NCBI GenBank assembly: GCA_024679065.1
Contig: JAGIQG010000030.1
Coordinates: forward strand, 25,730,001-25,794,000
Source of the DNA: Sphyrna mokarran
Taxonomy: Eukaryota
Length of the DNA stretch: 64,000 nt
Direction: 5' to 3'
In this document: positions 1 to 64,000 of the stretch, in pieces
Numbering within the stretch: position 1 is the stretch's first letter
Layout of the letters: each line of letters starts with the position of its first letter
Made by a program: the position numbers and the translations under genes
The notes under the pieces: generated by a model
The model's database searches: none
What the model was told of the DNA's origin: nothing
Seen by the model: the letters and a program-made list of their open reading frames with translations, nothing else

Positions 1-367
1 AGCTGTAGTTGAATTGCAGCTGGGAGCTAGACGTTATTGGCAGTCATTTCATGCTATACAGAGTTGCAGAATTCTTCCTTAGAATGATTCTGATGGGATA
101 AAAGTAGAATGAGATTGGCTGGATGAGAAGCAACATCATGATAATTAATGAATAAAATTTACTGTTCGTGTTATATCTTTGACTCCAGCTTGAATAAGAA
201 CAGTATGGGGTAGATTTTGACTTTGTATGGTTGTGTTGAAGGGGTGATAATGAGTCGGCAGCCTGGTTTATATCTCTCCTGATTTTGATGTTACATGAAG
301 TCAACATAAATATAAATCAGAATATCATAAACTTCCAATTCGCTGTTTTCCATGTTGATTTTTGACC

Positions 368-483
368 TGATTTGATTTGATTTAATATTGCCACATGTAT
401 CAATATACAGTGAAAAGTATTATTTCTTACACATTATACAAATCAAACTGTTTATAGAGTAACAAAGCATATTGTTCATAGAA
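368..483 (-). mobile_element. Rex1/Babar-like LINE 3' tail
   Basis: (GATTT)n tail plus TACAGTGAAAAGTATT, shared with the copies at 7573, 11790 and 14670. Confidence 0.65.
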
Positions 484-864
484 TGAGAATTCATCACAGT
501 AAATATTTGTAGCAAGTTCTCTGTAACATCATGGATGGTACAATACCTGCCTTTGCTGGTTGCATATCTAAAACATGCCAGCCTAAATTACTATTTTAGA
601 ATGCTTTTCATGCGATTGCTTAACCCCGTAACTTTGTCATATGGAACCTGCTTTTATGCATTGACCTGATGTTTTACAATGTTAATTGCTTACCTTTACA
701 CTTTGGTTACAGTCACAGTGCTTTAGTGCACTTCCTGACAGATCAGTATAACACCACAGTGACCTTTTCTATTATATTCTTCAAACACCTGCGGACCCCT
801 CTGTACTGTTAGCCGGGTGCCTCAAAGATGGCATTTCACTATCTCATTAGATGGAAAAGATATA

Positions 865-1110
865 AGATAGTCACTAATAAATCCAGTAGGGAATTCAAGA
901 GAAACCTTTTTATGGAGAGAGTGGTTTGAATGTGAAACTCACTACTGCAATGAGTTGTTGAGGAAAATAGCACAGATATATTTAAGGGGAGCACATGAGG
1001 AAGAAAAGGTTGTACTGATATCATTAAAAGAAGAGGGACGAGGTGCTGCTTACGTGGTGCATAAGTACTGGCATAATGGCCAAATGATGTGGATCTCTAT
1101 GCAATCCTAT
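865..1110 (+). mobile_element. CR1-type LINE 3' end
   Basis: Degenerate RRNFFxxRVVxxWNSLP-type C-terminal coding remnant followed by a tail. Confidence 0.6.
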
Positions 1111-1448
1111 GTATAAAAAATAAAACCTGCAAGCCTGTTTATCAAATCTTCATCTATTCCATTGTACAAATGCTGGGCACTTCACAGCCAGATTGTGACA
1201 TAAGTGTTTAATACTGATTAACTGGCTTGTTTGATGACTAAAGAGTATCTCAGCAGCACTATTACAGGTACCTTCTAATTGCTTATCAGTTGTATGCGCA
1301 TTCCAGTGGCATCAATCTTTTGAAGGATATGACTTTGCAAAGTAATACTTTCCTTTGAGCTCATAGCATTGTTCCAACGCATTTTCAGTACTCAGGAGAG
1401 GCATTTGCTCCTTCAGCTTCCTGCTTGATCACGGCATCTAGAATCACA

Positions 1449-1582
1449 GGCCAGAATCTTACCATCATTCACGCTGGTGGGATTTTCTATCCTCTGTAGT
1501 GAATGGAGATTTGGCTAGCAGCCAAATTCACCGACACTGCTGCAGCAGGAGGGTGGCATGAATGGCAAGTATGATTGCATCC
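1449..1582. mobile_element. Short MITE (Harbinger-like)
   Basis: Decayed GGCCAGAATCTTACC terminal repeat; internal AGTGAATGGAGATTTGGC core is related to the copies at 5231 and 7310. Confidence 0.5.
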
Positions 1583-1863
1583 ATACAATCCCTACAGTGC
1601 AAAAGGAGGCCACTTGACATATCAAGACAGCACCAACATCAATTTCATCCACACCCTACCCCTGTAACCCCATGTATTTATCATTCCCCACCCCCGACAT
1701 GAAGTGGCAATTTAACATATTTAACCTGCACATGTTTGAAGTGTGGGAAGAAACCAGAGCATCCGGAGGAATCACATGCAGACGCTCCACACAGATAGTG
1801 ACCCAAGATTGAAATTGAAACCAGGTCCCTGGTGCTATGAATCAGAGTGCGAACTATTGTGCC
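1582..1863 (-). mobile_element. HE1-type V-SINE, CR1-type tail
   Basis: Reverse-complement tRNA head, V-domain (GAAACCAGAGCATCCGGAGG) and CCCTACAGTGCA tail. Confidence 0.8.
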
Positions 1864-1969
1864 TTAATATAAGTTGTGTTTCTTTTCCTTTTCATCATTG
1901 ACAAAATGGATCTGCAATGCCAGCCAGTAACATGGAACAGATGAAAAAAAAAATCCATGTGAGGTAGAT

Positions 1970-2265
1970 TCATTGAATCATAGAATGCCTGCAGTACAAA
2001 AGAAAGCCGCTTGGCCTACTGAGGTTGCACTGACCACAATCCTACCCAGGCCCTATTCCCATAACACCACATATTTACCATGCTAATGCCCTGATGACAG
2101 GGTTAATTTAGCATGGCCAATCAACTTAAACCACAGAACCTTTGGATGTGGGACGAAACCCACACAGACATGGGGAGAATGTACAAACTCCACACAGGCA
2201 GTGACCTAAAGCTGGAATTGAGCCTGGGTCCCTGGCACTGTGAGGTAGCAGCATTAACCACTGTG
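1970..2265 (-). mobile_element. HE1-type V-SINE, CR1-type tail
   Basis: Similar to the other copies; AATTTAGCATGGCCAATC and CTCCACACAG blocks. Confidence 0.85.
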
Positions 2266-2998
2266 AAAACTCTGTGATGGAGTTGAAGGGATTATTCACT
2301 CAACTTGTACTTGAACAGCTGTCTTGACAGTTCCACCAAAGACCAGTTGATTTACCAGAAACTGAAAACAAGAAAATGTCAATCAGAGAAATTTTATTTT
2401 TTGATTTTATAACTGAAAATGCAATGTTACTTTTGAGTATTTGTGCCAATATTGTCAATAGCACATTGTTTTTGATAGACCACCGGATGCAGGAACTACC
2501 AATGCAAGATGCAAATCTCAAACCTCCAACCAAAGAAACCCAGCAGATCATATAAAATCTCACAAAATTAAGGATAGCAAGCGGCACAATTCCAGGAAAG
2601 TACTTGTGAGTTTTAAAATGATCACCGAGTTGCAGTGCAATCTGGCACAAAGCACTATTTGCAATTTAGAATGGCTTGAACAGCACAGTAGAATTCAACA
2701 GGAGCACTTAATGCTGCATTGTAATGCACTTCAACCCCAATTGTTGCTTTGAATGTGACTATCACAACATTCACTTTAATATTTTTAAGTTCGACTCAGT
2801 CCATGTTGACATTTGACATTGATACATCTACATCACTACTGAGTATATGGTATTCAGCTCACATGTTAACGTGAGAAGAGAGGTGCTTCTCACAATGATT
2901 TCATATCATGCAATGCCATTTGAAGGTTAACAATACTGATCCAGCTTTCTAAATGCAAAGGAGAAGAAATGTGCTCGTTAAATCATTGCCTTACATCA

Positions 2999-3325
2999 GG
3001 GCGGCAAGGCGGCACTGTTGTTAGCACAATTGCCTCACAGCACCAGATTTCCGGGTTCAATCCTGGCCTTGAATGACTGTCTGTTTAAAGTTTGCAATCC
3101 TGCCCATGTCTGTGTAGGTTTCTCCAGGTACTCCAGTTTCCTCCCACACTCCAAAAATGTGCAAGTTAGATTGATTGGCCATGCTAAATTGTTCCTTAGT
3201 GTTGCATGATGGATAGGTTAGAGGGATTGGTGGCGTTACGAGGATGGGTCTGGGTGGGATGCTCTGTCAGTGCAGATTTGATGGGCCTCCTTCTGTACTG
3301 TATGGATGCTACAATTCTATGATTC
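2999..3325 (+). mobile_element. HE1-type V-SINE, CR1-type tail
   Basis: GGGCGGCA head with A/B-box remnants (GGTTCAATCC), V-domain, ATTCTATG tail. Confidence 0.85.
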
Positions 3326-4046
3326 AACTTCCACATGAAGAATAATTGTATCAGCTCTGCCATAATAGTGAAAATAAGACATGCAGTTGGAGTTCAGTGT
3401 CGTTTAATTGCTCACATATGGAGGTCTTCCTTCCTCCAATTCACAAGCAAGTAGCAATATCATAGCACCCTGCGTGGGCAACTGCTAAAAAGCCTCTCTC
3501 TGCCTCTGAGGAGGGTCGGGCAAAACTGGGGGTAGGCAGAGAATGGATTTCCAAGTTCACTCTCTCTGCAAACCGAAGATTGTTTAGGGTAGCAATGTGA
3601 AATTTGTTTTTACTTTGCATTCAGATGATTGTGGTTATATTGTGGTCATGGAAAGCTTGTGGCTGTCATAGTTTCCCTGAGCAAAAATCCCCTGCATTTG
3701 AATGGAAGACAAGACATTGAAACCAGAAGTTTTCAGGATACATTTATCAAATAATATGTATGTTCCAGGACTAGATATTTGTTACATTGTGTCAAACTGC
3801 TGTACAGTAACCACATTTGTGTCAACAATGATGTGCAGCATGCATTGTCATCAATGAATATGGAGGATTTTTTCATAATGATAGTGTTAAATGGATGAGG
3901 GATTATTTAACGTTTTTTACATATATTTAATAAGCAGAGGATGAACGTAGAGATGAGGTTTGATTGGTTGCATGCTGTATATTGAATCAGGAATATGTGA
4001 GCTCATACCCTACCTCAGAGTTTTATCACTTAATATAATCTGATAT

Positions 4047-4665
4047 TTTTATTTCTTATTAATTTGTGGGACATGGGCATCTCTGGCTGGCGAGCATTTA
4101 TTGCCCATCCCTAGTTGCCCTTGAGAAGGTGATGGAGAGCTGCCTTTTTGAATTGCTGCAGTCCATGTGCTGGGGGTTGACGCGCAAAGCCATTAGGAAA
4201 GTTATTCTAGGATTTTGACCCAGTAACTGATCAAGTCAGGATGGTGAGTGGCTTGGAGGGAAACTTGCAGGTGGTGGTGTTCCCATGTATCTGCTGTCCT
4301 TGTTCTTCCAAATGGAAATAGTCATGGGTTTGGAAGGTGCTGTCTAAGGATGAATTGCTGCAGTGCCAACCTCAAGTCACTGTCTGTATGGAGTTGCACT
4401 TTCTCCCTGTATCTGCAAGGGTTTCTGCTCCTGTTTCCTTCCGCAGTCCAAAGACGTGTGGGTTGGGTGGATTGGCCACACTAAATTGATCCTAGTGTCA
4501 GGGGGATTAGCAGGGTAAATATGTGAAAGGATGAATTGCTGCAGTGCATCTTGAATATAGTACACACTGCTGCTACTTAATCTTAGTGGTGAAGGGAGTG
4601 GATATTTGTGGATGTATTGCTAATTAAGTGAGCTGCGTTATCCTGGATTGTGTCTAACTTCCTGA
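4047..4665 (-). mobile_element. LINE 3' end (CR1/L2-group, clade uncertain), interrupted at 4367-4547
   Basis: GCATTTATTGCCCATCCCTAGTTGCCCTTGAGAAGGTG tail; related copies at 15110 and 22040 on the + strand. Confidence 0.65.
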
Positions 4666-4670
4666 GTATA

Positions 4671-4878
4671 GCACTGAGGGTGTGCTGCAGTGGTTCAGTG
4701 CTGTCTTTCAGATAAGCTAATAAACTGACTGAGGCTTGGTTTTCTTGCTCTGGTGAATATTAAAGATGCGATGGCACATTCAAAACAGAGAAATATCTTG
4801 ATTGATCAAACACATACCAAAAACATGATTAAGAGGTCATTAATTTTATTTGCTGTTTGTGAACTCTTGCTGCTCATG
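4671..4878 (+). mobile_element. DeuSINE (SacSINE1-like) fragment
   Basis: GCACTGAGGGTGTGCTGCA...GTCTTTCAGAT...AAAGATGCGATGGCAC...TTGCTGTTTGTG, the Deu-domain pattern. Confidence 0.65.
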
Positions 4879-4914
4879 TTTTTCATAGCACAGACCAAAA
4901 TCTTCCATTCTTGT

Positions 4915-5207
4915 AGAGCAGCATGATAGCACATGGTCAGCACTGCTACCTCACAGTGCCAGGAACCCAAGTTCAATTCCAACCTCAGGTCACTGTCTGT
5001 ATGGAGTTTGCACTTTCTCCCCGTATCTGCAAATGTTTCCTCTGGCTGCTCCGGTTTCCTCCCACAGTCCAAAGATGTGTGGGTTAGGTGGATTGGCCAC
5101 ATGAAATTGATCCTAATGCCAGGGGGATTAGCAGGGTAAATATGTGGGATTACAAGGCCTGGATAGAATTGTGATGTAGACCTGATGGGCTGAATGGCCT
5201 CCTTCTG
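4915..5207 (+). mobile_element. HE1-type V-SINE, CR1-type tail
   Basis: Near full-length head, V-domain and TGATGGGCTGAATGGCCTCCTTCTG tail. Confidence 0.85.
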
Positions 5208-5230
5208 GAGGGACGCTAGATTCTTGATCG

Positions 5231-5343
5231 TGGCTGGGATTTTCCTGTGCTCTTGAAAATTAATGGTATTTTGGTTGCTATGCCAAATTTTCCATTCTCA
5301 CAGCAATGAGTCCTGCATGGACGAGACAGAAGAATCCCACCCA
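5231..5343. mobile_element. Short MITE (Harbinger-like)
   Basis: TIRs TGGCTGGGATTTT / AGAATCCCACCCA. Confidence 0.6.
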
Positions 5344-6139
5344 TAGTGCCTACACTTCCAAACCCAACTCGAACCCCTTGGAGTAAATTAAACCATATAT
5401 ATTTATTTTTCAATCTTTGAGTAATAGAATGACAAAATATAGAAGCTGGGTCCAAGGACAAATTTACCAAAGTCTACCTTTGAGCGTTATTTCGTTCCTT
5501 GGTGATTCCACATGGCCAGTGCACTGTCCAGTATTTCATACTATTACTTGAAACTTTAGTCATAAAGGTAAGCTCCTCCTATCCTCACCAAAACATTCAT
5601 CAAGAAAGCTCATTAATGAATATTGAAGTTAAACTCATACTAATAGTTCCCATACTAGCAATTAAGTTTTGTTATTTTTCAACTTTGCATTTAATACACA
5701 TCAGCCACATGTGACAGTACAATTGAGGTAAATGACAGAAACCTGGTGCAAGAGTGTATGAAAAACATCATCAGTGCAATGGGAAAACATTTCCTATTAA
5801 ATTTCCAGTGACTGTTCACTTTTATCCTATTGAGTGCAGATCAAAGCTGCCACAATAGGGAGAATATTTTCTAAACTTTCAAGAAGGGTTTGAGTTTTAT
5901 TTAGTAGAATTTAAAAATGAAAATGACAACTGAGTGTTATGTTGCTTTCTGCAAAACTTGATTTTGTTATTCCAACAAACAAGCTGATCATGCCAAACTT
6001 GTAACTATGCCACACTGACATTTCTGAAGCCATTATATCAAGGCTTAATTATGCAGCTGACAGATCTGGTCACTCAATTGTGAACTGCTCAGTGTGTATA
6101 TGTGGTAAATGCTCAGTTGTAACTCAGTCGAAACATTCT

Positions 6140-6818
6140 AACTTTCTAAAATGAGAAATATGTTTGTTCAACTTCCACTGAAGGGAATTGAACAGAACGG
6201 CCAAAATTTTCTGGCTGTCCCTGCCAGTACAATCTTCCAGGCTTCCAACAGCGATCCCACATCATGGATTACCTAGCAGTGGGGGGTACGAGCGACAGTA
6301 AACCCCATTTGCAGCAACAGAACAAGAAGATCCTGCTGATAGCCAATGAAAATCCCACACAGCATCTAAGCTCCAGTGCAGGGTGGAGTGAGTGCTGCAC
6401 TGTCAGAGATGTTAGTCGGAATTTTACCGCTATGGGAATCAGAGCAGGCAAAGGATGGACAATTTGAAGGTCCAATAACCTCGGTCAGGATTTTATGGTT
6501 TTGGGACGAGCAAGGATGTAAAATCCATTGCCTTTTGGATGACACGTTAAGCCAAGTCTCCATCTATCCACTCAAGTGGACATGAAAGATCTCTTGAAGC
6601 TAAAACAAAGAAGAACAGGGAAGATTTCCTTAGTGTTCTAGCCAATAGCTATCCATCATGCAACATCTAAAGTGAGATTACATGGTCATTGTTGTGTGAA
6701 TTTGCTGCAAATAAATTGGCTGCCATGGTACCACAGGGACTACACTTCATAAGTGCTACATTGGCTGTAAAACACATTATGAGATTCTACTTACAAAAGG
6801 TGCTATATAAATGCAAAT
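6140..6818 (+). mobile_element. DeuSINE (SacSINE1-like) interrupted by two MITEs at about 6199-6358 and 6415-6527
   Basis: GAGTGCTGCACTGTCAGAG; Deu domain 6528-6700; tail GACTACACTTCA...ATTGGCTGTAAA...AAAGGTGCTATATAAATGCAA. Confidence 0.7.
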
Positions 6819-7309
6819 TTTTATTTTTCATTATGTGATTTTTAAAACTTCTGAGTAAACAGATCTGAACACAGAGCTCAAGCTGTTGTCTGATCAGAAT
6901 TCAGTACAGTTTAATCTGTGGCTTCCTTGGATTCTATTTTTTTTAGCTCTGTATCTCTACATTCTGTCACTGTTATTCCTCCAAATTTATAATTATCTAC
7001 CCAAATTATCTGATGATTCAAAAGGGTTTTTTTATGATTGGTTTACATCCCTGTTTTCAACTGCTGCTGGATGTTTTCCATGTTGTCTTTAATGATGCCA
7101 CGACAATTTTAAAATAACTTATTTACACTGCTTAATTCTTCAATGGACAACTTAAAGTCTTAAACACAGAAACATTGTTTGAATTATCAGGAGGAGATCA
7201 TAATTATCTTCTCCTTATTGTCACTAACGATTAAGTTGATTCAAATTTTTAAGCTTGTCCCCTTTTCCCTCCTGAGTAATAAAGGTTTTACAGGCATTTG
7301 GTCACAATT

Positions 7310-7447
7310 CTTTGGAATTCTCTGGCTGTTCACACCTCACCACTAGTGCCAGCTAGTGAACGGAATGTTTGGCACTCAGTCAAATCTCCATTTACTGCAG
7401 TGGGATTGGAGAATCCCAGCTGTGGGTGAAGTTGAGAATCTGGACCA
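7310..7447. mobile_element. Short MITE (Harbinger-like)
   Basis: GGAATTCTC...GAGAATCTGGACC ends; core is the reverse complement of the 1449 copy. Confidence 0.5.
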
Positions 7448-7572
7448 TTATCTTCATGAGTCTTGATTGTGTAGACTGACAAATTTACTGAAGTACTTTT
7501 CCATCTTTTGCCAACTACTGGACAAATATGTTTGCAACTTTTAAAAACCAATCCAATTGAACACAAATGCAT

Positions 7573-8395
7573 GATTTGATTTGACTTGATTTGATTTCAT
7601 TTCATTTCATTTCATTTCATTTATTAGTGCCATGTGAATTGGAATACTGTGAAAAGTATTGTTTCTTGTGCACTATACGGACAAAGCGTATCGTTCATAG
7701 AGTACATAAGGCAGAAGGAAAGGAGAGGGTGCAGAATGTAGTGTTACAGTCATAGTTAGGGTGTAGAGAAAGATTAACTTAATATAAGTAGGTCCATTCA
7801 AATGTTTGATGATAGCAGAGAAGAAACTGTTCTTAAGTTGATTGGTACAAAGATCTTTGACCTTCATAATCTTTTTCCTAATGGAAAAGGGTGGAAGAGA
7901 GTATCTCCAGGATGCATGGGCCCTTGATAATGCTGGTTGCTTTTCCAAGGTGGCAGGAAGTATAGACAGAGTCAATGGATGGGAGACTGGTTTGCATGAT
8001 GTACGGGGATACATTCACAACCATTTTGTAGTTTCTTGCAGTCTTGATTGGAACAGGAGCTATATCAAGCTGTGATTCATCCAGCAGGGATCCTTTCTAT
8101 CATGGACCTATAAAAATTGTAAGGATTGCAGAGGATGTGCCAAATTTCCTCAGTGTCCTGAGAAAGTATGGGCACCGGTGGGCTTTCTTAACTATGGCAT
8201 CAGCCTGAAAGAACCAGCACAGTTTGATGGTAATCTGGACACCTAGAAACTTGAAGTTCTTGATCATTTTCACTTAATCCCCATTGATGTAGACAGGGTA
8301 ATGTCCTCCATTACATTCCTTGCAGCTGATGACTATCGCCTTGGTTTTACTGACATTGACGGAGAGATTATTGCCGTCACACCGTTTCAATAGAT
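7573..8395 (-). mobile_element. Rex1/Babar-like LINE 3' fragment
   Basis: Minus-strand translation contains CTNQLKNSFFSAIIKHLN, matching the RTNRLKNSFFPxAIRLLN C-terminal motif; pentamer microsatellite tail. Confidence 0.8.
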
Positions 8396-8397
8396 TC

Positions 8398-8505
8398 TGG
8401 GTGGGATTTTCACCAGAAAATTACACCCAAAGTCAACTGACCTTCTCATGGTTCACCCTCACCCACTCCAACTCCCATAGTGGGAGGCACTGTAAAATGC
8501 TGGCC
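8398..8505. mobile_element. Short MITE (Harbinger-like)
   Basis: TGGGTGGGATTTTCAC...GTAAAATGCTGGCC termini. Confidence 0.5.
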
Positions 8506-8924
8506 TCTATCTCTATCCATAAAATATGGATACCATATAGGGATTGTCTTTCTTGTGGTTGAGAAATGGTTTATAATAACAATAATGGGCAGCATGGGCA
8601 GATTCTGAACCTTGGAGGATGATGTTAGCCCAGTTGAAGGTTAGGAAATAAAAAGGGGATTAAGAACTCCGAATATAAAACAGAATTGACAGCTTGTCTG
8701 CAAAGTGATACATTTCTTGGAAAATTACCATCTTCTAGCTTTAAAAAAGTACGCACTTAATGGGCATGTAAATTGCAGTTGACTGAATAAATAACTTGCA
8801 CTTTATTTGTGTTTATTAAGTACAGTGATGTCAAAGAAAGCTCTTTTCTCGCTAAATACTATACACGTTTGGTTTAAAGCATTTTTTTTTTAACCTCAAA
8901 TCAATTCAACACTATGATGTTATA

Positions 8925-9220
8925 GTTTCAAGTTTTCAACTTTATTTATTAATGTCTCAAATACGCTTTCATTAACATTGCAATGAAGTTACTGTGAAAA
9001 TCCTGGTAGTCACCATACCTGTCCGGATACTCTGAGGGCGAATTTAGCACAGCAAATACACCTAACCAGCACATCTTTCAGAACATGGGAAGAAACCAGA
9101 GCACCCAGAGGAAACCTGTGCAGATGGGGAGGATGTGCAGACTCCATACAGTCAGTGATCCAAGCCAGGAATTGAACCCTGATCCCTGGTGATTTGAGGC
9201 ATCAATGATAACCACTCTTC
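8925..9220 (-). mobile_element. V-SINE with the alternative (Rex1-like) tail
   Basis: V-domain plus TTTATTTATT...GCAATGAAGTTACTGTGAAAAT tail. Confidence 0.8.
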
Positions 9221-9825
9221 AGTGTAATAATACAGGACCACTTCACTTTATATGTGCTTTTAGCACTCATTTATTACCATCATAATCTCATTCATTTTGC
9301 TTTTCCTCTAGTCTTTCAGAGATATCCTACAAATATTTTTATAATTAATTCGAAGTGTACAGCCTACACAAAATACACATTAGTCTGAAGCAATATAATT
9401 GCAATAGCCACGTACCTTGAAGAAAGTTTCTCATGAAAATTTCTTGAACATAATTTCACCTTTCCCAGTATTGTTTTTCCCAGAGCGAACTCAAGAGCAT
9501 AATTAACATCCAGCAACAGTGATGTCATCAAGCAGTAGCCAATCACATTCTAGAACTCTCACAGACAGCAATCTCAGAAGAAAAAGGCTACAGTTATCCT
9601 TCACCCTCTAATTATTTTACAGAAAATGAAATAAATATGAGGTACGCACATGAAATTGAGGTTGGAAGAGCATAAACAAACTAAAATTTGAACTTTTCTT
9701 ACTTTAAAAATTGGCTAACATTTTTGTCTCAATAAAGCAATTGGACATTTAATAAGTACAATATTAGTCTTTTTCAGGGTCAGAGAGGTTGTTCACAGAT
9801 AATTGAGAAGTTAACAAACCATTAG

Positions 9826-10942
9826 AAAGGATTCTCCCAAAAGTGCTGAATTGGTGGGAAAACTGTTCTAAATCCCAGCTGTTTTGTCAGTTCAGCTTCT
9901 CACCTGAATCTCCGCACTCTGCACAATGAAGAGGTCTCAGTTACAAATAGGCATGGACTATTCATGCTGGAGTTTGACAATTCTAGAACTCTGTGCATGC
10001 ACAGTGGCTCAAGACTGTCAACCTCCTGTTTGCTGGCCAACTCAATTGCTGGCCAGACTTTAACCACTGTAGTGTTGCCCCTCCAGCCTCCCCTCTCTCT
10101 GCACAGAATGATCGTGACTTTCACAGCAATTCCCAGACCAGCCCTGACCCCTCCTCCCCATCCCAGACCATCTGATGTCCAGGCCCCAAACCCCAGCAGT
10201 GGCAATCCCCCCCCACCCCACTCACCCCAGCAGACCCCCCACTTCGCTAACCCCCTCTAGAGGCAGGTCCTCCCCTCATCCCACTGGCAGACCATCCCCT
10301 TAGCCTAGCTCATCCCCATCATTCCTCTTCCTCCCTCCCAAACCAATCCTATTTGCAGAGTGGCACTGGGACTCCCCAACCCCCACTGATCACCCAATCA
10401 CCCATAAAAGGCCCTGTCCCTTCACATTGCCCAATGGACAGTGCCAAGATGCCACCTGCGCATGGGCATTTTGTCCTTTGGGTAGTGCTGGGGCACAGGC
10501 TGGTACTACCAGGGAATCATGTTCAGGGGTGACAGCCATCCCACTGCCTAATTCCCTGGGAAGGCCCCAGTTGCATCCCCCCTCCTTTCATTCCGACAGT
10601 GTTGCCCGCTAGTTTCCCAAAGATGAGGAACCAGTGTGAACTCCACCAGAGTGAAGTACTCCTGGCGGGGTGGGAGATTCAATCAGGATCTGGAAAGATC
10701 CAATAATTAACTAATTTGAATACTTAAAACAGATTAAAAACAAATTTAAATGACTTACCTGTCTTCCCATCGGTTCCCAGCATGGTCTGAATGGCCACTG
10801 TTTGCCAGCTCTCGGAAATGTGCATACATTCCCGATGATGCACAACTCCCTGTTCAGATGTGTATCTCCCACCGTGACCCGACAGGAAAATTGCAAGTCG
10901 TGACAGAAGAATCACGTCATTCAACAATTTCTTCAGCCTTTT
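9826..10942. mobile_element. Non-autonomous DNA transposon, about 1.1 kb (Harbinger-like)
   Basis: GGATTCTCCC...GAAGAATC ends, GC-rich and C-skewed interior with TGGCACTG/CAGTGCCA motifs, sharp contrast with AT-rich flanks. Confidence 0.5.
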
Positions 10943-10957
10943 CCCTCGTGAGACTAA

Positions 10958-11072
10958 GGGTGGGATTTTCCAGTCTAGCCCGTTGCTGGGATTGTCCAGT
11001 CCCACAGAAAGTCAATGGTTTTTGGTTGAGCCACAGCAGGCCCCATGATGATGGAGCCATTAAATCCAGGCC
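10958..11072. mobile_element. Short MITE (Harbinger-like)
   Basis: TAA|GGGTGGGATTTTCC...AAATCCAGGCC|TGA. Confidence 0.55.
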
Positions 11073-11789
11073 TGAAGAGTTTGATGGTAGAATTGCACAT
11101 CAATTCAAGCGATTTCTATTTCTGATAACAGTGTGTAGATTTCCCTGCTTATTAGCATGTGTGTAAAGGTTAAAGGTTCCCTGGTCAGTTTCATGATTGT
11201 AATATTGGTAAACATTGACAGTTTTGCTGTCACTCCAGCTACCAAATCTGTACAATTGAATTGGTGATATAATGGAAGGTCTTTGATTTTCTAAATTATT
11301 AATTATATTTAAGAAAAGTACAGAAATGCTATAGTATCTGTACCCTATTTTCACAATGCAAGCAGTGAGATTTTCAGAAATTTCAGAAATTTCTGTTGCA
11401 ATGATAATTGGAATATTTCTTGTCCAAATCTGATGATGTGGCAGTGAGAGTTAAGAATTTATGTTTTGTTTTTAATGATGCAGGGATTCCTCACCATTTC
11501 CTTAGGCTTGTGTTATGAGCCAGGCTAAAAACTCCAAGGTGTTTTATGAAGTTAGCCAAGACCCTAAATTTTCACCTTTGAATTTGCCATGGGTGAGAAT
11601 AAGGCGTTTCACTCCAGGTATGAGTAATGTTTCAAGCTGAGAACTTGAGACAATAGAAACTTCTTATTCTTATATTAGAAATATTCATTTTTTATACCGC
11701 TGCTTTTGCTCAGTTACATATTGTACCTTGTAATGATAATAGCTAATAGAGATTATTGCACTGTGTGCACTGACATCACTTGTTGAAGG

Positions 11790-12078
11790 TTAATCACCCT
11801 TTTCCTTCTTCTTCCTTCATGAAAACGATACAAAAGTCTAAGATCACAAACCAACCGATGCAAGAACAGCTTCTTCCCTGCTGCTATCAGTCTTTTGAAT
11901 AGACTTATCTTACCTTGATCTTTCTTTACACCATAGCTATGGTATAACACTACATTCTGCACCCTCCCTTTCTTTCTCCCCATGTACTCTATGAATGATA
12001 AGCTTTGTCTGTATAGCGCTCAAGTAACAATACTTTTCACTATATACTAATACATGTGACAATAATAAATCAAATCAG
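11790..12078 (+). mobile_element. Rex1/Babar-like LINE 3' end
   Basis: AAGAACAGCTTCTTCCCTGCTGCTATCAG...CATGTGACAATAATAAATCAAATC. Confidence 0.8.
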
Positions 12079-13155
12079 AACCACCCTGACTTAGACATGG
12101 AAACTTTCTCACAGATATAAAAAATCTTTAATAAATCTTCCACCTGAGGCAGGACCTGAAAAAAGCCCTGACCCCTCTATCCCACTACCATCTGGAAGAT
12201 TCAATCTCAATTTTCTAGAGTGGATCTTTAACCCACAAGCTAGTCACTCAGGGGCAGGAGTACCAGAGCAAAGTGATACAATGATATATTTTGTCCCTTA
12301 TCTATACTTCTATAAACACCTTGATTATATCCATACTTGGAAGGATATCCAATAGTATGTGTCCTATGAATTAACCTAGATTAGGCATTGACACTCACAG
12401 GAAAAGTTAAGCGTATTATAAATGTGCCCATGTATTATGATTTTTAAAAATGCTCACCCAAAATGTTCTACTGGAAGTAACCACAGAATTTTGATGAGGA
12501 CCATAACTTTACCCTTTACCTCCTACGGAATAAGAAAAGCTGCCAAATAAAACTGTTTTCCTGGTGGCACCTGGATGCATCTTACTAGCTCCCTCCCATG
12601 TGAGCAGAATAGATTGTAGAGCCACATGAATTTCATTTTTTTAATCATCCATTTTTTAATATGATTAGCAGTGATAAGGGTGAATAAATGCACCATTCTG
12701 CATAGAATTCTACATTTGACTGTTCCACGATCAGCTACCAGCTGTGTCTTTTAATGATTGTCGCCGTAAAATACCATTGGAAGCCATGCCAGAAAATTTA
12801 AATGCTGCCTTTCATCTGGGTGAGATGTTACTGCAGATTTGATAGTAGCTGGAATCTTAAAAACATGAAAATAGATAAATTCTAACTTGTGTTAGCCTGA
12901 CGCTTTCATTTTCACATGCTTACTTAGCCCAGGGTTAACACTGCAGAGAGATTCATTTCCACGTCTTTGCATAATTGTACCTGGCAATATACAACCAAGA
13001 GCAAGAAACAGATATGTGATCACAACCTTTCGAATATCCATAAGAATCAAAGCTGTTATTCTTTCAGAGGCAGCGACATTTTCAGTTCATTTTTCTGCTT
13101 TGATATAAGACACTTGAATTGGAAAACTGTGCAAATCAGAGAGTTCTTCCTTCAT

Positions 13156-13447
13156 CGGTGGCACAGTGGTTAGCACTGTTGCCTCACAGCACTAGGGACC
13201 TAGGTTCAATTCCTGTCTGTGTGGATTTTGTACATTCTCCCCATGTTTGTCTGGGTTTTCTCAGGGTGCTCTAGTTTCCTCCCACAACCCAAACATGTGC
13301 AGGTTAGGTGGGTTGGCGATGCTAAATTTCCCCTTAGTATCAGAGAAATTAACATATGAATATGTGGGATCATGGGGATGGGTGAGATTGTTATCATTGC
13401 AGACTCGATGGGCTGAATTACTTCGTTCTGCACTGTAGGAATTCTAC
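13156..13447 (+). mobile_element. HE1-type V-SINE, CR1-type tail
   Basis: CGGTGGCACAGTGGTTAGCACTG head, V-domain, TTCTGCACTGTAGG tail. Confidence 0.85.
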
Positions 13448-13948
13448 ATTTTTGGCTTGGGAATGATGTTGTATTGATCAAAGGATTAAATAGTCTATAA
13501 TTAGAGGAAGATCTAAAATGTTGCTACTTAGGTGCAATACCCATTTGTAGTATAAATATGAACTCAGTTGTTGCAGACTTTCATTCTTCTAAACATTTCC
13601 CTTGACACCATTGGGACACTCCACTGCTGTCAATAAAGGTTCACACATGCAGATAAGATGAACTACTCTAATGATTCTCGTAAGTTTGCAATAACAAGGT
13701 TTGACTGTGCGTAATTAAAAGAATTGAGTGCATCTTCATTAACGTACATTTTGCAATCCTCTGGCAATAATTGACATGAAATCTATTTGAAATCATACCT
13801 ACTACATCTCGAAGAAATTTCAGAATGCCCCTCATTTACCCATCATTTCGGGAGATTTTTTAAGAAAATTCCAAATAAGGCATATGTAACATAATCAATT
13901 ATACTACTTGCATATTGGGTCATTAAATATTACCTACTTTTAGATCAT

Positions 13949-14248
13949 AAAGTTCAAAGTTTATTTAGTGTCACAAGTAGGTTTACATTAACACTGCAAT
14001 GAAGTTACTCTGAAACCCCCCTAGTTGCCACGTATTCAGTACATTGAAGGAGAATTTAGCATGGCCAATCCACCTAATCAGCATGTCTTTTGGACATTGG
14101 GGGGAAACCAAAGCACCCGGAGGAAACCCATGTAAACATGGGGAGAACGTGCAGACTCCAAACAAACAGTGATCCAAGCTGGGAATCGAACCCAGGTCTC
14201 TGGCTCTGTGAGGCAGCAGTGCTAATCACTGTGCTATCATGCTGCCCC
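13949..14248 (-). mobile_element. V-SINE with the alternative (Rex1-like) tail
   Basis: Full head and V-domain; AGTGTCACAAGTAGG...GCAATGAAGTTACT tail. Confidence 0.85.
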
Positions 14249-14669
14249 TAACTAAAGAGGGTTACATGTTTTCATGCTGTAGCTATCAGGTCTTTGATTG
14301 TTTCATGTAGTTATTTCCATCTGACCCAAGCAGGGATGCAACAAAAATAATTTTGTACAGAAAAAAGCCAGTGATATTTGCATTGTAAATATTCAATAAT
14401 GAAGTATAAAATATGATATATAACATATGAAGCATAAAATTGTTATGTTCGATCTATATGGCAGGGTCCTGTTAATTATAACTCATCTTCTCACTGAATG
14501 TGGAATTGCATTTTGGAAACCTCTGCCAAAAAGTGCACTGTGGTTGAATAAAAGGCCTAGATCTTTTAATGGGTTGCCATTCCACTTTCTAAGTTTCAGT
14601 TGCATGATTTCACTTCTCATTTATGGTTGTGTCTCCCAATGCCAGCTTGTTCAAGTATCCATAAAGGGG

Positions 14670-15105
14670 TGTGAAGGAAGCCCAGCCCATCACTCAATCC
14701 AGCCTCCCATTAATTGACGCTGTCTACATTTCCCTGCTGCCTCGGAAAAGCAGCTAGCATTATCAAGGATACCACACCTACGTTCCCTGCCACCGCCCCA
14801 CCCTCCCCCAAACCCCCCCCGCCCCGGACATACTCTCTTCCACCTTCTTCCGTCAGGAAAAAGATACAAAAGTTTAAGGTCACGTATCACCTGACTCAAG
14901 AACAGCCTCTTCCTTGTTGCCATCGGATTTTTAAATGGATCTACCTTGCACTAAGCTGACCTTTCTCTACACCCTAGCAATGACTGTAACACTACATTCT
15001 GCATTCTCTCTTTCTCTATGAACGGTATTCCTAGTCTTCATGGCATGCAAGAAACAGTACGTTTCACTGCATACAAAAAATGTGACAATGATAAATCAAC
15101 TCAAA
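14670..15105 (+). mobile_element. Rex1/Babar-like LINE 3' end
   Basis: Encodes GKAASIIKD; aligns by eye with the copies at 7573 and 11790. Confidence 0.8.
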
Positions 15106-15214
15106 AAATACCTTCTCATGAGCAATTGGGGATGGGTAATAGATGCTGGTCTAACCCATGATACCCCCATTTTATGAACAACTAAATTTAAAAAAAATAG
15201 AGAAACTATGCCCA

Positions 15215-16460
15215 CTTCTTATGGCACTAGTTGTTGGATTCTGGTAAATGTTCAAAAACACATCAAATAGCTTTGGGGCATTTAAACAGCTTTTCAGTGA
15301 GTTCGTCAATTAATGTATGAGTGAATTGATGAATGGATGGGTGAATGTGTAGGTATTTAAGTAGGCATGTTGAGCAAGGTAAGTTTTGTGGACGAGGCCA
15401 TTTGAGTATGGTTATAGGTGGGGAGGCTGGCAGTTAGATAGAGTGGTACCTGGGTAGAGTGGAGGGGGAGGTTGGTGGATTGGAGTATTCAGATTATATT
15501 AGGAGGAGTTGTCAGATTTGGACTAATCAGGCCTGGTTGTAGGGGAGTCTGCAGTCAGAGGGGTGTAGGCTGGTGAGGGCTATTCAGGTGGGTTTGAGGA
15601 TGAGTTGGGTGGTCAAGAGGTGAGTCAGAGTTCTTAGTTGAATAGTTACCTAGGAATTAGAATAGGAATTTTCTGTCTAACATTTTCTGGGTAACTGTTT
15701 AGGTAAGCGTGTTGGAGCTGTCTGACCTCTCTAACTTTAATTTGGAGTCACAACTTTACCATTTCTTGCAGAATAATGTGGCAGGGGGTAAGAAAAGTGT
15801 CATTGAAGCCCCAATAGTGACTTTTCTGCCTAAAGTTAGAGAGATAGCAAAAAAAAATTGGAAGGGGTGTGTTCTACAAATTCACATTGGTGAATCAGAC
15901 TCTTAATGAACATTGGGATACATTTTAAAGAATACACAATAGTTAAATAGAATATATATTCTGTTTCCCATGTCCTCACACAATGCCCCACCCTGCACGA
16001 CCCTTAGTATGTGCCAGGGAGCAGTGTCCAGCCGTGACCTTCTGCCCTCCTAAGTAATGCATACAACTAAGCTCCTCTGGCAGGTCAGCCTGCCAGGTGT
16101 GCACCATGGAGAACCATTCATAATTCACATGGCATAGGCTCCTCAAATTTATGATAATGCAGTTCCAGACATTGAATGTCAGGATTCCTGATGGGGGCAG
16201 AAACAACCACGATGAGGCTCCCCACTGATGTAAAACACGATTTGGGCTCTCGTGAGATATTCCGCCCCCATCACCAAACTTGCCAGAGAAGGATGTGAGT
16301 GAAAAATCCTGGTTAGTGACTTTTTCAGAGGGCCCTGGGACCAGGGGAACTGTCAATTAGAAGTTCAAACTTCCCAAGTACTTCCTATTGAGTCATTGCG
16401 TGGAGATTCTGCTGGGTCCCAAAGAAGATCATGGTGGGTATGGTCTAGACACTGGAAGAT
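15215..16460. mobile_element. Old G-skewed interspersed repeat, interrupted by younger inserts
   Basis: 15640-15760 and 16315-16400 align by eye with the contiguous stretch 23530-23720 (e.g. GAAGTTCAAACTTCCCA). Confidence 0.5.
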
Positions 16461-16569
16461 CTGTTTTCTGAAACCTCTTTGTTATGAATTTTAATTTTAA
16501 TGTTTTAAAAATTCTCATGTTCATATCCTGCCATTAATTTGCCCCTCCCTATCTCTGTATTCCCCCTAG

Positions 16570-16848
16570 CTTCTGAAAGTTCTGTGTTCCTTAACCCTGA
16601 ATTTCTTTTCCATTCCTAACCTTTTCTCATACCGCCATTGTTGTTTAAGGCTTCAGTCATCTGGGCACAAAGCTCTGGAATTCCTCCATCAGCTTCCTCG
16701 CAATTTCCAACTCTCCTCTGCTTCTGGAGTTTTTTTTAAATTTAACTCTTTGACCAAGCTCTTCCATCTTCGACTTGAGATAAGGTATTACCAAGCAACA
16801 CTCCTGTGAACTTCCTTAGTTTGTTATACTATTCTAAAGGTGCTATAT
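16570..16848 (+). mobile_element. L2-type LINE 3' end
   Basis: CTTCAGT...AAGCTCTGGAATTCC (AFS..KLWNSL remnant) and AAAGGTGCTATATA tail. Confidence 0.6.
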
Positions 16849-16850
16849 AG

Positions 16851-17167
16851 GATCATAGAATCCTACATTATAGAGGGAGGTCATTTGGCCCATCAAGCCT
16901 GCACTGTCAGAAATCCCACCCAGGCCCTATCCTCGTAACCCATCTATTTACCCTGCTAATGCCCCCGACCCGATGGGAAAATTTAGCATGGCCAATCAGC
17001 CTAACGCGCACATCTTTAGACCGTGGGAAGAAACTGGAGCACCTGGAGGAAACCCACACAGACCTGGAGGTGGAGTGGGGGTGGAAATGTGCCAGCTTCA
17101 TGCAGACAGCCACCCAAGGCCAGAATCGAATCCGGGTCCCTGGCGCTGTATGAGGCAGCAGTGCTAA
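16851..17167 (-). mobile_element. HE1-type V-SINE, CR1-type tail
   Basis: Full V-domain and tail; several CpGs retained, so probably relatively young. Confidence 0.85.
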
Positions 17168-18827
17168 TATTACAAGTGAAAATGTATAAATGTCTGGAAC
17201 ATGCTGATGGAGAAGGTGGTGAAAGCAGATTCTATAACAACATTCAAGAGGTATGTGATTGATACATAAACAAGCAGGGAATAGAGGGGTATGTAGAGGC
17301 AAGAAAATATTAGATTAGAAAGGCATCTGTATCAGCACACCTGTGTTGTACTGTTATTGGTTCTTTATGCTTTATATATATTGATAAGAAGAAAAATAGA
17401 TATAAAAGACCAAGGAGTTAAAATAAAACAAAATAAAAGAAACAAACTGGCAATAAATGCTTTGCAGTGGTGCAATCAGCACACAGACCCAATGACTTAT
17501 TGCATGATGGCCAAAATTCTTGTAATGGATCAGGAACTTTGAAATGTAACTGTTATCCATATCCACGTCACTAACCCCAGGCCAATGAACTGAATGATTC
17601 ACCCTGTGCAGCTAACTGCCACACATTATCCACTGCCTTAACAATTGAGTCAATATCGAATGCCAACTAGCATGAAAGGGTTCAGATACATGGTAGTGTG
17701 CTCAAGGGTGGTCCCAAAGAGTTCTATGTGATTATTACAGCCAGAACGAACTGGCAATGGCTCATGACATGATTACCAATCTGATCTGAATTCATGAACA
17801 AGGGGGATACCTAACTTTACACTTGGCCAGCATTATCAAGAGCATGGGAGAGAGAGATTGATTGGCACATGCACAGTGGAAAATCAGTATTAGTTGAATG
17901 GAAGGAATATGAGATGGTCAATGGGGGAGAGAGCAATGTCAAAGAAAATATCATTGTCTAATTTGACTAAGATCAGCTGTTCTTCTCAGTTTTAACCAGT
18001 TATCATAAGCTTACATTACATTTCTCATCATTGACATTCTTGTTACATTTCCTTTGTTGCATCAGTGCAAAATAATTCATGTTACGCAATCCAGTGAAAC
18101 CAATCACAGCACAAAACATAAACTCTATGTAGAAATGAGGCCAGGAAACGCTTCACGCTACACAAGCACTGAGGGCAGCAAACAATAATGGATTGGATTT
18201 TCCCTTCAGGGGAAACAGTCACTAATGGAGATTTTCATGAGGAATGGCCCTGTAATTGGCATGGAGACAGATTCTCTGGCCAACAAAAAGTGAGGGATGT
18301 AGTCTTGAAGCTGGATGGCAAATCAGAGGCCTTTGAGCTGGAAAGGAGCAGCAGGTTGCAAAGGAAGGTAAGCAAATGGGAGAGTGTTATACCATGGAAC
18401 TTTTTTTTTCCACATCTTTAATTACAAATTAGGTTCAGTCACCACACCACTGCTGCTGTGAGGTGGCAGGTGGGGGGATGTTGCCAGAAGGGGCAAGAAT
18501 AGGGGAGAGTCTGAGGGTGTGGGAGGAGATCCCTGCAGAGGATGATCGCATGGCAGATCTTGCACGCTTCTAGGCCTGCCTTGGAGTGCTGATCCCATTC
18601 CTTGCTGCATCCCATCCCAGTCAGCTGCTGGGTGTCTGCATCCATGCACTAAACAAACCTCTCCCTGAAAGGAGAAACTAAAGGCAGAAATCCCAATTGA
18701 CCTCCTGCCTCCAAACCCATCTCAAAATTGGACCAAAAATCCTGCTCATTTATGTGCATGAGTCATACGTTGCTGACAGCACCCAGCTTTCTTATTCAAC
18801 ATCTTTGAGAAGAAATACATATCTCAC

Positions 18828-19130
18828 AGAATCATGCAATGCAAAAGGAGGCTATTCAGCCCATCAAGTCTGCAGTGACAATCCCACTCAGGCCCTATCC
18901 CACAACCCAATGCACTTACCCTAATTAGCCCCGCTGACACTAAGGGGAAATTTAGCATGGCCAATCCACCTAATCCACACATCTTTGGACTTTAGGAGGA
19001 AACCAGAGCACTTGGAGGAAACCCACGGGGAGAATGTGCAGATTCCACATAGACAGTGACCCCAGCCAGGAATCAAAATCAGGTCCCTGGCACTCTGAGG
19101 CAGCAATGTTAACCACTGTGCCACCGTGCC
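18828..19130 (-). mobile_element. HE1-type V-SINE, CR1-type tail
   Basis: Ends AACCACTGTGCCACCGTGCC, the reverse complement of the head. Confidence 0.85.
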
Positions 19131-20159
19131 ATCCCAGTTCTCCTTAGGAGAATTCAGAGTTGGGTGTATCTGACGGCAACTGTAGTTTGTGTTCAACTCT
19201 AGATCTCTGGAAGCATCTTAAAGGTGAGAAAGAAAATATCAAAAGAGTCATCCTTGACATTGAAAAGAATTCAGGTAGCCACCTTTTATTTGTTCGCCGC
19301 ACACAATGCAACAGTATCACTTATGTCCAGACATAGCAGTATATCATGAAAATGCAATTGTGTTGGTTGTGTATGACCTCCTCCCTAAAAAAAATACTAA
19401 AATTCTGGCTCCCCTCTCCCCGCCAAGAGCAACAAATCTTGACACATAAACGGAGTAAGTTGCTTTGTCATGAAGTGAATAAGTTAGATGATACTGAAAA
19501 AAACTACCTCCATTAAACTTTACAATAGTTTAAAAGTGCATAACTGTGTGTACAAAGTGCAATAAGAGACCACTGCCACAAATTTGACCTTCATAGATTC
19601 AGGTTAAAATCTTTATCCCCGATTTAATTCAACTGGTGGCTGAATGGATATACTTACTTTTCACATGGACCATTCACACTGCAGGAGTGCATGTAAGTTC
19701 CTTGAGTTCACTGTTCCTTCCTATTTTCCCTTTAGACCCCTGCACCTTTCCTTCATTTGAAAAGCTTTGCAAACAGTCACAGGTGTTATTGTATGCAGGA
19801 ACTTGAGTTTGATCTCAAGTCATACTGTTTTGTGATTTAATATGCTGGCAGATTGGCCCACTGTGCATCAACAGATGTAATGGGGATTATTAAAGGAATC
19901 CAAGTTTTGTTGCATACTGCACAGTACATGTCTATTATCCATCAGTTCTTAGGTCCCTAGCTGCTCATTATTAAACTGGCATTGAAATTCTACTTGACTT
20001 CAGCACATAAATTATTGGCTGTTCTAATTACCAAGGAATTCAAAGTGCTTTAACAATATTCCTGTTTTCTAATTGATTTAATTTTGCTTTTTCTTTAATA
20101 TGGTTTTTAAATGCCTTATATTCATGATGCTATATTAAGTATCTTTTATTATTTAAGTA

Positions 20160-20450
20160 AGTGGCATAGAGGTTAGCACTGCTGCCTCATAGCACCAAGG
20201 ATGCAGATTCAAATCTCAGCTTGGGTCATAGTCTGCACGCAGGTTTCTCCCAAGTGCTCCGGTTTTCTTCCATGGTCTGAAAGATGTGCTGGTTAGGTAC
20301 ATTAGCTAAATTCTCTCTCAATGTACCTAAACAGATGCTGGAATGTGGTGACTCGGAGATTTTCACATTCATTGCGGGGTTAATTAAGCCTACTTACACT
20401 AATAAATAAGTAACATTAATAAATTAGTAACACTAATAAATAAGCTTTAA
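20160..20450 (+). mobile_element. V-SINE with the alternative tail, internally deleted
   Basis: Head GTGGCATAGAGGTTAGCACTGCTGCCTCA; tail with a roughly triplicated ACACTAATAAAT. Confidence 0.75.
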
Positions 20451-22039
20451 ATTTCAACAATCCATGAAAGTAGAGCCCGAGATTATCACAATATACTTTC
20501 CAATGAGAAAGGCTAGTTGATCTAACTTAATTAATCATTTGTAACAACCTGACACTTTCCCCATTGCAGCCTTTAGTTATTTCTTGAATAGTTCCAGCAC
20601 CTTTTCCAAAAGTTTATTTAAAGTGTTGCCCACTCTCTGTGTCAACAAGAATCTCCCATTTCATTTTGTTACTTTGAGTTTACGTGCCTTTACTATCAAG
20701 TGGTATTCTGGATTAACCTTTTCCATACTATTTATTATCTGACTTACCTTTACAAGATCAGCATTCAGTTGCCATCTCTGCAGGCTAAAAATTCCAGTAC
20801 TCTCCAGTCTTTTCTCAGAATGCAGATCCCAATTGTGGGGTTTATTTTGTTGATATTCTGTACATCGCCTCCAGTGCTTGAGTCTCAGAAACCAAGACTA
20901 CTCACAATTGATCTGCTCAGAACCTGTACAGATTGATCATCATTTCCTTTGATTTGTAATTCAGTATTTTGGATATGAAACAGATGCTGCTTTTCATTGA
21001 CTGGGCACATGTTTAGTGTAAAGTCTTTTCTGGCCCTACATCTATTTCATCTTTAGCCATTTCTTCACCATTCATGAAGTATGCATGTTGACCATTTTCC
21101 CTTCCTATGTGCCTCACCTCATACATGTCTATCTGCTGGAATATGAAAACCATGGAAATGGAGTTAGCTCACATTACTGTGGATTTTTAATTCCACAGAG
21201 ACCCCAGTGTGTTCCCTACCCAGAAGCAAGCCTGATTAGCAAGCTTGACTTTCAATCAGGCAAGGAGAACTTCCAAAGAGGCTGGAGGATTAGCTCGACC
21301 CAAACCTGAAGTGGGATCCAATCACCAACTGAGGGAGGAGTGGGTCTATTCTTGATATCCAGTGTAGGGAAAAGCAGAGCTTGTACGGGGGAGGGCACAC
21401 CTGCTCTCCCTGGATGATGAGGAATATGTTAGGAGTATTTGCCTTCCTCTTGAGGCTGTCAAGTTTCATGGTCATGCGTGGTTAAATCCGCAAAGCTGGT
21501 TAAATCTGAAGTTTTCAGATTCATGAATATATTTATAATGCCAACCCACCTCCTGAGAGTGGGAGGCCTGTTCCTTATCATACCTCAGTAGAAACTAGAC
21601 GTGGATGGTTTAGAACCTGCTGCCAGGCATGCTCAGACTTTTTGTTAACTCTCTACCCTTGTTCAATCCGACTCACCCATGTTAAAATTCTCCAGGTACC
21701 TCATTCCTGTGCTACCATTCCTACCACTGAAAGTAATTGTGCGATGTGGCTACACTCAATTCAAAATACATATATCCAAAAATAGGGAATTTTCCTTCTG
21801 GTCTTTATACAAATTGATGATATTTTATATGGTTTTTTTATAAAAAGTAGATTTTATAAGAAGGGCATAAAAAGTAGATGTGTATATCAATCTCATTATG
21901 TATTTTATTTAAGCTGAACATGTTGTGCAGTTATGTAAAATCGTGTGAAAATCATCTTTCTAATCCAATCATTTTCTCCTTTTTTGAGCAGACCTACCAT
22001 GACAGACATGAGACTGATGAATATTCTTTCTCTGTTGTT

Positions 22040-22265
22040 GTACCAGTTTCAAACCATCCCGACTTGGAAACATATCCTTTCCACTGTTTCTTCACTGTTG
22101 CTGGGTCAAAATCCTGGAACATCCCTCTCTGCCAGTGCTGTGGACACACCTACACCACATGGACTGTCGCGGTTCAAGAAAATGGGTTACCGTCTTCTCA
22201 AGACCTGTTAGGGATAGGCTATAGATGCTGGCCTTGCCTGCGACTCCCACATCAGGAGGAGGAAT
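22040..22265 (+). mobile_element. LINE 3' end, same family as 4047-4665
   Basis: GCTGGGTCAAAATCCTGGAAC...GCGGTTCAAGAA...ATGCTGGCCTTGCC...CCCACATC. Confidence 0.7.
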
Positions 22266-22689
22266 AAGAGAAAACACTGATGATACAATAGCTTTAATTA
22301 AATGTGTACAATGGCTCATGGAAAAAGATAATTGCAACTTGCATATGTGCCATTGATATCTGTAATTTGCTGAAATATAATTTTTAATCTTCCACCATTT
22401 ATGCAGCAAAAAGTAATCTTTTGGATCCAGCTCACTGCTCTTGATAAAGAGGATTTCTTATATCACAAAATTGAAGAATTGACCTCCCTTCTAGCATCTA
22501 AAATTGAATAAAAGAAAACCCATCTCTGACTAAGTTTGAAAGTTGATATCAAATTTCAATCTGGAGAGCACGCAGGAAAGAGTCTGTGAGCTGCACTGAA
22601 TCCTGTGTAAAAAAAAAATGCAATGAGTAAATATTTTCAATTAATTTATTCTTTCGGGGAAAAAGGGAAAGTTAATATTGCAGCATAAG

Positions 22690-23790
22690 ACAAATGTAAC
22701 AAGCACCATTGAGAACAGTCATAGCAATGTGGTGCAAATACTCTCTGACCCATATCTTCCAATGAAGATCAGAGCCCCCTATTTCTGACACTGAAAATGC
22801 GCAAGTACCTGCCTCCAATTGCTCCAGGCAATCTTTCAATGGGAGATCCTTCACATTCCTCCCAGTGCGGCAAAACTTGTAGAGAGCATTGCAGAGAAGC
22901 CATGATATCCTTTGCTGTCACAAACTGCTATATTCCCAATAAGTGAAAGGTTTAAATGTGCCAAAGTTGTTTTGAAAACAGCTTCAGAAAGTAAGTATGG
23001 AAAGTAAATGGGTACAGGGTAGAGGAGGCAAAGAAGTAGGGTGGCTGAAATAAATGGGTAAAGAGGTAGAGTGGGTAAGGAAAATAAGTGACAGGGTAGA
23101 GTGGATAAAAGGATAGGGTGGGTAAGGCTGTAGGGTGGCAGGTAGGCTAGGTGGCAATGTGATAGGTGGGTCCAGTGAGCAGGCTGGCAGGCGGATGAGT
23201 GAGTAGGTCAGGGCTAATCAGGTCAAAGGGTTTTGGGTCAGGTTGGGGGGCTAATCAGATCAGGTCAACAGCTCCTCAGGTTGGGTTCAGGGGAAAACGG
23301 GGCTCAGGAATCGTCAGGTGATTGGCGCTAGCTAGATACGTTTAGTGGTGAGTCAGGCTGGTTCGGGGGAGATAGGGCTTGGGAATCACCAGTGATTGGA
23401 GCTGGCTAGGTCAGTTCAGGGGCAAGTCAGATGGAGAAATCAGTGATTGGGGGTCGTCAGTGTGATAAGTCACGGGGTGAGGAGAAGTAGGGGGGACCTT
23501 CAGTGTGAGTGATTGTGGAAGGTGAGTTGTTTAGTTACCAGGTATTAGGCTAGGTTTGTTCTGTTTAGCATTTCCTAAGTAACTCTCCAGGTAAATACCG
23601 TGGAACTGTCTAAAGTCCTCAACTCAAGTTCAAAGTTGGGGACATTTTCTGAGGGTCCTGGGGAGCAGGAGGATTGCCTTTTGGAAGTTCAAACTTCCCA
23701 GGCAATTCCCACTGAATCCTTGCATTGAGGCAACTGAGCATCTTCCTGATGTGTCCAGTTGCTGCAATCCAGAGACCAGGCAATTTGGGC
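22690..23790. mobile_element. Old G-skewed interspersed repeat, same family as 15215-16460
   Basis: Purine/G-rich core with GGTCA/GGTAG microrepeats and a shared 3' block. Confidence 0.5.
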
Positions 23791-25236
23791 CTATGTTATT
23801 TGAATTGTTAGCCATTTAATTCTTCTGTACATTTATATAATACTTCCCATCATTGTGAAACTTCAATTAGGAATTATCAATAATCTCAAATAAAGGACTG
23901 TCTCATTTAAGCAGATACCTGAACCTGTTCACAAAATCCCTTTAACTACATGTGCTGTTTAAATATTCCAATGTTGAATATGTCTCATTGTTAATGATCC
24001 ACAATGTGCTGATTATAAATTTTTGTTTTTAAAAATGTTCTTTAACATGAGCCGAAACTGCTCTTTGAAAGGGGTACTATTTTCTGGCTGGAGGGCTTTT
24101 CATTTTAATAGACTTGTATTCCTTCCAGTAAGCATAAATATTATCAGTGTGAGTAGATAGCTCATAAATTCATCTCCATGTATTCCGAAATTGTGCGCAA
24201 GATCTTATTGCAGAGATTACTCTATCTTCTGTGTTTTCTTGCATTTGTGTTCATCAATGCAAGGATCGACAGTGCTGCAGGAATGAAATGTTTTTACTTT
24301 GCACATGTTAACAGCGTCGAGCACAGCCAAGAAATATAAGAAATGAAGTAAATGCAATTAGCAGCTCTTCCTGCATTGTTATGACAGTGCACTTAGATTT
24401 TATACATACACACACACAGACACATACATACACAGTTACATACACAGATGCACACAGACACACACATTCAGTATTAATATGCCTTTTGCATCTCTTACAC
24501 AATTTGTTGTCATTCAAATTCACAAATTATACAAGATCTGAGAACCAGTTTCTGCTGAGGACATGAAACCAACCATTTCACTTTGGAGAAAATAAATATT
24601 CGTCCCTTCTGATTAAGCTAAATTAATTAAAGTTGTCCTCTAACCTTAAATTAATGGTTAAGAGACAACTTTCAATATGCAACCTCCTAATAAAGTTTTA
24701 ATAAGAAATATCATTTAACCATTGCTCTATTAATTGCACCATTTCCCCAAAATGTCATTATTTGCAGCATAGGAATTATTTTAGGTAGCGCTTAAATTCT
24801 ATTTGGAACTAATGTTTTCTTTCCTTTTTAACAGCCTGTTATAAATTTAGGGATGATTTATTGAATTCTGACTTTGCTGGTCTCTGTCCTCAGACCTTGG
24901 ACTGTTCTGTGACTATAACCACAGATCAAGGGAAGGAATGTGTAAACAAGAAACTTTAACATTCCATTTGGTTAATTGATCCCAAATGCTGTCTTACATT
25001 GACTACCAGCACATACACATTTTTCTCCATTTATTTATTTATGTTTCCTGATCAACAGTATTTACGAATTCTCTGTTGCTTGGTGTTACCCAGCCGTCCA
25101 TCCAAAAATATCTTGGAAGTAAATAAAGAAGCATCAGCACCTTTTTTTCTGTGTTCTTGTTCCTAGATTAAGTCTTTCCCTATCAACATAACAGCTGAAC
25201 CACAGAAGCCCTGACATGTGAATGCACGGAGACATG

Positions 25237-25470
25237 TAGGTTTGCCAACTCTGGTTGGTATTCCTGAAGGGTTCATCGCATAATCTCTTGCCCCAATCAC
25301 CCCACTCAGTTAAACAGCTTTCTTGAAAAGCAAGCCCTTTCCTAGCTAATAAACAAAAGTGAAAAATGCACACGTTTTTAACACTTCAATGGTTTTTGCT
25401 CTTGAGATTCATGGAGATGAATATTTCATTCCTGAAGACTCCAGGGCAGTCCAGGATGTTGCAAACCCTA
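25237..25470. mobile_element. Non-autonomous hAT (Blackjack-like) element
   Basis: TIRs TAGGTTTGCCAAC / GTTGCAAACCCTA; flanking 8-mers GAGACATG / GAGACCAA fit a decayed 8-bp TSD. Confidence 0.6.
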
Positions 25471-27309
25471 GAGACCAAAAAGGTCCAGAGAACTTATTTG
25501 GTTCAATTTAACATAGTGAAAATAAACACTTGAACAAATTCGAGTAATGTTGGTCTAATGAAAAATCTGCAGAATTTCTAATGAATTAATTTTCTGATTC
25601 CAGATAAGTGCAAGAGGCATCATTTACTTACACATACACTGATATAATCATATTCATATTTTGCATTAAATATTGATCATTCTGTGCACAGTAATTCAGG
25701 TGCAATCTCCGGCTTTTCTGAAACTTGTCTGGAAGTACCAACAGGCATATATTCTAGAATGCCTGCCATCAGTGGCCATTGCTTCTGAATCCCTGAAGTC
25801 CTCATTAGAATGAAGCTGCCTCAAATTAGATCTACAAACTCAAACAATCTTTCATCTCTTTTGAATACTTGTGGAAGTATTTTTGTTTCCTGGTAACTTC
25901 TATTGTGTCCAGCATTCTGTGACTAAACCCGAGAGAGAACAAAGTAAACCAAGAGACAATTACTTTCCTGCATCATATTTTTAAAGAAAAAAATCTGGCA
26001 ATTACTGCTATAAAGCTGCTTTTAACCATAAAGATTTCTGTTTGATTTAGGATATATCCAAACTGACAGAGTCTGTGATCTGCACATGGATTGCCAAGAT
26101 ATATAACTAAGAACTAAGGAAACCACAAATGATTTTGCTGTGGCTTAAAACATATTATCTAAACCATTTTATTCATTATACCTATGAAGACAAATTTTCT
26201 TTACTAGGTCATGAGTTCCCGTTTGTATACATTTATACTTTAACTTTTTCAGTATAATGCAGGAAAGTAAATCATCGCTGCTTGAGAACAGCAGCTCCTT
26301 AAAAAAGACAACTGGTAAACAACATTTAAAAAAATGCTCAACTTGAAATATTGTGAATGAAATAGTACTGTAGCCCAAAGCTATTTATGTAGAGGAACAT
26401 GCATACAATGCATGTTTATCTACATTTATCACATATGATTCCTGTCAAGGTGTACGATAATACAGTATGACATTAACTTCTAATGCACTGGATTTGCTAC
26501 TGGCTGGCTCAGAGGCTAGAGATCTTATTCCCATGGCTTCCAATTTTCTGTGACAATGAGCATAGAATAAGAAGTCATTTTTTTTAAATCTCATATTTTG
26601 ATCTGATTGTTTCAAGCTTTCTGTGATATTTTTAAGTTCAGCTCCTACCCTGGTTAGGTCTTCAGTTTTGTGGGTCTTGCTGAATGCTAAAAATGTGACC
26701 ATTTTGAAAATGCAGGGTACTGGAAACCTGTTAACATACAGCTAAGTCTTTGTTAACTAAATATTTTGATTGCAGTTTCACAATACAGTATCCAACCAAC
26801 ATAGCTTGAAAGTTCCAAGCTACAAAGGAATCCAGTGCTCATAAAGCAAAAGAACTGCAGGAGGTTTAAATAAGCCAGCATCTAATACCCTTAAACAATC
26901 AAATTAGTTTGTTTGTGTTAGAACTCAAATTGTCTGGAACATTTGCCAAACAAGCCCTTCAGACTCAATACATTATCACATTGTTTTTTGAAATATCTCA
27001 GTCGTGTAGACAATTGCATATGAAAATTTAATTGCTTAAAGGCATGATGGTTAACTGATGTTTATTCTCTATCTTTGCTGTTTGAAGACTGCAGCAGTGA
27101 TCTGACAACCTAAAACAGGAACACAGTAAATAATGCCTTGTACTTTCTCTCCTCTGGCAGCTTACTGTTGATATCCTTAATATGGCTCTTCAAATTTTAA
27201 CATTCAATAATAATTTGCTATCTCCTATTTACAGGAATATTATAAGGTTAATGTGATGGAATTGATAATTTGTCATTTTATGTACTAATTTTGATCTGAT
27301 GTTAACAAG

Positions 27310-27535
27310 TCACCATTAGCAGCTCTGCATTCAACTGTTAGGTATCAAACTTTGAAATTCTTTCCCTGAACCTTACAGCCTCACCACCTCTCTCTGTCCT
27401 CCTTTAAAGCCTACCAAGCTTTTGGTCACTTATCCACACATGCTACATGGCTAGACATTAAATTGTACCTGATAGCATTCCTCCAAAGTGCTTTAGAATG
27501 TTTTCTTCTTTCAGAGCACTATATAAAGCAAGCTG
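27310..27535 (+). mobile_element. L2-type LINE 3' end; last recognisable transposon in the window
   Basis: Similar to 16570-16848 (CCAAGCT, GCACTATATAAA tail). Confidence 0.55.
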
Positions 27536-30500
27536 TTGTTACTGTTGTGAAAGTCCAGTGTGGAAAACATTTTAGCCTGATTCTGAGTGGACAGAGACAC
27601 ACAAATTGAAATTTAGTACAATTGCTGTAAAGTTGTTTAGAGAGACCAAGCGATAGCTATTGTACAAAGTGGGAATACTTCACACTGGTGTAATTGGACA
27701 TGCTCTTCTAAACTGGGTCCAGAAGCACATTATTGGACAGGCAGTAGGGAGCTGTATTCTTTATCACAACACCCTGAGCATTGGTGCTGACATTGGTTCC
27801 CGAAATGGAAAGTTATTGCACGAGCTAAGATTTTTGCTTCATGATCAGAAAATAACTGTTTTGGAACATGTCCCAAGGAGTTTCTCTGGAAGACCTTACC
27901 ATGATGAATGTGATGACCATTACTTTGGAGTGATGGACATTGTAAATATCTGCATTACAAACAAGGAAAGGAACTGGGACTGGGTTCGAAAGTACATTCC
28001 AAGACCAATATGCCTGATACATTTCATTTGATGATCCCAAGGCGTATAAAGAATACAAAAAAAATGAATGTAATTAAAGAGGATTGAGAGAGGGACAATA
28101 AGAAGTCTCATAAATATATACTGGAGTATCTAGTAAAATGAACAATCATATCCCGCTGGATTGAAATCACTGCTGAATATTCAGAATGTTATTTGTGTTT
28201 AAAATTTCAAATATTTTATCTGATATTTACTGTCCAATGATAATGGAATCTATTTATATTCCACAATATACCAAAGTATATATGTAGATGTATGGAATTT
28301 TTCCATCTTTTTTCATGAAGAATTTTTTTAAAAGATTTTCACTGATCTATGGAGATAGGAATTTGTTCAAAGTTATTGAAATAAAGCTATGTCTATCTTT
28401 TAGAAAACTGTCCAAGGTAAATAATTTTTGCTAATATATATTGAAGAGAAAAGGTACTTAGGTTTCTGAATGTTTTGCAATGTTCCTTGGCATAAGAAAT
28501 GTCAGCAGAAATGTGTGCTTAAATTGTCATTTTAATTACTGACTATGCCATGGACAAGGATATAATTTTAATTGCTGATTATACCATGGACAATAACATA
28601 TTTTTCAATGAAATATCAAATGGTACTTTACGTCACTTTGGTCCTAATGGAATTCTGGCACAAACACTGATAAAGAACAGGCTGATTACTGACGTATTGG
28701 TCTTCAAAGGTATTCAAAACTGCAAAATATACGATGTGCAACTTAAATCAAAGTGTTGCAATATTATGATCAGCGGTCACACAGAATAGAGTTTCTTCTT
28801 AGCACATGCTGCTGGCCCCAGGCTGTATTTCACTACCCAAATATTGCTCAACAATGGAATTCAGCATCCTCTTCATTACGACCAAACTTCCGGTTATATC
28901 TAATTTGTTACTTTATACTTCTCTCTTCTATAACATGCTTTTGTTACAAAAGATTATTGCTTGAAATTAAAGCATTACCTTTTTTTTGCATTATTATCCA
29001 AACAACATGGCGGGATTGCAAAAGTGCAGCTTTGCAAGTAATTTAACTATTTCATAATTCATGCTTTATTTTACTTTTCTAAGCAAAATATTTGAATGCA
29101 ATCATCCTCTTCATTGCATGCTAAATGTAAACAAACTTATTATTTCACACATTCGTGCATATGGGAAATTCAATTGCAAAATTAACATTCATTAGTTTTG
29201 CTGATGAGATATAGCCAGGGATGTATTAGGCTTGTAATTTGGTGGATGAATGGGGACATGTTAAACCAGTTTAAATTCTGCATGGCTGTAACACTTACTA
29301 TGGTTAAACACGTCGCTTTCAAATGTAAAAAGGATTGCATAATAATTAGATTATCCCATGAGTGAAATTTCCGAACTGAAGTTCAACAATTTAAGAGGAG
29401 AACATATTGAATCTTCCGCCTCTAGTGACAGATTGACATTGACCCCACCTTGCCTAGATAAGAATGGAAAGAAATTTCACAGGTGCGATATCCTCTAATG
29501 CTTTATATGAGAAAATGGGTCAGTTTATGGACTATGACCAATTTCATTACTGTATCCAAATTGACTCAAGTTGGCCAGAGACTCTGAGATGGGACAGGAA
29601 GTCGATTGTTAAAGTGCTGGAAATACATTGCCTGGTTTCTGAAATAATCAGACTACAGTCAGATTTAATTAATGAGATTAAGACTGGGGTATCAAGGAAA
29701 ATGCCATTGGCATTTTAACCAGGCATGTTGCAGTCTAGAATTGTTCTTCTTCTTCGGAGAAGTCGGGCACGCAATCCTGAGAACAAATAAAGAAATGTTT
29801 ATTGTATAGCTGACTTCACCATCTTAAAATATAATAGCTCATTATAGGATAACTGTAGAGGTAAATAGGTATTGTATTACGATAAAACCACAGAAAATAC
29901 ATGTGGGACACCTTCCTTGGTGTTTCTGCCTCCCTTTGGGCAATCCCATTGATCTAATCTTGCACCTGTTAAACAAAATGTAGAAAGAGGTGATCGCGGG
30001 CTCCATAATTTTTAACGCAACAATCCAGAAACACTTTTCACAATTTGCAATTGATGGACATCCATGCTCTTAGGTATTAAAGCGTGCTGTAAATTGGTAG
30101 ACGATTATCTTTATAAGAACCCAACATAAGGCGACCACGACTTAAATATATCGAAGTTTTAAAACGTATCGTTTTTAAACAAAATCTTGTCATTGCATGT
30201 ACCTCTGATAACATCTTACAGTTTCATTTCAAGTGAGGGCCAAGTGCAATTTGGGCTAAAGAGGCTGGTCGAATGCTGCAAAGGAAGCCTGCTCTCTAAA
30301 GAATATGTGACCATTTAAAAAAAAATACTTCAGCACAGCTAAAACATCCCTGGCATTTGCCAAATGTATTCGCTTCTTTCCAGCGATGGTAACAATAGTC
30401 ACGAATTAATTGGGAGAGAGAGAGAAAAGACGTATGTTCCAGCTTTAAATGAACCATGGTCAGAATGATATTTGAGTCAACATAGTTGGACAAAAAAAAA

Positions 30501-32968
30501 GCTGCATTCAATGCCCAATTTGCAATGAAGTCTCAGATTTGTGTATAATGAATTCGAGTACTGTACTGTTAAGTAATCCTTCTCTGTTATATCGCATTCT
30601 GTGCCAAAATCTCAGCAATACAAATTGCATTTATTCAAGGCTTTCTATTAAGTTATAAAGCTTCACATTCGCACAAAATATCCCATTTTCCATTGTAATC
30701 GCTAATCCAAACAGATGTGATACAATTGCTTTTATTTGTGCCCAATCAGGAATATGTAAAAGGCGCAAACATTTTGGAGGTGAAGTGATGCGCTGAATTA
30801 AACTACAGTTTAACTTTCCATCCTTGATTTTTTTCTCCTCCTGCCCTAATCACTTGCTAAGTCAACAGTTATATGGAGGTCGTTGCAAAGCTAGAGGGCA
30901 GGACCAACGCATCTTAAAGCAACATTTTACAATGGATCTCAGACCCCATTCACTAACTGTTATGGAATCAATTAGCTAAATTGACAACACTACATTCAAA
31001 TAACTTTTTTAAAAAAATGTTTTTCTCGGTATAATAATACTGACTCTTCGCACCCCCCATCCTCCAGCACCACCCCTCGTCCCCCACAAACTCTACTTCA
31101 AATTTCATACAGCTGTCTCATATCATTCTACTTGTCTTGCAATATCAAAATGCTTTAAAGTCCAGGACATTTGACCTGGGCCTGAGTTGGAACTTCTGAG
31201 ACAGGTACTCCAGTGAACGGTTGTGATGGAGGAGCGGCGTATGAAGTGTCAGCCACTTCTGTGAATGCATCGAATCTTACAATGCATATGCAAAGTTATT
31301 ATTCTATTACACACTTTACCGCCGGCTTTTATTTTGGTCCCTAAACTCCTGGCATGAAGGATATGTTATATTTTCTCCTTACAGCTATTTCCATCACCGA
31401 AGAAGGAGGTAGTTAAATATTTCTGTCGGCTGCTTTTGATCATAAATCAGCGATTTGAATGATGCTGGCTTAGAATTAAAGGGTAAGCATAATATTTCAA
31501 ATAAAGCAACGGGGAATGGGGCGGGTACGGGGGGGAGGGGGGAGGTGATGGTGGATGCTGTTTATCCATTTGACATAAATGCAAGGTTTGCCCGAAACAA
31601 AAAGTCAAAAGTAGCTCCGTTTGGAACAGACATGCTTTAATTATCTCACGAAGCTGATTTCCTACACAACATAATTTCAGATTTTGGAGAGGGTGGGGGA
31701 AAAATACTAATTAAATCTAGTATCCGAGGACTGGAGATGTTTGATAACTAAAATCTTCATCAGCAATTTATCTTCCTGCAGCATAAATTTGCTGCAAAGC
31801 TGTGCTTTCATAGCTCTGACGAGTCCTATTAATCTTCTTCACCAAGTTTTCGATAGGAGTCTAGAGCTATTTGCGCCATGTGATCTGCTAACATCTAAAT
31901 TGTCATCTAGAAGGGCAGAAAGGAGCTTCCAGCTTGAGCTACTCCGCCTGCACGGTCCCAGGAAGAACATAAATAACATCGAATGCCAAATCTATTTAAT
32001 TCGAATTGATCAATACTTTAATATTACACGGAAATGTTACGTGTAATATAAGTGTCATGGTGGGTGGGGGATGGGGGTGGTGGTGGAGGGACTCCTCAGG
32101 CTAGGTCACTTGATGTCCACAACATTATAGAGAAATGCAGAAACAAAACTTAGCTATTATGCACCATGGAGATTTATTGATCAACTAGTCCGTTTATGTG
32201 CCAACATATTAGCTGGAATAATTAGGAAGAGACAAGATTCCAGCAAGTAACTCTGGGCAATGGGATCAAGTAATTAAGTTGCTTGCATTAGGGAAGAATA
32301 ACGGGGGCTATGGATGGGAGCTTGTTCCTAGCCAGTCACTTCAAAGGACGTCTTGAGCCATTTTTTTAAATGACCAAAAATGAAGTTTGATAAATTTGCC
32401 TGTATCAGCGTATTGTTTTGTTCACACTCTGTTAAGTAATGTCAAAAATGCCTTCCGATCCAATAGTTATTCGAAAATAAGTTGAACATGAAAAATATAT
32501 GCCAAACTTTAAAGTGACTGATTTTGCATTTGGCATGTAAATAGTGTCAGGAATAGGTAGTTTACACAAACGCCTTTGTGCTGAATTATAAACAAGCACC
32601 CACAGACATAATAAATTTGAATGTAAAGTTCTGATCAGATAGCTAACAGTCATTTTATGGAGATAGGAAATCACAGTGTAACCCTATTGCAATGTCACGC
32701 CACGGCAGAGTCAAACGTATCTCTTACTATTATCTCCCTTACGAACTACATCTACTTTGGTTGTAAAGAGGAGAGGGAAGGGGGAAAAGGAAGAGATAGA
32801 AAAATGCTGGCGTTCTGCCTAAAGAGAAATCATTGAAACAAATTAATCCTTCGCCGGTTAAATTGACATGGCAATCCATCATCTCAGAGCCAGCCTCTGA
32901 AAGCAATCTACTGGCTGCATGTTCTCAGATTGGCCCGGAGGGCACAGAGACAGATAGAGAAGGGGAAA

Positions 32969-33000
<32 letters not shown>
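32969..33000 (+). repeat. Poly-G tract (32 nt)
   Basis: Read directly. Confidence 0.95.
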
Positions 33001-33001
<1 letters not shown>

Positions 33002-36000
33002 GCATGCCTGTAACCTGCAACTTTAAATGAACAACAAAGTATTTATGGAAAAAATGCGACGACAATAAAAGAAACCTAAAAGTTAAAGCAGCACCCACGT
33101 CGGTGATTAATGGAAGTTAAAACGTACACTGAAACTGACTGTTCACAGAGGAAGACAAGATAGACAGCAGGTGAAATGTCTGCTCCCCACATCTTGTGTA
33201 AACAATATGGTACTTTGGTTAAAAAAAAGTGACACTGTCTCAGAAGCGTTAATTAATAGCAAAACTGAAGTTTCTTTTTTTAAAAAAAGGAACTGTTAGA
33301 ACATCTATCCATCTTTTAAAACATAAAATAAGCATAGAATAATCATATTTCAAAATAAGCCACAAAATGCTCAGTTATCTAAAACCTGAATTGGAACCAG
33401 TTGCAAACAAGGGAAACCCCAATTGGTTTTCTATTAAATTGGAGTGGAGTGAGACTGCAAATCTAATTTCGCACCTATATTACTGCAGTCTTGTTGAATT
33501 TGGGGTGGGGTAGTCCGGACGGGGTGGGGGAGACTAATCATTTGCTGTAATACTTTATTGACGGTTGGACCCAGGTTTAGCACAAACTTGCAAACGTCGC
33601 GCTGAGAGATCGCCGAATTCGAGAGATGTGTGAAGTTGTGTGGTGAGGAAAGGCTATCCGGGGACGCGAGTAAAAGCCTTTAAACAATATATTAAGAGGA
33701 AAGCTGTAGAATCCTAGCGTTTCCCCAATAATTAAAGCGGACAGTGACAAATTGGTTTACATCGGTAATACAAATCGTGTCTGCAGCAGTCTAGAAGCAG
33801 GTACCAAAGTTTAAAAAAAACAGCTTTTCGTAGAAGTTCGTTTTTGCTCTGAAGAAAAGTTCAATTCTTTGCGCTCCAAATAAATGTGCTTGTTTCTATT
33901 GTCCAGCCAAGACCAGACTGGACATACATTCACAACACAAATGCCTCTTTTAAATTCTATTTGTTCTCTGTCCCTAACCCTAAACTCGGTCCTCATAATA
34001 TCCATCATTCTGTTACCCAAACTTTTACTTTCTCCGCCTCAAATCATCTTTTTGACACCCCCTATTGACAGCTCTTGTTTCTTGTTTGTTTCTGGGGGTC
34101 GGTGAGTATCGATCCCATTGCTCCGCTACCTTTCAGCATCATTCATCCTGTAGCGTGAGGGAGTGCAAAGTGCATCGCAAGTTGGGGTCGGTTAAAGAAA
34201 GCATTCGAAATGGATTTGAAGTCAGAAATCTGCATGAGCTGCCAATTGCCATTTGTACCCTGGGTCGGAAAATGTGCGGATTCTGACTGTGAATCGATGT
34301 ATAAACATGCAATGTGTGGAGAAAGGCGAGAGGAATCTCTTGTACAAACAATGATTACGAAAAAAAAACTACTCGACGATATAAAAAATCAGCAAAATTC
34401 TCAACCTGCGATTTCACAACAAATCAAATACTTGTCAATTATTTCTGAAATTCTAATAGCCCGGATCTCTACCCAGTTTTCAGCTAGTCTTGTCATTTAA
34501 TCCTCTATTGTCTGGTTTCCTCGCACCAGACCATACCCAGAGAAGTTTATCACCAGAGAACTATATTATTTCTCCTCTCCCCAGCCAACGAAACGCCAGT
34601 GAGTTTCTAACAGGACCCTCGCCTGCTCTGAAGCTTTCCGCCTCCCCTTCAAACTCTATCAGATGTTTTTACGTGTTCATTAGCCTGGTTAACCTTTGCT
34701 ATATCTTGGGCCGGGATGGGTTAATCAGGGCAACACCGTGAGGCCTGGGGTCAGAGGCGACCATCTTGAGCTTGGAGTGTGGGATTTTTGCTGGAAGGTG
34801 AGGGTGCATGCATCCTCTCTTTCTCTCTCTCTCTTTCACACACACACACACTCTCTCTCTATCACTATCATCCTCTCCACCTGCAGCTCTCAGTTTATCT
34901 CCAGGGAGTGCAAAACAGGAGATGACACTCTACAAATCGCTAATTAGACTTTCCCAGATACCTCGGGATGCGGTTTGCCTTTTCGCTTCTATGCGGCTTT
35001 ATAGCTAAATATAGATAGAAGCTTAATTTATTTAAAAATGTTAACATGCAGCTTTGCTTCGGCATCCTGCTGTTTTTTTTTAAGTGTATCTATTTACATC
35101 AATGTTATGACATCTAGTATTTGTCTGTGTATATGCATTGGAATATATAGATATACTATGTTCATATATTTTTCATCCTTTCCTTTTTCTTTTGTATTTA
35201 CACTTCAGCCAACGGTAGATGTTATTCACTAATACTGGAAGCTAACACTGACACCTCTTGTCCTTTCTCGTTCTTTTCCCATAATTTTCTATGGCAGCCT
35301 GCTTTTTTAATATACATCCTTAACACTGCACTTTCCCCACCGTCTGAAATCACCTCCTAATCAGTGTCTATCGATTTTCGCACCTCTTTTTATCCGGTTA
35401 TCCCAGCATCTGAAACATGCCTTTAAAACCTCTCTCTCTTTACACACAGTGATTTACCCCCTTGCTCTCTGCTCACCAGCGGAAAAAAACAATCGATATG
35501 CCCGTGTTATTTGTGTGTGATCAGTAAATATTTGGTCTGGTGACATCTTCAGCTTTCCTCCCAATCGATACAGGACCCAATAGGAGGCGTGCTGCAATCT
35601 GTAGACAACTACTGTCTCCATGGTGTACCTTTCTAGCCCTTCTCGTTTTCTCTCTCTCTCTCTTTCTCTTCCTGCTCTTCTGTTAAGATCAATTTCTTCT
35701 TGACTCAACCCCTGAGTCACGCCCAGTATCCCTTTAATGCGACACGATTGTTAATAAGCTAGTTGTCTTGTTATCATCAACTTTCCATTCATAAAACGGA
35801 GTGACTTATTAAGGCTAGAGTGTACATAATCACTTAATAGCACAAGTATTGGCGCTAACCTGATTTTTCTAATGCCATGCATTCGCAGGACACCCCGGCA
35901 ATGCAATGAGTTGTGCTTATCTTCAACAATACCATACATTTTAAATCGGTGTTAATTTTATTTTTCAGTTGCAGCAGAGTTCGCACGTCGACCATCATTT

Positions 36001-37859
36001 GAGTACAGACGCTTTCTAGAAGTGAAATCAATGAGACATTTTATGTTGAGATTCAACGCTGTAGTGTTAACTTTTTTTTTTGACTTATTGACAAGACCTG
36101 GGTTACAAGCATTGCATCTGACCTTTTAAGTTTCAACTATCCCTTCCCAATTAGACCACAATGTTATTTGCTTACATGTTAAGCGTACGCCGCTGAACTT
36201 CACCGCCACCTCTCCGCCACACCCACCCCCAGTTAACTTTAAAATGTATTTCTCTATACGATGCTTAATTGAAACCAAAAGGAAACGTTTTATTTGTTCG
36301 AATTGGACAAATTTCAGCTGTGCTCTGCAATTACTAGTTAAGCGGCGTCCTCACAATGCAACCACAAGTCCTTTGAGAAAGTGCATGAGTTATATATGTT
36401 TGCAGGCATCAAACACCTAGAACATATCCAGTTAGGTTTTTATTTAGCATCATTAACAATTAAAATAGAGTTTCATATACAAGAATGACTTATGTTCAAA
36501 TGCACTTTAAATTGTTCTCCCTCGTTTAGGCATTTCACTAACAGGTTTGCTTCTTATATACCACACAAAAAAAATCAATAAATTTCTGATGGGCAAAAGG
36601 CGTTTTAAAAACATATACAGATGTATCCATATGAAATGTCTATATCATGTTTAGGTTCTCTCACCTATTACTCCATTAAAAATGGTTGTATGGAAAAGTA
36701 GTGGAGCGGCTAATACTGGCAAGATCTGGAAGTGCACATATACTTAATGATTTAATTGCGGCAGATTCCTACCCTAGAATCCGGAGAGTGAACAGTATTT
36801 AGCTGCAATCAGGCCAAAAATGTTGCACAAGATTTTTCTCTTGAAAGAGTGCCTATGTGTCCATTGAAGGGCGCTGATCCGAAAAGACAGAGCGGACAAA
36901 TAAAAATCGATCTGAAGCGACCCTGGCCGTCCTTTTCACACGATTCACACACAATCCCCTCTCAACTCTGCCGAGACAAAGGCCCGAGGGCTGGGGAGGG
37001 GTGGGGGGGGAGTGTGGCTGGAGGAGAGATTCTCCACAAGCTACAGATACCCTTTCCAAAACGCGCAGATAATTTTACACTGGCCACAAACCACATTCTA
37101 CATCAACATTTCTTCTCAAAACCTCAAAGCAATATTAGCTCTTAAGACAGGGCGTTGATGGGGTAAAGAGGGGGGCGGGAGTGAGGTGGGGGGGAGCGGT
37201 TAAGCGTTGGAGAAAATCATCACCTTGGTAATTCTGAGGTTCCTGGCAAGTTTGCAGAAGGAATAAACTACAGACAAATGAACTTTGACAACAAGAAAGT
37301 TGCCCAAACTCCAGCGAGCACACGAGTCTGATATTATTTGGGGATGTGTGTTTAAAACAAAAGGTTTTAATTCAATTATTCCTCTCTCTCTTTCTCTACC
37401 TCTCTCTCTCTCCTTCCTCTTACTTAACTAACTCAGGGGCAAAGCATTTCTGGTTTGAGGCTGAGAGTTCTAAACTAGCCTCTGTACTCTTGCCTTCCAC
37501 GTTTGCCTCTTAAAAAAGGGAATTAAAGGAAAGGGAATTTTAGTAAAGAGATGTGGAACTGATCTCAGCAAAAGAGTCAAAAATTGCTAAGAGTAATCGC
37601 TCTTGTATTGCTCGGGGGGTGCTTTGACCGCTCGCATTCCGGTGCACTTTGAATTGCTCGGGCAGTAACGCCAGTCCCATAAAGTTTACCAGGAGATGGG
37701 GCGAAAGTTAAATTGCAAAATCGAAAGTGCTTCACTTGTTTCTGAATATGTCAAATGCAAAGCTTCTCGCCAAAGGTTAGCCTTTTCTTTTTATATAAAA
37801 AATATATATCACAGTTTACACTATCGGTCGGGGCAAACAGATGACGGTCGATGGAATGA

Positions 37860-38076
37860 ATGATTGTCTTCAATAGACAAATAGATCAGGTGAGGAGGAG
37901 ACAAACCCTCCTTCTGTTCACCTGCCAGAAAAAAAAGAGATTCATCTCACTCAGTAATTTCCAACTCAGTTCCGCCAAGATTCACAACTTCCTGTGTCCA
38001 GAGAGGAGACTCGAACCCACCACGACGCAAATAATTTCGGACACTGAACAAAGACAATTGCAAGCAATGATGTTTG
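37860..38076 (+). CDS. NR2F2: Putative alternative upstream first exon of NR2F2 (DBD-less isoform)
   Basis: Open frame ending ...TQIISDTEQRQLQAMMF-G then donor GTATGT at 38077, phase 1 and so compatible with exon 2; resembles the remembered human isoform-b N-terminus MQAVWDLEQGKYGF; lies about 5 kb upstream of the main ATG. Confidence 0.6.
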
Positions 38077-39254
38077 GTATGTTTTTAATAAATATATATG
38101 TATATATATATTACTTAGCTTGGGGAAGGGTAGGTTTTTTTTCTTGATCAGGACATAATCGTTCTTAAACACCTGTATTTATTAATTAATCTATATTATT
38201 TTGACATAAAGCAGTTTAGAATTTCAACACTCGGAGGATATTCAATGTCCGTTCAAACAATTACATTTGGGGCTTTAATTCATTTGAGTTTTTTTTGCTT
38301 TCTCTGTCTGTCTTCGAAAAGACATTAAATCAGGCTGGTGTTTTATATTTTTGCTCTGGCTATTTTTGACAATCGAGCGAACAGCCCTTGCGGATCCGCG
38401 TAGTTCTGTGTATGTCTCCCAGCGCAATAGCCATCACCCGTCGGACATTCAATCGCACCCGCGTATGGGTCGCGGTATCTCCCCACTGTGTAATATTAGC
38501 AATAGACAACAGAAGGTCCCGCAACAATACGAATTCGCCAACTTAGAAATAAACAGGGGCTTCGAATCTTTCTGAAACGGCTTGCCCCGTCCTGGAAACC
38601 CAAAGCCTCTTTGCCCCCGCGTTTCAATGAATTAGATTTGTCCCCCCCACCACTTCATTGTCAAACTGTAATAGTGTAATACTGCTTTGATTTACAACGC
38701 TAGCTTGAGCTCATTTCTAAAACTTTTTAAAATAGACATGTAAAGCACAGAATCGCCGCGAATAAGAAATTAACTATTACTACAATCAACAGATATAATA
38801 TTTGATCTGGGTATTAGAAATTGGTACTCACCACTTTTCTATCTAGATCCACATACTCATCTGATGATTTGGGGGCAAAGGCGTATTTATTTATGGGGGG
38901 GTAGGAAACAGCCGTCTTCGATTTAGCTTTACGGCGTTAGAAGAATCGCTTTAGAGAGAGAGGGAAGAAAAACAAATCTGTTACCAATCGGTTGTTTTGG
39001 AAAAGAAGTCTCAACGCCAACCATCTAAGTCAAGCAAGCGTCCGGGCAGATCTGGGTAAAATAAAAACACAAAGCGACGGAGATCAGCAGTCCCGCTCAG
39101 TAACGTCCGAGTCAATTAGAGCAAAATCCTAAAGAATTAATCACATTAAAGGTGCAGAAGTTTTTTTTTCGGGGTATAAAGGGCGCGTTGTGAGCGAAGA
39201 GGCGCCGCGATCCTTTTGAAAGGCTTTTCTCCTCTGGAGTTCTACAGCGACACT

Positions 39255-39275
39255 CCATACGCTAGGTGGCAGCCA
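39255..39275 (+). promoter_or_regulatory. Candidate CTCF site
   Basis: ACGCTAGGTGGCAG fits the CTCF core consensus; CTACAG just upstream resembles the upstream motif. Confidence 0.5.
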
Positions 39276-42059
39276 GATACTGTACAAGATTTTGACAAAT
39301 TCTCCAGCATATGCTGCGATTTAGCACTGTAAATTTTTCAGGAGCCCGCTGCACTGACAGCTCCCGGTGTCTATCAAAGTGCCACAAGTCACCGCTTCAA
39401 AACTGCAATGACTTTGAGATCACCGGGACACAATGGGAACCACTTTCCCTATTCATCGTGTTGCAATGTAGTGTGTGTGAGAGAGAGGGGAGAAAAACCA
39501 GGGCAAAATCACAGGGAACTCAAATTCAATAGATCTAGCTGGTTATCAGAGAACAACTGAGAAGTAAGTGGCAACCAGATCGTCTTATAAATAGGTTACT
39601 CTGGCCAAGCTATGGTTGGCACCCAGTGCAATATTCAATTTACCAAATACTATACGTTCCCTCATCTTTTTTTTTAAAGAAATACATTTAAATGGCGGTT
39701 GCTGGTTTGCTCCAGAACAAATCCGAAGTTACTTCTGAAATTATTGCAACCTGTCCATTTGTAATAAAGAAAACAATGAGTAGATTCTGCTCTAGAAAAC
39801 CTACAAAATCCAATCTTGTGGGGCTGGGGAGAAGGAGGTGGGAAGGGGGGGGAGACACCTATACTGGCTTTATGCATATTTCGCCAAATAACGTTGATAT
39901 CCTGGCACATTAGTTTAATTAGCAACATAAGATATTCGATTTATATTTCTCAAAATTGACCGCATGTTGCATTTTGGATTGTTGAGTGTCAATGCTTCAT
40001 ATTGTCTTTTCTTCTGACACTTTTTTAAAAATCAACTGTTACATTTGAAAAGATGCATGCATTCTGCAAATTGCAATTGCTGAAGATGCTTTATGCTGAA
40101 GGGTTTTGCCCATTCTTTGCTAATGTGAGTGAGCGTGGTTTCTTGTACGATTTCATCAAATGAGCATCAAGTCGAAATTGAGTTTATTTACCCTTCAAGT
40201 AACCAGATTAATAGTGCGTTATAGCTTTTTTAAAAATATACTTTATTAAATTGTAAACACATCACTAAGAAATTGCTCCCACAGACTATCGACATTCAGG
40301 CAAATTTCTGAAAGAAATTCAAAGCAGCAAAGAGAGAGAGAATAATTGTGTCGAGTAACGGTATTTGAAGTAATACCCTACTTGTACCTCAAATCGAACA
40401 CCTGTTTAATGTCATCTTTCCCTGGACCCGTGTTCTTCCCTCGAATGTTCATAATTTCACATTTTATATGTTAACTGGCAGTCGTCATTTAAGCGTGTAA
40501 ATATTGGACCATTAAAAGTAACACGTACTTTTAGTTTTCCACGAGTGAATTGCGAAATGCACAAGGCTCCTCTAAAAATGTGTAGTAAAGTGCATCTTTT
40601 TAGAATGTTGGATATTGTGAAACGTGCATCTGCAACTCGGCGCCGGCGAATTCCTAACACTTCGCAATTTCCTACAATAATACAATACATTCTTCTTTTT
40701 TCTTTGCAAACATCAGTTCATTTACATCTACTTACTTAGCAGGCTAAGATAAATTTCGCAAATCACCCATTGCTGCAATTAAATATAACCCTAAATGCGA
40801 CCAGAACCTCCAAAAACCAATGAATATACCTGAGTCAGTACATTTTTCACGAACATAATAACATTTGTCAATTTTGCTCTGTTGAAACCATCACTTCTTA
40901 GTTAATTCTAGCAGCGATACCAATAGACTAATCTCAACCAACCCGACTGACTACTGGATGTAATGTGCTGTAAATGCAAAATAAAAACATTGGAAAATCG
41001 AATCTATGATCATAGAGGGGCACGAAGGGGGGAAAAGCGTTATCGGGGCAGCCCGGTTCCAAAGATTCGCCGCTCTTCCACATTGTTTTGGGGGAATTTG
41101 AAGCGAAATTATTCATTAATCTGCATGCATCTCTGTGTATCTCTGTCTATGTGTTTCTATGCATCTAGCTAAGTGCACGCACACTTCAAAGCTGTTTCCA
41201 CTTTTAAGTATTTCAAAGTAAACGTGATATTTATCCGTATTAATAATGGTTCATCAGATGAATGAGACCCTCTCGAACATTCATGGCTTCTTTCAGCCTA
41301 CACACCTTCTGCAATCCGTACAGGAACAATTCTTCTTCATAAACCAGCCGTGGCTGATTTCTGACATGGTTGGTCCTTAATTTTATTTGGATACTTTCAT
41401 TTTTTTAAAAAAAATCTTGAAATAATCCTTGCCACACTTTCCCCAACAACTCCCGTCAGGACATCTCAATCAGTGCAAAAAAAAAAGCCTCGCCGCCAAT
41501 GTTCCATCTTTCAGCAGCAACTTTTGTCCTTGACCAGAAACTGATTTGTGAATAGTATGTGTTTTATTCTCTGGTATTGATGGGGTGGGGGTGGTGATGG
41601 GGCTAGCATTTGTGTTCGAGAACCTGCTTGCTAAAGAACCTTCGGGGGGGGGGGGAGATATATATTTATCTATTTGCCCATACAAGCCAAAGGGTGGATT
41701 CTTTATTAATATCAAGTTGGCATTGCAAGATTCCACCTCCAATAAAAAAGGACGAGTTTATACACAATTGGGAGTACTCAATGTGGTTGAGAATTTCTGC
41801 TTTATTGGATTATTTAATATACATGTTGTTAATTTGTGATAGCAATTTTTTTTAAAAAAAGAAAATTGAGTTATTGCCAATTTATTTTTAAAAAATGAAG
41901 AAACAGGGTGTGGGGGATAGGGTGGGAGTGGGCTGATGGGGAGGGAGGGAGGGAGGGGGAGAGAAATAGAAAACTTATTTTTTTCCCCCAAGTAGACCTC
42001 TGCGCATGGATGTAATGTAAATTTGTTGGCGGCCAGGACGTGCTGGATAATAAGTAAGG

Positions 42060-42260
42060 CGACTGTCCAATGCGGTACAGGGGGCGGGCCAGATGTCCCA
42101 GCCCCCCGAACCTAAAGCTCTGACCAGTCGCCTTTGATTGTCAGTCGCCAGCAGCCGCCGCTTGGCTCCGTCACTCGGCAGCCCCATATAAGGAAAGCAT
42201 CTCCATAGAAACGTGTCAGTTTCAATAGTCGTGTCAAAGTTCACTATATACAGCCATCCG
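42060..42260 (+). promoter_or_regulatory. NR2F2 main proximal promoter
   Basis: CCAAT 42067-42071, GC box 42081-42088, TCF/LEF CTTTGAT 42132-42138, CArG CCATATAAGG 42184-42193, DR1 42231-42243, TATATA 42245-42250; CpG-rich. Confidence 0.8.
42231..42243 (+). promoter_or_regulatory. DR1 nuclear-receptor element (retinoic-acid/COUP-TF response element)
   Basis: GTGTCA-A-AGTTCA directly 5' of the TATA-like box, matching the DR1 I recall from the mammalian COUP-TFII promoter. Confidence 0.75.
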
Positions 42261-42274
42261 CGCAGATTTCCCCT

Positions 42275-42999
42275 TTCAGAAAAATTACTCCGCAAGCCCG
42301 CTCGTTCAAATCGGATTCACTTCCAACCCCCCTTTTTGCATATTTGATCAGTTCGATTCTCTCTCCCTTCCCTTATTTTTCGCCTCCTCTCGCATGAGAG
42401 AGGTTCTATAGCTCCCCTTTTTTTTCCACGACGTCGACTCCTATTTTTTTTGTGTGTGTAGTCTCTCTCTTTTTTTTTGCTGGCGAGTTGTTGAGTCTCT
42501 TCCTCTGTGTGTGTATGTGTGTGTATGTGTGCAGTTCCCCTACCAGTACGGCGAAGAATTTATGATCAGTTGATGGTCGGGCACTTCTACTCCGGATCGT
42601 GCATTTGCCTTCAAGAGTCGATCCCCCCTCTCTTTTTTCCTTCTTTTTAATCTTTTAACCTTTCGTTCCCCCCCTTCGTCCTTTTTTATGGGTTTCCTGA
42701 ATGGCTGACTGCGTGCTGCCCTGGTACTGGCCCCCCGACACTCGCTTCTTCTCTGCCGATCGGATTTGAGCTCCTACTCTTTCTCTCTCTCCCTCCCCCT
42801 CTCTTTCTCTTTCTCTCTTTCTCTTTCTCTCTCTCTCTCTCTCTCCCCCCTCTCTCTCCTTCTCTCCCTCCCTCTCTGTATTTTTTTTGGGGGGGTTGTT
42901 GTCAGCTAATCGACTCTTCCTCCTTCGTTTTGTTCCTGATCTGACGATTCCAAGACAAGACAGGTTTTGTTTTGTCTGATAACACTCTTGCCCCGAGAT
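42275..42999 (+). other. Probable 5' UTR of the main NR2F2 transcript
   Basis: TSS inferred about 25-30 nt after the TATA-like box; pyrimidine-rich with CT and TG repeats and several upstream ATGs. Confidence 0.55.
42780..42878 (+). repeat. CT-rich microsatellite in the 5' UTR
   Basis: Read directly. Confidence 0.9.
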
Positions 43000-43420
43000 A
43001 TGGCAATGGTAGTTAGTACGTGGCGAGACCCGCAGGACGACGTGGCCGGAGCGCAGGGCACACAGCCACCCCCGCCTCAGCAAGGACCGCAACCGCCTTC
43101 TGGAGCACCCCTTACCCCGCAGACCCCAGGGCAGCCGGGAGCCCCGGGCACCCCGGCCCAGTCCAACCAGCAGAACCAGCAACAAGGCGAGAAACAGCAG
43201 CAGCATATCGAGTGTGTGGTGTGTGGCGACAAATCGAGCGGCAAACACTACGGCCAGTTCACCTGCGAAGGTTGCAAGAGTTTCTTTAAGAGAAGTGTGC
43301 GCAGAAACTTGACGTACACATGTCGTGCCAACAGGAACTGCCCCATAGACCAACACCACCGCAATCAGTGTCAGTACTGCCGCCTGAAAAAATGCCTGAA
43401 AGTCGGCATGAGACGGGAAG
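43000..43420 (+). CDS. NR2F2: NR2F2/COUP-TFII coding exon 1 (A/B region and C4 zinc-finger DNA-binding domain)
   Basis: ATG at 43000 gives [14 protein letters not shown]...; [28 protein letters not shown] and the second zinc finger run to [10 protein letters not shown]; donor GAAG|GTATTG at 43420/43421; 421 nt, phase 1. Confidence 0.98.
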
Positions 43421-44200
43421 GTATTGAGAATTCATTTATTTCCAAATGTTTGCGCTTACTCTAAACCAGCAACCCACCCTTTCCAACCCCAACCCACCCA
43501 CCCACTCCCACCTCCGGCAGAAAGGGAGCTGAACTGCTCTGACTTAATTCTGTAAAGTTGTAGTGTGTGTGTGTGCTCCCCTGGCATGCCAGTTAAAATC
43601 AATTGAGTCTGTACTTTAGAGGGTGCCTCTGGTTGAGAAAGTCCTCAAAGTATTCTTTGCAAATGATTTTGATCTGTGTATGTATGTGTGTGTGTGTGTA
43701 TGTGTGTGTGTTGTCTGGGGGGAGAGAGAAAGAGAAAACTGTATGTGTGTGTATGTATGTGTGTATGAAAGAGAAACAGAGAAGGGGGTCTTTTGAAAAT
43801 AGTAAGATGCTGATAGAAGTGTGCTTTGATTGTAATCTATATTTTAAAAAATGTGTTGTTACCCACGAAACTTCACACGAAAAGAGAGGAGGGTGTGAAT
43901 AATGTCCTGTGCAAGTTGGAACAGTTTGCAGAGTGAAGTCCAGATAGGGAAATAAATCAGCCATTGTTGTAAAAAAAAACCAGATTCAATCAGTTTTTTA
44001 ACACACGCTTTAGGGAAATGACATAGCAAAATGGCATGGCAGTGTTCGGTTTAAAATATGCCGGCTAGCTTTAATACACACAGCTTCACGTTGTACAGCC
44101 GGTGGGAGATTTTTTTTGTGTTAAAAAAATGATAGTGTATGCAGCAGTTATTGTTGTTGGAAAATGGCTCAGGGGTGTGTATTGTATGCAAACTGTCTGA

Positions 44201-44812
<612 letters not shown>

Positions 44813-44965
44813 TGATCTGTAATCAGAACAGCCATGATATCAGGTCAGAAATGAGCATACAGTCAATTACTAAGCTCTGATCTCAGTGTGGTGTCATGTA
44901 CCCTTTATATAACATCTATATTATTATAAACATGGCTCCATGTTTTAGCACTATGTAAGTTTTAA

Positions 44966-45014
44966 AATATAATTGAAACAATTGCTTTAAAAAAGCAATT
45001 GTTTCAATTATATT
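44966..45014. repeat. Perfect 23-bp inverted repeat with a 3-nt loop
   Basis: AATATAATTGAAACAATTGCTTT-AAA-AAAGCAATTGTTTCAATTATATT. Confidence 0.95.
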
Positions 45015-46104
45015 AAAGATCTCATCTCAAATAGAGTTACTACAAAATTTCTAATATTTCACATCCCACTATTATTATTTTAAAATTAAGTGCAAATGAA
45101 GACCAGGGATGACGATGAAAATATAGTTATATTTTGTCATTTTGCAAAAAAAATCAGTTTGAGTTGAATACGCCTTCATATAGTGTGCAAAATTGCTGCA
45201 TTTAACTTCGAACAGTAGCGCAATCATTCATGTGGACTTGGGATAAAACGTCCAGGGGTTGATATCAGGAAGCAGAAATGTTCAGTTTCTGTGGGAAAGC
45301 AGTTCACAATCCTTTCCTTGTTGTGTTAGGGTGATCTGGGTATCCAGAGGACTCTCTGGACCCCTTCCAGTGCTCGGGTCGTGACCCGAGCTTCCTTTTC
45401 TATATTATTACTTCACACATAAAAAAAAACCCATGCTTTTCCAAAATGTCCTTTTTTAAAAAACCAAACTAATCAAATTAGAAGCGAACATTTAGTTAGA
45501 GGGAAAAAAATATCCAGGCGGCTGAGCTTAAGTGGGGGTGACGTGTTGTGTGTTTGCTTTAAGTTATCACATGCCAGTTTTTGTGAAGTACTATTTTTCT
45601 TAGTCTTTTTTTTATACTTGAATTACTAACCGACTTGGAAACACTTTTAAATGTTATGCGGTTTATTTTGTTTGTTCAGTCTACTTGATCCTACTCAACC
45701 AAGAGCAATCGATGACATTACCATAGCAGTTAATTTATTACTATTTGTGAAATGTCAGGCCTTGTGTGCAGTCAAGCAAACTCACTGTTTTGTGAGCACT
45801 TTGCTATTACATGCTGTTGGGGGGTGGATATACATAAGCATAAATATACAACACTACATGCCAGAGATAGTAAAATCTGGTTTAAGTTTAGGAAACCCCC
45901 CAAAAAGTGAAATGTGGTTGTGAATGGTTGCTGTATCTGTGCATTGTGTTTTCTTTGATGACTATAATAATATGCGTCTGTTGGGCTGGGTCTAGAACAT
46001 TGCAAGATGCAATGGCTAGGTCAGGTCATAACCTATGCTCTCTAATTAAAGGTCCTATGCACGTATGGGTGTAATTTATTTAATCCTGCACTTTTTTTCT
46101 CTAA

Positions 46105-46431
<327 letters not shown>

Positions 46432-47018
46432 ATAGGGAAGGGGAGGGCAAAAGAAAAGGCAAGTGACATTATTTTGCAAATTCCTTCTCGTAAGGGAGGA
46501 AATAAAAGGCTGTTACAAGTTTACCTATGTGACACAAAAAAAAAAATGAAGAGAGGGAAGAGAAAAAAAGGACTGTGGATTTCAATGACTGTACAAGAAC
46601 TTAAAAAAAAACGCATTCAGAAACTCTCCTGTGTCGTTCAGAACAACTTGCTACTTATCATTTTTGTAACAAAAGGAAATTAGTCTTTTATTTTGGTTTA
46701 TTTTGTAAACTTTTGAGAAATATCGATATAAAGATAAGTGCATTTAAACAAGAATTTCAAAATTAGGAGGAAAGAAAGAAACATTTTCCAAATTATTATA
46801 AATTGTCCTGTGTCTATGTATCTATAGCTGTTTTGTATTTTTCCTGGTTTCAAACCAGTCTCCTCTGTGATTCTCTACTAATAATTTTGATATAACCATT
46901 GCTTCTTATCAGATACGGTGTATCACGTAAATATGTTCTGCAAGAATTAAAACTGAATCCACTAAAAAAGTTAGACGAAAGGTTTTTATCGACAGGATTG
47001 AAACTTAATGCTGGAAAC

Positions 47019-47025
47019 GCACTTA
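47019..47025 (+). promoter_or_regulatory. miR-302/miR-430 family 7mer-A1 site
   Basis: GCACTTA in the 3' UTR. Confidence 0.55.
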
Positions 47026-47440
47026 TAGTGTTAACTCATAAGACGTTTAATTTGGGGGAAATAAACTGCAGACCTGTATTAAATGATACACACTTGTAAT
47101 TTTAAAAAAATCCATTGTTGAAAACTGGTTAATATTGACATGTTCGGGGTTGGGGGGGAGGAGTACTTTGTGGGTATATTTCTGAAAGCAAAAATCTTTT
47201 ATGTGTCCAAGACACAGTACAATTTTGTTTTTCATTAAATTTAAGAAATTTTTAGTGATCTGAATGTGGCTCCATTTAGTTCCTGTTGCAGTATAGAGTC
47301 CGACCAGGCTCCAAAAATTTAAAAAAGCGCCTGTTTATATATTTCCAGCCCATTTGTAACAATTATCAACCCATTGCCCTTTTAAAGGAAAAATAATGCC
47401 ACAATTTCTTTTCTTGGATTCAGCATGGAACTCTATGTCG

Positions 47441-47447
47441 GCACTTA
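47441..47447 (+). promoter_or_regulatory. miR-302/miR-430 family 7mer-A1 site
   Basis: GCACTTA in the 3' UTR. Confidence 0.55.
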
Positions 47448-50359
47448 CTATTTGACATGTGGTTAATTAAGTATCTAGAGTTTACAAGTCGTGTATACAA
47501 GCTGAAGGTTTTTTTTTAAGTGCAACATTTCTGTACTGTAAAGAGTTATGATCGGATTGTTTGGTCAGTCTTGTGTGTTATATTCAAGAAAAAAAATGAA
47601 AGTATTCGGAGATTATAATATTATTTGATATATGGAACTTTTTCGCTGTTACAACTGTATGTTCACCCAAGGGAAAAAAAAATCTCATTACAATGGTCAA
47701 ACATCGCAGTTTACTGGAGTCATTACAATTCGTGGATTATTTGTCTTATTTACTCAATATACCTGTATGGTTTACTACCACTGTCTGTAGTAGTGGACAA
47801 ACCACATGCTCTTTCGATGAAAGGATAAACCGTGGACTCATGCTGCTCATTGTCTTTTGGGTTTAGCAGTGACACCTCAAAGATACAGTCAAAAAAATCC
47901 CCAATACGAAACGCCGTTCCCCCTCCTCTTTTAAATTCAAAATGCCATAGGGATTTTGACCACCGACCCTTATTTAGTTCTAACTTAAGTGCCTGTGCAA
48001 CCAATGTACATTAGACAGGTGTTAGGAAGCATGGATCATTATGTGTTTTAATGGTCAAGATTTTGTTTTGAAGCTTATTGTGTCTAAAGTTCACGCACAG
48101 AACACACTTAAACAAGCAATTGCTACTAGGAACAGTGTTGATTGTAAATAAAATATATTAAATGAGATTTATTCATAAAAAAGTATGTCTGGAAAAATGT
48201 GGTTGCCAATTTTTGTTATTGGAAGTTCTTCAAACTGAGGATGATGTGACTGACGTTTGATGTGTAGCACTATAAGTGAGCCTGATTTAATGTATATACA
48301 TATAAATTCATTTGAATTTTTATATATGGGAATAGACTGTGAGAGCATGGCCACAGGTCGCTAACACATTTTACATTTGTTACATACATGTAAATGTTGG
48401 ATTGTATAGAGGATATACATTTTGGCGAATGTTTGCCTTCAGTGCTCCCATATACCCTTGTATTAAAAACAAAACAAAAAAAAAACAGAGCGAGCTGGTT
48501 TGAGTTGGCCAAGCCATTTGTTCTAAGCTTTTCTGGTAGTGCTGCTACCTACCTACACTGCAGTGTGAAAACTTGCATTTTGTCCCTTTTTTTAAAAAAA
48601 GACAAAAAAAAAACTTTTTTGTGTATGTGGCTGTCCGGCCACATACTACATCATGTTGTGGTTACACACAAAAAGAATCATTTTGTATAGTTGATGGAAC
48701 AGTGATCTTTACCTGTTATAGAGACAGATCTGGACCAGAAATGATGTATGGTTGTGATTATTAACACGTTTGCAGCTGACCCACGTTTTTTTACTTCAGG
48801 GTATTGCTCCGCTGTTCTAACTTATAGATCGAGCCTTCTCAGATGTTTTTTTTATTGCAAGTAATATGTGTATGGAGTTACTCCGCCAGACTCCTGTTTG
48901 TGTTAGCTATTGTATACAGCGTTTTTGTTGTAAATTGTTATTGGTATTAAATTATAATTTATGGCTTTGAATCAAAGGCTCTCACTGTTTTATTCCCTAT
49001 TTTCTTAATTTAAATATTGATAAGCGGGAGGCCTTGACCATAACCAGATATGATGCAGCATGGTATCTAAGAATCTGTGTACAGTAAAGTTTTTCAACTG
49101 CAGATCGCTTGATTGCCTATTCTACAATTTAGATTAGCGTAGTTTATAAATACTGATACCCTAAATCCTTCCCCACCCACCCCCTCACTCAAAAAGTTGC
49201 CCCCCAATCTAGCTGCTTTAGAACAATGAAATTAACCCGGGGGTGAAACTGACAAAAGGGATTGAAATTGACGAGCTTGTCCTTTAACTGGCGAGATCTG
49301 AGGCTGTTGAAATATGGTGACGCTCGCCCTGAAGTGTCCATTTATTTTTCCCGCGGCCCTTTTTTTTATCTGATCTTACCTCGCGTTTCTGTGCGAGGGG
49401 TTAAAAAGAAACCAGCCAAACATGATCTGCAAGCTTGTATGGCTCCGGCGTGCCGCCCCCCTTCTCTCTCTCTCTCTCTGTCTTTCTCTCTCAACACACT
49501 TTTTTTCACAGAGAGTGGAGGGAGGTCTGTGCAATATGACTTCACTCGGCTCCCTCAGTAATCCAAGCGATCTCCCTTTAACCGCTAATGATCAAAATTG
49601 TGAGGGGTGAGGGTAGATCAGATCATGTTTTACAACGCGGCTTGGTGATATTTAAACTGCAACAATAACACACACACAAAAAAAGCCCAATTAAGCGGAT
49701 ACAACTCAATATTACACCATCTGCACTGCACCAAATCCAGTGCGATTTCTGAAGGTTGCTTTAGAAAGGGACGCGGGTGGCGTTGTGTTAGAAAGTTTTT
49801 TTTGTGTGTGTATGCAGCCTTCCTCCTTGTGTGTTTAATGGGAGTTTTATTTTTTTCTGGGGGGAGGGGGGATGGGGTGGGGTAGGTGGGGGTTTATTTG
49901 TAATCGGAGACGGAGCGTGTGAAAGAATGTGTTCAGTCGGCCGGGTTCTCAGTATCGCTGTTCGCAAACCCAACATGGCGGCGTGTAATATGCTGCTGTT
50001 TGCAGGCGAGCAGTAATAAGAAACACATTTCAATTCCCCCCCCCAGCCCACCCAGCCCCCCCCCCCTTTTTTGGTGCCATTTGTGTACAGAACGGCTGCA
50101 ATAAAACTATTAACAGCAGGATATGTGTATCAGCCTTATCTATTTATTTATTCCTTTGCAATCGTAAACCAGAATGGTGGTGGGGGTTGTGTGAGAGATG
50201 AGGAACCTCGGGTCTGGAAGTGTAGTTGTTTCTGGAGCCGATCAGATTTTTATTCCTCGCAGTCCTGGAGATATATGTATATATAGATATATATATATAT
50301 AAAAGGCCCCGTGTTTCATGCGGACCCATTGTGGGTCTGGCATTTAAATATGCAAAAAC

Positions 50360-50366
50360 AACACAC

Positions 50367-50397
<31 letters not shown>
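50360..50397 (+). repeat. (CA)n microsatellite
   Basis: Read directly. Confidence 0.9.
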
Positions 50398-53300
50398 AAT
50401 CGCCTGCCTTTCAATTCAATCGTCTGTTTTTTTTTTAACCAGGGTGCAGTGTATGGGCTTGTGCACAGTACCGCAAAATAATAACGCATATTTGCATAGA
50501 TAGTTGTCTCGTGAATGATCTATTTACATTGCTGGACTCCCCACCCCCCACTGCCTCCCCGCATAACGTGCTCCTCAATTTATCCGTCTCAAGTCTCCCA
50601 CTCTCACCGTCGCGAAGACTGAATGGGTTAAAATTCAGGCTTGTTCGGCTTTTAATGGTGTCAGGACAAAGCTAACCACAAACAACAAAAAAAACGCAAG
50701 TGTTCTGACAAAAGTCTGAACTGGCCGCGCCATCGACCTGAGGGGGAAGATGTATTAAACAGCTTCCGAGACGCAGAAACCTTCAGAATCTTTAAACTCC
50801 CTGCGAGCATTTATTTACTTAAAACTGGTCTGAAAAGTTCCCTCAAGATGATTCTGCACCCCTCTCCGCCTCCTCCTCCCCACCCCCCAAACCATTTTCT
50901 CGAATTTCAAAGCTTCCCTACTGTGTTGTTGGTCTAATTAATGGTGAGACGCAACTAAAGCTAATTACTCAATAATTTTAAAGTAGTTAATTCTGGGCGT
51001 TGGGTGTAACAGGATTCGAGGTTGCCGAAGACAAAGTTTGATCATTATGTGTGGCTGTTAATCTCATCCGATATAAATGTATTTAATGGCTAGATTGTTA
51101 TTTAAAACTCAGACAATGAGAAACCGGTGGAGTTTTATATATATATATATGAGGAGAAAACATAAACCACAAAGCACAATATTGAAGAGATGTGAAATCT
51201 TGCAAAATTTGTGTTGTGCATCCTCCATTCATTTTAATGCCGCTTGCAACTCATAAGATGATTGTCACTACACTTGAAGGGACTAGGATCCAATTTTGCA
51301 GCAATTTCTATCATGGTTCTAGGGGGCTGATTCCAGTTGACAACGCGTGTGCTTGGTTTGAACTCTATAATTTGCACTTATGTCCCCGTATTAGGAGCGT
51401 ACAGCGAACTAATGAGCGCTTGCTTAGCCGAATGTCAGCTTTATTTATTTTCTTCTACAAGAAAGTTTGAGAAAGAACCGAGGCTTTGCACGCCGTCGCA
51501 GCGTTCCGTGGGTACAACACCGGATAACTCCATGCACACACACATACACATACTATCCACACACGTTTGTCTTCAAGGAAGGAATATTTATTTTTCTTTA
51601 AAAAAAAGGGAAATGTCATCTTGAATGGCGCAGCGTTCTGTCGCTTATTGCAGTGGTGAAATGGAAGTATAATCAATAATAGAATCGTGTAAGCATGAAA
51701 CTATACACACTTACACTTTTAACTAGTCGGAGTATATGTTGACTTTAAAACGGTATGTAAAACATTGATATTGCGGCGGGAAACTGTCTGGATTTTAAAT
51801 AAAGTGCAATTCGCCATGAAACCCTGTTGCAGCGAGTGACAACAGACAGATTTCAATACGTTACACACAAGGTTTTTTTTTCATTCCCCCCACCCCTCGC
51901 CAGGAGGTTGTCCATCTTAGGCAGTTTTTACCTTTTGAGGGAAGGTAATATAAATTTCTTGTCAAGAGAAATATTATTGATTACATTGTGAGCACACGCG
52001 GATTTTTTTCATTGTTGCCTTCTGTGTAGAAGTCTGGAGTAAGTTTTTTTTGGGGGGGTGGGAAAGCAGAGTGGGGTATGAAGACATATTTAACCGGGAG
52101 ACGCCAAACTGCATTATAAGAGGAATATTAGGCGCTCCTATTCCAGGCATTTTATCTGGGCACTCAGACACTATCCCAGCTGAGGTGTGTGATTGAAAAC
52201 GATTATCCTGTCATGCCAAAAAAATGCTGTTCATTCATTTCCATTTGAGATATATATATATATATATATATATAAAACGGCGAAGTAGGACAAACCGATT
52301 ACTACTAACTTGCGTCTTTGATGCTTCGTTTCTAAGTTTCTGTAATTAGGCGCCCCACGCGCTTTCCAAAGTCATTTAATAAATGTCTATTAAAGCGCTA
52401 CAAAAACGGGATAAATTTACTGTAGATGCCGCCTTACAGGAAATAAATGCTAATGATGGATTTACCACCAGGGATTCGCCTTCAGCTCAAGCAGGCTGAT
52501 GTTCGGAGCCCAGTCCCACTAAAACTCAAAAGCTTCCACACTATTTATTTTCGGTTCAAATTGATATTTCTTGGGAGGGAGAATTAATTTATTGACAGCC
52601 CCGGCCGAATAATGTTGCCCTTCACCCACAATCTTTACTTCTGCCATTTTTCTTCATAAACGCGTGATTTGCGAATTCCTTTGTGCAAACTTTTACAGGC
52701 TTCATTGAGATGTCTATGTTCTGCATGTCTGTCAAGTTATCTCTATGCACACAAAGAGAATGCTTCTAAATGGACTTAGTGCTCAGCGTGTGTGCTCGCT
52801 AAATGTTAGAAAATTGTGCCATCTACCCGTTATTCACAGAATTGTCACTTAAGACCTACTTCGAGTTTCAACCACAAGTTAAACACGACAGGGAGAAGAA
52901 TGATTGTAAGTGGGGGAAAAGGCTATATTATCTTAATGCCTGCACTCAGACAGAAGTTAACCCTGTTACTCAATTCTCTCCCCCTACCCCCACTCCTACG
53001 CCCCCTCCCCGTTTCTCATAATTACTAATCTTCACCTTATTAAAATTTGTCCTATGTTACCCACCTGTTAGACACAAGTCTCAAGATTTCGGAAGGTTCC
53101 CTGTCATGGTCACTGTTCATGGACCATGTCAATTTGCGCAGATGCCAACATTTGACCACACATAGAGGGCCAGAGAAAGAGGAAACACTGGCCTATTTTG
53201 CTCCAACTTTTATCATGGGACGTCCCTGGCTTTGTAGCCTGGGGCCGGATTCTATTTGCAGAAGTCTGCTATTATAGATGGTGGAAAAGTGTGGGGAGAA

Positions 53301-54577
53301 GGGGTATGCAGAAATCGTGCACAACCCAACACACACATGGATGGGGCTTCGTAGGCCGTAAGGGGGATTACATTGACTGCTCAACAAATAGAAAGTTAAA
53401 GAAACCACCCACACATTAATAGAAAGTGTTTGTCCGTTTCTTTGTTTTTTTGTGTGTGTTTATTTCCAGATGTATTTCTATTTCCATTTCATTGACGGGG
53501 AAGGAAACTCCATTATGGGGCGATTGCTATTAAACAGCTATACTCGTTTTTACAAGAATTGGTGTCAACACACACACACACACATACATACACACACGGT
53601 GGGGGCGGGGGGGTGGTGGACACAAGACATCACTAACGAAGCCAGTTTTGTAACTTTACTCTTGCGCCTCTTTACTGTTTGACTGCAAACACTATTTGAG
53701 GGCGCCGTGAGCCTCACCAACTAACTGCCCGGTATAGCCGCACGGTGCCTCCAAGTTTTAAATGAAATAACAGGGAGTTAATCATTAAATAGACACCCGG
53801 GTCTGGATGGGGGCTTGCAAGCAGAGGATCATTTTCTGTCTGTTTATCATTGATGGGCGAGAGAGTGCGGATGCTTGGGAAATGAAACCTGGCCTGTTAA
53901 CAGAAGTCGTTGGTTGGTTTGCAGCTCCGTGCTAAAGATGAGGTTGATTATATCATTGCCACGCCGCATAAATGAGACGTCTGAGAGACCAGGATCAACC
54001 ATCGATCCCTTCCTATGTAACGAAAGGACGGGTTAACTTTCACTCATTAGCATGTCCCATTGCACGACAGCTAACACATCTGTTTCTTGCTTATTTTTTT
54101 AAAAAAGCTTTCCCCCATCACAAATAGCGAATCTTATCCACGTTCTTCTCCCTTTTTTGTCTTTAGTGACTCGTAAACATACACACGCCACCCAATCAAT
54201 TCCCCCTTTATCTTCACTGTTTTTTTCCCTTAATTCCTCCCTCACCCGATTTCCCCCTCTTGTTGTTTACTATCTCCTTTTTTTTTGTCTTCTTTTCTGC
54301 CCCCTCCCCCTACCCCCTCCTCCCCCGTTTCTCCGCCGCCCAACTATATTTCGTCAACTTCTAACAACCCCGTTCCTCTCTCTCCCTCCATACCGGAGCC
54401 GTGGTGCATTTGTTTGTTCTGTGAAGTAGGCGAGATTTACCCGACACCGAAGTGGCAAAGTTCAGAATGAGGGAGAGGGAGAGGGAGAGAGAGAGAGAGA
54501 AAAAAACTCCAATCATGAACAAAAGGATGCCTAGGCTTGGAAACTATAGCAGGGATATGAAAACCGCAGTCTCGACT

Positions 54578-54617
54578 GGTGTATGTATGCGTGTGTGCGT
54601 GTGTCTGTGTGTGTCTG

Positions 54618-54648
<31 letters not shown>
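54578..54648 (+). repeat. (TG)n microsatellite
   Basis: Read directly. Confidence 0.9.
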
Positions 54649-54652
<4 letters not shown>

Positions 54653-55366
54653 CTGCGTGGATTTTAAAGGTTCCTTTGAACTGCCTTTGTGCTGAGTGGG
54701 CGCTGCTTTTGCCAATGCAAGTCACGGTCGTACGAACTTTGTGTTAACCTCTTATGTCGAATGATTCTTTTCATTCGGAAAGCCATAAATCTCATTCCGT
54801 AACTCCTTTTGTGCGACACGCTACGACTTAGTAAGCCAAGTGTGCGTTCAACAACAACAGAAAGTGAAAAAAAAACTAAAAAAAAAGTTGCGACCGATAT
54901 CAAAAAAAGTATAAACTTTTTTTAAAGAAAGCACAGATTCCAGTGTAAAGTGCGGAACTGGCTGCTCACAGGAAGGGGATTCTGGAAGCGATCGGACTGG
55001 AAGCGGAGCACACACATAACACAGTAAGCACGCTATTTTCTAAAAAGCTCCTTCAAGGTTTACAGGGGAGACGGTGATTTATCATTCCGAAACGGGTCAT
55101 TATTTTGGTGAATTTCAAGTAGTTAGAACCTGCTGTGATTTGAGCCGACTGGGTAGAAACGGAGCGAAGGGCTGAGGGGAGGGGGGAATTGGAGGGAGGG
55201 AGGGAGGGGGTTTTATATATGTAGGAGAGAGAAAAGTACATAAATAAATGGTCATTTGAAAAGGATACGAACTGAACAACGACACGCACACGCAAAAAAA
55301 AGAGAGAATATTTTAGCTTAAGTTAATGTCGGACTATCAGCATTTGGGGGTTGGTAGGGCCGGGGC

Positions 55367-55450
55367 GGGGGGGGGGGGGGGGGGGGGTCTGTAAATATAG
55401 TGCATGCGCGAGAAAGAATGAGTGTGGAGAGAGAGAGAGAGAGAGAGAGA
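55367..55450 (+). repeat. Poly-G (21 nt) and nearby (GA)n
   Basis: Read directly. Confidence 0.9.
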
Positions 55451-58400
55451 AAGTTTAATATTAAAGCATCTGGCCCGCTCAAAAGTCTCCGATTCCAAAA
55501 TGGAAATGTCAGCAGTGCATTAAATAATGACTGATCATTCCCGTACTGTGATGAGTTTGTGTGTATTATACTTGTAAGTGAGTCCTACTTGATTGTCGGT
55601 TTGTTTTGGGTTTTTTAAAAAATTTAAACCTTTATCAGCAAGTTCTCCGTGGCGACTGCCCGTTCCTTCTTGACGTTTGGAAACCTATTTCAATTCGCTG
55701 AACTTGTAGTCATAAAATGCTCTTTAAACAGCGTGTCGTGCATCCGTTGCGGCGTGAGGTATTGCAATTAGCATCTATGTTTTCTTTTTCCCTCCCTTTT
55801 TCTTTCTCCCTGTTTCCTCCTCCCCCCCACCACCATCACTCACCCCCGCAACACACATCTCTCTTCACCTTTGCTTCCTTCCTCTTTTCTTCCTACCTGC
55901 GAACGCTCCATTACTAATGCTTTCTCCCAATCGACTCTTGCAAACCCCCTACCTCCTCCCCACCACCCTCCCCTCCTACACACAACCATTCAACACACCC
56001 ACCTCACCACCCACCCCCGCCCTTGTTGAATCTTTCTATCACTCGGCATCATTGTGGGACAGCTGTGCTTATCACTACCGGTACAGGAGGATTCATTCGT
56101 CTTCGGCTGTTCCACTCAGAGTGTTATTAATTGCCTTTACAATGCTGGTGACTTTTAACTATTGAGAAAGTTGTGAATTAACGCGTTCCTGCAAATATTT
56201 CTAATTTGTCAACACTGATTGATTTGATGAGTACTCCTGTAGTCTAGATAATGTTGCAACTCGTATACTGACCGGGTGACTGTGTGGCAGGCTGGTAGTG
56301 TCCTTTATGAAAAAAAAACTTAATGACACAAATGTATTTTTTTTGTGTGTTGTTAGTGGCATTATCAGCACAACCTTTTGATAAAGAACGATTGCATGGC
56401 TAAAATTTCCATCGTGCCATAATGTAAAATGCCAGTTTATTCGGTGCTCCTGTCTGTAACAGTGAGTGTTACGTACAGTAGCTATGAATTTCGATATGCA
56501 TTTGTTCACACGCAGACCGTTCACACGACACCCATCTTGATCAATGTAAGTTCCAATATATGTATGTATATATTTTAAAAAGGGACAAGAAAAAAATCCT
56601 AGGTGTAATGTAGCAGCGTTGATGCTTGAATACGGCATGTAGAACACCTGGAAGTCAAGAGAATACTGTTAAACTTCGACCTCTGGTCCTTTGGTTTTTT
56701 TTTTCTGTTGGGATAAAGCCGGAGAGAGAGTGGTTTGAGTCGTCTCAAAGGATGGTTAAAAAGCCTGAAAGAATAGCACACTCAGATGATGAACTTACTG
56801 CCAGTGTTAAGCCTTTAAGCCCTTTGGCGCATTCTGACACATTGCTATTGGAAAACAGTAACCAAGATTTGCAAAGTTCTCTCATTCTATGAACACCCAT
56901 TGTTTCATTTCATTTCCACCGCTTTCACTAGATTCTAGCCATCCTTGTTTAGTATATATGTGCATGTATGAGTATAAAAAAATCAAATGCATCCATTTGG
57001 GCTCCTTATTCCTTCAGAGCTAAATACAAGAAACTTTTAGCTCGCACGAATTTGGTGCATCTACTAACTTAAGGAGAAACGAGCAGCAGGCTATTTTATT
57101 TACCTTATCAACCTTCATATTAGGAGCACAAACGTGCTTGTGCGAGACAAACTTTCGACAGAAATTAAATTTAAATGGAAGTTGCAACCCCTATGAGACC
57201 TTATATATATATATGAGGAATTCAATCTGCCGAGTATTGTCACCCGCCTTTAAATAGGTTGTATTTGTGTGCACGAAACCTTTGTCTGGATTTGGGAGCA
57301 ACGCTTTTCAAGCAGACCTAGCGATAGTTCAGGGTCACTGGCAATTTACTGTCCCATTACTTGAAAGCATAGCACCCCCCCCCACCCCACCCAAACTATT
57401 CAAGAAATAAGAAAATTGGAACGGCTGCTAAATACTTACCTTGACGTTTTCCTCTCACACAACCCCGTTTAAGAATTCGGTTTACTTAAACGGAAATATA
57501 TTGAGGCACATCAGGCACATTGCACGTCCCCATTATGAGTGGAATATTTTGCCATGCCACAAAGCACAACTTGCACAGAAAGCACCCCGGCAGTAAACAT
57601 TTAGCAAGGCGTTTTAAAAGTGGGTATCCTTGCAAAAAAAAAATGACACAAAACGCTTTTTTAGTGACTTGCTGGTGCAATGGGCTGCATTATATGTATT
57701 TCATGTCTAAATGGCTGAATGACACATCTCAACAGTGAGGAGAAGTCGGCTGTGCTATCATGCACTGGTCTAAATAATGCCCTGATTGATCGAGGCAAAT
57801 TTATTTATTACTAACAGCATAACCTTAAAAACATAACAACAGCCTGGAGGATTCATGTTCCTCCGAATAATGTGATTCGTTCTGTTCTTCCCTCGCTAAA
57901 CGTGGTTTGATAAGAATGTTACATTTCTATCAATTGTCTTAGAAATCAACGCAAAAAGAATCCACATCTCAGAACCAGCAGAAAGTCTAAACTTCTAATA
58001 TCATTAGCTGGGGGAGACAGAATGAGGCATCATATGGCGATATAGTAAGTAGTTAATCCTTGCAGCATCTCCTCAAATTTGATTATTAAATCGGTGGCCA
58101 GCAATAATTTATTTACAGAGTGACTCACACATCTTGTATATTGATGACATATCCTTCAACCACATCTGCTCGCTGCCTCCCAATAACACGCGGAATCTGT
58201 AAAACATTTAGAAAAAAAAGTCACACCGAAGTCTTCGCAGATTTCATCTTTTGTAGATTGTATAATCTTCAGCTAAATCTTTGCCAAATTATGCAGAATA
58301 TTTATTAGAAAGCACGCCAGGCCGTGTAAAGTGTGGAAGTAGATCTGCTGGTACCATGATGGTGGAATCACAATTAAAGTCGTTTCTTACTTCCACGTAC

Positions 58401-61318
58401 TAATTGAAAATTGTATGTTAAGTGGGACAATCAAATGAGGCTGAAATGATATCTCCCGTTCTCCCGAATTATATAAAAAAAATAGGCGTATGTTACAATG
58501 AAGTACCCAATTAATTTGGTACGTTTAAAGATACTATCCTTCCCTCCCCCCCCCAAAAAAATCACCAACATAGCGTATCTAAATAACCATCGGAGTGCAG
58601 AATAAGAAACACACACAATCATTGAAATCATAGCATGCTCTTGCTGACTGGGAGTCCATCTAATACATTACTGTAGGGCAATACTTAAAACATTTAGCCT
58701 CCCAGTATTACTTATCGCAGCTTCAGCTGGGCATGCTGACTTTGGAAGTTGGGCAGGGTACTATTTATGTGTTTGTTTGCAGTCATTTATTTAGCAATAA
58801 AACTCTGATTCGATTGTTAGGCGGATCAGTTTATTGTATCAATACTTCACCCAGGCACGATTTCTAAGCGATTAAAAAATGGCTGCTGTGTAGCAGGTTA
58901 TCAACTGCCGCCATTCCGTGGACGCGGATAAGTGGGACTATTTATTGCGAGCCTTAATAAATAATTTCGGCTGGTATTGTTAAGTATTGCGATTAATCGT
59001 TTTTTGGATAACATTAGGAGGGGGGGAAAATATCTGCGTTGGGTTGAAAGTTGGTGGAATAACATGTTTCCGCCGAGCAGTTAAAACAATCTCATTTACT
59101 GGCTTTTATAATATTGCTGATATATCGGGGAAATAGCCAGGGTGCGTTATTTGCTTTAATAAATTGCCAGCACTGGACAGCTAACCCAAGTGGACTGGCG
59201 TACATAGTCCCAACACAATCAATGATAGCGGAGATAGATTTACTATCCCCAGCGCACACTGATCTTAGATACTGCATGCATTAAATATTATAAAGTGAGA
59301 TGATATTTGCACCATATATATATATATATATATATATGACATACATACTCTATGTATATCTGGAATATCTTTTGGATTGAACCGATACCTCCGCTCCTTT
59401 CCCAACGTGGCGTTCAATAAACACACATACCTTAGTGCTTTGTGTATTTGTGTGTGTGTGTGTATGTGCATGTTGTTTTTCTATATAATAAGGCCCATTT
59501 TTTAAAAAATTCTGATTTTTTTCTCTCTCCCTCTCTCCCCGAAGATCCGACGATTAAAGCAAGCTGAGAGTGAGTAGATTAAATCGGATCTTGAGATTGG
59601 AATCCTGGCCTAGCACGTGACTCTGAACAATTGCATTTATTATAATATCAGAATAATCGAACATAGAGCAAAGACTTATTAAAATATCCAACACACTTCC
59701 TTCATTTGAATGGAGACAGGACAAATTGCGGAGATCGGGTGCGACTATAGTGCGCGATTAATACTGCACGTTATTACAGTGCATTGTTCAATATATTAAT
59801 AAAGTAACATGCTTGCATGTTTATGTTAGACCCAGATACGTGCCTGCTGTGGCACGGTGCAAACTGGTGGTAGTCAGGAAATTTGCAACATATTTGCAGC
59901 AGCATTAATAAGCAGTGCAACACTTTTACAGTTGGCATCTTCTAAAACGGGAAGGTGAGGGGGATTGATTTGTGTAGCGGTGTATTTGATAAATATGTCT
60001 TCCCAAATGGGTTCAGTGTTACTTGCTGTTGCAGCCTGTCTCGAGGCAGTGATCCGCAAGCATCTTTGCAGAGGTCCCAAGTTGTTCAAATGCACCAGAT
60101 TATTCCATTGACTATTTTCCGAATTAGAAGTCTATTGCATGGGCGAGTGTTCCTAAGCAAAAATGCACACCAGCGCGCGAAATCTACTCAAGATTTGCTG
60201 ACTCGAGCTGCAGTGAGATTCGCATTAGTGCAACAAAGTGGCCTGATCAGTCTAATAAAGAACTGGACCAGAATCATTTCCTCCGAGATAAATAACATCT
60301 AAAAAGATGACCAGAAAGTAGTCCCGCCCTCTGCTCATTATTACCAATGTTTCCACACTCTCCCAATACTTAGAAATGAATTCAAATACTCCTTTTCAAT
60401 AAAACGATGGGCGATGATTTACAACCTGCACAGCCACGTCCGGCCAGATTTAATAAGTCCTCAACTTTAATAAGTGTCGATTTTGCAATGAATTCAGTTC
60501 CGCCTTTTTAATTTTCCAAATTGTCAAAAATAAAATCTCTTGATCCCACAGTATGGAATATCACAGGAATTGTTAGGAAACTCGATGCACACACACAAAA
60601 AGGCCTGACTTATATTCTCTATCTGGTATTTTAAAAATGACAAATGTCTTGTCAAATGTAGAAAATCTATTCCATCTGGATCTCCACAATTACTCATTCA
60701 GTGAAATGCGGCTGGAAAGGACTGACGGCGCGTCACATAAAATAAATTTGTAATGTAATAGCAAAAACGTAGGGATAATTTGCTGCTAATCGTTTTGTAG
60801 CATGGTGCGGGAAAGGAAATCAGCTGGATAAAGAGTGGGACCGGGTTTGAAAAGAAGAGGAAAAAGTTTATAATTAGTATTGAAACATAAAGCATCATAT
60901 TTTTTTAAAAAAAATCTTTATGTTGGAGTGCTATGTGTTTCTTGTTTAATAGTCCAGGGAGAGTTGGATAAGTGCCTGACCACTGAATTAATAATGGCTA
61001 GTTTCTAGGCTGCCTGTTCTGTTGGAGCCGGGTTTTATACTGTAATCATTAGCAGCCCCTCTGGCTACATGTTTTGCATCGGTGTAACACTATGACACAG
61101 TTGTAATACAAACTCCTCAGTCTTGCTTTGCATTTTGTGGCAGGAAGTTTAACAGCAGCAGAATTCACCCCTCACATTCTTGTCTAAAGGTAATCATAAA
61201 GAAAAGCGACGGGCTACAATAATCGTAGGTGAAAAAGAGAAAAAAAATGCTGATAATTTGAAGCAAACATCTACATCTATCATCCTTGAATTTGTTTGCA
61301 GGGATGAATTGAACCAGT

Positions 61319-61737
61319 ACTCAATGGGGGAATTATTATTTTTTCTGAATATTCATTTTTATTTCGTTTAATATAGATTGCTAATAGAATTCACCGGCAT
61401 TGCATAACTTTGTCACCAACAGATAAACCATTAAGTTTCCGAGAAAAACAATACTGAATTTACGACTCAATGGGAAAAATCTTATTATTTTTCCAATATT
61501 CATTTTTATATCGTTTAATATAGATTGCTAATTGGATTAATTGACATTTATAACTTTGCCATCAACGGACAGACCGCTACATCTCCGAGCAAAACAATAC
61601 TGAGTTCACGACTCAATGAGAAAAAAAAAATATTTTTTCCAATATTCATTTTTATATCGGTTAATATGATTGCTAATGGGATTAACTGGCATTGTATAAC
61701 TTTGCCATCAACTACTAAGTCTCCGAGCAAAACAATA
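61319..61737 (+). repeat. Diverged tandem triplication with a 146-bp period
   Basis: ACTCAATG starts at 61319, 61465 and 61611; shared AATATTCATTTTTAT, GATTGCTAAT, ATAACTTTG and CCGAG-AAAACAATA blocks. Confidence 0.9.
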
Positions 61738-64000
61738 TTTTAATGTGAACGGCTCGGGATCAGCACGTCAAAAAGGATGCTGTTGTTGGTGTCTAATAAA
61801 AGGTTCAATAATTTAATGAAAAGTTACAAAGGGTAACGATGTGTGTGTCATGTCTGAAAGACTGTTTGATCTGCTCCCTGCTTTTGGAGTGCACATCCCA
61901 CGAATGACAGCGGGGTGGCGCTAATATCTGTGGTTTTCCTGCTGTCCTTCCAATACAATCAGACACAAAAGAATTTTACATTATTCAATTTGTTTGGGGG
62001 TCCATGAAATGTGACAAAATTCCACATAGATTTTGTGCATCTTTGCAAAACAGAATTCTGCCCAGATCCACATAATTTAACCATTACACAACTCCCGTAG
62101 GTCAGTGATCATTGCAGTGAAGACTTTGGCAGATTAAAAGTTTTAATTTCCCCCCTTCCCCCCAGCCATAGATGGAATAAATAAAACTGATGCCTTTTTT
62201 GCACAAAGAGATTTCTTTAATTTTGATCCTTCTTTAGATGAACTGTGGAGCCTCTGAACTCAGTCAGATTACATTTTTAACTGCTTTGCTTGAATAAATA
62301 TCAAAGAATAGAAATGGCACCTCTCTCCTTTAGCATAACTGCCCACATCCTTTACATGTAATGATTGCATTTACATGTTTGCCCTTTTTAAGTTAACCAA
62401 AATAATCTCAGCTATAAAATGTTGGAGACAAAGACGCATTAAGGCAGGGCGTTTGAAAGAAATAGTGTCGGTAGTTACAATGTGAAATGATTTTTAGTTC
62501 TACAAGTTTATCAAATAGAAAAGTATCTATTTATAATATAGTAGCGAAATGACCAGAGTACATTAATTCCACCCTTCCCCCCTTCCTTACCTTCCCCACA
62601 CAAAAAAATACTTTAAGACCTGGCGTTTTATCTGGTTAATGGCACCTTCTTCGAAAACGAAATATTTATATGGTGTCGCTTGTTATATTTTGTTTATTAC
62701 GGCGGGACATGGGGGAAGCCGGGCAAGTAAAAGTTAAGGGACTAAAAGACTGTGAAATAATTGGAGCCTGTCGTAGCTGCCTATATACGATTTTTGTTGA
62801 TAAACTGTACTCGATTTATAAACTCTTGAGTTAACAGAAGATTCTGGGATCCTCATAACCAACAAAATAAAGCCGTATGTTTTGTTTTTTAACAACTAGC
62901 ATTTGTTTATTGTTCACCCTCGTCTGTCGGGTACGATTAATCACTAATAAACGTGAAATACTTTAGCTATGAGCACCGTTCCTCGCGTTGAAGAATCGTT
63001 TTGATTTCAGGCTGAATCCGTACAATCATAAAATGAAACCTAGCCAAGCATTGTACTTTGCGACGATGTCGGGAGTTAGAATTTTGCAATAGAGTGGCAC
63101 TGACATATATAAAATTACCGCCCGACCACTTTCTTTAAAAACCCTTCGCCGTGTGATCATGTTATCTGTTTTAGTTTATATGCTATAATGATGGATCTTC
63201 AGGGGAAACTATTAGAGTTATTACCAAGTCAGGTACTAGGAGGCGCTGGTTCCTGAACAGAATTATGTGCTTTAAAAAAAAAGCCCAGTTCTTTGTCTAG
63301 GTTATATGTGTCGAAGGTAATATCAAATTCCAAAATTAAATTATTTCGAACGAAAAACTAGCGTACGCCTAATTGTAAAAAAAAATTACCGCATCGTCTG
63401 CTGTTATTCAAAGAACTCTTGGTTGCAAAACTAAATTACATACACTTAAATACAGACTTTTATCAAAATGTCTTTGCTAAATTGCATGAGCCTGTTTAGG
63501 AAATGCAAACATATCAAACCTTTTTTTAAAAAAATGAAGTATCACGAATTAAAAGCGAGAAAGAGACAGATATCTTTCTTTTAAGCTTGACAGGACAAAA
63601 TGAACCGAAACCTATTCATTGGTGCCCCAATTTCGTTGAATATTATACGTCGAGAATGTTGTTTGTCTTGTGAAATTAAAAGTGACATTCTACCATTAAA
63701 ATCTCTGAAATGTAATAAGTAAAGTCGTACCAGGGATTCGTCCGGGGCCCTGATAGATAAACCAGGAAAAAACGGAGGGGCTAATCAATGAAAGTATGTT
63801 TTCTCCACGAGGTTTGTGGGGGGGGGGGGATACTGATGGATTGTAATTGAAAAAAAAAGCTGATATAAAAGTGGGCACCAATCTAACCATCCCAAATGAG
63901 CATCAGACAGTCAACACGGAACTAATGCTACTATTAAACTTCTGACCATTTCACATCAGGATGATAACGATGATAATTAAAATACTTTTCTCTTTTTTGA

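Follow-up and report, generated by a model that had tools for sequence, protein, structure and literature searches.

A likely shark counterpart of the NR2F2 isoform 2 first exon in Sphyrna mokarran and the probable loss of its old start codon in galeomorph sharks

Organization of the NR2F2 locus

The analysed stretch of DNA from Sphyrna mokarran (64,000 nucleotides of contig JAGIQG010000030.1; in the following, the window) harbours a three-exon COUP-TF gene on the + strand (Table 1). Exon 2 matches the solved ligand-binding domain (LBD) of COUP-TFII (3CJW; E 1e-96), and the translation of exons 2 and 3 is the exact sequence of shark RefSeq models named COUP-TF2. Searching the species' own genome with exon 2 yielded four matches (100, 98, 82 and 77 % identity). 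The 98 % match is located on another contig (paralogue L002/L005) and possesses an NR2F1-type hinge, as in NR2F1-named proteins; the hinge of the window gene matches NR2F2-named proteins. Since the copy with the NR2F1-type hinge sits elsewhere, the gene in the window is by its sequence NR2F2 (COUP-TFII), not NR2F1, F5 or F6.

The acceptor side of exon 2 offers some choice. A second in-frame acceptor at 44235, 21 bases upstream of exon 2 (44235-44255), adds seven residues that skate model P0182 also has, letter for letter, and a similar insert of 6-7 residues is found in 7 of the 12 tetrapod full-length models printed. The tandem CAGCAG at 44253-44258 allows for a further 3-base acceptor choice.

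Table 1 Features of the NR2F2 locus (positions within the window)
Feature	Position	Strand	Remarks
TATA-like box TATAAAA, possible core promoter of the upstream exon	37794..37800	+	inferred from sequence
CpG-retaining region around the upstream exon	37501..39500	.	o/e 0.71, 1.14, 0.94, 0.85 in 500-base bins; window median 0.39
Short upstream ORF, 11 codons, out of frame	37841..37876	+	second ATG inside at 37856 (G at -3)
Two-codon upstream ORF ATG-GAA-TGA	37851..37859	+	G at +4; directly before ATG 37860
72-codon open frame from weak-context ATG	37860..38076	+	T at -3, A at +4; would give 339-aa form; homologues P0180-P0184
Stretch between +1 insertion (A run, ~37929) and +2 insertion (AG, ~38002) relative to horn shark	37929..38003	+	frame differs from four other elasmobranchs
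ACG at the place of the inferred ancestral start ATG	38025..38027	+	A at -3, C at +4
Two in-frame ATGs, likely working starts, 270/269 aa	38067..38072	+	38067 with G at -3, 38070 with A at -3
Phase-1 splice donor GTATGT (G/GTATGT at 38076/38077)	38077..38082	+	6179-base intron to exon 2
Canonical exon 1, coding part (AF-1 and DNA-binding domain)	43000..43420	+	left out of short isoform
Exon 2 (hinge and first part of ligand-binding domain)	44256..44783	+	acceptor CAG/ at 44255/44256; 175 full codons
Exon 3, coding part, up to stop codon	46157..46431	+	91 codons

The upstream exon and its local signals

A sequence-only reading of this locus had proposed an alternative first exon, the phase-1 donor of which (38077) joins exon 2 in frame, with the DNA-binding domain (DBD) skipped and the whole LBD kept. 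This junction, 4923 bases upstream of the canonical ATG at its donor end, is confirmed in the sequence, and RefSeq models of six named elasmobranchs (skate, sawshark, horn shark, whale shark, white shark and bamboo shark) share this junction of upstream exon and exon 2. RefSeq models are predictions, the start of which is chosen by software. A sequence check found all coordinates of the proposal to be correct (TATA box, ATG-GAA-TGA, ATG 37860, ACG 38025, ATGs 38067/38070, donor and acceptor), and the proposed product lengths follow from the codons contributed by exons 2 and 3, i.e., 339, 284, 270 and 269 aa for starts at 37860, 38025, 38067 and 38070, respectively. Judged by sequence, every candidate product is LBD-only. 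A further in-frame ACG is located at 38022.

Taken alone, the local signals of the exon are not above chance. The TATAAAA heptamer occurs in 17 copies on the + strand of the window, so that the box at 37794 is weak by itself. When GT sites on the + strand were scored with an approximate matrix, 116 of those in 100-42000 equalled the donor at 38077; 28 of these 116 have an in-frame phase-1 ATG, and a single one, the donor at 38077, is preceded by at least 60 open codons. CpG is retained around the exon: among the 32 bins printed for 30001-46000, the one at 38001-38500 stands highest, with an o/e of 1.14; values above 0.6 are found in 45 of the 127 window bins, and the upstream exon lies within a broad CpG-rich domain. 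It is homology that lifts the exon above chance, since the 14-residue peptide of human isoform b, which the sequence-only reading had named, was found letter for letter in primate model P0154, and since the elasmobranch RefSeq models have the same junction.

A repeat origin of the upstream exon was rejected, as the exon is single-copy in its own genome in a search that skips very common words. In the 19.8 kb surrounding NR2F1 exons 1-2 its DNA found no match, all scores staying in the range of shuffled sequence. Blastn with the exon found none in the NR2F1, NR2F5-like and NR2F6-like stretches, and five motifs taken from annotated short leaders of NR2F1 are all absent from the shark NR2F1 upstream stretch. 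Since the paralogues yielded no match to the exon, these comparisons do not support its origin before the genome duplications. Rfam returned no matches in the window.

Other parts of the locus do have counterparts at NR2F1: (i) an 88-base non-coding element (window 32803-32890 vs L006:6996-7082; 86 % identical), ~10-11 kb upstream of each ATG and likely a duplicated conserved enhancer, (ii) the canonical promoter region (window 42002-42400 vs L005:7100-7489; 74 % over 407 bases) and (iii) a 5' UTR block (window 42693-42745 vs L005:7735-7787; 53 bases, 91 %). Thus, the promoter and 5' UTR blocks are common to the NR2F1 paralogue, the upstream exon is not. Among amniote NR2F1 models (P0010, P0135-P0147), many annotated DBD-less forms have short, unrelated leaders.

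Counterparts in bony vertebrates

With exon 2 as query, the protein search had 1962 candidates, of which 565 were 96-307 aa long; 120 were listed. Forms of 281 aa, in which a 14-residue leader is joined to exon 2, account for 5 of 15 listed (136-member cluster, 40 members read) and are from bat/shrew, lizard, tailed frog, caecilian and bichir. The models of bichir (P0127), tailed frog (P0128), caecilian (P0133) and lizard (P0124) share with the sharks the join to exon 2, and that of bichir additionally EQR in the leader; they differ in that their leader is ATG-led and lacks the three-codon addition of the sharks. A 13-residue leader in three teleost proteins aligns poorly (scores 1-4). The one listed short model of coelacanth with a leader of its own (P0134) carries an unrelated 24-residue leader, and a V2-type exon was not found there.

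To gauge the likeness, the last 20 codons of the window before the donor were scored against the five non-teleost leaders. Among 5537 GT-anchored candidates, taken from seven paralogue stretches and the two strands of the window, the window leader had rank 12. Among the 986 + strand sites upstream it was third (tied), and it came first among the 255 sites of 32000-42200, limits that were set by the analyst. The Met-containing leaders of skate and sawshark scored 15.8 and 15.4, compared to 15.2 for the best background. At the peptide level, the likeness to bony vertebrates is real but modest, and not unique window-wide.

The leader likeness together with the shared junction bears out the proposal that the exon corresponds to the first exon of human NR2F2 Iso2/V2 (NM_001145155) and that its product is devoid of the DBD. 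In human and mouse, Iso2 is likewise described with a first exon upstream of the canonical promoter that is spliced to exon 2, resulting in a protein with full LBD and no DBD (PMC10073109, PMC7016888, PMC8997336). The shark leader aligns with that of human and mouse at Q, D/E, EQ and the final F. It differs in that (i) the leader region is three codons longer, (ii) the homologous start is ACG instead of ATG, (iii) in-frame ATGs are located three and two codons before the donor, and (iv) an open 72-codon frame extends upstream.

Elasmobranch models and probable loss of the old ATG

A search with the 72-aa frame produced two matches among 22 candidates, i.e., thorny skate X4 (338 aa) and whale shark X3 (339 aa), the clusters of which also contain skate X3, horn shark and sawshark. 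As the UniRef label "n=2 Galeoidea" of the whale-shark model may refer to the 270-aa fragment, it was not taken to stand for a second species. The 72-aa N-terminus can therefore not be called novel, as the sequence-only reading had done: it is already contained in RefSeq models of four named elasmobranchs, and sharks differ in the frame in which they read its middle. These models of 338-345 aa (thorny skate, sawshark, horn shark and whale shark; P0180-P0184) agree with the window in first ATG and junction, and 60-64 of 71-72 residues are identical if frameshifts are allowed. They differ in that the window reads ~23 codons in another frame and that skate and sawshark possess Met at the old start.

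In the alignment column of the window ACG, skate (P0180) and sawshark (P0184) have Met, horn shark (P0183) and whale shark (P0181) have Thr. This agrees with the suggestion of the sequence-only reading that the ACG stands where an ATG once stood. Horn, whale and white shark belong to the Galeomorphii, sawshark to the Squalomorphii (taxonomy look-up). With Thr in the galeomorph horn and whale shark and Met in the squalomorph sawshark and in skate, the old ATG was probably lost in galeomorph sharks, and one loss on the galeomorph stem would be the simplest history.

The 270-aa product of ATG 38067 is identical to RefSeq model P0185 (exact look-up), which is found on 8 contigs under four accessions. 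The species named on it are white shark (X3) and bamboo shark (X4), both of them galeomorphs. At the protein level these two models do not differ from the window, and no long form is annotated for them among the entries listed. Since a 270-aa model implies that no ATG is present at the old site, the loss is supported independently of the window. The 284-aa skate-type form had no exact sequence match in the protein collection.

The exon and its products are thus already in RefSeq for sharks and skate; what the analysis adds is the placing of the ATG loss in galeomorph sharks and the mosaic of reading frames found in the upstream extension.

The 72-codon frame

In a frameshift-aware alignment, 64 of 71 residues match between window and horn shark. 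Between the two insertions of the window, identity to horn shark amounts to 23/24 in the abandoned frame, compared to 4/21 in the frame now read. Conservation of this stretch is either at the DNA level, or the shift is recent, or it reflects an assembly error. Whale shark has its own, different +1/+2 pair, and sawshark a +3. No single reading frame is therefore conserved across the species, window and whale shark each shifting a different stretch, and the 72-residue extension looks unconstrained. For one residue in the whale shark stretch (P0181 residues 16-24 vs window 37905-37928), the simplest change, as deduced from the protein, would put a stop in the frame of the other sharks.

The last 16 codons before the donor show 2 parsimony changes, compared to 18 in the 54 codons upstream (one-sided P 0.13), which would fit continued translation there, but is suggestive only. 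The 16 residues following the ACG are identical to skate in the window (16/16) and horn shark (16/16), and nearly so in whale shark (15/16).

Searches for further relatives of this region were negative. The exact 24-base scan of metagenome contigs for exon DNA of other sharks gave 0 stretches, and short relatives (39-126 aa) of the 72-aa peptide were not found. HMMER against 1.84 billion representatives returned one match, a 1548-aa repeat protein aligning in 7 stretches with the frame-shifted middle only, which was rejected as chance.

Choice of the start codon

One may ask whether the leader is still translated in galeomorphs, either from the relic ACG, a non-AUG start tuning down a COUP-TFII modulator, or from ATG 37860 by means of two compensating frameshift pairs. 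We regard this as unlikely.

For the second route, the 339-aa form would have to be real and selected, with the frame kept open, the middle residues free to vary and compensating frameshift pairs fixed twice independently. Skate, sawshark, horn shark, whale shark and the window all have this frame open over 71-72 codons, the net change is +3 in both frame-shifted lineages as well as in sawshark, and residues 1-14 show 2 changes. In addition, compensatory pairs with a bias to gene ends are documented in PMC8935012, where +1 and +2 indels restore the frame near the gene end as in the window; the shark frame may differ from these pairs in being noncoding, and one of its indels may be an assembly error. 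However, the list of open frames is ascertained, since the search finds only species with an open frame. A 270-aa model would mean that the long frame is unusable, and this model is on 8 contigs compared to at most 2 per long model. Moreover, both compensations involve the same A run, with phase restored by chance in roughly one of three cases (rough estimate), and ATG 37860 has the weakest context and lies behind three other ATGs. Either selection keeps the long frame open, or it drifts, the variable A run restoring the phase by chance. The number of contigs with the 270-aa model favours drift, but could also reflect short transcript models. Altogether, a selected 339-aa form appears decidedly unlikely.

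Less likely still is the first route, in which ACG 38025 (or 38022) has remained the main start, as a non-AUG relic that keeps a 17-residue leader (284 aa) at lower yield. The purine (A) expected at -3 in a strong context is present, as the sequence-only reading had pointed out in proposing this start, the position is that of Met in skate and sawshark, and the following residues are near-identical to skate. However, the G at +4 of a strong context is replaced by C, and ACG is a weak, context-dependent start according to PMC5666671, which ranks it below CUG and GUG and assigns context more weight in case of non-AUG codons. Two ATGs with purine at -3 are located only 42-45 bases downstream, and the whole exon is conserved as DNA including an unread frame, so that conservation of the peptide is no proof of its translation. 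Nothing in these data shows the ACG to be used as a start, and the form most often annotated is that of 270 aa.

Lower again in probability is the reading that the exon is transcribed and spliced with little protein made from it, the upstream ATG cluster damping translation and a promoter or RNA-level role being what is conserved. The presence of four ATGs within 20 bases, two of them in fair context with tiny ORFs, would agree with this, as would conservation independent of frame and the tolerated loss of the old start codon. On the other hand, the in-frame Met near the donor is kept in 5/5 elasmobranch rows (column 69, no change), an ATG-led leader is kept in bony vertebrates from bichir to mammals, and the human protein is reported to be detected with a leader-specific antibody (PMC8997336).

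That donor 38077, with its ordinary score, is unused in S. mokarran and the match is leftover or chance sequence seems very improbable, as six named elasmobranchs have independent models with this junction and the window has kept donor, phase and last 16 codons.

Proposed mechanism

We therefore consider the upstream exon to be probably the shark counterpart of that of NR2F2 isoform 2 (COUP-TFII V2), likely spliced to exon 2 and most likely giving rise to a 270/269-residue LBD-only form from ATG 38067/38070; for S. mokarran itself we infer splicing and start choice from the sequence. Accordingly, ACG 38025 would be best read as the relic of the old start.

The ancestral exon may have had an ATG start followed by a short leader peptide. 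Elasmobranchs would then have gained three codons near the donor, one of them an in-frame ATG, which may have rendered the old ATG dispensable and allowed its change into a Thr codon, once, on the galeomorph stem. In the present exon, transcription may start near 37825, as suggested by the TATA box. Ribosomes would then encounter four ATGs (37841, 37851, 37856 and 37860). The two in best context (G at +4; G at -3) would open ORFs of 2 and 6 codons, and 37860 has neither base. With no other ATG between 37860 and 38067, ribosomes would leak through to or reinitiate at 38067/38070, so that ATG 37860 and the ACG may yield minor longer forms at most. The LBD-only protein would bind full-length COUP-TFII and, by analogy with the human isoform, may shift its output up or down depending on context.

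Relation to the known isoform and implications

Among the primary papers on V2 are those of Yamazaki 2013 and of Rosa and Brivanlou 2011. A 2019 review reports V2 for mice and humans only (PMC7016888), the human first exon being placed upstream of the canonical one (PMC7016888, PMC8997336). The human isoform is described as having a start site under the control of methylation, and as binding the full-length form, with effects that vary by context (PMC10073109); co-immunoprecipitation and reduced DNA binding are described as well (PMC8997336). Both reports study DBD-less COUP-TFII as a driver of metastasis. In the suggestion of the sequence-only reading that the shark product is potentially dominant-negative or cofactor-like, dominant-negative is too simple, since the human isoform is described to act both ways by context (PMC10073109, PMC7016888). 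Transfer of these functions to the shark protein is by analogy. Among the papers listed by a literature search, mostly from outside subscription journals, none was found to deal with cartilaginous fish in connection with this isoform or with how old the isoform is.

The finding is a gain in evolutionary reading and not a new gene: the exon represents a real, old alternative first exon, and the shark form a variant of NR2F2 Iso2 without the homologous AUG. An LBD-only isoform dating to the jawed-vertebrate ancestor, as proposed from the sequence, is supported as probable by the models of sharks, skate and bony vertebrates. As it is found in sharks, skate, bichir, amphibians and a lizard, the isoform may be an inbuilt modulator that goes back to the first jawed vertebrates, and this age argues for a normal developmental role of the DBD-less form. 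That the start codon could be lost in one shark lineage points to a dispensable 14-residue leader, with the function perhaps carried by the LBD alone.
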